Below, one piece after another: positions 1-64,000 of a DNA stretch of 64,000 bases (positions are counted from its first letter, which is position 1; every line of letters starts with the position of its first letter). The notes beneath the pieces were generated by a model. That model had not been told where the DNA came from, searched no databases, and was given only the letters and a program-made list of their open reading frames with translations. The position numbers and the translations under genes were made by a program. Source of the DNA: an uncultured Holophaga sp. (GTDB taxonomy: Bacteria; Acidobacteriota; Holophagae; Holophagales; Holophagaceae); NCBI GenBank assembly GCA_963664825.1, contig OY761614.1, positions 2,144,001-2,208,000 on the forward strand. Reading direction: 5' to 3'.

Positions 1-523
1 TCATCTGATGCACTTCCTGGATGCGGGCCGTGGTGGAGCTCGGCACCACCAGCGCCTCGTCGCAGATGCCCTTCAGCTTCCCGCCATCGCGGCCCAGGAG
101 CCCCAGCGTCTTCATGCCTTGTTCCTTCGCCGCCTCCATGGCCAGGATCACATTGGGACTGTTGCCGCTGGTGCTGATACCCACCAGGAGATCGCCGGGT
201 CGGCCCAGGGCCTCCACCTGGCGGCTGAAGATCCTCTCGAAGCCATAGTCGTTGCCGATGGCGGTGAGGGCCGAGGTGTCGGTGGTGAGGGCGATGCCCG
301 CCAGGGCGCGGCGCTCCTTCACGTAGCGGCCGCTTAGTTCGGCGGCGAAGTGCTGGGCGTCGGCAGCGCTGCCGCCATTGCCGCAGACCAGGATCCGGCA
401 GCCGCGCTTTAAGCGCTCGGCCATATCCTGGCCCTGGCTGACGATGCGCTCGGCCTCGGCCTGGAAGAAGGCCTGTTTCACGGTTATGGATTCCTGCACA
501 TGCTGAATAAGGGTGGATTTCAT
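1..523 (-). CDS. gmhA: D-sedoheptulose 7-phosphate isomerase (3' end runs off the window)
   Basis: Not in the ORF track. Manual translation from ATG at 523 (GGGGAG RBS) gives [12 protein letters not shown]...[21 protein letters not shown]...[16 protein letters not shown]...[11 protein letters not shown], the SIS-domain GmhA motifs. Confidence 0.95.
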
Positions 524-619
524 CAACGGGCTCCCCTTGGATAATGCCAGGATTTCCCACCCTTCTCCCTCGAAAGGCTGTCAAAGTAGATTCCACATTT
601 CCAGGGAGATTTTCCAACC

Positions 620-1598
620 ATGTCTTGGATGGATTGGATGGCTCGTAACCACTCGCTTTTCGTGCACGTCCCGGTGGCCGTGGCGATCCTGCTCCCCTGG
701 GCGCTGGTTTCTGCGCAGCGGGGCGGGCGTGGAATCCGGCCCTGGTGGGTGACCTGCCGCTACCTGGTATGGTGTGGCGTTCTCTTCTTTCGTGGTGGCG
801 CTCTTCAGCGGCTTCCTCCAGGCCAAGCAGCAGAATTTCCTGGCTCCGGGTCAGTTCCTGGCGCCCAAGGGCAGCGGGGTCATGGCGCTCTTCCGTTTGC
901 ATCAGATTCTGGGCCTCTCGAGCCTAGTCCTGGGCGCGCTCACGCTGAAGGCCGTCTTCCGGCGTCGGGAGGAACACCAGGGGCTGGGCATGTTGGCGCT
1001 CTGCCTGGGATTGCTCTGGAGTGCGGCGACCCTGGCAGGTCTTTGGTATGGCCACCAGCTGCGCCAACCGGCCTTGTCCGAGCCTGCCCCTTTGAAGGTG
1101 GATCCGCCCGTGGCGGCACCGAGGCCCGCGGCTCCGATGCCGGGAGGGGAAGCCCAGGTGCCCGTCCGGGCCCTGGATTACCTGAGCCTAGTGCCCATGC
1201 ACTCGGAGCCCGTGCGCAATGCCCTGCACGGCAATCGCTGGATCCGCGTCTGGGCGAGCCCTGGGGCCGAAGAAGCCTATCGCAATGGCCAGAAGCTGCC
1301 CGAGGGCGCCTTCCTGGTGATGAATAGCCTGGAGGACCATTGGGGTCGCCCAGGTCTCGAGGCGGGTCCCCTCTACGCTCTGGAGATGAAGGGCGGCAAG
1401 GCTCACTTCACCTTCTACTGGCCCCATGTGCCCGAAGCGAAGCGCGGCGAGACCGCCGGGGCCGAGCGGGCCTATTGGCATGGAGACGATCCCAATCTGG
1501 CCAGCTGCCTGAAATGCCATCTGGATGGATTGGCCCCCAAGAAGGACCGCAGCACCTGGACTGTGCCCCGGAAGCCCAAGGTGACAGCGGCCCCCTGA
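620..1598 (+). pseudogene. Membrane (DUF2231-like) plus cytochrome P460/c'-beta family heme protein, split by an apparent +1 frameshift near 788-790
   Basis: ORF 620 begins with a HSLFVHVP membrane motif. ORF 774-1598 continues with TM helices and a P460-like domain (LPEGAFLVMN...CLKCH). Deleting one T in TTCTTTCGTG joins them as ...WCGVLFFVVALFSGF. Confidence 0.65.
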
Positions 1599-1891
1599 GA
1601 TGTGCTGAACCAGGCGAAGGAAGCTGAACAGGTCACATCGGATACGTCTGAGGGGTATTCCCTCTGACTCCTTACGTCCTTCCCTTAGGAACCGACTCCA
1701 TAGCTACACCACCCCTGCCATTCCCGGCGAGGCACAATGGAACCACGAAATACCCGACCCGGCGCAAATGCACATTGGGCGAGGATTTCAGGCTACACAA
1801 GTTGTGTCCATGCTGTGCCCGTGAGGCTCGGTTTAGGGTAAAATAAGAACAACACGCACGGGTGTTTTCAAGGTCTTTGGCTGGATAGCAG

Positions 1892-1923
1892 AAGAGTCTG
1901 AAACGTTCTCGTTTCAGGCTCTT
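1892..1923. terminator. Hairpin, probable intrinsic terminator distal to the last tRNA-linked repeat
   Basis: AAGAGTCTGAAACG-TTCT-CGTTTCAGGCTCTT inverted repeat. Confidence 0.55.
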
Positions 1924-1937
1924 GCATACTTTTAAAT

Positions 1938-2128
1938 TGGCAGCGCTTACCGGATTTGAACGGTTGCCGCCAGCGATTCGCGCCTGGATCCGCTGCGACA
2001 GCCCACCGGGCTGTCTCGCGGGGCGCTCATCGGGCGGCTGCCCCTCGCAGGTTCAAATCCTGTCGGGCCTCGACGGAGCTGCCGGTACAGCAAAAGGCTC
2101 GGCAAATGCCGAGCCTCTCGATTGGTAG
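1938..2128 (-). repeat. tRNA-linked repeat unit, distal copy (185-bp period)
   Basis: 1952-2128 matches 4842-5018 at 166/177 nt by manual count, with the first 101 nt identical. On the minus strand it starts with the tRNA end CTACCA and ends GTTCAAATCCGGTAAGCGCTGCCA. Confidence 0.9.
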
Positions 2129-2478
2129 TGTGGCGAATCCTTGGGACTGATCGGGGCCTCAGATGTCCCCGCATCAGGGTAATTTTCAGGGAATCCCGCG
2201 GTTTTGTTCGGGGTCTCCCATTTCTCGTTCTGTGCCTTTGCTTGGTGAATTCCCCGTAATAGCCTTCCATGTCGCCGAGTTTGCAAGGTGTCCACAAAGC
2301 ACCGCGAGTGGGTGTTGAGATCCCACTCCTCAAACTTGAAGGGGAACTTGATTTACTCTTAAGATAAATGATTATCATATATCCTGACCTCACGGTTTTC
2401 TGACAACCCTTTTCTCCAACCCCTTCCATAGGAGGCACTTCGTGTCCTCATCCGGCAACATGCTCGAAAAGTTCGCCC

Positions 2479-3928
2479 GTGTCCCGTCAAGTGGTGTAGG
2501 AAGGTCGGCGCAGCCGATTCCGTAAGGTTGTCAAAGTTCTGTTGCTGATTGTCAGGCTGTGGGCGGTGTGGAAAGGCCGAAGGGCTTTCCAAGGGGCGGT
2601 GGGCAACCGCAGGTTGTCCATGGCCCCGGCACCGTCCATGGCCGGGTCAGGGGGGGCGTTTGAGCCCATCTTGTTTCATGCATCCATCCGGATGTAGGCG
2701 ATGCGGGCGCTGACCCACTCGGCATGCTGATCGAGGAGTAAGCTCCCGAGCAGGCGCAACACCGCGGCCCGATTGGGGAAGATCCCCACCACATCGGAAC
2801 GGCGGCGCAGTTCGCGATTCTCCCGTTCCAGGACGTTCGTGGAGTGGATCTTTCGCCAGTGGGCCTTCGGGAAGTCCATGAAGGCGGTGACGTCCTCCAC
2901 GGCCTCATCCAGCAGGGCTGCGAACCCTGGGTGCTTGCGCTCGGTGTCCCGCGCCAGGGCCGCGATCAGGGCCTGGGCCTCCTCCTTGGTGGGGGCCTGG
3001 AAAACCCGCTTGAGGCGATCCAGCATCTGCTCCTGAACGGACTTCGGTAACCGTACGGCAGCGTTGCGCATGAAATGGACGCGGCATCGCTGCCAGGTGA
3101 CCCCATTCAGCACCTTCCTGACGGCGGCTTTCAGCCCGGCGTGAGAATCCGAGATGACCAGATCTACACCCGCGAGACCGCGCTGCACAAGGCTTTCCAG
3201 GAATGCTGACCAGGCGCTCTCCATCTCGCCTTCAGCCACGGTCAGCCCCAGCACCTCGCGTTTACCCTCCGCATTCACGGCCATGGCCACCATCACCGCC
3301 AGCCCTACCACGCGCCCGCCTTCCCGAACCTTCGGATAGAGGGCGTCCAGCCAGAGGTAGCGGAAAGAACCTTCCAGCGGGCGGTTCCGGAACGCCTCCA
3401 CCTCCGCATCCAACTCCTGCGCCAGCCGGGAGACCTCGGACTTCGACATCCCCCGGCAGCCTAGGGCCTCCACCAACGCCTCGACCTTTCGCGTGCTCAC
3501 GCCCGCGACGTAGGCCTCTGCCGCCACGTTCACGAAGGCCTGTTCCCACCGACGGCGCGGCTCCAGGAAGTTCGGGAAGTAGCTGCCCTGCCGGAGCTTT
3601 GGGATGGCCAGCGGCAGCGTGCCCAGCCGCGTTTCCAGTTCCCGGTCGCGGTAGCCGTTTCGGTGGTTCTCCCGTGACGGCGTCCGCTCCCCAGGGCCCG
3701 CTTGGCAGAGCCCCGAAACGTCGGACTCCATCACCGCCTCCAGCCCCATCAGCAGCACACGCCGCAGGAAATCACCGTTCCCCTCCTCCAAAACCTTGCT
3801 CAGGGCTTCCAGCCCAGACACCCTATTGATGGCCATCGGTCTCTCCGTTCGGTAAGTTCGCAAACCTCACCTTACGGAACCGGTGGCCACCTCTCACTGA
3901 ACCACTGCTACACCACTTGATGGGACTC
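2479..3928 (-). mobile_element. IS256-family insertion sequence (~1450 bp)
   Basis: Terminal inverted repeats GTGTCCCGTCAAGTGGTGTAG (2479-2499) and revcomp GAGTCCCATCAAGTGGTGTAG (3908-3928), 19/21 match. Subterminal TTCCGTAAGG motif at both ends. No adjacent target duplication visible. Confidence 0.92.
2676..3836 (-). CDS. IS256-family (Mutator-type DDE) transposase
   Basis: RNGYRDR...TRLG...[27 protein letters not shown] and [15 protein letters not shown] motifs; ATG at 3836 with GGAGAG upstream. Confidence 0.96.
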
Positions 3929-4729
3929 TATCAAAAGTTCTACCTGAAAACTTTCAAGGTCGTGATCCTCACGGTCATGAGCTTGGCCCTGCTCGGGTCC
4001 ATCGTCCTGCTGGGCATGAGCGCCTACCAATATGTGTCAAGGACGCCCAAGAAAATCGAGCCGGCCAAGCCCGCGCCGATGACGGCCGTGGACCCCGCCG
4101 AACTGGTGAAGGAGTTGGCGAAGGCCCCCGAGGCGGCCCCCGTCGCCAAGCGTGGCGCCGTGAAGACCGGGGCACCCGTGCCCAAGCGGGCCTCCGGGAA
4201 GTATCTGGAGGAAGCGAAGCAGTTACTGGATGTCAACTACAAGTTTCAACTCCAGTTCGATCCGAAGGCTAAGTCCCCGAGCGAGGCCCAGATCGAAGAC
4301 CTACGAGGTGGGCTTCAGCGAGTCTCCGACGCGGACGAGGACCGTGGGCAGGCCTTCGCCACTGACTTGGTGAAGTATGTGAACGCGGTTCTTTCCTCGC
4401 CAGAGGTGATCCAGGCTGCCAAGGATGGCCGTTCGAGGCCGGCCTTTTTCCGGGCGCTAACGAAGTTCGTCAAGGAGTGGGACGACGCCAAGGCCAAGGT
4501 GAAGAAGCACAACGCCGCCGAGGCAGCCCGAGTGGAGCGGGAGAAGGACGCTGAAGCGGCCTCCATCGGGGCCACCAAGGCTCAATCGATGGCATCTCTG
4601 ACGAGTGCCGCCATGGCCTTCGGCGCCTTCCTGGCGCTGGCCTTCTACCTCATCGTGGCCGCAGTGGAGTCGAACCTGCGGGGAATCCGCGAGTCCGTTC
4701 GCCAGTCGACACCGTCCCAGGAAGCCTAA
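3920..4729 (+). CDS. Hypothetical membrane protein (N- and C-terminal TM helices, helical middle); 5' end interrupted by IS256
   Basis: Open frame with two hydrophobic segments; the only nearby start codons (TTG 3917, ATG 3920) lie inside the IS terminal repeat. Confidence 0.7.
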   Translation: MGLYQKFYLKTFKVVILTVMSLALLGSIVLLGMSAYQYVSRTPKKIEPAKPAPMTAVDPAELVKELAKAPEAAPVAKRGAVKTGAPVPKRASGKYLEEAKQLLDVNYKFQLQFDPKAKSPSEAQIEDLRGGLQRVSDADEDRGQAFATDLVKYVNAVLSSPEVIQAAKDGRSRPAFFRALTKFVKEWDDAKAKVKKHNAAEAARVEREKDAEAASIGATKAQSMASLTSAAMAFGAFLALAFYLIVAAVESNLRGIRESVRQSTPSQEA

Positions 4730-4742
4730 GCGACTCGTTCGC

Positions 4743-4779
4743 AACGAGGGCCCAAATCCGTTCGGACCGGGCCCTTGTT
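4743..4779. terminator. Probable intrinsic terminator
   Basis: AACGAGGGCCC...GGGCCCTTGTT stem just after the stop at 4729. Confidence 0.55.
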
Positions 4780-4827
4780 TCGTACCGGATTCTGGCGTGA
4801 TGCCGTGGCTCGGCCAGGCCTCTCGGT

Positions 4828-5012
4828 TGGTCGCTGCCGCAGGATTTGAACGGTTGCCGCCAGCGATTCGCGCCTGGATCCGCTGCGACAGCCCACCGGG
4901 CTGTCTCGCGGGGCGCTCATCGGGCGGCTGCCCCTCGCAGGTCCAAATCCTGCCGGGCTTCGTTGGGGTCGCCGGTACAGCAAAAGACTCGGCAGATGCC
5001 GAGCCTTTCGAT
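4828..5012 (-). repeat. tRNA-linked repeat unit, tRNA-proximal copy
   Basis: Directly 3' of the tRNA CCA: terminator hairpin CTCGGCA-TC-TGCCGAG-TCTTTT, anti-T-arm, nested hairpins, then GTTCAAATCCTGCGGCAGCGACCA. Confidence 0.9.
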
Positions 5013-5089
<77 letters not shown>

Positions 5090-5100
5090 CCGGAATGGCA

Positions 5101-5128
5101 AGTATAGCATTCGAGGGCGGCAGTGCAA
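5101..5128 (-). promoter_or_regulatory. Sigma70-type stable-RNA promoter for the tRNA
   Basis: TTGCAC-N16-TATACT, 11 nt upstream of the tRNA 5' end. Confidence 0.7.
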
Positions 5129-5171
5129 GGGCTCATTTGTGCGCTAAGCTCGATGGATTCTGGGATCCGCC

Positions 5172-7103
5172 ATGTTGCGATGTCTTCTTTCCGCCCTTCT
5201 CCTTGCTGTGCTGCCGCTGGCAGCGAGTGTGCACGACTGGACGCCGGAGCGCTGGTTCGCTCAGCCCCGGTCGCCGCGAATCGCCAACTACCACATCCGG
5301 GCCACCCTGGATTGGGAGGCCAAGACGCTCGAGGGCCAGGAGACGATCACCTGGCGGAACGCGGGTGTGGCGCCCACCTCCGAGTTCCCGCTGCATCTCT
5401 ACCTGAATGCCTTCAGGGGGCCCCAGAGTCTCTTCCAGCGGGAAGGGGGCCTGCATCAGCCCCGTCCTTCTCATCCCAGGGGATGGGGCTACTGCCGTTT
5501 GACGGGGGTTCGGGCGGAGGGACGGGAACTTCAGGGCCACGTTGGCGAGGACGAGACCGTTTACTGGGTGCGCTTGCCTCGGGCGGTCTCTCCCGGAGAG
5601 AGCATCCAGGTGGAACTCTCCTGGGAAAACCGCTTTCCGACGCTAGGGGTTCGCTCGGGCTGGAGCGGCCTCTTCCTCATGGGCGCCCAGTGGTTTCCCA
5701 AGGTGGGGGTCTACCAGAGGGATGCCTGGAACTGCCATGCGTACCACGCGAATACGGAGTTCTTCTCGGATTTCGGCGTCTTTGATGTGGAACTCTCCAT
5801 GCCGAATGCGCTGTTGCTGGCCCATACGGGGACCCAGACCAATTTCAAGGACGCCAGCGATGTGACGAAGGACCCCAAGCATCCCCTCAATGTCATCTGG
5901 AAGCTTCACGCGGAGGATGTCCACGACTTCGCCTGGGCCGTAATGCCGGAGGCGAGCTGGGGTTACACGCATTTCGAGTATCGGAAGACCCAGATCTTCT
6001 ACTTCACTCAGGGCGCCAATATGCACAATCAGTTGCGCCAGCATGAGGCCATCAAGGCCGCCATGCGCAACGCTTCGGATTGGTTCTTCCCCTACCCTTA
6101 TCCCGTGCTCACCGTGGTGGATGTGCCCGAGGGCGCCTGGGGAGCCGATGGCATGGAATACCCGACGCTCATCACTGCGAGCTCGGTGCACTTCGACCCG
6201 CTTCATCTGCGGATGGTGCCCGAGGGGGTCTCAACCCATGAATTTGGCCATCAGTATTTCTACGGCATGCTCGCCTCCAATGAGGCCGAGGAACCCTGGC
6301 TGGACGAAGGTTTCACCTCCTGGTTCACCCATAAGGCCACCCAGCGGACCTATCAGGGGCTCTTCTCGAGTCGTCGCTTCCAGGTGGGTACCGAATTCGG
6401 CGAATGGGTGTCCTACTGGATGGATCCTTCCGTGGATCCCCTCAGCCAGTGGGGCTTCAAGGTGCGAGATGGGGCCAGCTACAACCGCTCGGCCTACGCC
6501 AAGCCGACCCTGATCCTGGATCAGCTGGAGGCCATGGTGGGGCGACCCGTGATGGAGGAGATCCTGCGGGCCTATGCCACTGAAATGGCCTTCAAACACC
6601 CGGTCCGGGCTGACTTCAAGCGCATCGCGGAACGGGTATCGGGTCGGGATCTCGGCGTTTTCTGGAGGGATTTCGTCGAGGGGACCGAGGTCCTGGATTA
6701 CGTCATCGGCAGGGTGCAGAGCACCGAGGTCTTCGAGGGGGGCTGGATGGATTCGTCCACCGGGCCGGTTTTTGCCGCGCCGCAGCCGGTGTCGCCAGGC
6801 CACCGGGGTTCCATCACCCTGGAACGCCGGGGAGGCATGAAACTTCCCATCACCCTCTGGGTGCGCCTGGAGGATCGGAGCGAACAGCGGATCCTATGGG
6901 ATGGCCAGGAGCGATGGGTCACCTACGAATTCGAACAGCCCATTCTCGCCGCGGTCCTGGATCCTGACGGGAATTACCCCATCCTCAAGGACCGCCTCCA
7001 TGCGGCCTATACGGTCAAGCCCATCTCCCGCGGCCTGCACTACTGGAGCCAGATGGTCTGGGGCGCTGTGCTTGGCCTCCTCCAGGGCGTGGGTTTCGCT
7101 TAA
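5172..7103 (+). CDS. M1-family zinc aminopeptidase, exported, probable C-terminal membrane anchor
   Basis: Signal peptide; GMEYP, HEFGH and WLDEG motifs. Confidence 0.92.
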   Translation: MLRCLLSALLLAVLPLAASVHDWTPERWFAQPRSPRIANYHIRATLDWEAKTLEGQETITWRNAGVAPTSEFPLHLYLNAFRGPQSLFQREGGLHQPRPSHPRGWGYCRLTGVRAEGRELQGHVGEDETVYWVRLPRAVSPGESIQVELSWENRFPTLGVRSGWSGLFLMGAQWFPKVGVYQRDAWNCHAYHANTEFFSDFGVFDVELSMPNALLLAHTGTQTNFKDASDVTKDPKHPLNVIWKLHAEDVHDFAWAVMPEASWGYTHFEYRKTQIFYFTQGANMHNQLRQHEAIKAAMRNASDWFFPYPYPVLTVVDVPEGAWGADGMEYPTLITASSVHFDPLHLRMVPEGVSTHEFGHQYFYGMLASNEAEEPWLDEGFTSWFTHKATQRTYQGLFSSRRFQVGTEFGEWVSYWMDPSVDPLSQWGFKVRDGASYNRSAYAKPTLILDQLEAMVGRPVMEEILRAYATEMAFKHPVRADFKRIAERVSGRDLGVFWRDFVEGTEVLDYVIGRVQSTEVFEGGWMDSSTGPVFAAPQPVSPGHRGSITLERRGGMKLPITLWVRLEDRSEQRILWDGQERWVTYEFEQPILAAVLDPDGNYPILKDRLHAAYTVKPISRGLHYWSQMVWGAVLGLLQGVGFA

Positions 7104-7142
7104 ACGAGAAGGTGCACTCCCGGTAGCCGCCGATGCAGGCGA

Positions 7143-8108
7143 TCACTCCTTGGTTAGGGCCGCATCTCCCATTCGGATGGAAGCGATGAGACCGGTGGCA
7201 TCCAGTCGGATATCGATGGGGAAATAGGCCAGGGCGCAGGCCACGAAGGGCTCCCGGCTGGGGGCCAGGTAGGCCCTGCGTTCCGTGGAACCCACCTGTT
7301 GGGCGAGATGGCGGGCCTCCTCCAGGCTTTCGCCTTCTAGGACGGAAAGGTGGGTGGAGAGGTCGCTGTGCATGCAGGGGATGATCCAGGTGGAGCCTTC
7401 AGGGGCCGCCGGCGCACCGGGCTCCAGGGGCACGATGTAAATGCGAGGTCCCAACCGGCCCAGGGGGAGATCCAGGGCCTCGAGCCCGGGGAGGGACCAC
7501 AGGTAGATGCGGGGAGGCGGGCCGCCGAGCAGGGAGAAGGCTCGCTGGAACTGCTGCACGAGATCGGGGACCTCCCCCTCCCAGGCTTCCTTGAGGCGAC
7601 CGAGGCGGCCCTCGTCGGCCTCTGCCAGGGCGAAGCAGAAGGCGTGGCGAAGGACCCAGCCCCGGATGATCTGGGAACCATTTTCCTGGAGGAGGCGATC
7701 CTCCCAAGCCTGGCGAAGGCCGCGAGGCATTTCGCCCCTGCGGACCAGGGCCTGCCCCCGGCGCCAGAGGGCCGCCTGGGAACCCGCCAGGGAGAGGGGC
7801 AGGGTCTGGATTCGGGGACCCCATTGCTCCATGGGTGCGGCGAGAAAAGCCCGCAGGGCTTCGGCCTCGCGGTAGGATGCACTTCCCTTCGGGAAGGGAT
7901 TGTGGGGCAGGGGCTCCCGGAGGGCCGCCAGGAGCCATTCCCGGGCGGGGCGATCCTTGGGGCGAACGGAAGGGGTGGGCAGCTTCTGGGGGGAGGGATC
8001 CTCGTCGAAGGCCTCTAGGATCTGCGGCAGGGCTTCCCCCAGGGGCAGCACCGGAGGAGCCGCCTGGAGCAGGACGGTCGCGAAGGTAAGCAGATGGGCT
8101 GGGCGCAT
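7143..8108 (-). CDS. Hypothetical exported protein
   Basis: Start trimmed to MRPAHLLTFATVLLQA (signal-like); the longer ORF would overlap pyrF. Confidence 0.7.
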   Translation of the reverse strand: MRPAHLLTFATVLLQAAPPVLPLGEALPQILEAFDEDPSPQKLPTPSVRPKDRPAREWLLAALREPLPHNPFPKGSASYREAEALRAFLAAPMEQWGPRIQTLPLSLAGSQAALWRRGQALVRRGEMPRGLRQAWEDRLLQENGSQIIRGWVLRHAFCFALAEADEGRLGRLKEAWEGEVPDLVQQFQRAFSLLGGPPPRIYLWSLPGLEALDLPLGRLGPRIYIVPLEPGAPAAPEGSTWIIPCMHSDLSTHLSVLEGESLEEARHLAQQVGSTERRAYLAPSREPFVACALAYFPIDIRLDATGLIASIRMGDAALTKE

Positions 8109-8196
8109 GGGAGCCTCAGGCTGGACTTTGGAACCAAGTCGTACACGTTTCCTGAGAGAATGACAGACCTTGTGTTGACCATCACCCGGAGTGCCC

Positions 8197-8916
8197 ATGC
8201 CCGAATCTTCCCTCCCTGTCGAACGCCTCGTGGTGGCGCTGGATGTTCCGACGGCTTCCGAAGCCCTCGCATTGGCGCGGAAGCTGGTTGGTCGGGTGGG
8301 CATGGTGAAGGTGGGGCTCGAACTCTTCTGCGCCGAGGGGCCTGCCTTCGTGCGGGAACTCCAGCGCACCGTTCCGGTCTTTCTCGACCTGAAATTCCAC
8401 GATATCCCGACGACCGTGCAGCGCGCCCTCGAGGCCGTGCTCCCCCTCGATCCCCGGCTTGTGAATGTCCACGCCCAGGGAGGGGCCGCCATGCTGGAGG
8501 CCGCTGCGGATGTGGTCAGGGCCCATCGCCAGAGGGGTGGCACCACCGAACTGCTTGCTGTGACTGTGCTCACGAGTCTGGACCGGGAAGCCCTCGCCCG
8601 CCTGGGGTCCACGGCGGAGCCCGGGGACATGGCCCTTCATCTGGCCCGGCTGGCCCAGGTCTGCGGCACCGATGGTGTGGTTTGCTCGGCCCAGGAGGCT
8701 CTCGCCCTTCGCCAGGCCTGCGGGCCCGCCTTCCACCTACTCACCCCAGGGGTCCGTCCCCAAGGGGCGGCGGTCCAGGATCAGGCCCGGGTGGTCACAC
8801 CCGCCCAGGCCCTGCGAAACGGAGCCACCTGGCTTGTTGTGGGGCGGCCCATCACCCGAGCGGAGGACCCTGCCGCAGCGGCAGACGCCATCCTCCGCGA
8901 AATGGCTGCGTCTTGA
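8197..8916 (+). CDS. pyrF: Orotidine-5'-phosphate decarboxylase
   Basis: LVVALD, KVGLEL, DLKFHDIPTT, AVTVLTS, TPGVRP and VGRPIT motifs. Confidence 0.97.
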   Translation: MPESSLPVERLVVALDVPTASEALALARKLVGRVGMVKVGLELFCAEGPAFVRELQRTVPVFLDLKFHDIPTTVQRALEAVLPLDPRLVNVHAQGGAAMLEAAADVVRAHRQRGGTTELLAVTVLTSLDREALARLGSTAEPGDMALHLARLAQVCGTDGVVCSAQEALALRQACGPAFHLLTPGVRPQGAAVQDQARVVTPAQALRNGATWLVVGRPITRAEDPAAAADAILREMAAS

Positions 8917-8926
8917 GGCACCCGCA

Positions 8927-9481
8927 GTGACCTCCCTCACGCCCCTGGTCTATCGTCCCAGCCTCGCCCAGAGGGCGGTAGCACTCCTCCTCTTCGCGGG
9001 GTCCTGGATGGTCGGCGTCCGGGGCCTGGTCCAGGTGATCCAGCAGTTGCCCCGACTGGTGGCGCTCCTGCGCCTGGCGGAGCTGAATGCCGAGCCCACC
9101 CTACGGATCTGGGTGGCGCTGGTGACGAGCGTGGCGGCCTGTGCCGGGGGCGGGATCCTCCTGCTGCTTTCGATCCTCTTCCTGCTCTTCATCGAGGGGA
9201 CCCAGGTGCTTGTGGACGAAATGGGGATCGCGGTGGAATTGGGTCCGGTTCCGGGCCCCATCGCGCGTCGCATGGGGGCGGGGCGGCTCAGTTGGAAGCA
9301 GGTGGGGCACCTGGAAAAGGGGCGTTTCTTCTTCATCCTGCGGGGGGGTGGGGATCCCCAGGCCAAGCTGAAACAGGGTTTGGGACCCGACCCCGTGCTG
9401 CGTTTTCTGGTGGTGGACCAGCTGGATCGTCTTATTTTGACTATCCTGGAGCGAAGCCCCAATCTGCACTTCAAGGATTGA
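8927..9481 (+). CDS. Hypothetical membrane protein (2 TM plus PH-like C-terminus)
   Basis: GTG 10 nt after the pyrF stop; two hydrophobic helices. Confidence 0.7.
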   Translation: MTSLTPLVYRPSLAQRAVALLLFAGSWMVGVRGLVQVIQQLPRLVALLRLAELNAEPTLRIWVALVTSVAACAGGGILLLLSILFLLFIEGTQVLVDEMGIAVELGPVPGPIARRMGAGRLSWKQVGHLEKGRFFFILRGGGDPQAKLKQGLGPDPVLRFLVVDQLDRLILTILERSPNLHFKD

Positions 9482-9555
9482 GCACGGAAAGACCGGGGGT
9501 CGATCCCGGGACGCCTTCGGGCTACGCTAGAGTCTTCGATTCTGTTGGAGATCCC

Positions 9556-10575
9556 ATGAGAACTTCCCTTCTTTTCCCCGCCGTCCTGGTCTGCAGCGCC
9601 TTGGCTGGGCAGACCGCAGGCCCCGAGACGTTGGTTCAGCGCTTCAATACCAATCTGCCGGATGTCAATAAGCTCCTGAATGAGGTGAAATTCCAGGAAG
9701 CGCTCGAAAAGGCGCAGGGCCTCCTCCCCGCGCAGTCCCCCGTTTTCGTCGCCAAGGATCCCGCTGCCATCGAGGGGAGTCTTGAAAACGGTCGCGGGAT
9801 GTTGGCCCTCCTCAAATTGAGGATCTCCTGCGTGGCCGCCCTGGGGCAGTGGGAAAAGGCCGTGGAGCTCAATCAGGCCCGCCTGGACTATTCCCATGCC
9901 CTGAGCGCGGACCTGAACAAGGCCACCGGCGATCTCAGCGCCCAGTGGACCAAGGTCGTCGAAGAAGGGAAGGCCTACATCCTTCAGAATGAATCCAAGG
10001 CTGCCGAGATCGAAAAGAATCTCGCAAAGCTCCAGCAGGACATCAAGGACTTCAACGAGAAGAAGGTCAAGCTCGACAAGACTCAGCTCGGAGAGCTCCA
10101 GGCCAGGGCCAAGGCTGCCCCCCAGGAAGAACAGCAGATGCTCGAGATCAAGGGCAAGGTCGGGGCTTACAAGGAAGCCCAGGGGCGCTACAAACAGTTT
10201 TCGGACTGGGTGGCCGAGACCCATAAGCAGGCCGATGCCATGATCAAGGACGCCGAAGAAGGATTGGCCAAGGCCCAGGACACCCTCAAGGGTCAGGCCG
10301 CCGAGATTGCGAAGTTCAATGCCGATCAGCTGAAGAAGAACAAGAAGTTCAAGGCTGAGGGCAGCAAGAAGTGGGTCGAAGCCGTCATGCGCGACAAGAC
10401 CAATCTCACCAAGCTCGAAACGCCGCGGCTGCAGGGGCAGCTCCTGAACCGCCTGTTGGTGCTCGATCCCACCGAGAAAAATGCCCTGATGGCCTTCGAA
10501 AATGTCAAGCAGGGCCGCGATCCCTTCTTCGCGGCAAAGTCCGCCTCCAAGTCCAAGAAGGCCCCCAAAAAGTAG
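9556..10575 (+). CDS. Secreted coiled-coil protein, paralog 1 of 3
   Basis: GGAG RBS, signal peptide, GQWEKA and RLLVLDPTE motifs, Lys-rich tail. Confidence 0.85.
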   Translation: MRTSLLFPAVLVCSALAGQTAGPETLVQRFNTNLPDVNKLLNEVKFQEALEKAQGLLPAQSPVFVAKDPAAIEGSLENGRGMLALLKLRISCVAALGQWEKAVELNQARLDYSHALSADLNKATGDLSAQWTKVVEEGKAYILQNESKAAEIEKNLAKLQQDIKDFNEKKVKLDKTQLGELQARAKAAPQEEQQMLEIKGKVGAYKEAQGRYKQFSDWVAETHKQADAMIKDAEEGLAKAQDTLKGQAAEIAKFNADQLKKNKKFKAEGSKKWVEAVMRDKTNLTKLETPRLQGQLLNRLLVLDPTEKNALMAFENVKQGRDPFFAAKSASKSKKAPKK

Positions 10576-10597
10576 CCTGTTGCTAGAAAGGAATCCC

Positions 10598-11488
10598 ATG
10601 AGGACCCTCATCGCTCGAACTGGGTTGGCGGTTTGTTCTGCCGTTCTCGTCGCGCAGGTCCCGGCTCAGCCGGGTCTGAACCCGGAGCTGCGGGCGGCGC
10701 TGCCCGAAGCCCAGAAACTGGTCACGGCATTCAAGGCCCGCGAGGCGGAGGCTAAGCTCGGCACGCTCCTGCCGACCACGGTGCCGGCCTGGGACAAGAC
10801 CGGTCCGCAGACCCAGTTCGCCAGCTACACGGCCTACCGCGAGTATGCCTACGCGTTCTTCCTCGCGGGCCAGGCGGCCGATGCCTCGGGTCATTGGGAG
10901 AAGGCCCTGGAGCGATATCAGAAGGCCGGGGAGATCGCCAAGACCAATGCGGATTCCGTGAAGGCTTCCTTCCCGTTCATCGTCGATTACTACAACAACC
11001 TCGTGGTGGGCAGCAAAAAGACGCTGGAGGAGAACGCGGATTTCATCAAGACGCTGCGGGCGAAACCCAACCCCGATGAGGGTGACAGGCAACAGATCGA
11101 CTTGATCAAGGGTGAGGAAGCCTCCATCGAAGTGAACCAGAAGTCGGCCAAGGTCTTTGCGGACTACATCGTCAGCGCCCAGAAGGAGGCGGACTACTAC
11201 GCCAAGTTCTCCGTGGACGAGGAAACCCAGATCAAGGACGAACTCGATCAGCTTGAAAAGTACAAGTACAAGCATGACAAGGTGAAGTTCGTGGAAGGGA
11301 TCATGAGCTCCAAGACCTTCCTGGATCAGCAATTTTCAGAGAAGTCCGACAAGGTCCGCTACCTCTATCGCTTGAACGTGCTGGACCCCAGCAACCACAA
11401 GGTCGCCCGGGAGATTGAACAGCTCACAGGCGTCAGTGTCGTGGTCACGGCCTCCGAAGAGAAACCCAAGGGCAAGAAGGGCAAGTGA
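10598..11488 (+). CDS. Secreted coiled-coil protein, paralog 2 of 3
   Basis: AAGGA RBS, signal peptide, GHWEKA and RLNVLDPSN motifs, Lys-rich tail. Confidence 0.85.
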   Translation: MRTLIARTGLAVCSAVLVAQVPAQPGLNPELRAALPEAQKLVTAFKAREAEAKLGTLLPTTVPAWDKTGPQTQFASYTAYREYAYAFFLAGQAADASGHWEKALERYQKAGEIAKTNADSVKASFPFIVDYYNNLVVGSKKTLEENADFIKTLRAKPNPDEGDRQQIDLIKGEEASIEVNQKSAKVFADYIVSAQKEADYYAKFSVDEETQIKDELDQLEKYKYKHDKVKFVEGIMSSKTFLDQQFSEKSDKVRYLYRLNVLDPSNHKVAREIEQLTGVSVVVTASEEKPKGKKGK

Positions 11489-12354
11489 AGATGCGCACCT
11501 GGCTTGCCGTTCTGGTCGTACCCGCCCTCGTGGCGCCCCTGGGGGCTCAGACCCTGGCTGATCGCCTCAAGGAAGGTCACAAGGCCTGGGATCTCGCGCT
11601 GGAGCGGGGCGATGCTGCCAATGTCCGGCGCGGCACGGAGGGCCTCCTCCAACGGGAGGCCCTCACGGTCGGGACTACGGATTACAACGAGATGCGCGCA
11701 CTGGTCGCCGTCCATGACTACGCCGCCCGAGCCTGCGCCCAGGAAGGTGCGTGGGAGGATGCGATCGTCCATCTCCAGAAGGCCGCAGCCTCCGCCGCCG
11801 AGAACCTGACGGCCACCGAAGGCACCTTCTCCCGCATCCGCAAGGATCATGAGGCCAAGTTGGTCGAATGGCGCGAGACCATCGCCAAGCAGGAACAGCG
11901 CTTGAAGGACCTGGAGGCCCAATCGGGCCTTACGGAAGAGCACATGAAGCTCCGCGCGCAGATCCGGGGTTTCCTGGATGAGCATCGCAGCGCCATTGCC
12001 CACAGCGAATGGTCCCTCAAGGAGATCGATGGCTTGCTGGCCCAGCTCCGGAAGGAGAAGGAGACCTATGTGGCCTCCCTGGCGGCCTGGCAGGATTTCC
12101 TCGTCCGGGAAAAACAGGAGATCGCTCAGGCCGGGGGCAGTCCCAAGTTTGTGGCAGAAAAACTGGAGCAGGTGAAGGCCGATGATGCCCGCCCTAAGGG
12201 GGATCGGTTGGCCTATGGCCGGCGTCTGTTGCGCCTGGATCCCGAAAATAGCGAGTGCAAGCGGTTTGTGAATGGCCTCGTCGGCGTTTCCGATGAGCCC
12301 GAGGCCCCCGTCAAACCGGCCAAGAAGAAGGTCCGGAAATCCAAGAAGGGCTGA
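11485..12354 (+). CDS. Secreted coiled-coil protein, paralog 3 of 3
   Basis: GTGA start/stop overlap with paralog 2; signal peptide, GAWEDA and RLLRLDPEN motifs, Lys-rich tail. Confidence 0.85.
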   Translation: MKMRTWLAVLVVPALVAPLGAQTLADRLKEGHKAWDLALERGDAANVRRGTEGLLQREALTVGTTDYNEMRALVAVHDYAARACAQEGAWEDAIVHLQKAAASAAENLTATEGTFSRIRKDHEAKLVEWRETIAKQEQRLKDLEAQSGLTEEHMKLRAQIRGFLDEHRSAIAHSEWSLKEIDGLLAQLRKEKETYVASLAAWQDFLVREKQEIAQAGGSPKFVAEKLEQVKADDARPKGDRLAYGRRLLRLDPENSECKRFVNGLVGVSDEPEAPVKPAKKKVRKSKKG

Positions 12355-12370
12355 ATTCCGGTCGGTCTAT

Positions 12371-12401
12371 AAAGAAGCCCCGCCATGGCGGGGCTTCTTT
12401 T
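12371..12401. terminator. Bidirectional intrinsic terminator
   Basis: AAAGAAGCCCCGCC-AT-GGCGGGGCTTCTTTT between convergent genes. Confidence 0.85.
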
Positions 12402-12417
12402 GGGTTGGGAAAGGGTT

Positions 12418-13068
12418 CTAGAACACGCATCCGAAACTGACACGGACGAAATCGGTGTTGGGGGGATCATTCTTGGCTGTGTCGTTACCCGTGAGCGTCT
12501 TGTGGTAGGTGGCCTCTAGGGTGAAGCGCAGGCCTGCGTCGTAGCCGAAGGTGTGGCCGATCCCGAAGTTGCCTCCCAGGCGGGATTTGCGCGTGGTGTC
12601 GACATCGTCGTAGTTGTCGTAGTAGTTATCGTCCAGGTTTCCGAAGCTCCGCTCGAAGCGTTCGAAGTCCGCAGAGAGACCGACGATGAAATAGGTACCT
12701 CGGTGGCGGTAGGCGCTCTCCGTGAAAATCTGGAGATCGCCGCCCACACTGAACATCGTGTGTCTGAGATTGATCTTGTCGTAGCCGGGTGCCGTGTTTG
12801 AACCGTCCGTGACCTGTCCACCAAAGTCCAGGCGGATGGCGAGTTTGGGATCCACGGGAAAGCTGACCGTGAACTGGCCGCCAAAGCCAAGGTCATAGCC
12901 TTCGTTCTGGGAGGCCAGGACTGACCCGCTCGGGGGATAGGTCTTGTTGTTGAAGTCCCCTGTAGGCATAACCAGATTGAACGCGACTCCGAAGCGGGGT
13001 TGCTGAGCCTGGAGTGCGGAGCCCGTGCCGATCAGGGCGACCAGGGCGGGAATCATCATTCGTTTCAT
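12418..13068 (-). CDS. Outer-membrane beta-barrel protein (8-stranded OmpA/OmpW-like)
   Basis: Signal peptide, alternating amphipathic strands, terminal Phe (VRVSFGCVF). Confidence 0.8.
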   Translation of the reverse strand: MKRMMIPALVALIGTGSALQAQQPRFGVAFNLVMPTGDFNNKTYPPSGSVLASQNEGYDLGFGGQFTVSFPVDPKLAIRLDFGGQVTDGSNTAPGYDKINLRHTMFSVGGDLQIFTESAYRHRGTYFIVGLSADFERFERSFGNLDDNYYDNYDDVDTTRKSRLGGNFGIGHTFGYDAGLRFTLEATYHKTLTGNDTAKNDPPNTDFVRVSFGCVF

Positions 13069-13089
13069 GGAAACCTCCAGGAATAAAGC

Positions 13090-13105
13090 AGCGAAGACCG
13101 TGCCA
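13090..13105 (-). promoter_or_regulatory. Putative sigma54 promoter for the beta-barrel gene
   Basis: TGGCACGGTCTTCGCT: GG-N10-GC with a consensus -24 element, just upstream of a GGAGG RBS. Confidence 0.6.
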
Positions 13106-13229
13106 TCTCTCTACGGCCCCATACCGCTAGGGGATTAGCCCCTAGGGCGCAGGGAAGGTGGTGCGAATTGCTTCAGGTGTGGCAATGATGCAACGGGGGA
13201 CGATAACCTAGGGATGACAGAGGTGGATC

Positions 13230-13961
13230 GTGGTTTGGAAACAGGACTTGGCGAGACTGAAACAACAATTCAAGGATGCTGGAGAGCCCAGCCCGAAGCC
13301 CCAGGCTCCGAAACCGGTCCCCAAGCCCGTGGCTCCGGGCACCATTGAAGACGAGGATACCCTCTTCCTGAATGCCATGGGGCGACGGCAGGCCCCGCCC
13401 GCTCCGCGGAAGGACATGCCCTCTCCTTCGGAGGTTGTCCCCGCGGCGCCCCTCCCTTCCCCGGCACCCGCAGAGGATTTCCAGGCGGCGATGGGAGGGC
13501 TAAAGGGTCTGAAACCCCTGGGGTACAGAATCCCCGTCGGGGCGCCTAGGGAACAGTCGGTAGCCCCTGTGGAGAGCCCGGCTCCGCTGCGGGTGCCCGA
13601 AATCGAGGAACCTGCCGCCATTCCGCCCAGCCCTCCCCCGGAAACGGCCCTGCGCACGAGCCCCGAACTGATTCATCTGGCCGCTGGCATGGCCATCGAG
13701 GTGGAGGGCAGCCTGGATCTTCGCGGTCACACGGCGGTGGATGCGCTGGAGCGGTTCAGGGAAAGGCTTCAGGATGGAGTCTTCCTCGGATGGCGCACCT
13801 TTCATGTCACCCTTGGCCCCTCGGAAGAATTGCGGGAAGCTTTCCTGGCCTTCCTGGGTACCCCTGAGGCCATGGTCATCGTACGCTATGCCCAGGCCCC
13901 AATTCCTATGGGTGGAAACCATGCGTGGATCCTCTACTATGTAAGTCCGACTGCCCACTAA
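13230..13961 (+). CDS. Smr/MutS-related domain protein (divergent)
   Basis: EDEDTLFLNAMG and FQAAMGGLKGLKPL N-terminal motifs, LDLRGHT Smr start, C-terminal GGNHAW. Confidence 0.7.
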   Translation: MVWKQDLARLKQQFKDAGEPSPKPQAPKPVPKPVAPGTIEDEDTLFLNAMGRRQAPPAPRKDMPSPSEVVPAAPLPSPAPAEDFQAAMGGLKGLKPLGYRIPVGAPREQSVAPVESPAPLRVPEIEEPAAIPPSPPPETALRTSPELIHLAAGMAIEVEGSLDLRGHTAVDALERFRERLQDGVFLGWRTFHVTLGPSEELREAFLAFLGTPEAMVIVRYAQAPIPMGGNHAWILYYVSPTAH

Positions 13962-13965
13962 TGGA

Positions 13966-14883
13966 GTGAACATGAGTCTTCTCGCCGTGGGCAGTGTTGC
14001 CTTCGATGATCTCGAGACCCCCTTCGGAAAGCGGGAGAGGGTTCTGGGAGGGTCCGCCAGCTATTTTTCCCTCTGTGCCAGCCGCTTCCACCCGGTTCGG
14101 GTGGTGGCGGTGGTGGGTGAGGACTTTGGCCCCGAGCAGTATCGGGTCTTCGACGGTCACCCCATCGATCTTTCGGGCCTGGTGCGGAAGCCCGGGAAGA
14201 GTTTCCACTGGAAAGGGGCCTATGGCTTCGATCTGAACGAGGCCAAGACCCTGGAAACCCACTTGAACGTCTTCCAGGATTTCCACCCGGTCCTCCCCGA
14301 CGCCTTCCGGACCTCACCTTACCTGTTCCTGGGGAACATCGATCCCGTGCTCCAGTTGGATGTGGTGAGGCAGATGGTCCAGCGTCCACGATGGGTGGCT
14401 CTGGACACGATGAACTTTTGGATCAATGGTTCCCGGGAGGCGCTACAGAATGTCCTGAAGGAAGTCGATATTCTTCTGGTCAATGAGAGCGAGGCCCGGG
14501 CTCTTACCCAGGAACATAACCTCCTGAAGGCCTACCGGAAGGTCCGGACCATCGGGCCGCGGATCCTCGTGGTCAAGCGGGGTGAATACGGGGTGTCCCT
14601 CTTCACTCCCGAAGGCATCTTTGCGGCCCCGGCCTTCCCACTTGAGGATGTCTTCGATCCCACCGGTGCCGGCGATACGTTTGCGGGCGGATTCTTGGGC
14701 TATTTGGCCGCAGCGGGGAACATGAATGTGGAGACCCTCAAGGGAGCCACCTTGACCGGAGCGGTCATGGCCAGTTTTACCGTTGAACAATTTGGGACCC
14801 AGAATCTGGAAAGGGTCACGGATCAGGATATAAAAGGACGGACCAAAGCTTTTTCAGACATGATCCGAGTCGATGGACTATAA
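13966..14883 (+). CDS. PfkB-family carbohydrate/nucleoside kinase
   Basis: LGGSASY, VNESE and DPTGAGDTFAGG signatures. Confidence 0.93.
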   Translation: MNMSLLAVGSVAFDDLETPFGKRERVLGGSASYFSLCASRFHPVRVVAVVGEDFGPEQYRVFDGHPIDLSGLVRKPGKSFHWKGAYGFDLNEAKTLETHLNVFQDFHPVLPDAFRTSPYLFLGNIDPVLQLDVVRQMVQRPRWVALDTMNFWINGSREALQNVLKEVDILLVNESEARALTQEHNLLKAYRKVRTIGPRILVVKRGEYGVSLFTPEGIFAAPAFPLEDVFDPTGAGDTFAGGFLGYLAAAGNMNVETLKGATLTGAVMASFTVEQFGTQNLERVTDQDIKGRTKAFSDMIRVDGL

Positions 14884-14907
14884 TTCTTCAAGCTACCAAG
14901 GGGGAAC

Positions 14908-16080
14908 ATGATGCATCAGCGGCCTAGGCTGTTTGCGCTCTCCGTATTGACCTGTTTTGCCCTCGGCCTCTCGGCCCAGGAGCCGCAGCCTGCCCCGGAA
15001 CCAGGGGTCGGCGAAGTCCAAAAAGTGGCTGCTCATTTCTCCAAGTGGGACTTTCCCAAGGAAGTGACCGTTCCCACCGGCAGCCAACTCTATCTGGTTG
15101 TGAAGGGCGATACCCTCTGGGACCTGGGACAGAGTTTCCTGGGAAATCCCTTTGCCTGGCCCCAGATCTGGGAACAGAACAAGTGGGTCAAGGATCCGCA
15201 CTGGATTTACCCTGGCGATCCTTTGATCATCCCCGTGGCCAAGCAGACCGTGGCAGGCCCCGGATCGCCGGCCCAGGCGTCCTCCGAGGTCGCCGGTCTC
15301 AGGCCCGACCGCACCATGGCCCACAAGCCCATCCAGGAGGAGTACGGGTTCACCTTCCAGGATTTCATCCAGTTGCCGTACCTGGTTCCTGCGGGTGCCG
15401 AGGCCCACTTCAAGGAAATCGGTGCCTTCACCATCACGGAGCGGCGGGAAGAGATCCGCAGCTTCCTGGGGGATGGAGAGACGGTCTATCTCGCTGGCGG
15501 AGCGGATCGCGGCGTAAAAGTCGGGGACCGCATGGTCATCCTGAAGGTGTCGAGTCGGAAGCTCCGGCATCCCGAACCGAAGACCCATCGGAAGCCCCTC
15601 GGGGATGTGGTTCAGCAGATCGGTGTCCTCCGCATCACCACGGTGAATCCGGCCGGTTCCATCGCCGTGATCGAACGTTGCATGGATGCGGTGGAGGTGG
15701 GCTTCCACGCGGCACCCTTCGTTGAGCCCGCTAATATGGTCGCCAAGCTTCGCGCCGATATCACGGGTCCAGTCGCCCTTCAGGAGCCCACGGCCAGGAT
15801 CGTGTTCGCCCGGGAGAACCACCAGGAAACGGCCAATGGGGAGATGATCATCATCGATCAGGGCTCCAAGGACGGGCTCAAGGTGGGGGATGTGCTCATG
15901 GCCGCCCGCGTTCGTGTGTGGCCCGCCAACGAGGCCCGGAAGGCCAAGGAACGGGTCACCGAGAAGACCACCTATTATGTCGGCCAGGTCTTGGTGGTGC
16001 GTGTGGACGAGGCCAGCGCCACGTGCCGGGTTCTGCGCGCCAAGGAAGAATTGCACGGAGGCGATATCCTTACCCGCTAG
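14908..16080 (+). CDS. LysM peptidoglycan-binding exported protein
   Basis: Signal peptide; YLVVKGDTLWDL...WPQIWEQN...DPHWIYPGD. Confidence 0.9.
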   Translation: MMHQRPRLFALSVLTCFALGLSAQEPQPAPEPGVGEVQKVAAHFSKWDFPKEVTVPTGSQLYLVVKGDTLWDLGQSFLGNPFAWPQIWEQNKWVKDPHWIYPGDPLIIPVAKQTVAGPGSPAQASSEVAGLRPDRTMAHKPIQEEYGFTFQDFIQLPYLVPAGAEAHFKEIGAFTITERREEIRSFLGDGETVYLAGGADRGVKVGDRMVILKVSSRKLRHPEPKTHRKPLGDVVQQIGVLRITTVNPAGSIAVIERCMDAVEVGFHAAPFVEPANMVAKLRADITGPVALQEPTARIVFARENHQETANGEMIIIDQGSKDGLKVGDVLMAARVRVWPANEARKAKERVTEKTTYYVGQVLVVRVDEASATCRVLRAKEELHGGDILTR

Positions 16081-16102
16081 GGTGCAGAATCTGTCGATTC
16101 AG

Positions 16103-16131
16103 GAAACCGGTCCTCTCAGAGGGCCGGTTTC
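16103..16131. terminator. Hairpin between convergent genes
   Basis: GAAACCGGTCCTCT-C-AGAGGGCCGGTTTC. Confidence 0.6.
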
Positions 16132-16703
16132 TGTGTCAGGCGGAGGATGACGCGCTCTCCTCGGGTGGGGAGGCCATAGGGGTGGACCTCCAGATCCCAG
16201 CCAGGAGGGCAAGGATCACTGCGCCAGCTCTCGCCCTTGGGGAGGAGGAGGGGCGCTCCGGGCTTCCCATGCTGGGTCCACCACCCCGTAAGCAGTTCGA
16301 GGCTTCCCACGGCCTTGGCCGTGCCGAGATCGGCCGACAGGGGAGGGAGTTCCTCTGCCCGGGCTGCCACCAGCAATAGATTGACCAGGCCCAGTTCCAG
16401 CCCCACCTGCCGGACGAAGGCCACCTTCTTCCTGGATTTGTCCACGGCTCGGATCCTCAGGTCGGGTCGCGCCATGGCGAGCACCAGGGCCGGGATCCCC
16501 ATACCGGTCCCGAAGTCCGCCACCTGGGCCCCGGAAGGCAGCCCGGAAAGCAAGGGCAGGAGGGCACAGGCGTCCAGGATCAGTTCCTCGAAACGGGCTT
16601 CGGGGGGCAGTGCCGTAAGGGCATGGGTGCCATTCCATTGGTTTAGGAGCTCGAGGAATCGAGGGGCCAGTGCCTGGACGGCCGGGGGGACGAAGGGTTC
16701 CAT
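16116..16703 (-). CDS. rsmG: 16S rRNA m7G527 methyltransferase
   Basis: WNGTHALTA, ADFGTGMGIP, DKSRKKVAF and RAEE motifs; start trimmed to MEPFVPP. Confidence 0.88.
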   Translation of the reverse strand: MEPFVPPAVQALAPRFLELLNQWNGTHALTALPPEARFEELILDACALLPLLSGLPSGAQVADFGTGMGIPALVLAMARPDLRIRAVDKSRKKVAFVRQVGLELGLVNLLLVAARAEELPPLSADLGTAKAVGSLELLTGWWTQHGKPGAPLLLPKGESWRSDPCPPGWDLEVHPYGLPTRGERVILRLTQKPAL

Positions 16704-16857
16704 ACCTTGAAAATACTCTGATTTTTGGGCCAGGCCGAGCCTGTCCATGCACCTTGGGTTCCGGATGCTGGGATGCAAGACGGAATTCGGAGCCTTTCCT
16801 GCCTTTGTAATGTGCTGATATCTACCATGGTATGGGGAGGAAATAGCCCTTACGCCA

Positions 16858-16888
16858 TTGACAAATAGAATGGTTATGCGAATATTTT
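16858..16888 (+). promoter_or_regulatory. Putative sigma70 promoter upstream of ybeY
   Basis: Perfect TTGACA at 16858-16863 followed by an AT-rich, imperfect -10 region. Confidence 0.45.
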
Positions 16889-16921
16889 TAAAGCTGAGAA
16901 TAGCCAATTAGTGGACCTGCC

Positions 16922-17665
16922 ATGAGCAATACTCCTGCCCCCCTTAAAGTCGACTGGTCATCCCGGAGCAAGCTGCGTGGGCCCGGCGATCGCTCCCTCG
17001 GGGAACTCCTCCAGAAACTGCGGGACAGGCTGGCCCCGGAGGCCGAGGGGCTTTCCATTTCGTATGTGGACGATCGAATCATGCGCAAGCTCAACCGGGA
17101 GCATCGCGGGATCAACCAGACCACCGATGTGCTCAGCTTCCCCTCGGAGGTGGAAAAAGGGGCCTTCCCCCATCTGGGGGATCTTGTCATCAGCCTTGCC
17201 ACGGCGGAGAAGATGGCCAAGAAACTGGGTGTCAGTCGTCGGCGCGAGGTGGAGACCCTGGTGATTCACGGTTTCCTGCACTTGTGCGGGCAGGATCACG
17301 AGAAGGACAAGGGCGAAATGATTGCCCTCCAGTCCCAGTTGGAAAAGGAGTTTCTGGGGGAAGAACCTCTCGCCATGAGCCTCAAGCGAGGCCGGAAGCC
17401 GGGGAGCAAGGTGAAGGTGCTCAAGGATGGCACCCGGATGGTGGTGACCGGTCGGGCCGCCCAGGCCCTGCAGGACAAGCCCAAGCTCAAGAAGGCCAAG
17501 CCGCTGAAGCGCGCGGTCAAGGCCAAGGTTTCCGATCCATCCAAGCCCAAACGTGGGCCTGGCCGTCCCCGTAAGGTGCCGGTCGAAGGCGCTCCGGTGG
17601 CGGCCAAGCGCATCGCCCGGCGCAAGCGGGCCGTTCCCAAACCCCGCAGCGGTGTGATCGGCTGA
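16922..17665 (+). CDS. ybeY: rRNA maturation RNase YbeY with a basic C-terminal extension
   Basis: LNREHRG...TDVLSF, LGDLVIS and HGFLHLCGQDH motifs; ~95-aa Lys/Arg-rich tail. Confidence 0.92.
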   Translation: MSNTPAPLKVDWSSRSKLRGPGDRSLGELLQKLRDRLAPEAEGLSISYVDDRIMRKLNREHRGINQTTDVLSFPSEVEKGAFPHLGDLVISLATAEKMAKKLGVSRRREVETLVIHGFLHLCGQDHEKDKGEMIALQSQLEKEFLGEEPLAMSLKRGRKPGSKVKVLKDGTRMVVTGRAAQALQDKPKLKKAKPLKRAVKAKVSDPSKPKRGPGRPRKVPVEGAPVAAKRIARRKRAVPKPRSGVIG

Positions 17666-17738
17666 ATGGAACGTAGATCAAGACTCGGTCCAGGGGTACC
17701 ATAACCCCTTGGCCTTCGGGCCGTCCCCGGGAGAACGT

Positions 17739-18458
17739 GTGATCAATCTACTCTTGGGCCTGGGCGCCGCCATTGTCCTGGTCCTGTTATTCAGCCTCCT
17801 CAAGATAAGCCTCTGGCTGAGCATTCCCCTCGGCTTGTTGGCTGGCGGGGCTCTCTTCGTCTGGCTAGGGCGGAAGGTCCAGGCCGAGTTGGAGAAGATC
17901 TTCAACCGGGCCGGGGAGCTGATGAAGAAGCAGCACTTCGACGCCGCCATTCAGGTGATGAAGGAAGGCTACAAGCTGGGGCCCCGCCAGTTCCTGGTGA
18001 AGGGCTCCATCGATGGCCAGATCGGCGTCGTGCAGTACCTGCGCAAGAAGAACGAGGAGGCTGAACCGCTGCTCAAATCCGCCTCCATGCAGCACTACGT
18101 GGCCAAGGCCATGCTCGCCATCCTCCAGTGGAAGCGGGGCGAGAAGAAAAAGGCCAAGCAGACCTTCGAACTGGCCCTCAAGGCCGGCAAGAAGGAAAGC
18201 CTGCTCTATGGTGTCTACGCCTATGCCCTCAACGAGATGAAGGAGCGGGACGCCGCCATCGAGGTCCTCAACCGCGGTCTCAAGGTCTGTCAGGGCGACG
18301 AGCGGCTGCTCACCAATCGAAGCCTCCTGCAGAACGCCAAGCCCATGAAGATGAAAATCTTCGGCGAGCAGTGGTACCAGTTCATGCTTGAGCGTCCCAT
18401 CCTTCGCCAGGAACCACCTCCCTTCGCCCGAGTTTCCAAGCGCACTCTTCGGGGCTGA
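17739..18458 (+). CDS. Membrane-anchored TPR-like protein
   Basis: Two N-terminal TM helices followed by helical repeats. Confidence 0.75.
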   Translation: MINLLLGLGAAIVLVLLFSLLKISLWLSIPLGLLAGGALFVWLGRKVQAELEKIFNRAGELMKKQHFDAAIQVMKEGYKLGPRQFLVKGSIDGQIGVVQYLRKKNEEAEPLLKSASMQHYVAKAMLAILQWKRGEKKKAKQTFELALKAGKKESLLYGVYAYALNEMKERDAAIEVLNRGLKVCQGDERLLTNRSLLQNAKPMKMKIFGEQWYQFMLERPILRQEPPPFARVSKRTLRG

Positions 18459-18508
18459 TACTTTTCCGCTAGAACAGCCACCCTCATTCTTGATTACTGG
18501 AGTCACCC

Positions 18509-19240
18509 ATGTCCGGCCACAGCAAATGGTCCACCATCAAGCACAAGAAGGGGGCCGCCGACGCTAAGCGCGGCAAGGCCTTCACCAAGATCCTCAAGGA
18601 GATCACCGTGGGTGCTCGCCTGGGCGGCGGCGACGTGAACGCCAATCCTCGCCTGCGCCTCGCGGTGGATATGGCCAAGGCCGCTAATATGCCCAAGGAA
18701 AACTGGGAACGGGCCATCAAAAAGGGCACAGGTGAACTTGACGGCGTGACCTACGAGGAAGTGACCTATGAGGCCTATGGCCCGGGGGGCGCCGCCATCA
18801 TCGTCGAGGCCATGACCGATAACAAGAACCGCACCACCCCTGAGATCCGCAGCTACTTCTCCAAGTTCGGCGGCGATCTGGGGGCCGTGGGCAGCGTTTC
18901 CTACCTCTTCACCCGCCAGGGCCAGATCGTGGTCGAAGGCGAAATTTCTGAAGACAAGATCATGGAAGTGGCCTTGGAGGCCGGGGCCGATGATGTCATC
19001 CAGGACGAGGACGTCTGGATCATCAAGACCACGCCCGATTCCTATCAGGTCGTGAAGGACGCCGTGGACGCCGCCAAACTGCCCGTCCTTGAGGCCAAGA
19101 TCATCAATGCCGCCAGCACCAGCGTCGAGATGGATCCCGGGAAGCTGAAGAGTTTCCTCAAGCTCATCGACCTCCTGGAGGACAACGACGATGTGCAGAA
19201 CGTCTGGCACAATGCCGAATACGACGAACCGGAAGATTAG
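18509..19240 (+). CDS. yebC: YebC/PmpR (TACO1) family protein
   Basis: MSGHSKWSTIKHKK, YEAYGPGG, TDNKNRT and LEDNDDVQNV motifs. Confidence 0.97.
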   Translation: MSGHSKWSTIKHKKGAADAKRGKAFTKILKEITVGARLGGGDVNANPRLRLAVDMAKAANMPKENWERAIKKGTGELDGVTYEEVTYEAYGPGGAAIIVEAMTDNKNRTTPEIRSYFSKFGGDLGAVGSVSYLFTRQGQIVVEGEISEDKIMEVALEAGADDVIQDEDVWIIKTTPDSYQVVKDAVDAAKLPVLEAKIINAASTSVEMDPGKLKSFLKLIDLLEDNDDVQNVWHNAEYDEPED

Positions 19241-19252
19241 TCTTCCCTTATC

Positions 19253-19290
19253 CACAGAAATGCCCGGCGAATTCGCCGGGCATTTCTGTG
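19253..19290. terminator. 38-bp perfect palindrome, bidirectional terminator between yebC and copA
   Basis: CACAGAAATGCCCGGCGAATTCGCCGGGCATTTCTGTG. Confidence 0.75.
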
Positions 19291-19303
19291 AAAAGTCGGG
19301 GCT

Positions 19304-21406
19304 TCAGATCCGTCTTAGCCGCAGGGCGTTGATTACTACCGTAAGCGAACTGAGTCCCATGGCCGCGCTGGCGAGCATGGGACCGCCCACTTTTTCCAGC
19401 AGGCCGAAGGCCGCAAGGGGCACGAGGAGCAGGTTGTAGCCGAAGGCCCAGGCTAGGTTCTGGCGCACCACGGTGCGGGTGCGCCTCGCCAGTCGGTGGG
19501 CGCGCACCAGCGGCTCCAGGCCATCCCGCAGCAAGTTGAGGGGTGCGGCCACCTGGGTGGCTTCCAGGCCCGGCAGGGCGATGCCGGCATCGGCCTGGGC
19601 CAGGGCCGGGGCATCGTTGACGCCATCGCCCACGAAGGCTACAACAGCGCCCGCCTTCTGCAGCTCCTGGATGCGGGAGCACTTGGCTTCGGGTGTGCAG
19701 CCGCCGCGCGCTTCCGGGATGCCGAGGCTGCGGCCCAGTTCCTCCGCCACTTCGGGGCGGTCGCCGCTCAAGAGATGGAGCCGGAGGCCTGTCAAACGCA
19801 GCGCCTTCAAGACCGCGCGCGTCTCCGGGCGCTCCCGGTCCGCCAGCAGGATCACACCCTGGAGCGCCTGATCGTCCGCGAGGCCGACCACGGTGGTGCC
19901 CGCGGGGCTCGTGGGAGAGGCGAAGCCCAGCCACCCTGGATTGCCCAGACGCAGGCGCGTGCCATGGATGGTGGCCTCCACGCCCCCTCCCGGGTGGGCC
20001 TTGAAATTCTCCACCGCGGGCAGTTTCAGGTCCTTGGCCGCTTCCAGGATGCCTCTGGCGATGGGGTGCTCGGAATGCCCTTCCAGGGCCGCCGCCAGGC
20101 GCAGCACCTCGGAGGAGAGCCCGGTTTCCAGGGGCAGCACATCCACCACGGCGGGCCTTCCTTGGGTCAGGGTGCCCGTCTTGTCGAAGACCAGATCTGT
20201 GACGCAGGCTAGGCGTTCCATGGCGGAGGCTTCCCGCACCAGCAGGCCATTGCGTGCTGCTGTGCCCAGGGAGGCCGCCATGGCCACGGGAGTCGCCAGG
20301 CCCAGGGCGCAGGGGCAGGCGATGACCAGGACCGTCACCGCTGGGCGCCAAGCCACAGCGAAGCTGCCGCCGTGGATCCACCAACCCACCAGGGTGAATA
20401 GGGCCAGCACCAGGATGCCCGGTACAAAGACTGCCGAGATGCGGTCGGCCAGGGCCTGCACGGGGGCACGGCTGCCCTGGGCCTGTTCCACTTGGCTGGC
20501 TAAGCGGGCCAGCCAGGTGTCCCGCCCGGCCCCCTCCATCCGGATATCCAGGCTGCCTCCGTGGACCACGGCTCCGGCGATCACGCGGTCGCCCGGCCCC
20601 TTGGCAATGGGCATAGGTTCGCCGGTGAGCAGGGCCTCGGCCACGTCGGCCCGACCCTCCAGCACCGTGCCATCCACGGGGATGGCGCCGCCGGGCTTCA
20701 CCCGGACCCGGTCCCCGGGGTTGAGGAACTGGGTCAGGACGATCTCCTCGCCCTTATTCCTGATGCGCAGCGCCACGGGGGGAGCCAGGGCCAGCATGGC
20801 TTCCAGGGCATTGGTGGCCCTGTGCTTGGCCTTGGCCTCGAGATACTTCCCGATGAGGAGGAAGGCCACCAGCGCCGCCGCAGTCTCGAAGGGGGGGTGG
20901 GGCTTGTCCTGGATGCCCTCGACGAGGGCGAAGGTCCAGGCGATGCCTGCGCCCAGGGCCACCAGGGTATCCATGGTGGTCTCGAAGAGCAGCAGCTGCT
21001 TGATGGCGTTTTCAAAGAAGCGGCGCCCCGTGGCGAAGACCACCAGTGCCGAGAGCAGGGCCTGGACCATCCAGGGCAGATGGAAGTGCAGGCCGGGCAC
21101 CATGCCTACCATGAGCGGCAGTGTGAGGATCCAGGCCGCGATCACGCGAAAGAGGGCGAGCCGGGAGGCGGCCTCTTCTTCCAGGGCGAGTTCCAGGCTC
21201 TCGGTGGTCACCAGGCGGTAGCCCCGTTCCCGGAGGGCCTGGGCCAGAGGCTCTTCGGAAATGCCTTCATAGGTGATGGTGGCTTCTTCGGTGGCCAGGT
21301 TCACCACGGCGCTGGAAACTCCGGAAACGGCCGTCAGGGCCTTCTCCACGCGCCGCACACAGCTCGCACAGGTCATGCCCTCGACTTTGAACGTCTTCAC
21401 GGCCAT
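19304..21406 (-). CDS. copA: Cu(I)-translocating P1B-type ATPase
   Basis: GMTCASC HMA, TGEP, CPC, DKTGT, SEHP, GDGVND, YN and MGLSS motifs. Confidence 0.95.
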   Translation of the reverse strand: MAVKTFKVEGMTCASCVRRVEKALTAVSGVSSAVVNLATEEATITYEGISEEPLAQALRERGYRLVTTESLELALEEEAASRLALFRVIAAWILTLPLMVGMVPGLHFHLPWMVQALLSALVVFATGRRFFENAIKQLLLFETTMDTLVALGAGIAWTFALVEGIQDKPHPPFETAAALVAFLLIGKYLEAKAKHRATNALEAMLALAPPVALRIRNKGEEIVLTQFLNPGDRVRVKPGGAIPVDGTVLEGRADVAEALLTGEPMPIAKGPGDRVIAGAVVHGGSLDIRMEGAGRDTWLARLASQVEQAQGSRAPVQALADRISAVFVPGILVLALFTLVGWWIHGGSFAVAWRPAVTVLVIACPCALGLATPVAMAASLGTAARNGLLVREASAMERLACVTDLVFDKTGTLTQGRPAVVDVLPLETGLSSEVLRLAAALEGHSEHPIARGILEAAKDLKLPAVENFKAHPGGGVEATIHGTRLRLGNPGWLGFASPTSPAGTTVVGLADDQALQGVILLADRERPETRAVLKALRLTGLRLHLLSGDRPEVAEELGRSLGIPEARGGCTPEAKCSRIQELQKAGAVVAFVGDGVNDAPALAQADAGIALPGLEATQVAAPLNLLRDGLEPLVRAHRLARRTRTVVRQNLAWAFGYNLLLVPLAAFGLLEKVGGPMLASAAMGLSSLTVVINALRLRRI

Positions 21407-21496
21407 GGGGCCTCCCGCTTCTTAGGCTAATTCAGGAGCCCCACCGGTACCTCCAGGAATCGATCGGAATCACGGGTGCTTTGCCTTCCGCGGGGC

Positions 21497-21694
21497 TCAG
21501 TTCAGCTGGGCCGTATAGCCTTCGGCTTCCACGGCCTTGATCAGTGCGCTCATCTGGGCGCTGCCTTCGATCTGGGCCTCTCCTGCCTGGAGATCCACCT
21601 CCACGGAGGTGACACCGGCCACGGCCCCGAGGGCCTGTTTGACGTGCATGACGCAGTGGCCGCAGGTCATGCCTTCGATTTTCAATGTGACCAT
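21497..21694 (-). CDS. copZ: Copper chaperone (HMA domain)
   Basis: MVTLKIEGMTCGHCV; 65 aa; upstream of copA. Confidence 0.9.
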   Translation of the reverse strand: MVTLKIEGMTCGHCVMHVKQALGAVAGVTSVEVDLQAGEAQIEGSAQMSALIKAVEAEGYTAQLN

Positions 21695-21818
21695 GACATC
21701 CTCGGCAATTCCGCTGCCCCTTGTGGGCGCATGATAAGCATAGAACCCTCTTCGAAGGCATCCACGGGGAACTCGCAGGCCTGCCTTCTGGGGCGCAGTG
21801 CCCTCGCTGGATAAGCCC

Positions 21819-22631
21819 ATGGACCCTGATCTCTCCCGCATCGTGCGCCTTCTGGAAAGGGCCCAGGCCCTGCAGAGCCGGTCCTTCCTGCTTGCCGTTC
21901 AGCGTCGGCATCCGGAGGGCCCGGCCCGAGCCCTGATGGGTCGCTGGGGTTTTGCCCAGTGCTTTGCCGAGGGGCATTTTCTCAATCAAGCCCTGGCGCT
22001 CGGCCTGAATGGCCCGCTATCTTCGCGTCAGCTAGATCGAATCGAAGCGCTACTGGGTATGGGGGGGCATCCGGTCGTGCTTGAACTGGCGCCCACCGCC
22101 GATTCCGGCCTGAATGCCCTGCTGGCCGAACGGGGTTACCGCATCCAGGCCTTCCAGCAGGTGCTTCAGCGGGGGCTGAAAGCTCGGGAAGCGTTACCGG
22201 CGCCCACTTGGGATGGCCGAGTATCTGTGCGCGGCATTGGCCCCGAGGAAATGGACCTCTGGTGCCGGGTCGTGCAGGCGGGCTTCCAGGATTCGGATGA
22301 ACTGGAACCTGCCGAGGCCACGGCTTCCGGCTTCAGCGCGGAAGCCGAAGGCAATCATTTCTTCCTAGCCATGGTGGATGACCATCCGGCGGGGGCGGCC
22401 GTGCTCGGGTGTTTCAAGGGGGTGGGCGTGTGCTCTGGAACGAGCGTGCTGCCGGCCTTTCGGGGTCTTGGGGTCCAGAGGGCCCTCCTGGCGGCTCGTT
22501 TGGAAGCCGCCAAAGGAAAACGCTGCCGATGGGCCTGTGCCGCCGTGCTCCCCGGGGCGGCCTCCCAGGCCAACTTGGAACGATGCGGTTTCCGCGTGGC
22601 CTACCCGAAGCTCGAAATGACGCGGTCTTGA
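21819..22631 (+). CDS. GNAT-family N-acetyltransferase
   Basis: C-terminal VLPAFRGLGVQRAL...SQANLERCGF. Confidence 0.85.
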   Translation: MDPDLSRIVRLLERAQALQSRSFLLAVQRRHPEGPARALMGRWGFAQCFAEGHFLNQALALGLNGPLSSRQLDRIEALLGMGGHPVVLELAPTADSGLNALLAERGYRIQAFQQVLQRGLKAREALPAPTWDGRVSVRGIGPEEMDLWCRVVQAGFQDSDELEPAEATASGFSAEAEGNHFFLAMVDDHPAGAAVLGCFKGVGVCSGTSVLPAFRGLGVQRALLAARLEAAKGKRCRWACAAVLPGAASQANLERCGFRVAYPKLEMTRS

Positions 22632-22687
22632 GCCCCATTTCGACGCTAGACGAGCCTGGGGTGCGACAATTGCTCCCGGAGTCATCC

Positions 22688-23758
22688 ATGGCACGGGAAC
22701 AGGCTGAAATTCTCATCATCGGAGGCGGCATCGCGGGGCTCTCCACGGCCTTCCATCTGGCCCAGGCCGGTCAGAAGGGCGTGCTGCTGCTGGACCGGGA
22801 AGACCAGCCGGGCTTCTACGCCAGCGGCCACAACGCCGGTGTGGGGCGCCAACTCACGGGCCGCCCTGAGCACACGGCCCTTGCCGTGGAGGGCTCCCGG
22901 CGCCTTCATGAGGCGGGCCTCATCGATGCTCGGGGCGGTCTGCTCCTCGGGGCCGAAGGGGGAGGAACGGATGCTCTCGCCGCCGAGGCCGCGCATTTCG
23001 AACTGCCGGTAATGCGCGGCGCCGGAGCCGTGCTGCCTGGGCTCCTGGCCGTGGAGCATCTGGCCATAGCCTCCGATGGGGTCATCGATACGGACCGGCT
23101 GTTGAACTACTGCGCCGAGGGCGCCCGGGCCGGGGGAGCGAGGCTCCACTTTGGTTGGGAGGTACGGGGCATCCAGGTTTCCGGCGATGGATTCGATGTC
23201 CAAACCGATCAGGGCCTGGTTCACACCCACATGCTGGTTAATGCCGCGGGAGCCTGGTGCGGCGAAGTGGGGCGCTGGGCCGGTGGCCTCGATCTCGCCT
23301 TCGATGCGCCGCGCCGCCATCTGGTCTGGAGCAACGCGCCCTATCCCGTCGATCAGCCCTGGGCCTGGTGGGCGGATCGCCCGTTCTACGTGAGGCCCGA
23401 ATCCGGCGGACTGCTCCTATGCGCCTGCGAGGAACAGGCAACGCCGCTGCCGCCCCGCCATGTCCAGCCCGAGAACGACGCAGGTATCCTGGAGAACCTG
23501 TTCGGGAGCCTGCGCGAACTGGCCCCCACCTTCGCGGATCTGCCCATCGCGCGCCTCTGGTGCGGCCTGCGCACCTTCGCGCCGGACCGCCGTTTCGTCC
23601 TGGGTCCCGACCCGATCCAGCCGAATCTCTTCTGGGTCGCCGGTCTCGGAGGCCACGGCATGACCTCGGGCCTGGCCGTGGGTGCCTTGGCGGCCCGGGT
23701 GGTGCTGGGCAAGGCTTCGACCGGCATCCTGGATCCCGGGAGACTGCGCAGCCTCTGA
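22688..23758 (+). CDS. FAD-dependent oxidoreductase (DAO/glycine oxidase family)
   Basis: IIGGGIAG, SGHNAG, VNAAGAW, WCGLRTFAPD and GLGGHG motifs. Confidence 0.9.
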   Translation: MAREQAEILIIGGGIAGLSTAFHLAQAGQKGVLLLDREDQPGFYASGHNAGVGRQLTGRPEHTALAVEGSRRLHEAGLIDARGGLLLGAEGGGTDALAAEAAHFELPVMRGAGAVLPGLLAVEHLAIASDGVIDTDRLLNYCAEGARAGGARLHFGWEVRGIQVSGDGFDVQTDQGLVHTHMLVNAAGAWCGEVGRWAGGLDLAFDAPRRHLVWSNAPYPVDQPWAWWADRPFYVRPESGGLLLCACEEQATPLPPRHVQPENDAGILENLFGSLRELAPTFADLPIARLWCGLRTFAPDRRFVLGPDPIQPNLFWVAGLGGHGMTSGLAVGALAARVVLGKASTGILDPGRLRSL

Positions 23759-23764
23759 GCTCTT

Positions 23765-24238
23765 CTACTCGATCACGCAGAGCAGCTGACGCATCTCGAC
23801 GTTCTCGCCCTGCTTGACGCTCAGCTGCCGGAGGGTGCCTGTCATCTTGGCGTGGATATCGTTCTGCATCTTCATGGCCTCCAGGATGAGGATGGTTTCG
23901 CCCACGTCGACGTGTTCACCCTCCTGCTTGAGGATCTTGATGATGAGGCCCGGCATGATGGCCGTCACGGCACCTGCAGCCTCGACGCTCGCGACCTTGT
24001 GGCTCTTCGAAGGGCCCTTGGATTCTTTCAGTCCCTTCGCTTCGAAGCTGTAGGCGATGCCATCCACTTCGGCAGAGGCGTTCGAGAGCTTCACCGGGTG
24101 GGGGGTGCCGCTGATGATGGGCTGGCCATCCTTCATGGAACAAGTGAATTCCACGCCGTTGACGACCAGCAGGTCGCCCCGGCGCTCGATCTCGTAGGGC
24201 GCGCCCTCCAGCATCAGCGTGAACTTGTTGTTGGCCAT
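23765..24238 (-). CDS. Biotin carboxyl carrier protein
   Basis: EAMKM biotinylation motif. Confidence 0.93.
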   Translation of the reverse strand: MANNKFTLMLEGAPYEIERRGDLLVVNGVEFTCSMKDGQPIISGTPHPVKLSNASAEVDGIAYSFEAKGLKESKGPSKSHKVASVEAAGAVTAIMPGLIIKILKQEGEHVDVGETILILEAMKMQNDIHAKMTGTLRQLSVKQGENVEMRQLLCVIE

Positions 24239-24239
24239 G

Positions 24240-25727
24240 TCACCACCCCTCTTTCCCAATGCCCCGGGAGCTCAGTTTCCAAGGAGACACCTGGCGGGCA
24301 GGGGCCGTCACAGGTGGAGCCTTCTTCTGGTCCGCCTGTTGGAAGAGGGTGGCCGCGATGGCCGCCGCTACTTCCTCCTTGCCCCCCAGGCCCTTGGCGC
24401 GCCGTTCGAAGAAGGGCCTGGCGACCTGGGGGAAGAGCGCGTAGCTGAGCACGTCCTCCTCGCAGCCCGCGAGCCCGCCGATCTCCTGGCGAGCGGCCTC
24501 CAGGCCTGGCGGGAGCATATCGGCGGGGCGGCAGGTGATGGGCTTTTCCGTGCCGATGGCCTTCTGGCGGATGACGGGATCCATGGGGGCGGGAGGTTGG
24601 CCGTAGTAGCCCCGGAAGTACTGCTTCACTTCCTCTGGGATGATCTTGTAGCGCTCACCGAGCATGACATTGAGTGTCGCCTGAGTTCCGACAATCTGGG
24701 ACGAGGGCGTGACCAGGGGCGGGTAGCCCATGTCCTTGCGCACCCTCGGGATCTCGTCGAGCACCTCGTAGTATTTGTCCATGGCGCCCTGCTGGCGCAG
24801 CTGGCCGATGAGGTTCGTGAGCATGCCACCGGGTACCTGGAACTGAAGCACGTTCACGTCCACCGGGGCGATGCCCGCTTCGAAGCTCGCGTATTTCTTT
24901 CGGATCTCCGTGGTCATCCGGGCGATATCGGCCAGTTTCGGAAGATCCAGGCCCGTGTCCTGCTCCGTGCCCTTGAGGGCGGCCACGATGGTTTCCGTGG
25001 GCGGCTGGGAGGTGCTCATGGCCATGGCCGAGATGGCGCAATCCACCACATCCACGCCCGCTTCGGCGGCCTTGAGGAGGGCGGCCGTGCCGAAACCCGA
25101 GGTGTAGTGGGTGTGGAGCTGCACGGGCAGACCCACGCGCTCCTTGAGGGCCTTCACCAGCTCAAAGGCCACGTAGGGCGTGATGAGCCCGGCCATGTCC
25201 TTGATGGCGATGCTATCGGCGCCCAGGCTCTTGAGATCGGCCCCCATCTTCACGAAGGCCTCCGTGCTGTGCACGGGGCTGATGGTGTAGCTGATGACGC
25301 CCTGCACATGGCCGCCTTCGCGCTTGGCGATCTTCATGGCGAATTCCATGTTGCGGAGATCATTGAGCGCGTCGAAGATGCGGAAGACATCGACGCCATT
25401 CTGCTTGGCCAGCACCACGAAGCGCTCGACGATATCGTCGGGATAGTGCTTGTAGCCCACCACATTCTGGCCCCGGAGCAGCATCTGGAAGGGGGTCTTG
25501 GGCATGGCCTTCTTGAGGGTGCGCAACCGCTCCCAGGGGTCTTCCCCGAGAAAACGCATGGCCGTATCGAAGGTGGCGCCGCCCCAGACTTCCAGAGACC
25601 AGTAGCCGATGTCATCGAGCCTGGAACAGAGGGGCAGCATGTCCTCGGTGCGCATGCGGGTGGCAAGCAGGCTCTGGTGGGCATCCCGCAGCAGCGTCTC
25701 GCAGATCCTCAGGGGATTCTTGTTCAT
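24240..25727 (-). CDS. Pyruvate/oxaloacetate carboxyltransferase (OadA/PycB/transcarboxylase 5S-like)
   Basis: LRDAHQSLLATR, WGGATFD, IKDMAG, HTH and VTPSSQIVG motifs; no fused biotin domain. Confidence 0.93.
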   Translation of the reverse strand: MNKNPLRICETLLRDAHQSLLATRMRTEDMLPLCSRLDDIGYWSLEVWGGATFDTAMRFLGEDPWERLRTLKKAMPKTPFQMLLRGQNVVGYKHYPDDIVERFVVLAKQNGVDVFRIFDALNDLRNMEFAMKIAKREGGHVQGVISYTISPVHSTEAFVKMGADLKSLGADSIAIKDMAGLITPYVAFELVKALKERVGLPVQLHTHYTSGFGTAALLKAAEAGVDVVDCAISAMAMSTSQPPTETIVAALKGTEQDTGLDLPKLADIARMTTEIRKKYASFEAGIAPVDVNVLQFQVPGGMLTNLIGQLRQQGAMDKYYEVLDEIPRVRKDMGYPPLVTPSSQIVGTQATLNVMLGERYKIIPEEVKQYFRGYYGQPPAPMDPVIRQKAIGTEKPITCRPADMLPPGLEAARQEIGGLAGCEEDVLSYALFPQVARPFFERRAKGLGGKEEVAAAIAATLFQQADQKKAPPVTAPARQVSPWKLSSRGIGKEGW

Positions 25728-25780
25728 CTGGCTACTCCATATCCGGGGGCTTCACCATCAGCGTTCCTGCCCCTGCGCGC

Positions 25781-27331
25781 TCAGAGCGGCATGGTGGAAT
25801 GCTTGCGCGGCGGGTTGCTATCGCGCTTGTTCTGGCAGATCTTCAGGGCCTCGATGAGGCGGGGGCGCGTCTCGGAGGGATCGATGACATCGTCCAGGTA
25901 GCCCCTGCCCGCGGCCACGAAGGGATTGGCGAACTTCTCCTTGTAGGTCTCGATGAGCTCCGCGCGCTTGGCTGCCGGGTCCTCGGCCTCCTGGAGCTCC
26001 TTGCGGAAGATGATGTTGACCGCGCCATCCGGGCCCATAACGGCGATTTCGCCCGTGGGCCAGGCCACGTTGTAGTCGCCGCGGATGTGCTTGGAACTCA
26101 TCACGTCGTAGGCGCCGCCGTAGGCCTTGCGCGTGATCACGGTGAGCTTGGGGACAGTCGCCTCGCAGTAGGCATAGAGCAGCTTGGCGCCATGGACGAT
26201 GATGCCGTCGTGCTCCTGGTTCACCCCGGGCATGAAGCCGGGCACATCCTCGAAGGTGATGATGGGGATATTGAATGCGTCGCAGAAGCGCACGAAACGC
26301 GCACCCTTCACCGAGGCCTTGATATCCAGCACGCCGGCCAGGAAGGTGGGTTGGTTGGCCACGATGCCCACCACATGGCCGCCCAGGCGGGCAAATCCCA
26401 CGATGATGTTGCCCGCATAGGCCGCGTGGATCTCGAAGAAGTCGCCGTTGTCGACGACCTTCGAGAGGACCTCGTGCATATCGTAGGCCTTGCGCGGATC
26501 ATCGGGCACCACGCTATTGAGCGCCTCGTCCCGGCGGTTGGGATCGTCTCCCGTATCCAGGAAGGGCGGATCCTCCATGTTATTGGAGGGGAGGTAGCTG
26601 GTCAGGGTGCGGATCTGTTCGAGGGCGTCCTGCTCGTCCTCACAGGCCAGATGGGCCACGCCGCTCTTGGTGGCGTGCACGGTGGCGCCCCCCAGATCGT
26701 CCATGCTCACGTCCTCGTGGGTGACGGTCTTCACCACATCGGGGCCCGTGATGAACATGTGGCTGGTCTTCTTGACCATCACGATGAAATCCGTGAGGGC
26801 CGGGCTGTAGACCGCGCCGCCCGCGCAGGGCCCGAGGATGGCGCTGATTTGAGGGATGACGCCCGAGGCAAGCGTATTGCGCAGAAAGATATCGGCGTAG
26901 GCCCCCAGGGAGACGACGCCCTCCTGGATGCGCGCGCCGCCCGAGTCGTTGAGGCCGATGACGGGCAGGCCGTTCTTCATGGCCAGGTCCATCACCTTGC
27001 AGATCTTCTCGGCGTGGACTTCACCCAGGGAACCGCCCAGGACCGTGAAATCCTGGCTGAAGACATATACGGATCGGCCTTGGATCTGGCCCCATCCCGT
27101 CACGACGCTATCTCCCAGGAACTCCTTCTTGTCCATGCCGAAGTCGTGGGTGCGATGGGTGACAAACGCATCTAATTCGCGGAACGTTCCCTTGTCCAGC
27201 AGCGCGTCGATGCGCTCCCGGGCCGTCAGCTTGCCCTTGTCATGCTGGGCGTCGATGCGGTCCTGCCCGCCCCCCAGGAGGGACTCTTCACGCAGCCTCT
27301 GAAGCATCTCCTTCTTGGCTTTCGTATCCAT
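25781..27331 (-). CDS. Acyl-CoA carboxyltransferase (PccB/MmdA/transcarboxylase 12S-like)
   Basis: [32 protein letters not shown] and RKAYGGAY motifs. Confidence 0.95.
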
Positions 27332-27404
27332 CCAATGTCCTCCCTAGCGTTTGAATTCCGAGGCGAAGATTCGCTGAACCCTGCTGAATCCCTTGGCGCA
27401 ATTG

Positions 27405-27421
27405 TGCAAGCACCGAGCCTG
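27405..27421 (-). promoter_or_regulatory. Putative sigma54 promoter for the carboxyltransferase operon
   Basis: CAGGCTCGGTGCTTGCA (GG-N10-GC, TTGCA -12), ~75 nt upstream of the ATG. Confidence 0.45.
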
Positions 27422-27543
27422 CAAAGGGAAAGAGAAATGGGAAGGCGCCATCCAGGACCGTCCTTCTGTCCGGAATCGAGGGCTCAGGTTCTCGGCACAG
27501 AGACTCTTCTTCCGGAAAAGCCTATGACGGGTGGCTCTTCGCC

Positions 27544-27930
27544 TCAGCGCAGGACAAGGCTTTCTTCGACCTCGAAGACCTTCACGGCCCAGGGGTATTT
27601 GAAGCGGGGACGGTCCACCACTTCCCCATCCACCGTGTCGACCCGCACCCGGTAGGTATCCCCCCGCCGGACCTGGTATTGGGTGGGGCAGGATTCGTCC
27701 CCCTGGGGCCAGAAGGCTTCGATCACGCCCTCGTAGGCATGCTTGAGGCCCCGCTCGGAGCACCAGGAGACCCGCGTGCCGATGGGCATGGGCTCTTCCA
27801 CCACCCGGGCCTTGAGACGACCCTTGAAACTATCGGTCTCCGGCCCGAAGAGCCTCTGGACGGCAGGGGCGATGATCTTCCGACGCTCCTCCCGGGAGAT
27901 GCCTTTCGGTGCCCCGGTTTCCGTTTCCAC
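27544..27930 (-). CDS. Hypothetical protein (128 aa, possible small beta-barrel)
   Basis: GTG start with GGAGGTG RBS; fills the intergenic space. Confidence 0.65.
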   Translation of the reverse strand: METETGAPKGISREERRKIIAPAVQRLFGPETDSFKGRLKARVVEEPMPIGTRVSWCSERGLKHAYEGVIEAFWPQGDESCPTQYQVRRGDTYRVRVDTVDGEVVDRPRFKYPWAVKVFEVEESLVLR

Positions 27931-28100
27931 GATTTCACCTCCAAGCCCATTCATGGCCCTTGTGGAGCCCAGAATGCTGTCTCCATTGTGCCGCATCCGG
28001 GCCCAAGGTGCTGCGAATCCCCGAAGCCAGGACCCTGGGCATCGGTGACCCGTGCAACCTCGGTATGCCGATATCCTGTTTGGTTCCCACGAGGATTCTG

Positions 28101-28649
28101 ATGCTATCTGCCTACCTGCTCTGGGTGCGCGCCCATCCCCTGCTTTCGGCTGCCGTCCAGTTCGCCATTTTGGGTACTCTGGGGGAAATGGTGGCCTCAA
28201 GCCTGAAGTCGCGGCGTTTGGCCCTGCCTTGCGGAGCCTTGAAGCTGGCGCTGAAGGTCTTGGCCTGGGCCCTGCTCGGGCTGGTCATCAAATACGGGTT
28301 TACGGGGATGAAGGGCTTCACGGAGCTGCTCCTAGCCAAGGGCATGCTGCCCTCCTGTCTGGCCCAGGGGGTCGGGCATGCCATCGCGATTTCCGTCCTG
28401 ACCAATACCTTCTTCGGTCCACAGATGATGTTGTTCCACCGCATCGAGGACAACCTGATCCTGGGACAGCATGGCTTCAATGGCATCCAGAAGGCCTGGG
28501 GAACCCTGCTCTGGTTCTGGATTCCAGCCCATTCCCTGACCTTCAGCCTCCCTCCGGATTACCAGATCGGACTGGCGGCCTTCTGGGGCCTCGTCCTCGG
28601 CATCCTCCTGGGATGGGCCAAACCAGAGAGTCACTCCTCTGAGGCGTAG
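28101..28649 (+). CDS. Mpv17/PMP22-like membrane protein
   Basis: Multiple TMs; NTFFGP and WFWIPAHSLTFSLP motifs. Confidence 0.7.
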   Translation: MLSAYLLWVRAHPLLSAAVQFAILGTLGEMVASSLKSRRLALPCGALKLALKVLAWALLGLVIKYGFTGMKGFTELLLAKGMLPSCLAQGVGHAIAISVLTNTFFGPQMMLFHRIEDNLILGQHGFNGIQKAWGTLLWFWIPAHSLTFSLPPDYQIGLAAFWGLVLGILLGWAKPESHSSEA

Positions 28650-31252
28650 ACTTCCCGAGGCTTCCCGGCTCCCCGATCGGATCCGATGATGCCTTCTTCC
28701 TCCATCCGGTCGATCATGCGGGCGGCGCGGCCATAGCCGATGTTCAGCTTGCGTTGGAGGAGGCTGGTGCTGGCCTTGCGCTCACGCTTCACCACCGTCA
28801 GGGCGCGGTCATAGATATCATCGCCCCCGCCGCCTTCCTCGCCGGTGGTCTGGGTGGCTTCCTCGTCGTTTTCCATGGCATTCAGCAGGGCCTGGTTGAA
28901 CTCCGGCTTCCCGTGGGCCTTGAGCCATTCCACCAGGCGCAGGGTCTCCTCCTCGGTGATGAGGGGGGCGTGGATGCGGTGGGGGCGGGCGTTCCCGGGG
29001 GCCAGGAAGAGGGCGTCTCCCTTGCCCAGGAGCTGTTCGCCGCCGCTGCTATCCAGGATGGTGCGGCTATCGATCTTGGTGTTCACCCGGTAGCTGAGGC
29101 GAGCCGGGAGGTTGGCCTTGATGACGCCGGTGACGATATCCACACTGGGGCGCTGGGTGGCCAGGATGAGATGGATGCCCACGGCCCGGGCCTTCTGGGC
29201 GATGCGGGCGATGCTCTCCTCCACCTCGCTGCGGCAGACCATCATGAGATCGGCCAGTTCATCGATGACCACCACCACGTAGGGCAGGGATTCCAGGTAG
29301 GCGGGGCGGTCCGGCCAGCGCGGGTTGGGCGTGCGGTCGCTGAGATCGATGCTGCCTCCGGCCTCGACGATCTTGGCGTTGAAGCCCTCCAGGTTGCGCA
29401 CGCTGAGCAGGGCCAGGCAACGGTAGCGGTCTTCCATCTGGGCCACCACCCACTTGAGCACCCGGCCGGCTTCCTTCATGTCCGTGACCACCGGGGCCCA
29501 CAGGTGGGGGATGTCCTCGTACATTCCCAGCTCCACCATCTTGGGATCCACCAGGATGAGCTTCACTTCGCTGGGCAGCGAACGCAGGAGCACCGAGCAG
29601 ATCATGGCGTTGACGCCCACGCTTTTGCCGCTGCCGGTGGAGCCTCCGATGAGGAGGTGGGGCATCTTGGCGAGATCGGTCACTACGGGATTGCCCGCGA
29701 TGTCCTTGCCGAGGGCCAGGGCCAAGAGGCTCCGGGCCTCCTTGTGGGCGGGGTCTCGGAAGGCGGGGCTATCGACGATCTCCCGGAAGGCGATGATCTC
29801 CCGCTTGGGATTGGGCACCTCGATGCCCACCAGGTTCCGTCCTGGGATGCGGTCGATGCGCACCTTTTCGGCCTGCAGGCCGAGAGCCAGATCGTTCTCC
29901 ATGGCGATGACCTTGGCCAGGGGCACGCCCGGGTCAGGCTGGAATTCGTAGACCGTGACCACGGGTCCGGGCTGCATGCCGACCACCGTGCCCTTCACCC
30001 TGAATTCGGAGAGCTTCTGCCCGATGAGGGCCCGGGTATCCTCCAGCACCTTGGGGTCCACGCGGGCGCCGGGTCCCGGAGGATCGAAGAGGCGCCTGGG
30101 GGGCAGTTCCAGGCGCTCCGCCGGGGCGAAGGCTGAAGTGTCGCTGTCGAGCCTGCGGGAAGTCTTCCGGGGCATGGGCGTCGGGTCCGGCAGCGGGCGC
30201 AGGGGTGTGGGTTCGGTGAGGCCCAGAGGCTGTTGCTCGGCCATGCGGCCATAGCGGTCTTGCACGACCACGGGTTGCACGAGCTGGGGCTTGGGGGGAG
30301 GGGGCGGGGGCAGATTGCGCAACAGGATTGGGGCTGGGAGGGGCACATCGGCGGGGCGCTGGAGATCCTCCAGCACCAGGGAATCCGGGAGGATCTCCGA
30401 GAAAACCATGGAATGGATGGGGGGTAGCTCCCGGGAAGGGGTATCCAGGCGCATGGACTGGATGATGGGCAGGCTCATCTCGGGAGCCAGGGGCTGGTTG
30501 TTCCGGCGATATTCGGCGGTCTCTCGCTGAGCCCGCAGGAAGGCCTCCTGTTGTTCCCTTTCCACCTGGCCCTGCTGGCTGAGGTGCTGGAACTCCGTCG
30601 CGTCCCGGGCGTCCAGGTCCGGAAGTGTCGTGGCGCGGCCGCTCTTCCAGCTCAGGAAGGGCCGTCCCAGGATGGCCAGCACCTTGCCGGGAAGGGGCTT
30701 GAGAAAGGGCCAGGCGCGCTTTCCCATCCAGCGGCTGAGCAGCGAGCCCAGGGCCCGTGTCAGGATCGGCGCCAGGACCAGTGCAGCGATCAGAATCAGG
30801 AGGGAGAGGGCCAGGGGGAGCCCCACGGGACCTAGGGCCCGCCGGCTGGGAGGCCAGAGGGCCGAACCCAGCCAGCCGCCCCAGCGCCAGGCACCGGTGG
30901 ATTGCCCTGTTTCCGAGGTCCAGCTGCGGGTCCCGAAGGCCCCCAACAGGGTCCACAGGGAGAGGCTCAATACGCACCAGGCCAGGCGCCGGGGCCACTT
31001 GAGGCCATCCCGGGTGAAGACCTCCCAGAGGATGTAGGCCGGGACCAGCCAGGCCCCCACGCCCACCAGGGTCTCGAGGAATCCGGCCAGATGGGCGCCG
31101 AAGAGCCCGCAGGGGTTGTGAACAGCCCCTCCCACGGCCCCTTGGGAGAAGATATGGGGATCCAACGGATGGAAGAAGAACAGCGACACCCCGAGCAGCA
31201 GCGCGAAAAATCCCGCCACGACCCTGAGCAGCAGTCTGCCCATCCCCTTCAC
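28631..31252 (-). CDS. ftsK: DNA translocase FtsK
   Basis: N-terminal TMs, Pro-rich linker, GSTGSGKS, IDELAD, LATQRP and gamma-domain LQRKLNIGYGRAAR. Confidence 0.97.
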   Translation of the reverse strand: MKGMGRLLLRVVAGFFALLLGVSLFFFHPLDPHIFSQGAVGGAVHNPCGLFGAHLAGFLETLVGVGAWLVPAYILWEVFTRDGLKWPRRLAWCVLSLSLWTLLGAFGTRSWTSETGQSTGAWRWGGWLGSALWPPSRRALGPVGLPLALSLLILIAALVLAPILTRALGSLLSRWMGKRAWPFLKPLPGKVLAILGRPFLSWKSGRATTLPDLDARDATEFQHLSQQGQVEREQQEAFLRAQRETAEYRRNNQPLAPEMSLPIIQSMRLDTPSRELPPIHSMVFSEILPDSLVLEDLQRPADVPLPAPILLRNLPPPPPPKPQLVQPVVVQDRYGRMAEQQPLGLTEPTPLRPLPDPTPMPRKTSRRLDSDTSAFAPAERLELPPRRLFDPPGPGARVDPKVLEDTRALIGQKLSEFRVKGTVVGMQPGPVVTVYEFQPDPGVPLAKVIAMENDLALGLQAEKVRIDRIPGRNLVGIEVPNPKREIIAFREIVDSPAFRDPAHKEARSLLALALGKDIAGNPVVTDLAKMPHLLIGGSTGSGKSVGVNAMICSVLLRSLPSEVKLILVDPKMVELGMYEDIPHLWAPVVTDMKEAGRVLKWVVAQMEDRYRCLALLSVRNLEGFNAKIVEAGGSIDLSDRTPNPRWPDRPAYLESLPYVVVVIDELADLMMVCRSEVEESIARIAQKARAVGIHLILATQRPSVDIVTGVIKANLPARLSYRVNTKIDSRTILDSSGGEQLLGKGDALFLAPGNARPHRIHAPLITEEETLRLVEWLKAHGKPEFNQALLNAMENDEEATQTTGEEGGGGDDIYDRALTVVKRERKASTSLLQRKLNIGYGRAARMIDRMEEEGIIGSDRGAGKPREVYASEE

Positions 31253-31293
31253 GCGACCTCCTGGTAATCCTCGAGTCTAGCCTAGGCTGGCGC

Positions 31294-32745
31294 CTAGCGC
31301 TGGGCTGTGACGGAGGCCGAAGAAGAGCCTGAGGCCAGGAGTGCGGTCCGGCGGGCCCGCTCCCAGGCGGGTTTCCCGCTGGCCTGGACATAGCTTCCCA
31401 CCTTCTCGAAGCGCCAGCCGTCCTGGATGGCGCGATCCAGGAAGGGCCCCAGGACCCGCGCCGGGCGGTCTTCGGCGGGGCGAGCCGAACCCAGGTGCAT
31501 CAGTACGATGAGACCGTCGCCGTCCTGGCGCTCCATGCGGTTATGGAGGCGATCCAGGATGGCGTTGCCGGTGCGGTAGAGCTTCCGCTCCTTAAGGGTG
31601 GCCCAGTCCAGGGTATCGGCCCCTTCGCTCCAGCCCACGTGGCGGTAGCCCAGCTCCTCGGCCCATCTGCGGAGTTCGAGGGTGTGCTCGCCGTAGGGGG
31701 CGCGCCACAGGGGATCCATGGGACGTCCCAGGAGATGAAAGAAGGCCTGATCTGCGCTGAGGAGCTCGCGCTGGAAGCGCTCCTTCGTCCATCTGGGATC
31801 CCGGGCGCCGTGGGGAGCCAGGTGAGGATGATCCTGGGTGTGGTTGCCAATCTCGTGGCCATCGCGATCGATGCGGCGCACGATCTCCGGGAACTTCTGG
31901 ATGAAGGCGCCGGTGAGGAAGAAGGTGCAGTGCAGGTTCCGGGCCTTCAAGGCCTCCAGCACATCCAGGGCCACCTCCGAGGTGGAGCCCCCGTCGAAGG
32001 TGAGGCATATCTGCCGCTGGCCCCGGGGGCCGCGCAGCACATTGAGCCCCTCCCCCGAGCCGGGCCAGGGGTTGCCGAAGCTGGGCGGGGAAGGGGGGAT
32101 GGTCGTTGCATGGGGCTCCGGAGGCGCCATCGTGCGGGGTTCCGGTTGCGGGGGCTTCGGCTTCTTTGGCTCGGGTGCTGGCTTCGGCTGGGGTGCCTTC
32201 TGCGGCACGGGTGCCGGTTTGGGGGGCATGGGTGCTGGCTTCGAGGGGGCAGGCTTGGGCGGTGCAGGCTTAGGTTTGGGCGCTTCGATCTTTCGGGGCT
32301 CCACTTTGGGAGGGGTGGGCTTTTGAACTTCGATCTTCTTGGGTGGGGGCTCCTGCTTCAAGGGCTTTGGGACTGCCGATTTTGGCTCTGGCGCCGGGGG
32401 CGTCTCGAGAGGCTGGTCGAAACTCCAGCGGGCCAGGAGCTTCCCCTCGCGGGTCCGCAGTTCGGCCTGTTCGCCCTTCCCGGGGCGGTAAAGCTCCCAG
32501 CGAACGGGGCCGAGCTCTACGAAGCGCCGCTCGTGCAGCGTGGTGCCCTTCAGGATGAGTTCCGTGGGCTGGCTCACCTCGCCTTCGATGACCAGCAGAC
32601 CTCCCAGTGAATGCCAGGTCCAGGGTGCCAGCGCTGTCTGGGAAGGGGGCGCTGGCGCTGCGGGTCGCTCCTCCCGGTGACAGGCCAGCGATCCCAATGC
32701 GCATAGTCCGAGGCAGAGGGTTCCGAAAACCCGGCGGGCCTTCAC
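31294..32745 (-). CDS. Polysaccharide deacetylase (CE4) with signal/lipoprotein-like N-terminus and Pro/Lys-rich linker
   Basis: TFDGG, GNHTQDH, RAPYG and LMH motifs; GTG start overlaps the upstream stop. Confidence 0.85.
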   Translation of the reverse strand: MKARRVFGTLCLGLCALGSLACHREERPAAPAPPSQTALAPWTWHSLGGLLVIEGEVSQPTELILKGTTLHERRFVELGPVRWELYRPGKGEQAELRTREGKLLARWSFDQPLETPPAPEPKSAVPKPLKQEPPPKKIEVQKPTPPKVEPRKIEAPKPKPAPPKPAPSKPAPMPPKPAPVPQKAPQPKPAPEPKKPKPPQPEPRTMAPPEPHATTIPPSPPSFGNPWPGSGEGLNVLRGPRGQRQICLTFDGGSTSEVALDVLEALKARNLHCTFFLTGAFIQKFPEIVRRIDRDGHEIGNHTQDHPHLAPHGARDPRWTKERFQRELLSADQAFFHLLGRPMDPLWRAPYGEHTLELRRWAEELGYRHVGWSEGADTLDWATLKERKLYRTGNAILDRLHNRMERQDGDGLIVLMHLGSARPAEDRPARVLGPFLDRAIQDGWRFEKVGSYVQASGKPAWERARRTALLASGSSSASVTAQR

Positions 32746-33083
32746 TCGAAATCCCGGCGACAGGCCGCCCAGTAGTTGGCCTTCTCCCGGAGTCGCGCTT
32801 CTACGGCTTTGAACCCTCGGCTCTCGAGAAATTCCAAGAGCCATTGGGCCAGGGCCTCCGCGGTGGGGTTCCGCCCCTCCATCCAGGTCTGCTCGTTGAG
32901 CAGGGTGTAGTCCACCTGTGCCACCCAGGCGTCCAGGGCCTGGACGAGGGTCGGTTCCGGGCAGGCCATCACGGTGGCCTCCAGCTCCCAGTTATGCCCA
33001 TGGCGGGCCTCGAGGAAACCGGGGAGGTCATGGAAATGATCGGCCACGAAGGTGCGGCGGAGGCTCAGGCGGGAGGCTGGCAT
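32742..33083 (-). CDS. 6-pyruvoyl-tetrahydropterin synthase / QueD family protein
   Basis: ADH, HGHNW, DYTLLN and NPTAEALA motifs. Confidence 0.85.
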   Translation of the reverse strand: MPASRLSLRRTFVADHFHDLPGFLEARHGHNWELEATVMACPEPTLVQALDAWVAQVDYTLLNEQTWMEGRNPTAEALAQWLLEFLESRGFKAVEARLREKANYWAACRRDFE

Positions 33084-33259
33084 GGCACCAGTGTAGGAGG
33101 GCGCACCTGAAATGTGCACGAACCCCACCCGTCCCGCGATTGGTGGGTTGGAATCGTGGGGTTCGTTCTTCCCGGGGGGCATTTCGTCTCTTTGGCGTGG
33201 GAAGGCCCTTCGGCCGGTTCCAGGCTGAGTGAATTATCCTCTCCATACCAGGTACACGT

Positions 33260-33847
33260 ATGCCTCAGGCTGCACCCCAGTTTCCCGCTGTGATGGTCCT
33301 TCGCGAGAGGGGTGAGATTCTCTTCCAGGATCGGCGGGCCTGTGAATTGACGGGCTATGGCATCGGTGAACACCGGGATCTTTGGGAGCTGCTCACCAGC
33401 CTCTTTCCGGAGGGGCGCGACCAACTTAATGCGGTCAGGCTCTTTCGGCGAGCCGCCGCCACGGCGGGGCGACGAGGCACAGCCAGGTTTCAGGCCGAAT
33501 TCGCCTCCAAGCATGGCCGCCTTCGGCGGACGATCGTACAGGTCCAGCGCTGGGGTGGAGTGCCGGGGGACCGCTCCTATCTGGTGAGTTTCCTTCCCCT
33601 TGAAACCCAGGGCATGATCCCTCCCGTGGAGGATCGCACCATCGTGTTCCAGGCCATGGCCCGGCGGGTGGCGAGACTCCTGACGGGAGCCGCGGCCTAC
33701 AGCCGGACCATGGCCGTCGGTGCTGATACTTCGGAGGAGCAGTTCGGCACGCTCTCCGCCTTGATCGAGCGCGCCCAGGGACTCCTGGGTAGCCTGGAGG
33801 GGCAGGCCCAGGGCGAGTCCCTCGGGGACGGTGAGGGAAGGGAATGA
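33260..33847 (+). CDS. Hypothetical PAS-like protein with a degenerate HisKA-like C-terminus
   Basis: VLRERGEILFQDRRACELTGY PAS-like start; ATGA overlap with the LytTR gene. Confidence 0.6.
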   Translation: MPQAAPQFPAVMVLRERGEILFQDRRACELTGYGIGEHRDLWELLTSLFPEGRDQLNAVRLFRRAAATAGRRGTARFQAEFASKHGRLRRTIVQVQRWGGVPGDRSYLVSFLPLETQGMIPPVEDRTIVFQAMARRVARLLTGAAAYSRTMAVGADTSEEQFGTLSALIERAQGLLGSLEGQAQGESLGDGEGRE

Positions 33848-34623
33848 TGTCTCCGCAGATCCAGAAGGTATTCCGCTATGCGGTCGTGGAGGACGAACCA
33901 CTGGCCATGCGTGTGTTGGTTCGCATGCTGGCCTTGCTGGCACCCGATGGTGAATTGGCCTGGGAAGCCACCGATGGGGATGCCGCCTTCTGCCGTCTGC
34001 GCCAGGAACCCGTGGATGTGCTCTTCCTGGATATCGTATTTCCGCCCGGCGGGGCCTTTCGGCTTCTGGAACAGGCTCGCACCGCGCTTTCCATTCTGCC
34101 GAAGATCGTCTTCGTCACCGGCCGGGAGGACCAGGCCCTGAAGGCCTTCGAATGGGCGGCCTTCGATTATCTGCTCAAGCCCGTCACCGCTCCCCGGGTG
34201 AAGGAGACCTTGGAGCGCCTGCGGGCCAGTCAGGCCTCCTCGGATCTGGAATCCCTGCTGCGAATGGTGAAGGACCTCGCCCACCAGACGGGGCCCGAGC
34301 GCTTCACGGTGAGCATCCGTGACCGCATCCTGGTGTTCCGCTGGTCGGAGGTGATGTACCTCCACACGGAGTTCCGTCAGGTCTTTGCCCACACGGCTCG
34401 GGGGAAGGTGCCCCTGGATAAGGGCGTCGATGAACTCGAGGCGCTCCTGGGAGACGGCTTCGTCCGCATCCATCGCTCCAGTCTGGTGAATCTCGATTAC
34501 CTGGTGGAGGTGAGGAATCCGGCCTCCCTTGCCGGGGAAGCCGTGATGCAGGATGGGGCCAGCCTGAGCGTGAGCCGAGCCCGCATGGAGGAACTGCTTA
34601 CCCGCCTGGCGCGGATGCGGTGA
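33844..34623 (+). CDS. LytTR-family response regulator
   Basis: VEDE, FLDI, FVT and YLLKP receiver motifs; FVRIHRSSLVN LytTR motif. Confidence 0.95.
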   Translation: MMSPQIQKVFRYAVVEDEPLAMRVLVRMLALLAPDGELAWEATDGDAAFCRLRQEPVDVLFLDIVFPPGGAFRLLEQARTALSILPKIVFVTGREDQALKAFEWAAFDYLLKPVTAPRVKETLERLRASQASSDLESLLRMVKDLAHQTGPERFTVSIRDRILVFRWSEVMYLHTEFRQVFAHTARGKVPLDKGVDELEALLGDGFVRIHRSSLVNLDYLVEVRNPASLAGEAVMQDGASLSVSRARMEELLTRLARMR

Positions 34624-35269
34624 GCTCTTCCCGCAGCGCGTTCAGGAAGGTGACCAGCACCCGGTGCCGGGGCTGGGCCCGCCTCCGTCCGGCCTCGGTG
34701 TTCATGCGGTCGGTCAGCTTCAGGAGCTTCTGCTCGAAGTGATCCAGGCTGAAGCGCTTGTCGTCCAGGTCCCGGCCCTCGGCCCAGGGATCCGAAGGGT
34801 GCCATAATCCCGCGCCCATGGCACCTCCCGTATTGAAACACCGCGCGAGGCCGATGGCGCCGATGGCCTCCAGGCGATCGGCGTCCTGGAGCACGGCGCC
34901 CTCCAGGGAGGACGGCTCCGCCCCACTGGAGAAGCCATGGGTGGCGATGGCGGCGGCGATGGCCTCGCCGTGGGCGGTCAAACCTGGGATCTCCCGGCAC
35001 CATGCCAGGGCCATTCCGGCGCCGAGGGCGCCGGTGCGGGGTGAATCCGGGTGGTTCTTGGGGAGGTAGACCAGATCGTGCAGCAGGGCAGCCGCCACGC
35101 AGGTATCCACCTGGGCCCCTTCCTCGAGGGCCAGGGCGTGGGCGTTACGGGCCACCCGCAGGGCGTGGCCGAGGTCGTGGGCCCCGTCCCGGGTCTCCGC
35201 AGCAAAGCGGGTATGGAGGCGCTCCAAGAGGCACGGGACCCAGGGGAAGGGAAAGGACTGTGCGAGCAT
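34598..35269 (-). CDS. HD-domain phosphohydrolase (YedJ-like)
   Basis: AHDLGH, LLHD, QDADRLEAIGAIG and HFEQKLLKL motifs. Confidence 0.9.
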   Translation of the reverse strand: MLAQSFPFPWVPCLLERLHTRFAAETRDGAHDLGHALRVARNAHALALEEGAQVDTCVAAALLHDLVYLPKNHPDSPRTGALGAGMALAWCREIPGLTAHGEAIAAAIATHGFSSGAEPSSLEGAVLQDADRLEAIGAIGLARCFNTGGAMGAGLWHPSDPWAEGRDLDDKRFSLDHFEQKLLKLTDRMNTEAGRRRAQPRHRVLVTFLNALREELTASAPGG

Positions 35270-35296
35270 GGTCCCAGGGTAGCTTGACGCATTATT

Positions 35297-35482
35297 ATGC
35301 GTGCGTTGCACAAGCTCCTGTTGCTGGACGTCCACGCGGAGTGGCGCGCCCAGTGCAAGAAACTGGAGATCCGCAGCTACCCCAGCGTCATCCTGCTGGA
35401 TGGAGAGGGCAGGGAACGGCATCGCAACCTGGGATTCCAGAAGCCGGAGGGCATGTTAAAGTGGCTTGAGGGGCGGAAGTAG
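35297..35482 (+). pseudogene. Internally deleted thioredoxin-like remnant
   Basis: LLLDVHAEWRAQCKKL (WCxxC degenerate) joined directly to IRSYPSVILLDGEG. Confidence 0.55.
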
Positions 35483-35745
35483 CCTCCCATTCGAGTGTTT
35501 TGACGCGTTTCCCGGTCGGCTCACCTAGTGACTGGGGCAGTTCTCCTGGACTTCATGCTGCGCGGCAGGCCTCGCGGGGTAGGTCCCAGGAACGATTCCC
35601 TGGATCAAACCGGGTCTCCTAGGACGGGGCGCAAAACGCGCGGGATTCCATTGCATCCAATGGCAAGGGAACCCCTCACGAAATTCGAGATGGAACTGTG
35701 GTTTGCCGATCAATAGAATGTTGGCCCTTTGACAAGGAGTTTTTC

Positions 35746-36684
35746 ATGAAGATCGCAATCATCGGCGCGGGGAATGTGGGTGCCACCATTGCCTACACCC
35801 TGGCAACCCAGGGTGTCGCCAACGATGTGAGCCTGATCGATGTGAACACGGACAAGGCCTATGGCGAGATCCTGGACATCGCCCATGGCGGAGCCGTCTC
35901 CGAGCATGTGCACCTTCGGGCGGAGGGCTACGAGGGGCTCGAGGATGCCGACATCATCATCCATGCCGCGGGCCGAGGGCGGAAGCCTGGCGAATCACGT
36001 CTGGATCTGGCCAGGGGCAATATCAAGATCACGGAAAGCATCATCACCAAGATCAAGAAGCACTACAACGGGAAATCCATCTTCCTGATCGTGACCAACC
36101 CCATGGATGTCCTCACCTACGTCTTCTACAAGCGGATGGGCATCGATAGGAACAAGATCTTCGGATCGGGTACCGTGCTGGATTCCTCGCGCTTCAAGTA
36201 TCTCCTGGGCCATTATTTCAACATCGACCCCCGGAACCTCCACGCCATGGTGATCGGAGAACACGGGGATTCCGCAGTGCCGCTCTGGAGTGCGGCCACC
36301 GTGGGCCCCATGCTCATCTCCGAATATCCATCCAAGGTCCATCCCCGCCTTTCGGCCGAGGATGTGGAAACCATCAACAAGGATGTGGTGCAGGCGGGCC
36401 AGGAAGTCATCAAGCGGAAGGGGGCGACCTTCTACGCGATTTCCATGAGCGTGACCCGGATCATCAAGGCCATCGTGAGCGATGAGAATCGCCTGCTCTG
36501 CGTGTCCTCCTACATCGAGAACATGCACGGCGTGAATGATGTCTGCCTGAGCCTCCCGGCCATCGTGGGCCGGGAAGGCATCCGGGAACTGCTCACGGTC
36601 AGCCTCACTCCAGGGGAGGAGGCCGCCCTCCAGCGATCGGCCGAAGTGCTGAAGAGCATGTTGAGGGAAGTGGATTACCAATAA
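35746..36684 (+). CDS. LDH/MDH-family dehydrogenase (LDH-like scaffold with Arg at the specificity position)
   Basis: GAGNVG, AGRGRKPGESRLDL, TNPMD, LDSSR, GEHGDS and KGAT motifs; AAGGAG RBS. Confidence 0.93.
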   Translation: MKIAIIGAGNVGATIAYTLATQGVANDVSLIDVNTDKAYGEILDIAHGGAVSEHVHLRAEGYEGLEDADIIIHAAGRGRKPGESRLDLARGNIKITESIITKIKKHYNGKSIFLIVTNPMDVLTYVFYKRMGIDRNKIFGSGTVLDSSRFKYLLGHYFNIDPRNLHAMVIGEHGDSAVPLWSAATVGPMLISEYPSKVHPRLSAEDVETINKDVVQAGQEVIKRKGATFYAISMSVTRIIKAIVSDENRLLCVSSYIENMHGVNDVCLSLPAIVGREGIRELLTVSLTPGEEAALQRSAEVLKSMLREVDYQ

Positions 36685-36690
36685 CCCAGG

Positions 36691-36721
36691 CAGGGGCGTG
36701 CGGTACCACCGCACGCCCCTG
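36691..36721. terminator. Hairpin terminator between convergent genes
   Basis: CAGGGGCGTGCGGT-ACC-ACCGCACGCCCCTG. Confidence 0.75.
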
Positions 36722-36731
36722 TTGGAGGAGT

Positions 36732-37409
36732 TCACTTTCCGAGGATGGATTCCAGGGTCTTCTCCAGCTTCTCGCCGCGGAGATCGCCATCGGAGGCAAG
36801 GATCCGGCCGTCGGGCCCCACGAGTATGTATTTGGGGATGCCTGCCGCGCCGTAGGCCTCGGCGATGGGATGGGCTTTCATGCCCGGCAGGAAGGCGTGT
36901 TTCCAGGGCATGGGCTGCTTGGTCTTGCGGAAGGGGGCGATATCGGCGGCCTTCTTGTCCAGGCTGAAACTGAGGATCTCGAAGTTCCGGCTCTTGAAGC
37001 GTTCCCAGGCCTTGTGCACGAAGGGCAGGTCCGCCACGCAGTAGGGGCACCAAGTGGCCCAGAATTCCAGGAGCAGATACTTGCCCTTGAATCCGTCGAG
37101 GCTGTATTCGACCTTGGGATTCTCGAGGCTGGGAATCCTGAATGCGGGCGCCAACTTGCCGGGCAGGGTCTTCAGGGGGGCGTCGAAGCGTTTGCGGGCG
37201 TCGAGGCTCAACTTGTGGCCTGGGAATTCCTTCTCCAGGGAAGCCAGCACTCCCTCCGCCCCAGGCTTTTCCTCGTCGAAGGCGTCCCGGAATTTGTCGT
37301 AGAGTTCCTCGACCCGGGCTTGGGCCTGAGCGGCCGTGGCTTGGGGAGCCTGGGCCAGGAGACCGGGGCCCAGAAGGGTGAGGGCGCAGAAAAGGGTCGA
37401 GCCGAACAT
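36732..37409 (-). CDS. TlpA/ResA-family thiol-disulfide oxidoreductase
   Basis: Signal peptide; FWATWCPYC; GIP cis-Pro loop. Confidence 0.9.
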   Translation of the reverse strand: MFGSTLFCALTLLGPGLLAQAPQATAAQAQARVEELYDKFRDAFDEEKPGAEGVLASLEKEFPGHKLSLDARKRFDAPLKTLPGKLAPAFRIPSLENPKVEYSLDGFKGKYLLLEFWATWCPYCVADLPFVHKAWERFKSRNFEILSFSLDKKAADIAPFRKTKQPMPWKHAFLPGMKAHPIAEAYGAAGIPKYILVGPDGRILASDGDLRGEKLEKTLESILGK

Positions 37410-37450
37410 GCTTTCTCCTCGAAGCCGCGGACGCGGCCAGTATTTTGAAT

Positions 37451-38182
37451 TCACTTCGCCACCAGAGGCTTGGCAACGGTCTTTCGGGAAGGCCGGGCCA
37501 CCAAAGGCTTGGCCTTTGCACTGCCCTTGGTCCTGTGCGGGTCCTCCAGTGCTCCAGATCCCGTGGGGCAGAGTTCCCGTACCGGGCAGGCGGCGCAGTC
37601 GGGTTTCCGGGCATCGCAGGTGCGGCGCCCATGCCAGATGAGTTGGTGGTGGAGGCCGATCCAGGTGGCGCGGGGGAAGAGGCTGCAGAGATCGGCTTCG
37701 ACCTTCTCGGGCGTGTTGGCCTTTGAGAGGCCCAGCCTGCGTGCGACCCGGAAGATATGCGTATCGACTGCCAGGGCTGGCACGCCGAAGGCGTTGGCCA
37801 GGACCACATTGGCGGTCTTTTGCCCCACGCCGGGGAGGGCACCCAGGGCCTTGGGGTCGGAGGGAACCTGGCCGTCATGTCGGCTCATTAGGGCCTGGGC
37901 CAGACCAATGAGGTTTCGCGCCTTGTTGCGGAAGAATCCCGTGGCGTGGATGAGGGTTTCCAGTTCGCTGGGCTGAGCCGCGGCGAGGGAGGCGGGATCG
38001 GGATAGCGGGCGAAGAGGGCAGGTGTCGTGAGATTCACGCGCGTATCCGTGCACTGGGCACTGAGGATGGTGGCCACCACCAACTGGTAGGGATCCCGGT
38101 GTTCCAGGGCGCACTGGGCGTCCGGGTAGGCGGATTCGAGGCGGTCCAACAAGTGGGCAAGGCGGGTTTTCGTCCAGCGCAT
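37451..38182 (-). CDS. nth: Endonuclease III
   Basis: LSAQCTD, LPGVGQKTA HhH, VDTH and C-x6-C-x2-C-x5-C cluster motif. Confidence 0.96.
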   Translation of the reverse strand: MRWTKTRLAHLLDRLESAYPDAQCALEHRDPYQLVVATILSAQCTDTRVNLTTPALFARYPDPASLAAAQPSELETLIHATGFFRNKARNLIGLAQALMSRHDGQVPSDPKALGALPGVGQKTANVVLANAFGVPALAVDTHIFRVARRLGLSKANTPEKVEADLCSLFPRATWIGLHHQLIWHGRRTCDARKPDCAACPVRELCPTGSGALEDPHRTKGSAKAKPLVARPSRKTVAKPLVAK

Positions 38183-38441
38183 GCCCCCAGCTTATCGAGT
38201 CTGGAAGGGATCTGGGGGAAAGGCAGGGCCCTAGTCTGGGGGCCGATCCCCGGGATGGGGCCAGAGGGGCAGTCTCTGAAAAAAGTTGCTAGGGCCAAGA
38301 AAAGTACTGGATTTTCAGAGGGTTCTCTCCCAACCTTGGGCAGGGCATGCGACGGCTGCATTCCCACATATGCATTGGCGCCTTGCCTGGAGGAACCAAT
38401 GCAACCCCATCCCCAGGCGATAAGGTACATAGGTAAAAGTC

Positions 38442-38645
38442 ATGGCACAAGGCACTGTTAAGTGGTTCAACGCTGAAAAGGGCTTCGGCTTCATCACCCC
38501 CGATGGTGGTGGCGCAGATCTTTTCGTCCACCACTCCGCCATCCAGGGCCAGGGTTTCCGTACCCTGGACGAGAATCAGCGCGTCAGTTTCGAGGTCACC
38601 CAGGGCCAGAAGGGCCCCCAGGCTGTGAACGTCGTCAAGCTCTAA
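38442..38645 (+). CDS. Cold-shock protein (CspA family)
   Basis: [21 protein letters not shown]. Confidence 0.97.
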
Positions 38646-38679
38646 ATCCTCTAGCCTTCCGCTATTGAATCAATCGTAG

Positions 38680-38714
38680 CGGATCCAGGGTGGCGTCTTG
38701 CCGTCCTGGATCCG
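38680..38714 (+). terminator. Hairpin after the first csp gene
   Basis: CGGATCCAGGGTGGC-GTCTT-GCCGTCCTGGATCCG followed by a T-rich tract. Confidence 0.6.
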
Positions 38715-38844
38715 TTCCTTGTTTCCACCCCCTTGAATCATCTTGGAGAGCAGCTCTTGCGCGGGCATGGGGTGCTCTTGATTTTCCCATTGATCGTGTC
38801 GTCGGGCCTCGCTACCCTGAGCCCAGGCCCCGAGGGAACAGACC

Positions 38845-39048
38845 ATGTCCGAAGGTACGGTGAAGTGGTTCAATGCCGAAAAGGGTTTCGGGTTCATCAC
38901 CCCGGTGGAGGGGGGCCCCGACATCTTCGTCCATCACACGGCCATCCGGACTCAAGGTTTTCGTAGCCTGGATGAAAAGGCTCGGGTGAGTTTCGAGATT
39001 ATGCAGGGACCCAAGGGCCCTCAAGCGGCCAACGTGCAGAAACACTGA
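38845..39048 (+). CDS. Cold-shock protein (CspA family), second paralog
   Basis: [21 protein letters not shown]. Confidence 0.96.
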
Positions 39049-39056
39049 CAGTCCTC

Positions 39057-40781
39057 ATGCTCCCACTCCCCCTGCAATTCGGCGAGGCTCTCGTCCACCG
39101 CTTCTCCCAGGTGCTCTACCGCTGCTTCGAAGAAGTGGGCAGCACGAAGGCGGCCCTGTATCTCCTCATTCCCGAGGCGGGGGGCTTCCAGCTCGTGACC
39201 CACTTCGGCTGGCCTCGTACCCTGCCGCCGCCGGAAGCCCTTTTGCCCGAGGACCCTCTGGTGGTCTGGGCCAGTCGGGAACGGCGGAGCTTCGCGGTCA
39301 ATCAGGCCAGCCAGATTCCCGAACTCGCCCGTTTCGCCCAAGGGGAATCACCCCGCTTCCTCATCACGCCCTTCTATGACCGGGGGGAATGGGTGGGGCT
39401 GCTCATCCAGAAGGATCGCACCAAGGGCCTGCCCTTCGAACTCCCGGGAGACGAGGGGCCCACCCAGTCGATCTGCCAAGAGATCGTCGAGGCCCTGCGG
39501 GACTTTTGGGCGGGGCGTGCCGTCTCTCCCTCGCTCACCCATGTGCCGGAGGCCTCGCCGCGGATGGACGTGCCCGTGCCTCCCAGCGCCGCCATGATGC
39601 CGGCCAACGCCCCCATGGCAGACCCGGTGGAGGAGTTCCTGGAGGGCTTTCAGGCCACTCCGGGCCAATCCACGGCCTTCGCGCCCATTCCCTCCGACCA
39701 GGCCCATCTCAATCAGCCCCCGGATCCCCGCGTCCTGTCCCAACCCGGTGTGCGGCAGCGGGCGGGGATGTTCATGCCGGAACAGCGCACCTTTTTCTGG
39801 GAGGCCGCCACCCTCCTCTGCAACCTGCTGCCCCTGGCTGCCGTGGCCCTCTGGATGGACGAGGCCACGGAAGTTCGGCCCATCCTGACCTACAGTCGCC
39901 AGCCTCTTTCTCCTGAGCTTAAGCAGCAGGTGCTCGCTCATGTCACCTACCATGTGCCCAAGATGCAGGAGCGGGATCTCCGCATCCTCACCCGGGTGGA
40001 GTTCCTGGAGAAGGAACCGCTGGTGGGAATCTTTCAGACCTACCTGCCCGTGATGCTCATGGGTGAGACCGAAGGCCAGGATCTGATGCTCCTCTTTCGT
40101 GCGGAGGATCGTCCCTTCAGCGAACGGGAGCAGAGCTACGTCCAGATGGTGGCGCGCATGCTGGGTTTCCACCTCCAGGAGGTGCGGCTTCACGAACACT
40201 ATCATCGGGCCTTCCTCTCCGTGAGCCATCGCCTGCTGAGCTCGGTGGAGGGCGGCGCGCCGAATTTGCGGGACCACAGCCTGGCCACCGCCAAGCTCGC
40301 CCGCAGCTTCGCGCTGCACCTAGAACTCCCTGCCACGGATCTGGAGGCGGTCTGCATCGCCTCCATCCTGCACGATGTGGGCACCTTCCTTCTGGACCCC
40401 CGGCTCCTGTCGAAGCCGGGCCTCACGTCAGAAGAGCGGGACCGGATCCAGACCCATCCAATACTGGCCACCACCTTCCTCAAGGATTTCCGCTTCCCCT
40501 TCGACGTGGTGGGCATCATCCGTCATCACCACGAGCGCTGGGATGGGAAGGGCTATCCCGATGGCCTGAGGGGGGAATCCATTCCCTTGGGGAGCCGCAT
40601 CATCAATCTCATCGAGTCCTTCGAGGTGATGCATGACGGCAGTGCCTTCAGGGCACCCCTCGGCTACCGGGAAATCCTCGAGGAAGTGCGCCAGGGTTCC
40701 GGGAGCCAATTCGATCCCACGCTCGTGGCGGAGTTCCTGGAGTTCCTCCAGACCCGCAGGGGGCGGGGAAACCCGGATTGA
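39057..40781 (+). CDS. HD-GYP domain protein with GAF-like N-terminal domains
   Basis: LHDVG, HHERWDGKGYPDGL and QFDP motifs. Confidence 0.9.
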   Translation: MLPLPLQFGEALVHRFSQVLYRCFEEVGSTKAALYLLIPEAGGFQLVTHFGWPRTLPPPEALLPEDPLVVWASRERRSFAVNQASQIPELARFAQGESPRFLITPFYDRGEWVGLLIQKDRTKGLPFELPGDEGPTQSICQEIVEALRDFWAGRAVSPSLTHVPEASPRMDVPVPPSAAMMPANAPMADPVEEFLEGFQATPGQSTAFAPIPSDQAHLNQPPDPRVLSQPGVRQRAGMFMPEQRTFFWEAATLLCNLLPLAAVALWMDEATEVRPILTYSRQPLSPELKQQVLAHVTYHVPKMQERDLRILTRVEFLEKEPLVGIFQTYLPVMLMGETEGQDLMLLFRAEDRPFSEREQSYVQMVARMLGFHLQEVRLHEHYHRAFLSVSHRLLSSVEGGAPNLRDHSLATAKLARSFALHLELPATDLEAVCIASILHDVGTFLLDPRLLSKPGLTSEERDRIQTHPILATTFLKDFRFPFDVVGIIRHHHERWDGKGYPDGLRGESIPLGSRIINLIESFEVMHDGSAFRAPLGYREILEEVRQGSGSQFDPTLVAEFLEFLQTRRGRGNPD

Positions 40782-40795
40782 GCTAACCTGGGGGC

Positions 40796-41353
40796 ATGCG
40801 GACACGGGGCTCCAGGAAGTCGCACACGGGCCAGAGGGGGTTTATCCTCGCTCTCCTGTTGGGCATGCTGACGGTCATGGGCATCTTCCTGACCCGGGCC
40901 GTGCCTTCGGCGGTCATGGAGGTGAAGCGGGGCGCCGAGGAGGAACTGATCTTCCGGGGTGAAGCGATGGCCAGTGGCATTCGCCTCTACCAACAGCGAA
41001 CGGGCACCTATCCCCTGCGGCTGGAGGATCTGATGAAGATGCGCCCCCCGGTGATCCGGAAGCTCTACAAGGATCCGATGACCCCCAATGGGGAATGGGA
41101 CCTGGTGACCGCCGTGGCTGCGGGGGCCTCCGGCGACACGACCGGCCTTCCCATCGCGGGCGTGCGCAGCCGCAGCCAGCGCGACAGCATCAAGATGTAC
41201 AAGGGCAAGACGATGTACAGCGACTGGGTGTTCTCGGCCGCCGATAATATCCTAGGCATCCCCGGAACAGGGCCGACCGGCACGCTCCCCAGTGGCCAAA
41301 GCACCAACACCAAGGGGGCAAGTCCTGCGTCTGATTCCGACGACAAGAAGTGA
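40796..41353 (+). CDS. Type II secretion / pseudopilin-like protein
   Basis: QRGF prepilin-like cleavage site, hydrophobic helix, EEELIFRG, YPLRLEDL, RKLYKDPMT. Confidence 0.75.
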   Translation: MRTRGSRKSHTGQRGFILALLLGMLTVMGIFLTRAVPSAVMEVKRGAEEELIFRGEAMASGIRLYQQRTGTYPLRLEDLMKMRPPVIRKLYKDPMTPNGEWDLVTAVAAGASGDTTGLPIAGVRSRSQRDSIKMYKGKTMYSDWVFSAADNILGIPGTGPTGTLPSGQSTNTKGASPASDSDDKK

Positions 41354-41363
41354 AGGTTCGAGC

Positions 41364-42515
41364 ATGAAAAATGGATTTACCTGCATCCTGGTCGCGCTCT
41401 GCGCTTCGGTGGCTTCGGCCATCACGCCGGCGCCGAGCTTCAAGCTCTGGGTCGAGCGGATGGAATCCCGCAATCTCCAGGTGACGGCGGGATTGTGGGA
41501 TCTCCCCAGCGGAAAATTGCTGGAGGGCCATCAGATGGACCTAGCCCTGATTCCGGCCTCCACCACCAAGGTCCTGACTACCTACGCGCTCCTGAAGACC
41601 TGGAAGCCCAGCTTGGAAATTTCGACCGAGGTCTGGGGTGATCTCCAGGGCGGCACCGTTCGGGGGGACCTGGTCTTCAAGGGCAGTGGCGATCCCATGG
41701 TCACCAGCGAGCGGATCTGGATGTTCGTGCAGGAGCTCAAGGCCAAGGGCGTGCAGCGGGTGATGGGGCGGGTGCGGTTGGATCAGAGTGCCTTCGATGG
41801 GCAGCTCTATGGCAACGGGTGGGGCAACACCACCTCCGATACCACGCCCCCCATCCTGCCTCTTTCCGTGAATTTCAGCCGTGATGACGGCGGGCGCATC
41901 GTGCGCAATCCCGAGAAATTCGCGGTGGACGTGCTCACGCGCATCCTCCGGGATTCGGGGATTGCCGTGGAGGGCAACAGTGCCCCGGCCGGTGATCCCC
42001 GGAAGATCGCCACGCTCACGTCCCCGCCCCTGCGCCAGCTGATCCAGGGCATCAACAAGTTCTCCAACAACTTCATGATCGAGATGCTCGTCAAGCGCTT
42101 CGGGGATGGCGCGTGGCCCAAGGGAATTGCCCGGATCCAGGACTTCTACAAGGCCACGCTCGACCTGGGGCCCGACAAGATCGCCATCACCGACGGTTCC
42201 GGCCTCAGCAAGGAGAACCACATCTCGGCGCGCACCCTCGCCATCGTCCTGCGGGCGGGCTGGAACGATTTCGAAGTGGGTCCGGAGTTCGTGGATAGCC
42301 TCAAGATCATCGGCGGCGAGCCCTGGAAGCTGAAGGTCCAGGACGCCAACCTGACCCGCCGCATCCGCTGCAAGACCGGCCACCTCACGGGTGTCAGTTC
42401 CGTTTGCGGCTATCTCCAGACCCTGGACGGCAGGCTCCGGGTTTTCGCCATCATCCTCAACGGCGATGCGAAAGAGGATGACCTATGGGAGATGGTATCC
42501 CGTTGGGCCAATTGA
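41364..42515 (+). CDS. dacB: D-Ala-D-Ala carboxypeptidase/endopeptidase (PBP4, S13)
   Basis: PASTTK, GSGDP, SNN, DGSGLS and KTG motifs. Confidence 0.93.
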   Translation: MKNGFTCILVALCASVASAITPAPSFKLWVERMESRNLQVTAGLWDLPSGKLLEGHQMDLALIPASTTKVLTTYALLKTWKPSLEISTEVWGDLQGGTVRGDLVFKGSGDPMVTSERIWMFVQELKAKGVQRVMGRVRLDQSAFDGQLYGNGWGNTTSDTTPPILPLSVNFSRDDGGRIVRNPEKFAVDVLTRILRDSGIAVEGNSAPAGDPRKIATLTSPPLRQLIQGINKFSNNFMIEMLVKRFGDGAWPKGIARIQDFYKATLDLGPDKIAITDGSGLSKENHISARTLAIVLRAGWNDFEVGPEFVDSLKIIGGEPWKLKVQDANLTRRIRCKTGHLTGVSSVCGYLQTLDGRLRVFAIILNGDAKEDDLWEMVSRWAN

Positions 42516-42648
42516 GCCCTTCCAGGGAGACGAAGGCCGAGACCTGAGGCCTCGGGCATCCCGCAGGGATCCCGAGAGGATGATCTCAGGGGCAAACGGA
42601 ACTGGCGATCACTGCCCACCTTGGGGGATGATGGTACTGAGGATTGCC

Positions 42649-43026
42649 ATGGCCCGGATCGCCATCGTAGATGACAGTCACCTTGCGCGAATTTTTACGG
42701 CGAGTTGTCTGAGCAAATCAGGGCATGAGGTCGTGGAGATCGACCCGGTGAGCATCTTCGACGTGCTCAAGGTCCTGCGCGAGCACCCACCCCAGCTCTT
42801 GCTGGTGGACTACCTGATGCCCGGATGTCCCGGTGCCAGCCTCGTGCGCGCCTGTCGGGAGGATCCGGCCCTGAAGGAGGTCCCCATCCTGGTCCTCACC
42901 GCCCATCACGATGATGCGGTGCAGGAGCGGCTCGAACGCATGGGCGCTCTCGCCTTCCTTCACAAACCCTTCGAGCCCCAGTCCCTCCAGGAGGAGGTGG
43001 AACGCCTTCTGGAGGGAACAGACTGA
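42649..43026 (+). CDS. Single-domain response regulator (CheY-like)
   Basis: IVDD, LVDYLMP, VLTA and HKPF motifs. Confidence 0.9.
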   Translation: MARIAIVDDSHLARIFTASCLSKSGHEVVEIDPVSIFDVLKVLREHPPQLLLVDYLMPGCPGASLVRACREDPALKEVPILVLTAHHDDAVQERLERMGALAFLHKPFEPQSLQEEVERLLEGTD

Positions 43027-43030
43027 CGTG

Positions 43031-43912
43031 ATGGGAGCGCGCAAGGGGCTGCCGGCCCTGCTGGCCGGTGCTGCAATTCTCGGTTTCGCGGCCATCTTCG
43101 TGAGATGGGCCGTGGGCGTCAGCCCCCTGGCGGTGGGCTTCTACCGGATGCTCATTGCCCTTCCCCTGGTGGCTCTCCTCGCCCTCCGAGAAGGTGCGCC
43201 CGGCCGAGGGGCCTGGAAGGGCCTCGCCTGGGCGGCGCTGGGAGGCCTCTGCTTCACGGCCGATCTCTGGCTCTGGCACCAGGCCCTCCACTGGACCACT
43301 GCTGCCAGCGCCACGCTCCTGGTGGGACTGGCTCCGCTCTGGGTGACGCTGGCGGGCGTGTGCTTGCTGCGCTTCCGCCTGAGCCTCTGGGGGTGGGTGG
43401 GATTGGCCCTCGCCCTCGGTGGCGCGGCCCTCCTCGCCCTGGCCGCGGGAGCTCATGTGGGCGGGGGCAAGGGCGAATTCCTGGGATTTTTGGCCTCCTT
43501 CGGATACGCGGGCTACATGCTGTCCCTCTCCCGGGCCCGGCGCAGCCTCAGCGCCCCCTGGGCCCTGACAGGGGCCGTGGCCACAGCCACCGTCGCCTTC
43601 GGGCTCCTGAGCTTTGTCCAGGGGGGCAGCATGGGCGGCTATCCCCCCAGGGCCTGGCTGGCCCTGCTGGGTCTGGGACTCCTGGTGCAGGTGCTCGCGT
43701 GGTGGCTCATCACCTGGAGCTTCGGCCATGTCTCGCCCAGCCTGGGGGCCTTGGGCCTCCTCTTCCAGCAGGCCGCCACGGTGTTGCTGGGTTGGATGCT
43801 GCTTAAAGAAGCTCCAGGCCCCGTGCAGGGCCTAGGCATCCTCTTCATCCTCGCGGGCATCGCCCTGGCCGCCACCCATCCCCCCGTGCCCGAAGCCCCT
43901 GTGCTGCCTTAG
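43031..43912 (+). CDS. DMT/EamA-family transporter
   Basis: About 10 TMs in two EamA-like halves. Confidence 0.88.
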   Translation: MGARKGLPALLAGAAILGFAAIFVRWAVGVSPLAVGFYRMLIALPLVALLALREGAPGRGAWKGLAWAALGGLCFTADLWLWHQALHWTTAASATLLVGLAPLWVTLAGVCLLRFRLSLWGWVGLALALGGAALLALAAGAHVGGGKGEFLGFLASFGYAGYMLSLSRARRSLSAPWALTGAVATATVAFGLLSFVQGGSMGGYPPRAWLALLGLGLLVQVLAWWLITWSFGHVSPSLGALGLLFQQAATVLLGWMLLKEAPGPVQGLGILFILAGIALAATHPPVPEAPVLP

Positions 43913-43963
43913 TCGCCGACTCTGTCCTTGTCTTCTCGTTCCGCGAAGATCTCGGCGGAGCGC

Positions 43964-44059
43964 CCCCAGGTCCCGACTCCGAGAGCGCAAGCCGAAGGCG
44001 CAGCGCGATCGGGAGCACGCCGCAGTGCGGCGTGCGATAGGAGGGAGAGTGGCCTGGGG
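43964..44059. repeat. REP-like multi-hairpin intergenic element
   Basis: Outer stem CCCCAGGTC/GGCCTGGGG encloses GCGCAAGCCGAAGGCGCAGCGC and GCACGCCGC-AGT-GCGGCGTGC. Confidence 0.5.
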
Positions 44060-44074
44060 ATGTGGGGACCCGGG

Positions 44075-45367
44075 CTATTCGAAGGTGAGGACTTCCTTGT
44101 CTTCGCGGTAGGCGAAAATCTCGGCGAAACGGCCCCAGGCCACCAGCGTATCGAAGGTGAGTTCGGGGTCTTCCATGGGAAGGCGATCCGAGATCTCCTG
44201 GATCAGCTCCTCCTTGGGGAGCTGGCCCTCCCGCAGCTCCAGGAGATCGTGCACGACGCGGAAGATCTTCAGCTCGAGCAGCTGATCGCGCCAGATGAGC
44301 TTGCGCTCGTCCATGCCCCCCTGCACGAAGCGCTTGCCGAGGACCGTGAGCTCCACGCTGCGCTTGGGGGTATCGACCAGCTCCAGCATCTCGAGGCCCT
44401 TCACCGTGGTGAGCACTTCCCCGAAGGGGACATGGGTATGGGCCACGACCTGAAACAGATCGCAGACGCCTCCCTGGGCGTCGAGGAATTCCAGAAGGCC
44501 CAGCATGTCGGCATTCTGGGCATTGGGCAGAGGCTCGACGATATCCTGGCTCTCCATGGTGGGCTCCACCGTGCTCACGGAGATATCCGGCAGCTCGGCG
44601 CTGGTGATGATGTCGTGGAGCTGGTCCACCAGGCGCAAGAACTCAGGCGAGCGCATATTGCGAGGCCTGGAGAGCGGGTTATCCACGATGGTGCGGACGC
44701 GGCCGGGATTGGCCGAGAGCACCACGATGCGATCGGCCATGTAGGCCACTTCCTTGATGTCGTGACTCACCATGAGGATGGAGGAAGGGTTGCGTTCCCG
44801 GTCGTCCCAGATATCCAGGATCTCCGCCCGGAGGCCTTCGGCCGTGAGGGCGTCCACCTGGCTGAAGGGCTCGTCCATGAAGAGGATCTCGGGATCCACC
44901 GAGAGGGCCCGGGCCATGCCCACCCGCTGTTTCATGCCGCCGGAGAGTTCGCGGGGATAGGCCTCCTCGAAGCCCTCCAGGCCCACCATGCGGATGGCCT
45001 TGTTGGTGCGTTCCTTGACGGTGGCTACGTCCAGACCCTTGGCGCGCAACACGGCCTCCACGTTGGCCTCCACCGTCATCCATGGATAGAGGGCGAAACC
45101 CTGGAAGACGATGGACACGCCGGGGTTGAGGCCCTCCTGCTTCTTGCCGCGGTGGCGCACCTGGCCCTTGGTGGGCTCCAGGAGCCCGGCGAAGATGCGC
45201 AGGATCGTGCTCTTGCCGCAGCCGCTGGGGCCGATGAGGGCGATCACCTCGTTGGGGCGCACATCGAGATTGATGTCCTCAAGCACGCGGAGAGGATTGC
45301 CCGTGCCACGGTTGAAGGATTTCTGCACGCCGCGGAGTTCGAGGATGGGGGTCTCTTCAGAAATCAT
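44075..45367 (-). CDS. NitT/TauT-type ABC ATPase with C-terminal AAA-associated domain
   Basis: GPSGCGKS, LSGGMKQR, MDEPF and SHD motifs; C-terminal WGRFAEIF domain. Confidence 0.93.
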   Translation of the reverse strand: MISEETPILELRGVQKSFNRGTGNPLRVLEDINLDVRPNEVIALIGPSGCGKSTILRIFAGLLEPTKGQVRHRGKKQEGLNPGVSIVFQGFALYPWMTVEANVEAVLRAKGLDVATVKERTNKAIRMVGLEGFEEAYPRELSGGMKQRVGMARALSVDPEILFMDEPFSQVDALTAEGLRAEILDIWDDRERNPSSILMVSHDIKEVAYMADRIVVLSANPGRVRTIVDNPLSRPRNMRSPEFLRLVDQLHDIITSAELPDISVSTVEPTMESQDIVEPLPNAQNADMLGLLEFLDAQGGVCDLFQVVAHTHVPFGEVLTTVKGLEMLELVDTPKRSVELTVLGKRFVQGGMDERKLIWRDQLLELKIFRVVHDLLELREGQLPKEELIQEISDRLPMEDPELTFDTLVAWGRFAEIFAYREDKEVLTFE

Positions 45368-45376
45368 GGATCACCT

Positions 45377-47122
45377 CTACTTCGTCAGCGAATAGTGGGT
45401 CTGGGAGAGCCTGTAGAGCGGCTTCCAGACGATGCGGTTGAAGATCACGACCATGGCCGACATCACCAGGACGCCCGCCGCCAGGAGGCTGAGGTCCTTG
45501 TGGTAGGCGGCGGAACTGACCATGGAACCCAGTCCGAAGGTGGAGAGGGTGGCCCCCTTCATGTCGTAGTATTCGGCCACGATACTGGCGTTCCAGGCCC
45601 CTCCCGCCGCCGTTACCCAACCCGTCACCAAGTAGGGAAAGGTGGCCGGGAGATAGAGCACCTTCAGGCGCTGCCATTGGGGGAGCCCGAAGCTGACAGC
45701 GGCTTCCTTCAGGTCTCCCGGGATCGCCATGGCGCCCGCGATGACATTGAAGAGGATGTACCACTGGGTGCCCAGCAGCATCAGCACCACGCATCCGTAG
45801 TTCAAGCCCACACCGATGTGGGCCAGGGTCGCGATGACCAGGGGAAAGAGCATGGGCGCTGGGAAGCTGGCGGCCACCTGGACCACGGGCTGGAGGCTTT
45901 TGGAAAGCCGAGGGGAGAGCCCGATGGCTAGGCCCGCCGGTACGGCCCAGAGGGTGCCGAGGGCCGTCGAAACGACAACCCGCGAAAGGGTCAGCCCGCC
46001 GGCCTTGAGGAGGATCCACCAATGGGGCCCTCCCACGTGGGCGAGGAACTTGATGAGTCCCAGGGAGCAGAAGAGGACGAGGATCATGAGCGCGGCGAGG
46101 GATGCGTTGGAGGCCCAGCGCTGCAGGCTCCAGCCATGCACGGAGTGGGGGCGAGGCGCACGCGTCTTCTGGACTTTGAGCTTGGGATGCTGGCGGCGCC
46201 TGATGCGCCGCGCCTCCATCCAGCGGATGAGGCGAGAGCGGCGCAGGAGCTTCAGGAGCCAGCTCTGGGGGGCCTCGGCCTGGGCCGTCTCCTCCACCCG
46301 GAAACGCTGGGCCCAGACCACCACGGGCCGCCACAGGACCTGATCCAGGAAGACGATCATGACGACCATGGCCACGATGGCCGCGATCATGGCCAGGGTG
46401 TTGCCCCGCTCCACCGCGACGCTCATGTACGAGCCCAGGCCCGGCAGGCGGAAATCCTTATCCCCCAGCTTGAAGGCTTCCGTGATCATCAGGAAGAACC
46501 AGCCCCCGGCCATGCTCATCATGCTATTCCAGACCAGGCCCGTGGTGCCGTAGGGCAGTTCCACCCAACGGAAGCGCTGCCACCAGTTGAAGCGGTAAAC
46601 GGTGGCTGCCTCCTGCATTTCGGCCGGCACGGATTTAAGCGAGTGGTAGAGGCTGAAGGTCATGTTCCAGGCTTGGCCCGTGAAGATCATCACCACCGCC
46701 GCCAGCTCCAGGCCGAGATTGCTGCCCGGGAAGAGCGCCACCAACCCTAGTACCAGGCCCGGCATGAAGGCCAGCACGGGGATGCTCTGGAGGATATCCA
46801 GGATGGGCACCAGCAGCTTTTCGGCCCGCTGATCCTTGGCCGCCCAGAAGGCGTAGACCAGGGTGAAGCCCAGCGAAAGCACGTAGGCCGCCAGGCCTCG
46901 CATCATGGAGAAGAAGGTGTATTTGGGCAGGGCCCAGATGGAGAGATTGATCTCGACGACGGGGCGGTGGACCCCCGTCCACTGGCGTCCCAGCTGCACC
47001 AGTCCATAGAGGAGGGTGAAGCCCATGAAGATGACGAAGAGATCGACGATCCGCCTTCGGCGGAAGGGATAGAACAGGGCGTTGGCTTGCCCCCAAACCG
47101 TGTCGAAGAAGCGATTGATCAT
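45377..47122 (-). CDS. ABC permease with duplicated TM module
   Basis: DILQSIPVL, QAWNM, SMAGGWFF and GGAWNASIVAE motifs; two EAA loops. Confidence 0.93.
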   Translation of the reverse strand: MINRFFDTVWGQANALFYPFRRRRIVDLFVIFMGFTLLYGLVQLGRQWTGVHRPVVEINLSIWALPKYTFFSMMRGLAAYVLSLGFTLVYAFWAAKDQRAEKLLVPILDILQSIPVLAFMPGLVLGLVALFPGSNLGLELAAVVMIFTGQAWNMTFSLYHSLKSVPAEMQEAATVYRFNWWQRFRWVELPYGTTGLVWNSMMSMAGGWFFLMITEAFKLGDKDFRLPGLGSYMSVAVERGNTLAMIAAIVAMVVMIVFLDQVLWRPVVVWAQRFRVEETAQAEAPQSWLLKLLRRSRLIRWMEARRIRRRQHPKLKVQKTRAPRPHSVHGWSLQRWASNASLAALMILVLFCSLGLIKFLAHVGGPHWWILLKAGGLTLSRVVVSTALGTLWAVPAGLAIGLSPRLSKSLQPVVQVAASFPAPMLFPLVIATLAHIGVGLNYGCVVLMLLGTQWYILFNVIAGAMAIPGDLKEAAVSFGLPQWQRLKVLYLPATFPYLVTGWVTAAGGAWNASIVAEYYDMKGATLSTFGLGSMVSSAAYHKDLSLLAAGVLVMSAMVVIFNRIVWKPLYRLSQTHYSLTK

Positions 47123-47214
47123 GGCGGATCCAGAAGCTTGGGAAGGTCCGGGTCTCCCCGTATTTCTTCCGACAAGTGGTGGGACCTGGTCCCATTCCGC
47201 TGAGCTGCCCTAGG

Positions 47215-47262
47215 CTAGCCCAGCCACGAAGGAGGTTCATCGATAGTGCGCTGAGTACTCAT
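47215..47262 (-). promoter_or_regulatory. Putative leader peptide MSTQRTIDEPPSWLG upstream of the ABC operon
   Basis: AAGGAGGT RBS (47267-47274) just before the ATG; the RBS is complementary to the uORF's own GAA-CCT-CCT-TC codons. Confidence 0.55.
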
Positions 47263-47413
47263 CGAAACCTCCTTCCTGGAACGATGCCTATTGGCAGAAT
47301 GGCCTGAGCCGAGCGCTGCGGTCAACCCAGAAAGGTGTCACGGATTTCTTGAGTCGGGCCAGCCCCACGGTCACACTTCAGGGAGCCTTTCGCACCGGGT
47401 TTTGGAGCTCGCC

Positions 47414-50400
47414 TTGGATTCTGGACAGCCCATCCAGCTCGTTGGCATGGCCCTCGTCCGGGGGCTGCTGGACGAATCGGCCCTGCGGGAGGCCCTGGAT
47501 TCGGGGCAGGAACTCCTCGAGGCCCTGAAGGCCCAGGGGCGCCTGGATGCCGAGGATCTGAAGGATCTCACCCACCTGGTGGAGGGCGAGGCGAGGGTCC
47601 CGGAATCGAGCGATCAGCCGACCACCCCTCCCTTGGCTTCGGGCAGGGGCGGGGATCCCTGGGGGAGCCTCCCTTCCGCGGGGGAGGAGACTGATGGCAC
47701 GGGCCATCAGGTGCTCCGGGTCCTGACCCTGCCGGCCTGGAAGCAGTACCGCAATCTCCGCTTCGTGGCCGAGGGCGGCATGGGGCGCGTCTTCAAGGCC
47801 TTCGATCCCACCCTGAAGAGGATGGTGGCGCTGAAATTCCTGCGCCGGGAGGATCCAGAACTGGTGGCGCGCTTCGTCTTGGAGGCCCAGAACCAGGCCA
47901 AGGTGGAGCATCCCAATATCTGCAAGGTCTTCGAGGTGGGCGAGTGGCAGGGCCAGAGCTACATCGCCATGCAGTTCATCAAGGGCGAAACCCTGGAGGC
48001 CGCCGCTCCCGCCATGAGCCTGGAGGACCGGGTGAAGGTGATGGAGGCCGTGGCCGAGGCCATCCATGCGGCCCATCGCCAGGGCCTCATCCACCGGGAT
48101 CTCAAGCCCGCCAATATCATCGTGGGAGCCGGTGAACACGGTCCCAAGCCGATGGTCCTGGATTTCGGCCTAGCCAAGGGCCTGGAGGCCACGGGGCTGA
48201 CGGTGCAGGGGCTGGTGATCGGGACTACGCACTACATGGCGCCCGAACAGGCCCGGGGGGACCACGCCCATGTGGGGCGCCGCACGGATGTGTACGGATT
48301 GGGGGCGACCCTCCACAAGGTGCTCACGGGCCAGGCGCCCTTCGCGGGCAGCGGGGGCATGGATGTGCTGCGCCGCACCTTGGACGAGGATATCCCGACC
48401 CTGACGCGCCTCGTGCCAAGCCTCCCCGAGGATCTGGATACCCTCGTGCGCAAGTGCCTGGAGAAGGACCCAGCCCGCCGCTATGAGAGCGCGCTGGCGG
48501 TGGCCGAGGATCTGAGGCGCTGGCGGGAAGGGGAGCCCATCCTGGCCCGCAAACCCACCCTGGGCTATCGGGCGGGGAAATGGGCCCGCAGGAACAGGCT
48601 CCTGGTGGGTGTGGCGGGGGTCGCCCTGGTGGCCCTCCTGGTGACCGGCGGTATGGGCCTCTATGCCGCCGCCACCGCCCATGCCCAGGCGCGCTACGCC
48701 CAGCACTTCGGCCAGGAAGCCGAACGCATCGAGGCCCTGCGGCGCTACGCCTGCCTGCTGCCGCCCCATGATGTGGGCACCGAGCAGGCCCATGTGCGGG
48801 TGCGCCTGATGGCCCTGGAATCGGAAGCCCGGCGGGGGGGGCGCTTGGCCGCGGCTCCTGCGGCCTACGCCCTGGGGCGGGGCCATCTGGCCCTGGGGGA
48901 TATCGAACAGGCGAAGGTGCTCCTGGAAAAGGCCTGGGCCGGGGGCCTGCGCACCCCCGAATTGGCCCTCGCCCTGGGGCGGGCCCTGGCCCTGAACTAC
49001 CAGCGGGCCCTGGATTTGGCTCGGGCCCTGCCCTCCAAGGAATTGCGGGAGGCCCGGGAGCGGGAGCTGGCCCGGGATCTAAGGGATCCAGCCCTCGCGC
49101 TATTAAGGGAGGGGGCTTCCGCGGCCCTGGAATCCCCTGCCTATTACCAGGCCCAGGTGGCCTTCATGGGGGGGCGCTGGGAGGAGACCCAGATCCTGGC
49201 CCGGCAGGCGCTGGCCTCCACCCCCTGGCTCTTCGAGGCCAAGCATCTGGAGGGGCAGGCCCTGTTGGAATCGTCGAGGAACCTGGCCGATCCGGCCCAG
49301 GCCCTGGAACGTCTCAGCCAGGCGGAGGGGGCCTTCGTGGAGGCCCGCCACCTGGGTCCTAGCGATCCCTTCACGGCCCTGGACGAGGTGAAGGTCCTGG
49401 CCGAGCGGGCGGCCCGGGAGCTGGCCTCCGGGCGCCAGGCCGAAGCCACCCTCCTCCGGTGCCGGGTAGCCGTGGCCCGGATGCGGATCCTGCGCCCTCG
49501 GGGCGGCGAGGCCCCGGCCTGCCTGGCTCGCGCCCTGGGCTCCTGGGTTGAGCTGAGGCCCCCCCAGGAGCCCGCCACCCGCTCCGCCCTGGCTGAGGCC
49601 CTGGCCCTTTCCGGTGAGGCCCTGGAACCGGAGAATCCCTCCGTGCTGATCATCCGGACGTCCCTGCTGCTGACTGCGGGCCGTCAGGAGGGGCAGAGGG
49701 GAATGGACCCCATGCCCCTCTGGCGAGAGGCCCTGGAACTGGCCCGGAAGGCCCAGGCGAACCACCCCCAGGAACCGGCCTTCGGGGTCCTGGTGGCCAG
49801 CGCCTGCATGCGTAAGATGACCTGGGAGATCAATACGGGCACGCCCCCCTGGGCCAGCTTCGAGGAGGGCCTCCGCCAGGCCCAGACCCTCCGGGAACGC
49901 TTCCCAGAACTCGCGGGATCCTATCAGGGGTTGGCTGCCCTCTGGGTGGAGCGGGCGGAATTCGAGCGCATCCATGGCCTGGACCCCCGACCCTCCGTGG
50001 CCGCGGCCCTGGAGGTCCTGGCCGCCGCCGAGGCCCGGGGGCTTCGATTCAAGACCCCCGGCTGGACCAGGGGAGATTCTCATGTCATCAGGGGAGGCTA
50101 CCTCTTGGCTGTACAGGGGGATGGCGAGGAGGACTTCCACAAGGCCGCCGCCGCCTACCGGGAGGCGTTTCAGGCCAATCCGAACCTCTTGACCGCTCTG
50201 GGTGGCATCGCCGGGGCTCTGATCGGCGTGGCCCAGAGCCGTCTGGAACGGGGCCTGGATCCCGGCACCGCCCTGGCTGAGGCGGAGGCCAGTCTGGACC
50301 ACATCGGCGCTGCGTCTTCGGATCAGGATCAGAATCAGAACCTCTACTGCCGGGGGGGGCTTGCCCTCCTGCGGGGCCGCTGGGCCTTGGCTTGCGGGGC

Positions 50401-50743
50401 TGATCCGGGACCCCAGTGGATCCGGGCGGAAGCCGCCTTTCGGAAGTCCGCGGCCCTCTCCGGTCGCGCCGATGCCCATGTGGGTCGGGCGGAGGTACGG
50501 GCCCGCGCCTTCCTGCGTTGGGGTCGGGTTCAGGACCGGGTGCAGGCCTTGGCTGCGGCCCGGGAGGCCCTGAAGCGGGACCCCCTGCGGGCCGAGGCCT
50601 GGCTCTGGATCGCCACTGTGGAGCAGGAAGTGCTCCGGCGGGGGGATCGCGAAGCTGGGCCCCGGGCTCGGGAGGCCTGGGCCAAGGCCCTCAGTCTGGA
50701 TGCCAATCTGGGACGCTGGGCCAAGTTGCTCGGGAAGCCCTGA
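47414..50743 (+). CDS. Hanks-type Ser/Thr protein kinase with TM and long TPR-like C-terminus (start uncertain)
   Basis: GGMGRVF, VALK, HRDLKPAN, DFGLA, YMAPEQ and DVYGLG motifs. Confidence 0.93.
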   Translation: MDSGQPIQLVGMALVRGLLDESALREALDSGQELLEALKAQGRLDAEDLKDLTHLVEGEARVPESSDQPTTPPLASGRGGDPWGSLPSAGEETDGTGHQVLRVLTLPAWKQYRNLRFVAEGGMGRVFKAFDPTLKRMVALKFLRREDPELVARFVLEAQNQAKVEHPNICKVFEVGEWQGQSYIAMQFIKGETLEAAAPAMSLEDRVKVMEAVAEAIHAAHRQGLIHRDLKPANIIVGAGEHGPKPMVLDFGLAKGLEATGLTVQGLVIGTTHYMAPEQARGDHAHVGRRTDVYGLGATLHKVLTGQAPFAGSGGMDVLRRTLDEDIPTLTRLVPSLPEDLDTLVRKCLEKDPARRYESALAVAEDLRRWREGEPILARKPTLGYRAGKWARRNRLLVGVAGVALVALLVTGGMGLYAAATAHAQARYAQHFGQEAERIEALRRYACLLPPHDVGTEQAHVRVRLMALESEARRGGRLAAAPAAYALGRGHLALGDIEQAKVLLEKAWAGGLRTPELALALGRALALNYQRALDLARALPSKELREARERELARDLRDPALALLREGASAALESPAYYQAQVAFMGGRWEETQILARQALASTPWLFEAKHLEGQALLESSRNLADPAQALERLSQAEGAFVEARHLGPSDPFTALDEVKVLAERAARELASGRQAEATLLRCRVAVARMRILRPRGGEAPACLARALGSWVELRPPQEPATRSALAEALALSGEALEPENPSVLIIRTSLLLTAGRQEGQRGMDPMPLWREALELARKAQANHPQEPAFGVLVASACMRKMTWEINTGTPPWASFEEGLRQAQTLRERFPELAGSYQGLAALWVERAEFERIHGLDPRPSVAAALEVLAAAEARGLRFKTPGWTRGDSHVIRGGYLLAVQGDGEEDFHKAAAAYREAFQANPNLLTALGGIAGALIGVAQSRLERGLDPGTALAEAEASLDHIGAASSDQDQNQNLYCRGGLALLRGRWALACGADPGPQWIRAEAAFRKSAALSGRADAHVGRAEVRARAFLRWGRVQDRVQALAAAREALKRDPLRAEAWLWIATVEQEVLRRGDREAGPRAREAWAKALSLDANLGRWAKLLGKP

Positions 50744-50744
50744 A

Positions 50745-51032
50745 TCAGGGCCATTCGGTAGGGAGGCAGAAGGTGGTCTTCAGGACCATGACGGGCTCCC
50801 CTCCGGGTGTCGTCTCATCCTCGGCGTTCCGGGGCTTCGCCTTGGGGCATTTCCGGTCCCGCACTTCCTGCTCCTTCTCCGGGTTCTTCTTCACGTCCCT
50901 GTAGAAGTCCGCCAGCACATCCCAACCTGCCTGGTTCCAGAAGAGGGCACATTGCGCGTCGGTGTCCACCTGGAAGGTGTGATCCTGCGTGCCGTCATTC
51001 ACGGTCACGACAATGGAAACAAGCTTATTCAT
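50745..51032 (-). CDS. Hypothetical 95-aa protein
   Basis: GGAGG RBS, GC3-rich codons, fills the gap. Confidence 0.7.
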   Translation of the reverse strand: MNKLVSIVVTVNDGTQDHTFQVDTDAQCALFWNQAGWDVLADFYRDVKKNPEKEQEVRDRKCPKAKPRNAEDETTPGGEPVMVLKTTFCLPTEWP

Positions 51033-51108
51033 GGCGCCTCCGATCAGCCCGCGTGGGCGGGCGGGAATGCCACGAGTTTACATGAAAAGTTCAGGTAGTA
51101 TATTTAAT

Positions 51109-51180
51109 TCAGGGTCTTGGTACGGCTCCCAGCAACCCACGGATGACCTCGTCGGTACTGATTCCACCAGCCTCAGCCTC
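51109..51180 (-). repeat. Diverged duplicate of the last 24 codons of moxR
   Basis: 59/72 nt identical to 51210-51281; encodes EAEAGGISTDEVIRGLLGAVPRP* versus EAEADGVSTDEVIRALVGAVPRP*. Confidence 0.9.
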
Positions 51181-51209
51181 TCAGCATCGGCTTCGCCGAT
51201 ACCGAGACC

Positions 51210-52166
51210 TCAGGGGCGAGGCACGGCTCCGACCAGGGCACGGATGACTTCGTCGGTACTGACCCCATCAGCCTCAGCCTCATAGGTGAGGAGGAGCCGG
51301 TGGCGCAGGACGTCCGGCGCCAGGGCGAGGATATCGTCGGGCAGCACGTGATCCCGGCTCGAGATGAGGGCCAGGGCCTTGGAGGCGTTTTGCAGGGCCA
51401 GGGAGGCTCTGGGACTGGCCCCGCAGCGCAGCAGTTCCCGGCCCTTCCAGGCCTTGCCGTGGCCGGGGCGGGTGGCCTGCACCAGGCGCACGATGTAGTC
51501 CCGGATGGCCTCGTCCAGGCGCACCTGGGAGGCCAGGCGCGCTGCCTGCTGGACCATCCCTGCGTCCAGCACGGGCTGAACCGCTTCTTCATGGCCATCG
51601 GCCCGGCGCAGCACCTCGATCTCCTCGGTCTGAGAGGGGTAGTCGATCTTGAGCTTGAAGAGGAAGCGGTCCATCTGGGCTTCCGGCAGGGCGAAGGTGC
51701 CCTCCTGTTCCAGGGGGTTCTGGGTGGCCAGCACCAGGAACGGATCCGGCAGCTTGAAGCTCTCTTCGCCCAGCGTCACCTGGCGCTCCTCCATGGCCTC
51801 CAGCAGGGCCGCCTGCACCTTGCTGGGGGCCCGGTTGATCTCATCGGCCAGGAGCAGATTGGCGAATATGGGCCCCTTCTTGGGAGTGAAACTGAGATTG
51901 CGGGGATCGAAGACCAGGGTGCCCACCACGTCCGAGGGCAGCAGATCCGGGGTGAACTGGATGCGGCGGAATTCCATATTGCTGGCCGCCGCTAGCGTCT
52001 TGACCGTGCGGGTCTTGGCCAGTCCCGGCAGGCCCTCCAGGAGCACATGGCCCCGGCACAGGAGGGCCAGGAGCAGGCGATTGAGCAGATGGGGCTGGCC
52101 CACGATGACCTTGCGGCACTCGATGAGCAGGGTTTGAAGGGGAGGGGCTGGAGTCGCGTGGGCCAT
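51210..52166 (-). CDS. moxR: MoxR-family AAA+ ATPase
   Basis: GLPGLAKT, RIQFTPDLLPSD, DEINR, ATQNP, LPEAQMDRF and GASPR motifs. Confidence 0.95.
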   Translation of the reverse strand: MAHATPAPPLQTLLIECRKVIVGQPHLLNRLLLALLCRGHVLLEGLPGLAKTRTVKTLAAASNMEFRRIQFTPDLLPSDVVGTLVFDPRNLSFTPKKGPIFANLLLADEINRAPSKVQAALLEAMEERQVTLGEESFKLPDPFLVLATQNPLEQEGTFALPEAQMDRFLFKLKIDYPSQTEEIEVLRRADGHEEAVQPVLDAGMVQQAARLASQVRLDEAIRDYIVRLVQATRPGHGKAWKGRELLRCGASPRASLALQNASKALALISSRDHVLPDDILALAPDVLRHRLLLTYEAEADGVSTDEVIRALVGAVPRP

Positions 52167-52275
52167 GTGGGTTCCGGAGTTCAGACCATGATGCCAGCGA
52201 AAGCGGGCGCAAGGCAGGGAAGACACAGAACGAACAGGGATCTCCGGGGCAGGGGCTCCACGGAGCGCCGCGAAT

Positions 52276-54192
52276 TCAGGGCTTGGCCTTTGAGCCCTTC
52301 TCCAGGCGCGTCTGGATGACTTCCATCTCGCCCACTAGGCGATCGAAGGCCTTCAGGGCCTCTTCCACCGGCTTGGGGGTATTGAAGTCCACGCCGGCTT
52401 CCCGCAGGGTGTCCAGGGGGAAGCGGCTATTGCCCGCCTGGAGGAACTTGATGTAGCGGGCCCGGGCCGGTTCGCCTTCCTTCAGGACGGCTTCCGTGAG
52501 GGCCATGGAGGCCGCCATGCTGGTGGCGTATTGGAAGACGTAGAAGTCCATGTAGAAGTGGGGGATCGAGCTCCACTCGGTCTGGATGTAATCGTCCACC
52601 TTCACCACGCCCTGGTCGTGGCCGTAGTAGAGGCGGGTGAGTTCCAGGTACTTCCGGTTCAGCCATTCGGGCGACAGGCTCTGTCCCTTTTCCGCCTGTT
52701 CGTGCATGGCCAATTCGAAGTCCGCGAAGAGGCCCTGGCGGTAGAGGGTGCCCCGCAGCTGCTCCACATAGCTATCCAACACGTAGAGCTTGAAGGCGTC
52801 CGAGGCGTCCGTCTTCAGGAGGTGGTGCATGAGGAGGTTCTCGTTGAAGGTGCTGGCAATCTCGGCCAGGAAGGTGGGGTAGTTGGCCGTGGGGAAGGGC
52901 TGGGCGGCGTCCGAGTGGACGGAGTGCATGGAATGGCCCAGCTCGTGGGCCAGGGTGGAGACGCCGTTGTAAGTGCCGTCGTAGTTCAGCTTGACGTAGG
53001 GATGGAAGCCGTAGGTGGAGTCCGTGGAGTAGGCGCCGGATTGCTTGCCCTTGTTGGGGTAGACATCCACCCAGCGGTTGGAAAGGGCCGCATTCAGGTG
53101 CTTGGCGTAGTCGGGTCCGAGGGGGGCCGTGGCCTTGAGCACCAAGTCCTGGGCCTGGTCATAGGTGAAGACCCGGTTCACGGAGGCCACCGCGGAAGCG
53201 TAGATGTCGCCGTAGTGCATCTCCTGGAGGCCCAGCATTCGCTTGCGGAGGCGCAGGAGCCGATGCAGGGGGCCCAGGTTGGCCTTCACGGTGGACACCA
53301 GGTTGCGGTAGACCGAAGGATCGATGGCGTTGGGGAAGAGGGAGGCCTCCAGGCAGCTACCGTAGCCGTGGACCCGGGCGTCGAAGATGTGGGTCTTCAC
53401 GTTGGCGTCCATGAGGGCGGCCTGGGTGTTCTCGAAGGCCTTCTGGCCCGTCCAGTAGGCTTCCATCACGTTGCGGCGGTCTTCCATGACCTTGGAGCCC
53501 CGGAGCCTCTGGTAGGTGGCGGTATTGAGGACGACCTTCTCGCCGGTGGAAAGCGTGAGGGTGGGCCTGGGCATATCCATATCGTTGAGGATGCCGGAGG
53601 CCTTGGAGGGGCCGTCGGCAAAGGAGGCGGCCAGGGCCGCCACCCTTTCTTCCCCTGCGGGAATGACGTGGTTCCTCATGCGGAGCACCCGCAGGAGCCC
53701 CACCCGGAAGGGTGCCAGCCGGGGCTCGGCCTGGAGGTAGGCCTCCACCTTTGCCTGTCCCAGGGCCAGCACATCGGGATCCATGAATGTGAGCCTGGAG
53801 GCCAGCGTCACGCCCAGGTCCTGGGCCTCTCCCTTCATGGACTGGAACAGGGAATCGGACATATCCATGTCGCTCTGGAGGCTGGCATAGGCGCCCAGGC
53901 GCTGAACCCGCTGCTGGATGGCGGCATTCCATTCCAGGAGATCGGCCATGGCCTTGGGGGAGGCCGTCCAGCGCTGGGCGAGGCCTTCCAGGTTGCCAAG
54001 CGCGGCCTTCAGGGCTCCCAGTTCCTTCCGCCAGGCCTCCTGAGAGGGATAGATATCCGTGAACCGGCCCTTGAAGGCTTCGGGCACCTGGGCGCGTTCG
54101 GTGCCGGAATAATCCGGCACCTGCTTGGCGTCCTGGGCCTGGAGGGCCGCGAGGGTGAGGGCGAGGGAGAGACCGGATCGAATCAGACTCAT
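52276..54192 (-). CDS. pepF: Oligoendopeptidase F (M3B) with signal peptide
   Basis: GKQSGAYS, HELGH, AEIAST and PHFY...FQYA motifs; N-terminal MSLIRSGLSLALTLAALQA. Confidence 0.92.
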   Translation of the reverse strand: MSLIRSGLSLALTLAALQAQDAKQVPDYSGTERAQVPEAFKGRFTDIYPSQEAWRKELGALKAALGNLEGLAQRWTASPKAMADLLEWNAAIQQRVQRLGAYASLQSDMDMSDSLFQSMKGEAQDLGVTLASRLTFMDPDVLALGQAKVEAYLQAEPRLAPFRVGLLRVLRMRNHVIPAGEERVAALAASFADGPSKASGILNDMDMPRPTLTLSTGEKVVLNTATYQRLRGSKVMEDRRNVMEAYWTGQKAFENTQAALMDANVKTHIFDARVHGYGSCLEASLFPNAIDPSVYRNLVSTVKANLGPLHRLLRLRKRMLGLQEMHYGDIYASAVASVNRVFTYDQAQDLVLKATAPLGPDYAKHLNAALSNRWVDVYPNKGKQSGAYSTDSTYGFHPYVKLNYDGTYNGVSTLAHELGHSMHSVHSDAAQPFPTANYPTFLAEIASTFNENLLMHHLLKTDASDAFKLYVLDSYVEQLRGTLYRQGLFADFELAMHEQAEKGQSLSPEWLNRKYLELTRLYYGHDQGVVKVDDYIQTEWSSIPHFYMDFYVFQYATSMAASMALTEAVLKEGEPARARYIKFLQAGNSRFPLDTLREAGVDFNTPKPVEEALKAFDRLVGEMEVIQTRLEKGSKAKP

Positions 54193-54205
54193 GGAAGCTC
54201 CAGGT

Positions 54206-54994
54206 TCAGAATGTGGATTGGATGATGCCGCCGTCCACCTGCAGGGAGGCGCCGCTGATATAGGAGGCCCGCTCACTGCACAGGAAGGCTATGGTATCGC
54301 CGATCTCTTCGGGTCGGCCCATGCGGCCCATGGGGATGGAGGCCGCCGTGCGGGCGAAATAGTCCTCCAGGCCGATGCCTTCGGCCTTGGCCCTCAGCTC
54401 CCCCAGGTGGATCTGGCGGTCCGTCAGGATATGGCCGGGCAGCAGCGCGTTGACGGTGATGCCATCCCCGGCCGTCTCCCGGGAGAGGGTCTTGGTGAGT
54501 CCGGAGAGCCCCGCGCGCAGCGTGGAACTGAGGGTGAGGTCCAGGGAGGGCTGCTTGGCCACCAGGCTCGTGATATGGACGATGCGGCCCCAGCCGCGGC
54601 TGCGCATCCCGGGTAGCGCCAGGCGGCAGAGGCGCACCACGTTCATCAGCGTGGATTGGACGCCCGAGGCCCAATCGGCTTCAGTGAGCCCTTGGAAGGC
54701 GGCGGCCTTGGGTCCGCCGGTATTGGTGACGAGGATCTCCACGGGGCCCAGGCTCTCCACGGTCTCCTGGTACCAGGCCTGGAGCTCTTCCATCTGACTC
54801 ACATCGCAGGGCATGGCCAGCACCTGGACGCCCAGGGCCTCCAATTCCCGCCGGGCGGAGTCCAGGTGCTCCAGGCTCCGCCCGCAGATCGAGACCCGGC
54901 AGCCTTCACGGGCCAGGGAAAGCGCCGCGGCCTTGCCGAGCCCCTTGCTGGCCGCCGCCACCATCGCCACACGGTTCGAAATGCCGAGATCCAT
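54206..54994 (-). CDS. SDR-family oxidoreductase (atypical, catalytic YxxxK replaced by SxxxR)
   Basis: AASKGLG, NTGGP and LSSTLRAG motifs. Confidence 0.9.
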
Positions 54995-55021
54995 GGGGAA
55001 CTCCAAGGTTCGTACAGGTTA

Positions 55022-55055
55022 ACAAAAGGCCTCCGCGCTTGCGGAGGCCTTTTGT
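55022..55055. terminator. Intrinsic terminator after the MFS gene
   Basis: ACAAAAGGCCTCCGC-GCTT-GCGGAGGCCTTTTGT. Confidence 0.85.
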
Positions 55056-55068
55056 CAGAGCATGGGCA

Positions 55069-56457
55069 TCAGTGCTTCTGGTTGGGCAGTTCCAGGCCGT
55101 AGCCCTTCTTCTTATCCTCGGCCTTGAGCAGCAGGGCGAAGACGATGGCCAGGGCGCCGAAGCCCGTGAAGATGATCATGGGTAGCGTGTAATCGAAGCC
55201 TTGGGTCCCATTCAACAGGTTCACGCGGCAGAACCGATCCTTGACCCAGCCGATGAGCATGGGGGCGCCCATGAGGGCCACCAGGTTCTGCATGAAGAAA
55301 ATGAGGGCGTAGGCTGTGCCCAGCTGGCGTTCGGGGATGATCTTGGGCACCGAGGGCCACATGGCGGAGGGCACCAGGGAGAAACCAACGCCCAGGAGCA
55401 TCATGGCGGCCACTGCGATCAGCCAATGGTGCAGGAAGGGCAGGGCGAAGATCACATGCACGAACATGATGAGCACGGAGCCCAGGATCATGATCGAGGC
55501 GCCCTTGCCCTTCTTGTCGTAGATGCCGCCGAAGGTGGGCGTCAAGAAGATGGTGCCGAAGGGCAGGAGCATGGGAATGAGCCCGGCCATGCCGCTGGGG
55601 ACAGCGTACTTCTCGATCATCAGGCTTGTGGCGAATTTGAGGAAGGGGAAGACGGCCGAATAGAAGAGCGCGCAGAGGATGGCGACGTACCAGAAGCCCT
55701 TGTTGCCAAGAATGGAGAAGATGTCCGAGATGCGGAATTGGTCTTCGGGGTTCGCGCCGGTGACGCCATCGGGGTCGGAGGCATCCAGCTTCTTGTCCAT
55801 GCTCATGTAGAAGAAGAAGGCCACCAAGCCGATTCCCAGGAGCAAGCCACCCGCCAGGATGGGGACGGCCAGACCGAACCTCTTGGCGATGGGGAGAGTC
55901 ACGCCGTAGGCCAGGCCTGTGCCGATGCGGGCAATGGCCACCTGCAGGCCCATGGCCAGGGCGATTTCATAGCCCTTGAACCATTTCACGATGATCTTGG
56001 TGGCGGTGATACCACAGAGTTCGATACCCATGCCGAAGATGGCGAAGCCAATGGAGGCCAGCAGGACCTGCCAGGGAAGAGAGATGGTCCAGTGCCAGAT
56101 ATGCAGGGTGCACTGGCTCGCGCCGAGGGTGTGGGTATTGATCGCCCACCATTTCAGGCCGCAGCCCAACACCATGAGAATGGAAGCCAGCAGGCCCGCA
56201 AAGCGGGGGCCCTTCTTGTCCAGGATGATGCCGCCAATGACCAGCATCCCGAGGAACACGTTAAACCAGCCGTAGGCCCCGGTGAAAATCCCGTAGTGAG
56301 AGGGGGTCCAATGGAGCTGGGTGTAGAGCAGGTCCTCCAGGGGGGCGGCCACATCGGCCACGAAGTAGCCGCATAACATCGTGAACGAGATCACCGCCAT
56401 GGCGGTCCAGCGGGCCGCTGCGGATTCTCGAAGGGATTTTTTGATGGCTTCTACCAT
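55069..56457 (-). CDS. MFS transporter (MFSD1-like)
   Basis: About 12 TMs; GGIILDKKGPR, KWFKGYEIALAMG and YSAVFPF motifs. Confidence 0.88.
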   Translation of the reverse strand: MVEAIKKSLRESAAARWTAMAVISFTMLCGYFVADVAAPLEDLLYTQLHWTPSHYGIFTGAYGWFNVFLGMLVIGGIILDKKGPRFAGLLASILMVLGCGLKWWAINTHTLGASQCTLHIWHWTISLPWQVLLASIGFAIFGMGIELCGITATKIIVKWFKGYEIALAMGLQVAIARIGTGLAYGVTLPIAKRFGLAVPILAGGLLLGIGLVAFFFYMSMDKKLDASDPDGVTGANPEDQFRISDIFSILGNKGFWYVAILCALFYSAVFPFLKFATSLMIEKYAVPSGMAGLIPMLLPFGTIFLTPTFGGIYDKKGKGASIMILGSVLIMFVHVIFALPFLHHWLIAVAAMMLLGVGFSLVPSAMWPSVPKIIPERQLGTAYALIFFMQNLVALMGAPMLIGWVKDRFCRVNLLNGTQGFDYTLPMIIFTGFGALAIVFALLLKAEDKKKGYGLELPNQKH

Positions 56458-56618
56458 GATTATTCCTGGATGAAGGGTTTGGGGGCTAAAGGTTGGCACA
56501 GGCGTGCCCGGGCACACGGAACCGTGCCCGCGAGGCTTTAGCGTACCTCAGATTCTTCTTCCCGGGGACCCGCCTTTCCGCTTGGCGCAAAAGGCGATAT
56601 GTCCTCATCCTAGGTGTC

Positions 56619-57428
56619 ATGCTGCCCCTCATGATTCCTCCGGCCCTGGTTCAGGACGTTTCCACGCCTCCGCCGGGAGTCGATCTGCCCGCCACCCTTG
56701 CCTGGAAGCCCGGGAGCCTCGAGTTCTGGCCCTTTGACGACGAGCGCTTCGAGATGAGGTCCACCCGGCAGAAGGGGCCCCTTTTCGTCACCGTCGAGGG
56801 GCGGGTGTGGCGTTTTTCGCTCATCGCCTCGGAGGGGCGGGTTGGCTATTTGACCCTGACCCAGCGATTAAAGGCCGCCCTGGAAGCCGCGGGTTGGGTC
56901 TGGCAGCTGGAAGAGCGGGGCGTGGCCCGGCGGGAGACGGGGGGGCAGGATCTCTGGCTGCACTTCTCGGCGGCCAACAGCGGCGAAGTGAAGATGGCGG
57001 TGGTGGAGCGGCGGGAACCCCGGCCCTTCACGCTCCCCCAGCCCGGCAAGGTGTGTGAACGGCCCAAGGCCCAGGAGGACTTCCCCTACTTGCCGCCCTG
57101 GCCGGGTGCGAAGATTACCCGCTGTGCCGATACCCCGGCCCCTGTGGCGGTGGATCTGGCCACGGGCAAGCCGGGCCTGGTAAATGTCAATTTCGTCGAA
57201 AAGGAATACGAACTGGCCGCACCGGTCTCGGCCCACGAATTCCTCACGGTCTACACCAAGGCCCTCCTGGACGCGGGGTGGGAGATCGAGGGCCGCTTCC
57301 GGGGCAAGCTCATCCAGATCCAGGCGGTCTATTCCCGGGATAACCGGGATATCCGGGCCACGCTGAGGCTCCTGGGAGATGCCATGGCCATTTCCGTGGC
57401 CGACGTGGGGGCCCAGCGCCCGAAGTGA
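56619..57428 (+). CDS. Hypothetical protein with two similar alpha/beta modules
   Basis: Repeated motif LKAALEAAGW / YTKALLDAGW; directly upstream of ccsBA. Confidence 0.65.
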   Translation: MLPLMIPPALVQDVSTPPPGVDLPATLAWKPGSLEFWPFDDERFEMRSTRQKGPLFVTVEGRVWRFSLIASEGRVGYLTLTQRLKAALEAAGWVWQLEERGVARRETGGQDLWLHFSAANSGEVKMAVVERREPRPFTLPQPGKVCERPKAQEDFPYLPPWPGAKITRCADTPAPVAVDLATGKPGLVNVNFVEKEYELAAPVSAHEFLTVYTKALLDAGWEIEGRFRGKLIQIQAVYSRDNRDIRATLRLLGDAMAISVADVGAQRPK

Positions 57429-57456
57429 AGGGTGGCTGCTCCCGCATGAGATCCCA

Positions 57457-59664
57457 ATGAAGAAACTCGTCAAACTCCTGGGCTCCCCGAGACTGGCGGT
57501 GATCCTGCTGGTGCTCCTGGTTCTCGGGCTTTCGCTAGGGACGATCGTGGAGGCCCGTGCCAGCGCCGAGGCTGCGGGGCGCCTGGTCTACCATGCCGGG
57601 TGGTTCCTGGCCCTGCAGGGGCTCTTGGGGATCCTGGTGGCGTTGGCCTTCCCCTGGGGGAAGAAGCGCATCGCCTTGGCGCTCATCCACGCTGCCCTGC
57701 TCCTGATCCTCGCCGGCGCGGCCCTCACCTTCTGCTTCAAGGTGGAGGGGAGTCTCGGCCTCTGGGAGGGCGATAGCGCGTCGCTCATCGAGCGCCACGA
57801 TGCTCAAGGGCGGGTGCTCTCCAGGCACAAGCTGCCCTTCTCCGTGCGGCTCGATGCTTTCGTACTCGACACCTATCCGGGCACCCAGCGCCCGGCGGGT
57901 TTCATGAGCCTGGTGCAGATCACGGATCGGGACACGGGCAGGACCTTCCCGGCCCGGATCTGGATGAACCACGAGCTGCATTACCGGGGCTACGCCCTCT
58001 TCCAGTCGGGCTTCGAACAGGAAGGTGGGCGCCGAGCCTCGGTCCTATTGGTGTCCAGGGATCCCGGCCAGCACCTGGTCTTCGCCGGTTTCATCGCGCT
58101 GCTCCTGGGCATGCTCGCTGCGTGTTTCCGACGCTTTCCGCGCATTCCCCGAGGCCGAATCCGGAATCTAACCGTTGGGGCGCTCCTCCTGATGTGCGCC
58201 ACTGTTGGGAAGGCTCAAGGGGCCGATCTGCGGCGCCTGCCCGTCCAGCATGATGGTCGCGTCATGGCCTTCGATACCCTGGCCCGGGAGACGGTCTGGA
58301 CCCTCACGGGGGGCCGCACTTGGAAGGGCCAGGGCTCGGCGGCCACGATGACGGAATGGCTGGTGGACCCGGAGGCCTGCGCAAATGCGCCCATCGTGGA
58401 GGTGGGCTCGAGGGAATTCGCCCAGGCTCTCGGCCTGCCCCCGGGCACGACCCATGGCAGCTTCGTGGAGCTCGTCCGGAATCCGCGGGTGCTGCGCCTG
58501 ATACAGGCCGCCCAGGAGAGCGAAGGCCCCCGCCGGGGCCTGCTCCGGGAAGCCGAGGGGCTCGACAAGCGCTTGATGCTCCTGGACGCCCTTCTGCGGG
58601 GAGAAGCCGTGCGCCCCCTGCCTGTGCCTGGCGATCCTAAGGCCACCTGGGGGGTGCCGGAGACCGGGGAAAGCCTCGCCCAGCTGGCCAGCGGCCCCAG
58701 GCTGGAGGGTTGGCCCTCGCCGACAGATATCGACCGAGAGGTCTTCTACAACCAGTTGAACCCGGTGCGCCTCTCCTGGATCCTCCTGTTGGGCTCCCTC
58801 CTGCTCTCTCTGGCGGCCTGGGTCCGCGGGCAGCGCCTCCTGGACACTCTCGCCTTCGGGGCGCTGATCGCCGGATCCGGGATGATGACCTGGGGGCTCC
58901 TGTTGCGTGGAATGGTCGGAGGGCGCATCCCGGCGGCCAATATGTACGAATCGCTGCTCTTCCTGGGATGGGGCATAGGGTTATTCGGGCTCCTGGCCCA
59001 TCTGGTCCTGAAGAATCGCCTCATCCTGCTGAACGCGGCCTTCATGGCCACCCTCACCATGGCGCTGGTGGATTTCCTGCCCTTGGACCGGTTCATCCAT
59101 CCCATCGCGCCGGTGCTTGCGGGCACGCCCTGGCTCGCCATCCACGTGCCCATCATCATGCTGGGCTACGCCATCCTGACCCTTGGCCTGGTGGCGGCCC
59201 ACATGCAGATCGGCCTGGATATTTTTGCGCCCCGGCGCCTGGAACTGGCCCAGCGGATCGCGGAACTCAACGACGGCTACATCTTCACGGGTTCGATATT
59301 CCTCTTGGCGGGCATCATCACCGGTTCCATGTGGGCGGCCTCCTCCTGGGGCCGCTACTGGGGCTGGGATCCCAAGGAGGTTTGGTCCCTGGTGGCCTTC
59401 CTGGCCTACATGGCCATCCTGCACGCCAGGCGAGGAGCCCTGATCGGGTCGTTCGGCGTGGCCGTCCTCAGCATCGCGGCCTTCCAGACCCTCCTCATGA
59501 CCTACCTGGGGGTCAATTTCGTCCTCTCCACGGGCCTGCATTCCTACGGCATGGGCGATTCCCCCGTCCTGATGGGAATGGGGGTCGTGGCGGGCCTCGA
59601 GGCGAGCTTCCTCCTCTGGGGTCTCCTGGCCCATCGGAAGAAGGTCCGTGTCATTGCACCGTGA
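57457..59664 (+). CDS. ccsA: System II cytochrome c synthase, fused ResB/CcsB-CcsA
   Basis: GTIVE, IH and MNHEL...FQS ResB motifs; WLAIHV; WAASSWGRYWGWDPKE WWD domain. Confidence 0.92.
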   Translation: MKKLVKLLGSPRLAVILLVLLVLGLSLGTIVEARASAEAAGRLVYHAGWFLALQGLLGILVALAFPWGKKRIALALIHAALLLILAGAALTFCFKVEGSLGLWEGDSASLIERHDAQGRVLSRHKLPFSVRLDAFVLDTYPGTQRPAGFMSLVQITDRDTGRTFPARIWMNHELHYRGYALFQSGFEQEGGRRASVLLVSRDPGQHLVFAGFIALLLGMLAACFRRFPRIPRGRIRNLTVGALLLMCATVGKAQGADLRRLPVQHDGRVMAFDTLARETVWTLTGGRTWKGQGSAATMTEWLVDPEACANAPIVEVGSREFAQALGLPPGTTHGSFVELVRNPRVLRLIQAAQESEGPRRGLLREAEGLDKRLMLLDALLRGEAVRPLPVPGDPKATWGVPETGESLAQLASGPRLEGWPSPTDIDREVFYNQLNPVRLSWILLLGSLLLSLAAWVRGQRLLDTLAFGALIAGSGMMTWGLLLRGMVGGRIPAANMYESLLFLGWGIGLFGLLAHLVLKNRLILLNAAFMATLTMALVDFLPLDRFIHPIAPVLAGTPWLAIHVPIIMLGYAILTLGLVAAHMQIGLDIFAPRRLELAQRIAELNDGYIFTGSIFLLAGIITGSMWAASSWGRYWGWDPKEVWSLVAFLAYMAILHARRGALIGSFGVAVLSIAAFQTLLMTYLGVNFVLSTGLHSYGMGDSPVLMGMGVVAGLEASFLLWGLLAHRKKVRVIAP

Positions 59665-59719
59665 AGACCGGTCCCGGGCAGGTGCTGGAGGAGGACGTGA
59701 GGTAAACGGCCCCCGTGTC

Positions 59720-61210
59720 CTACCTCTTCGCCGATTTCGTTGAACCCAGGTCCCGCAGGGCGAGCTGGCCCTGGCGGGCGTAGTCAATGGCCTCCCCCAG
59801 GATGCGGGCGGCCTCCTGGGGCGCGTGAAAGCCCATGGAGTTCTCGGCGTTCACGAAATCGAGGCGCCATTGGGCCTTGCGCTGCAGCTCGAAGATGGGC
59901 TGGAGCCTAGTCTCCGGGATGCCGCCCTGCTTGATCTTCTCCAGGTCGCCGATGAGCTGCACGACGGCGTCCTCGGCGCGATCCATGAGGGCCCTCGTGC
60001 GGTCCTGGATGGCCACCACCCGGGCCTTCAGTTCCTCTTCGGGGAAGCGGTGGCAGGTCTGGCAGGAGCGGGAGATATCCAGCAGGGGGCTGCGCACCTG
60101 GTGATCGCTGACCTTGATGGCGCCCTCCCGCATGTAGGGCATGTGGCAATCGGCACAGGCCACGCCGGAACGGGCATGGATGCCCTGGCTCCACATCTCG
60201 AATTCGGGATGCTGGGCCTTGAGCACCTCGGCGCCGCTCTTGCCGTGCTTCCAGTCGAAGAAGCGGTGCCCGTCGGGGAACCGGTACGCCCCGTAGGTGG
60301 CTTCGATCTGCTCGACCTTGAGCCCCTTTTGCCAGGGGAAGAAGAGGGTGGTCTTGGGGCCACAGTAATACTCCACGTGGCATTGACCGCAGGCCATGGA
60401 GCGCAGCTCCTGGCGGGAGGCATCCCGGTTGGCGTCATAGGGAACCGCGCGATCGCCCTTCCGCCACTTCTCAATGGAGGGCAGATGGGGCACGGGTTCC
60501 CCGCTCCGGGCCAGGGCGTCGATGCCGCGGATGAAACCGGGCTTGGTGACCCGCAGCTGCATGCTGGCTGGATCGTGGCAGTCGATGCAGGCCACGGGGT
60601 GCTTCACGAGTTTGAGGGCCTCGCCATAGGGCAGCTTGCAGACGGCCTCGAAGCCCGCCATGAGTTGGGCCTGACCCTCAGGGCTGGTGAAGGGCATTTC
60701 CAGGTTTCCCTTGGCGCCATGTTGAAGGCCCACCTCCCGGAAGGCCAGGGTAGTGGAGGCATGGCAGTGGAGGCAGGATCCGCTCTGGGGACGCTCCGTC
60801 ACCCGCTTGGTGGCCTGCTGGTCCTTGAGCATGTAGGCGTGTCCCTGGCGCTGGTTGAAGTCGATGGCGAAGGCGTATCCATCGAAGATCGACACCAGCC
60901 GGGGATCTTCCAGGATGCGGCTCTTGGGCAGGCCTTCGCTTCCGGCGCCGCCGTAATTGGTGCTGTATTTCTCGGCCGTGCGTTGGTAGGAATCGAATTG
61001 CCGGGGGAAGTTCTTCCCCCATTGGGCGGGGTCGACGGTCTTTTCGTTGAGGTCCACCAGTTTGAGGCTGGTCTGAAGGGCCTCCGTCCTGTGGCTGGAG
61101 ACGCTGGAATACAGCGCCATCACCAGGATGGTGGCCATGGCAGCGGCTGCGGCCACCAGCCCCATCCGCACCAGGGGACGCTTGAGGAAGGATGGGTGGC
61201 TATCGGTCAT
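59720..61210 (-). CDS. nrfA: Ammonia-forming pentaheme cytochrome c nitrite reductase
   Basis: Five heme motifs (CLHCH, CIDCH, CGQCH, CADCH, CQTCH), HVEYY, KAQHPEFE and AENSMGFH. Confidence 0.95.
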   Translation of the reverse strand: MTDSHPSFLKRPLVRMGLVAAAAAMATILVMALYSSVSSHRTEALQTSLKLVDLNEKTVDPAQWGKNFPRQFDSYQRTAEKYSTNYGGAGSEGLPKSRILEDPRLVSIFDGYAFAIDFNQRQGHAYMLKDQQATKRVTERPQSGSCLHCHASTTLAFREVGLQHGAKGNLEMPFTSPEGQAQLMAGFEAVCKLPYGEALKLVKHPVACIDCHDPASMQLRVTKPGFIRGIDALARSGEPVPHLPSIEKWRKGDRAVPYDANRDASRQELRSMACGQCHVEYYCGPKTTLFFPWQKGLKVEQIEATYGAYRFPDGHRFFDWKHGKSGAEVLKAQHPEFEMWSQGIHARSGVACADCHMPYMREGAIKVSDHQVRSPLLDISRSCQTCHRFPEEELKARVVAIQDRTRALMDRAEDAVVQLIGDLEKIKQGGIPETRLQPIFELQRKAQWRLDFVNAENSMGFHAPQEAARILGEAIDYARQGQLALRDLGSTKSAKR

Positions 61211-61282
61211 GGGTGACCTCCTCCGGAGGCGGGAAGGGGAATGGCTCTACATTGCGGATCAAGAACCGAAAAAAGAACTGAT

Positions 61283-61395
61283 GAACCGCGGAGAACACAG
61301 AGAAAAGACAGGAGAGCGCAGAGAAAGGGAAATGGGGTTCTGCGTTTGGTTGTTCTCTGTGTCCTCATCCTTGTCCTCTGCGCTCTCTGTGGTTC
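61283..61395. repeat. CACAGAG/CTCTGTG-type imperfect hairpin element between nrfH and nrfA
   Basis: GAACCGCGGAGAACACAGAG ... CTCTGCGCTCTCTGTGGTTC; purine-rich arm and pyrimidine-rich arm. Confidence 0.7.
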
Positions 61396-61426
61396 GCTTT
61401 CGAGCAGGTGGGTCCGGTATCCGGTC

Positions 61427-61924
61427 TCAGCGTGTGGGGCCATGGCCCACCTCCTGGTGGCAGCGCACGCAGCCGTAGATGTCGGCCTTCTGGGAGGGAT
61501 CCGTGGGAACGCCCAGGGTTCCGTGAGCCGTGATCTCCGCGGTGAGGGGGCCGTGGCAGCGGATGCAATTGGCTTCCAGCACCCGGGCATTGCCGGGCTT
61601 GATGCGGATGGGATCCTTGAAATCCATCAGCGTGAAGGCCTTGGAATGGTGGTACCCGTTGCTGGCCTTCACGTAGAGCTTGTGGACGGCGTTGTCGTGG
61701 GGCAGGTGGCAGTCGTTGCAGACGGCCACGGCGTGGTGGGAACCGTGCTGCCAGCCATCGAACTCCTCGCGCATCACATGGCAGTTCACGCACACGCTGG
61801 GATCATTGGAGAGGTAAGACTCGCCATGGGCGGTGAAGAAGGTGAAGACGCCCGATCCGACTAAGATCCCGACCAGGATGCTGGCCAGGAGGGTCAACCA
61901 GAGGAGACGAAGCGTTTCGTCCAA
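61427..61924 (-). CDS. nrfH: Tetraheme quinol dehydrogenase NrfH (TTG start uncertain)
   Basis: N-terminal TM; SYLSNDPSVCVNCHVM; CNDCH, CIRCH and CVRCH...VGH. Confidence 0.93.
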   Translation of the reverse strand: MDETLRLLWLTLLASILVGILVGSGVFTFFTAHGESYLSNDPSVCVNCHVMREEFDGWQHGSHHAVAVCNDCHLPHDNAVHKLYVKASNGYHHSKAFTLMDFKDPIRIKPGNARVLEANCIRCHGPLTAEITAHGTLGVPTDPSQKADIYGCVRCHQEVGHGPTR

Positions 61925-62088
61925 GGCGGGAGCTTTCGGAGTCGGAGGAGGATGCTCCGAGCTTAGGGATCGTCACGGAATAAGCAATGTTTTTCTGGTG
62001 CTTGCGTCCCGGCCCCCCTGCGTGTGCCCTGCCGACGGCCCACGGGAACGCCCTCTCAGATCCACGTCTGGAATCGGTGGAGGAATCC

Positions 62089-62727
62089 TCAGAGGGAGCC
62101 CTTCTTCCGCAATTGCATACCCTGGACCTCCAGCACTCCCTGGTCCTGGAAGATCCGGAGCCCCCTCGAAAGGGTCTCGGGCGTCATGCCCAGCTGGGCG
62201 GCCAGGGCCTTCTTGGTGACGGGGAGGGTGAGGGCGCCCTGTTCCGGAAGATGGGCCCGGAGCCAGGTGCGGAGGCGCTCCAGGCTATCGGAGGTGGAGA
62301 GTTCCTGGACTTGCTGGGTGATCCTGCGGAGCCAGACGGCCTGGGCGTGGATCATGGCCAGGGCGAGATCGGGATCGGCTCGCAGGGCGGCCAGGAAGGG
62401 TCCCTTGGGGACATGCACCACCCGGGAGGGCTTGAGGGCCGTCGCCGTGGCCGGGAAGGCCTCGCCTCCGAACATGGCGGCCTCGGCGAAGGAATTCACC
62501 GGCAGGACCACGGCCAGGGTTGGATGGGCGCCGGGCACGTTGCTGCTGCGTGTGAGCTGGATGGCTCCTTCCACCAGCACGAAGAATCCCGTGCAGGGCT
62601 CTTCTTCCAGGAAGAGCATCTCGCCTGCGCCCAGGCGTCGGGAGCCCGCCATGCGCTCCAGGCGATCCCGCTGGGCGGGGCTCAGGGTCGTGAAGAGAGG
62701 GGCCTGGTGCCAGGTGGGGGTGGTCAT
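62089..62727 (-). CDS. Crp/Fnr-family regulator (HcpR/DNR-like, no FNR Cys cluster)
   Basis: cNMP-like domain (SFAEAAMF) and HTH LAAQLGMTPETLSR. Confidence 0.9.
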   Translation of the reverse strand: MTTPTWHQAPLFTTLSPAQRDRLERMAGSRRLGAGEMLFLEEEPCTGFFVLVEGAIQLTRSSNVPGAHPTLAVVLPVNSFAEAAMFGGEAFPATATALKPSRVVHVPKGPFLAALRADPDLALAMIHAQAVWLRRITQQVQELSTSDSLERLRTWLRAHLPEQGALTLPVTKKALAAQLGMTPETLSRGLRIFQDQGVLEVQGMQLRKKGSL

Positions 62728-62746
62728 GGCTTCAGTCTAGGAGCTT

Positions 62747-64000
62747 TCAGAAGAAGGTTCGGATCCCCTCCACCACGCGGTATTCGTCGTCCACCACCCA
62801 GAGCAGCTGCCACTTGTCGAAGGTGGTGCAGGGATGGCTGATGGCGCAGCCCACCAGATCGCCCACCCGGAGATCGGCCTCGGGAGGAAGGGCCAGGCGG
62901 GCGTGCTGGTCGTAGAGGCCCGGAATCACCCAGTCCGTGGAGGCGGGCTGGGGGCTTGCATGGAGGCCGGGACGGGCCCAGAGGATGGGCCTGGGGAGAT
63001 CGATATCATGGGCCACGTCGCGCTTGCCGAAATCCAGGAAGGCCAGGCCCGGCTCGGGGCGGCTGAGCACACGGCCCCAGACTTCGAGGGCGGGCTTCAG
63101 CGATCCCGGCACGCGCCAGCCTTCGGGCAGGCGGCCCTCCAGGCGCTGGATCAGGCGCGCATAGTGGCCCGCGTCGTGGGAGACGTAGCATCCGCTCCGG
63201 AGGAGCACCCGGGAGGGCCGTCCCAGCTCCACGGCGTTCAGTCGCGCCGCCACCAGATCGAAGTAGGCCGAGCCCCCGGCGCTGAGCAGGACCTCGTCGG
63301 TCTCGAAGAGGTCTTCCCCGGCGCAGCGCTGGGCCAAGGCCCCCAGGGCGTCCAGCCAAGCCTCGATGCGGCTCCGGTCCCCCTCGGGGTCCGGGCTCAT
63401 GACGATGCCCTCGTAGCATTCCACGCCCTTCAGGTTCAGGCGCTTGGAGGCCTTCACGGCCCGAGCCACGGCGAGTCCGATCTCCAGATCCCGGGCCCCG
63501 CAGCGCCCGCCGGGCAGGCCCAGCTCCAGCAATACCGGGACCTGGCGGCGGCCCGGGGTGTTCTCCAGGCGCGCCACCGCTTCCAGGCTATCCACCAGGC
63601 ACATGAGATCCAGTCCCGGGTCCTCGTCCAGGCAGCGCTGGAACCAGGCGATGGCTTGAGGGTCCACCAGTTGATTGGCCAGGAGGATGCGCCTAACGCC
63701 GAATTCGAGGGCGATGCGCACCTGCTGGGGTGTGGCTAAGGTCAGGCCCCAGGCGCCATCCCGCAATTGCCGGGCGAAGAGCTGGGGCGCCATGGTGGTC
63801 TTGCCATGGGGACAGAGGCTCGCGCCCGTGCGGCGCAGGAACTCCCGCATCCAGGCCGCATTGGAATCGAGCACGGAGGCCTTGAGCAGGGCCACGGGGG
63901 TCTCCAGTTCCCCCGAGAAGAGCCCCCAGCCCTGGGCGCCGATCTCCCCCAAGGGCAGGGGCGGGCGACTCTGGGGGAAGCCCTTGGTGCGGCCATCCAC
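62747..64000 (-). CDS. DSD1/D-threonine aldolase-like fold-III PLP enzyme (5' end probably outside the window)
   Basis: PHGKT, YEG, SAGGS, LRSGCY, GKRD, DQH and SHPCTTFDKW motifs. Confidence 0.88.
   Translation of the reverse strand: MDGRTKGFPQSRPPLPLGEIGAQGWGLFSGELETPVALLKASVLDSNAAWMREFLRRTGASLCPHGKTTMAPQLFARQLRDGAWGLTLATPQQVRIALEFGVRRILLANQLVDPQAIAWFQRCLDEDPGLDLMCLVDSLEAVARLENTPGRRQVPVLLELGLPGGRCGARDLEIGLAVARAVKASKRLNLKGVECYEGIVMSPDPEGDRSRIEAWLDALGALAQRCAGEDLFETDEVLLSAGGSAYFDLVAARLNAVELGRPSRVLLRSGCYVSHDAGHYARLIQRLEGRLPEGWRVPGSLKPALEVWGRVLSRPEPGLAFLDFGKRDVAHDIDLPRPILWARPGLHASPQPASTDWVIPGLYDQHARLALPPEADLRVGDLVGCAISHPCTTFDKWQLLWVVDDEYRVVEGIRTFF

Follow-up and report, generated by a model that had tools for sequence, protein, structure and literature searches.

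A Holophagaceae protein family predicted to combine a TPR head with a long helical hairpin arm

Genes A, B and C, adjacent in the window (the whole analysed stretch of 64,000 nucleotides from contig OY761614.1 of an uncultured Holophaga sp.), are paralogues of one Holophagaceae-wide family, for which structural models predict a TPR head with a long helical hairpin arm. Our main reading, to which we assign a probability of about 0.45, is that the proteins are periplasmic TPR adaptors or scaffolds with an arm of fixed length, working in the manner of CpoB or LpoP. The genes and their features are listed in Table 1.

Table 1. Genes, motifs and predicted features of the A/B/C locus.
Feature	Coordinates	Strand	Remarks
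Gene A	9556..10575	+	339 aa; fastest-evolving paralogue; inter-motif stretch about 40 residues longer
A signal peptide	9556..9609	+	predicted cleavable Sec type, Gln next, no lipobox; from sequence by a heuristic, not a dedicated predictor
A motif GQWEKA	9844-9861	+
A motif RLLVLDP	10450-10470	+
Gene B	10598..11488	+	296 aa; all-helical model, pLDDT 95.3, helix order as in C
B signal peptide	10598..10654	+	predicted cleavable Sec type, Gln next; sequence heuristic
B motif GHWEKA	10889-10906	+
B motif RLNVLDP	11369-11389	+
Gene C	11485..12354	+	289 aa from GTG 11485, 287 aa from ATG 11491; conserved core member; all-helical model, pLDDT 95.8
C signal peptide	11491..11547	+	predicted cleavable Sec type, Gln next; sequence heuristic
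C cap, N-terminal half (helices 1-4)	11548..11811	+	model
C motif GAWEDA	11746-11763	+	turn of TPR repeat 2 in the model
C inserted antiparallel helical hairpin	11812..12042	+	model residues 89-165
C cap, C-terminal half (helix 5 end, helices 6-8)	12043..12291	+	model; most conserved basic segment
C motif RLLRLDP	12223-12243	+
C Lys-rich tail	12292..12351	+	sequence; equivalent tails in A and B
Stem-loop	12372-12399		fold z = -3.43; A/T tracts on the flanks; absent from the consensus terminator scan

The sequence-only reading had taken the three proteins to be related, with profile-profile alignment as the check. Such alignment finds homology for all pairs at nearly full length (E 5.2e-51 for A-B, 3.7e-28 for B-C and 1.5e-18 for A-C); the corresponding BLASTP values are 3e-12, 1e-7 and 0.013. 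The motifs reported as shared, GxWE[KD]A, K[WF]V (KWV in A, KFV in both B and C) and RLxxLDP, were all located. Among 6244 six-frame ORFs of at least 200 aa in the whole genome, exactly A, B and C contain both GxWE[KD]A and RLxxLDP, and since the motifs were picked from these same proteins, the count describes specificity and is not a P value.

The tight spacing of A and B is borne out by an intergenic gap of 22 nt. The GTGA overlap claimed for B and C holds only in part: GTG 11485 is in frame, but ATG 11491 is equally so and fits the public record of C (287 aa), and the in-frame GTG is absent from one of the five C orthologues checked. The single closing terminator proposed earlier has a good candidate in a stem-loop with an A-tract at its 5' side and a T-tract at its 3' side, although the consensus terminator scan found none, this stem-loop included; it is likely a bidirectional terminator common to C and the convergent OMP gene. 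RNA-library contigs of relatives (four runs of one study) span parts of A, B and C, one contig bridging the A-B junction and three the B-C junction, DNA carry-over being inseparable from transcripts throughout.

No family in Pfam, NCBIfam or the PDB covers the whole protein, and the earlier failure to recognise a family agrees with the absence of any characterised full-length match in Pfam, NCBIfam, PDB sequence and Foldseek searches. Pfam gives sub-threshold matches only (FliT, TPR_2, Cast), NCBIfam only coiled-coil noise (SMC in 17 of 57 members) and the PDB sequence searches only TPR repeats. At E 0.001, Foldseek yields no PDB match for C or B and no BFVD match for C; FcpA, Skp and CpoB are not among the matches listed. 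No title or abstract among the literature matches listed deals with the family. An EnvC-like activator was considered and set aside, the only sequence match being non-significant (E 0.25). Separately, a 445-aa frame of the same genome matches M23 and may be EnvC, and the FtsX model proved too insensitive to judge by (1/5).

The proposal that an antiparallel coiled coil protrudes from a split TPR-like cap agrees with the predicted structures of C and B and with the alignment to TPR domains. In the AlphaFold models of these two proteins, DSSP assigns no beta strands, and in that of C cap helices 4 and 5 are separated by a hairpin insert of about 77 residues, which extends both continuously. The C cap aligns to TPR domains over model residues 1-186 with the hairpin looped out, and TPR-type arrays form the majority of the top 50 structural-alignment rows for the C model. 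Of the peptide-binding TPR domains matched, the best is KLC1 (Z 12.9, rmsd 3.0, 103 aligned), and the others include IFT-A (Z 12.2, rmsd 1.7), PlcR (Z 12.0) and, at rank 34, the periplasmic PBP activator LpoP (Z 10.0, rmsd 2.9, 94 residues), with the caveat that Z of 10-13 for a helical model may reflect a common arrangement. Few structural matches cover residues 190-248, so that the alignments hardly probe the predicted fold of the C-terminal cap.

At the sequence level, the B profile matches the consensus TPR sequence (E 1e-12) with one recognisable repeat, and Pfam TPR_2 picks out one stretch in B (19.1 bits, cut-off 27). No Pfam TPR match was found in A or C, and none of the three has tandem 34-residue repeats above the Pfam cut-offs. 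The arm carries mainly one hydrophobic stripe with a period of 3.5-3.6, for which hairpin packing alone could account. A secreted protein (P0252/P0319) joins a caspase-PEGA unit to an A-type module behind it; longer fused forms were absent from 7988 candidates, in a search that says little, as it also missed P0252, which lay within its length range. Two structural ideas were rejected: a disulfide C63-C237 in C, as both residues are present in 72/136 with no sign of joint loss, and a likeness in spacing between the hairpin tip and the efflux adaptors' RLS motif, which we regard as a generic pattern of helix capping.

The spacing from GxW to RLxxLDP amounts to 159 in 145 of 151 C-type proteins; its mode is 160 in the B-type (61 of 105) and 200 in the A-type (11 of 39). 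Thus the heptad regions, described earlier as differing in length, are longer in A but match in B and C. The mean charge of the arm tip is opposite in B and C (-2.1 versus +1.4, in arbitrary windows), and the arms of A and B are variable in sequence. Ten basic residues of C are conserved at 85% or more; nine of them are in the cap, six of these in helices 6-7 and the linker. All three genes are under purifying selection, dN/dS being far below 1, for instance against genome G006 (0.06/0.87 for C, 0.11/0.77 for B, 0.18/0.89 for A). The constancy of the arm length could be a folding constraint, not a ruler role.

The signal peptides reported for all three proteins are retained as predicted Sec signals with Gln after the cleavage site. 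A cleavage-type site [AGS]Q is present in 107 of 111 members, and none of the 111 has a lipobox-like sequence. A mature hydrophobic segment is likewise absent from all 111, the maximum of 19-residue hydropathy being 1.51 and no mature protein exceeding 1.6. Judging by these sequence features, the proteins are likely exported via Sec with signal cleavage and soluble in the periplasm; they may alternatively reside on the outer surface or outside the cell. Basic tails, earlier proposed as candidates for binding LPS or peptidoglycan, are indeed present; however, Lys tails also occur on other secreted proteins of the same genome, Skp among them, and are short or missing in members from reduced genomes, and thus tell little about specific LPS or peptidoglycan binding.

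The family was found in 110 of 111 Holophagaceae genomes, with a strong C orthologue in 108, and no full-length match was seen in 278 other Acidobacteriota genomes, in keeping with the suggested lineage specificity. Two of three reduced genomes keep it, each with a pair; the third (G041, 50 contigs at 94% completeness) lacks the family, but the search there likewise failed to find pfkB, the adjacent gene. The 1.2-Mb and 0.9-Mb genomes retain the family beside pfkB, rsmG, ybeY and yebC, with the OMP and LysM neighbour genes absent from their loci. Because it is near-universal in Holophagaceae, kept in two of three reduced genomes and without a full-length match in the other Acidobacteriota sampled, the family is a good marker of Holophagaceae and a candidate core envelope factor. 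Its neighbours, housekeeping genes, share no common theme, and motility genes are not adjacent; only Pfam-checked neighbourhood clusters were used here, as all-against-all clustering had labelled shadow ORFs as clusters. An apparent recoding in G042 was dismissed, the flagged TGA codons being the ordinary stop of C (P0265); the G042 row of alignment A1 runs six residues past this stop, with negligible effect.

What is conserved is C, in most cases preceded by one A/B-type gene. As the housekeeping member, C can do without A and B, which are faster-evolving duplicates. This arrangement bears on the heterotrimer suggested earlier. An obligate 1:1:1 complex, serving the envelope as a structural rod or cage, would account for the 79 of 111 genomes that have exactly three members, including those with dispersed genes, for the 22 of 25 hand-picked loci in which a family member directly precedes C, for the matching lengths and opposite tip charges of the B and C arms, and for the junction-bridging RNA contigs. 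But C stands alone in seven genomes of two genera: in all seven, the stretch from the upstream genes to C is free of paralogues, and a B-profile search at E 0.01 in four of them returned nothing but C itself. Two, four and five members occur in ten, nine and one genomes, respectively, and a contiguous A-B-C triplet, expected to be conserved under the sequence-only reading, was seen in only eight genomes of four genera. As the triplet is not the norm and seven genomes have C alone, the obligate heterotrimer is unlikely, a judgement to which the pairs in the two reduced genomes add; a hetero-oligomer that is facultative and arose from a homo-oligomer of C would be compatible with the adaptor reading. 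Doubtful, too, is an ATP-independent periplasmic holdase whose arms would embrace unfolded envelope proteins like tentacles, as in Skp and prefoldin, with TPR caps in place of the beta-sheet hub. The predicted compact hub with long soluble hairpins, retention in reduced genomes, variable A and B arm sequences and, by analogy with prefoldin, which has several paralogues of different arm length, the presence of paralogues differing in arm length would all suit it. Against it, the single hydrophobic stripe can be satisfied by the hairpin itself, genes of the Skp, SurA, PpiD and LolA types are all present, and the conservation in the charged cap surface suits a fixed partner.

Three further explanations have much lower probability. 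A flagellar or pilus sheath or accessory protein like spirochaete FcpA was suggested by a language-model look-alike search, where an FcpA cluster scored 0.91 for B, with 172 shared features, and 0.87 when a C orthologue was the query, and by flagellin-family matches in four of five genomes tested. Nevertheless, generic TPR clusters score equally in that search, the family genes are not beside motility genes, and one genome, G011 (96% complete in a single contig), keeps two members although it lacks a flagellin match, which makes this role very improbable. Even harder to credit is a tripartite alpha-helical pore-forming toxin of the ClyA/Hbl/Nhe/Ahl type: Foldseek places AhlC first for both models (E 0.036-0.045, not significant) and the window has a three-gene layout, but a TM-score of 0.28-0.31 with rmsd 19-21 A speaks against a shared fold, no membrane-length hydrophobic segment occurs in the 111 mature proteins, and near-universal presence, synteny and purifying selection make a core-gene pattern. 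That the family could stand in for YfgM, PpiD's TPR partner at the Sec translocon, as a non-orthologous replacement is a post hoc idea that arose after about nine envelope and motility families had been screened. An acidobacterial YfgM-like profile matched none of 99 Holophagaceae genomes and every one of the 23 other genomes of the class, whereas genes of the PpiD type have not been lost; PMC9643414 describes the TPR domain of YfgM as the site binding PpiD. A tally of 128 of 151 that had also made the idea attractive includes one unpublished genome (G150) and underlies none of the claims made here. However, a deeper profile and a topology scan reveal diverged YfgM-like genes in the same genome (C1:1389735-1390526 and a near-copy, C1:1900245-1901021), the former adjoining a homologue of the G133 gene next after yfgM, and profile comparison shows no homology of YfgM to the family (probability 3.6% and 0.5%). 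The apparent loss in Holophagaceae is divergence, and the replacement is largely refuted.

Under the adaptor reading, the proteins would leave the cytoplasm by the Sec route, lose their signal and become soluble in the periplasm. The groove of the TPR cap would bind a conserved envelope partner, as the conservation pattern suggests, and the basic segment of helices 6-7 may be a second partner-binding site. The arm, protruding perhaps 5-6 nm as reckoned from 36 residues of 1.5 A, could serve as a spacer or a dimerising rod, and the Lys tail may provide non-specific retention on anionic envelope polymers. A and B would probably pair with C or with themselves, varying partner or reach. A bolder version, which we consider unlikely, has a C homo-oligomer with caps and equal arms bridging two envelope layers or complexes as a ruler, A and B swapping in as hetero-subunits that alter reach and partner, the whole being a core Holophagaceae envelope machine. 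If true, such a split-TPR/hairpin machine would have an architecture unmatched by any solved structure searched. Envelope biology outside the Proteobacteria is poorly mapped, and the natural one-, two-, three- and four-gene versions offer a ready test of the transition from homo- to hetero-oligomer.

The A/B/C family does not belong to the Skp, CpoB, YfgM or pore-toxin families. Skp/OmpH and prefoldin likewise have long helical hairpins off a hub, which in them is a beta-sheet, whereas the models of the family are strand-free and predict no such hub. Moreover, A, B and C have no match to OmpH (PF03938) at E 0.1, and Skp is encoded separately in five of five genomes tested, that of the present genome lying elsewhere; for the Skp/prefoldin-like chaperone proposed earlier, membership of either family is therefore not supported. 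The uncleaved N-terminal anchor behind a cytoplasmic tail that characterises YfgM is not seen in A, B or C, and separate YfgM-like genes are present; unlike the ClyA/Hbl/Nhe/Ahl toxins, the three proteins have no hydrophobic membrane-inserting tongue. LpoP, a periplasmic TPR protein of Pseudomonas, is a lipoprotein with a flexible linker; its TPR aligns with the cap, but no better than many unrelated TPRs do, and the family has a rigid arm and no lipobox. CpoB/YbgF, a periplasmic coordinator of Tol-Pal and PBP1B, is, like A, B and C, an exported protein of about 28-35 kDa with a small TPR domain and a long coiled coil, as PMC7391070 describes for CpoB. However, its coiled coil is trimeric and sits on an intact three-repeat TPR, whereas that of the family is predicted to be internal and antiparallel, splitting the TPR. 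The family locus is unrelated to tol-pal, a separate cpoB-like gene exists in the same genome, and TIGR02795 matches none of 57 family members, its best match in the genome being another gene. With respect to TPR domains as such (KLC1, PlcR, LGN, designed CTPR), helices 1-5 of the C cap superpose on a 2.5-repeat array, but the family has no uninterrupted run of repeats, the hairpin splitting the array, and no whole-chain structural match. TPR-plus-coiled-coil adaptors are already known as a kind; what sets this family apart is a predicted TPR interrupted by a hairpin of constant length, without a whole-chain counterpart in the PDB searches.

Genes A, B and C encode proteins with a basic-hydrophobic, signal-like segment at the start, a Gln just after it, and a Lys-rich tail at the end. 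The motifs listed in the sequence-only reading were found at their positions in all three, and just these three among the 6244 genome ORFs of at least 200 aa carry both main motifs, GxWE[KD]A and RLxxLDP. Pairwise BLASTP similarity is weak (E = 3e-12, 1e-7 and 0.013); the profile-profile comparison (E = 3.7e-28, 1.5e-18 and 5.2e-51) is decisive. Sequence and profile searches found no further paralogue in this genome. The stem-loop following C is absent from the output of the consensus terminator scan. Since A/T tracts flank the hairpin on both sides, it likely also terminates the convergent outer-membrane protein (OMP) gene.

Coordinates of the three paralogues, the probable terminator and neighbouring genes
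Feature	Position	Strand	Remarks
Gene divergent from pyrF	7143-8105	-	Protein of at most 320 aa; no Pfam match; signal-like segment
Membrane protein gene	8927-9481 (approx.)	+	Between pyrF and A; no Pfam match; start probably near 8927, rather than 8672
Gene A	9556-10575	+	ORF, 339 aa
Gene B	10598-11488	+	ORF, 296 aa
Gene C	11485-12354	+	ORF, 289 aa; 287 aa if the start is ATG 11491
Stem-loop (probable terminator)	12372-12399		Fold z = -3.43; A/T tracts on either side
OMP beta-barrel gene	12418-13068	-	PF13505; convergent on C, terminator probably in common
LysM protein gene	14908-16080	+	Weak FlgT_C match
TPR membrane protein gene	17709-18458	+	Two membrane helices; between ybeY and yebC

With C as the query, matches were observed in 109 of 111 Holophagaceae genomes; the weak match in one of them (G070) is to a paralogue, hence the count of C orthologues is 108. 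The 57-row profile of all three types matched 110 of the 111 genomes, with three copies in 79, four in nine, five in one, two in ten, one in eleven and none in one. In the phylum-wide search the family was matched in 23/23 Holophagaceae genomes and in 2/278 other Acidobacteriota, both times as a weak, partial match (E 4.5e-7 and 1.2e-6), and B as the query yielded zero matches in 16 genomes of the two sister families. When 1.84 billion representatives were scanned with a profile, 107 matches reached E <=1e-30; after these, the best 150 matches listed shade into fragments and multi-repeat TPR proteins, mostly confined to profile positions 75-120. Of the reduced genomes, those of 1.2 and 0.9 Mb retain C and one A/B-type gene, and in a third, G041, neither was found, nor was the adjacent pfkB. 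In seven genomes from two genera, C is the sole member and lacks a paralogue upstream of it; a repeated search of four of these at E 0.01 again yielded none. Our verdict is that the family is real and lineage-defining, while its function we infer.

The reduced genomes (G011, 1.2 Mb in one contig, G042 and G041) form a genus of strongly reduced Holophagaceae, possibly symbionts, of which the literature searched yielded no description. G011 retains Skp and LolA-, PpiD- and CpoB-like genes and has no flagellin match.

AlphaFold predicts all-helical structures for both mature C (136-row alignment; mean pLDDT 95.8) and mature B (81 rows; mean pLDDT 95.3). The helices of the C model are 3-19, 23-40, 46-65, 69-124, 130-195, 198-211, 217-230 and 235-245. 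In a structural alignment with 48,161 PDB chains, TPR domains matched it over some 100 residues within the range 1-186 (KLC1, Z 12.9, rmsd 3.0; IFT-A, Z 12.2, rmsd 1.7; PlcR, Z 12.0, rmsd 2.1; LpoP, Z 10.0, rmsd 2.9), although Z 10-13 is possibly generic for helical proteins, and two-helix hairpins separately matched residues 89-165. Hence, in the model, helices 1-4 build a TPR array together with the end of helix 5 that comes back from the arm, and the arm is inserted between helices 4 and 5. This agrees with the split TPR-like cap and protruding antiparallel coiled coil suggested from the sequence. The B profile matches the consensus TPR sequence with E 1e-12. Foldseek yielded no whole-chain match for either model.

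The arms have mainly one hydrophobic stripe with a period of 3.5-3.6. Among 151 C-type proteins, 145 have a GxW-to-RLxxLDP distance of 159; the mode is 160 for the B type and 200 for the A type. In an alignment of C that is rich in close relatives, the columns conserved at >=85% number 32/88 in the first cap half, 16/77 in the arm and 29/83 in the second cap half, and the cap contains nine of the ten basic residues conserved.

An [AGS]Q site is present at residues 13-30 in 107 of 111 family members, and none of the 111 has a lipobox-like motif or, in the mature part, a hydrophobic stretch of membrane length. The proteins are probably soluble and periplasmic. At least five Lys occur within the last 15 residues in 82/111 members; the tail is short or missing in reduced-genome members. 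The same criterion selects 13 of 225 secreted genome ORFs (heuristic call), Skp among them, versus 16 of 3030 others; the tail is thus in part a feature that secreted proteins of this lineage share. Lys-rich tails are about tenfold enriched in predicted secreted proteins of this genome, and in several of those listed the signal peptide ends just before Gln; possibly, tails and Gln sites reflect a lineage-wide habit of retention or N-terminal processing.

In four RNA libraries of one study, contigs from relatives (mostly 90-99% alike) overlap portions of A, B and C; one contig spans the A-B junction and three span the B-C junction. They hint at expression; a single transcript is not proven and DNA carry-over is uncontrolled. 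The deepest contig cover of the stretch is at the OMP gene, where some contigs leave out two stretches inside the gene, which probably reflects variable loops or paralogues.

The conserved gene order is M1 peptidase, pyrF, membrane protein, [A/B], C, convergent OMP barrel, Smr, PfkB kinase, LysM protein, rsmG, ybeY, TPR membrane protein, yebC, that is, housekeeping genes without a clear common theme. A paralogue directly precedes C in 22 of 25 hand-picked C loci, five of which have contiguous triplets; overall, such triplets were seen in eight genomes of four genera. Elsewhere the third copy is at a separate site, often near cysS and rnr. The membrane protein gene upstream of A is kept in 14 of the clustered loci and missing from reduced-genome loci; the TPR membrane protein gene is retained even there. 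The LysM protein, conserved in the locus, may resemble TsaP, the type IV pilus secretin anchor. ORFs similar to that divergent from pyrF adjoin the M1 peptidase gene in several relatives.

C branches apart from the A/B types in a FastTree phylogeny of the 111 locus proteins, which has a midpoint root and is purely descriptive. C evolves slowest and A fastest, and dN < dS in 21/21 comparisons. In two rare fusions, with two members each, a caspase (C14)-PEGA unit precedes an A-type module (P0252/P0319), and an unknown domain of about 190 residues precedes a partial C module (P0223/P0320). They fit a portable interaction module and do not name its pathway.

The best reading is that A, B and C are periplasmic adaptors. 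The TPR groove and the basic surface of helices 6-7 would dock onto a fixed partner in the envelope. The arm, constant in length and reaching about 5-6 nm past the cap (at 1.5 A per residue), would set a distance or pair subunits. The heterotrimer considered in the sequence-only reading is contradicted, as an obligate assembly, by the C-only genomes; a facultative hetero-assembly is plausible, because the arm lengths of B and C match and the count of three is stable. Membership in the Skp family does not hold, as the models have no strands and skp is encoded separately.

Replacement of YfgM by this family, an idea arising from PMC9643414 and our searches, is refuted by diverged YfgM-like genes in this genome. 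These form a near-identical pair (C1:1389735-1390526, plus strand, and C1:1900245-1901021, minus strand). The YfgM profile finds 23/23 sister-family genomes and misses 99/99 Holophagaceae genomes due to strong divergence.

The family corresponds to no library family and has no whole-chain structure match, and no paper on it was found among titles and abstract openings of the open literature searched. The proteins are no members of the CpoB family, from which they differ in architecture and locus, and the genome has a separate cpoB-like gene. On the best reading, CpoB is the functional analogue: according to PMC7391070, this periplasmic TPR protein carries a trimeric coiled coil and binds TolA and PBP1B. 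A periplasmic adaptor combining TPR and coiled coil is a known kind, whereas the split TPR/hairpin architecture and the family itself appear new.
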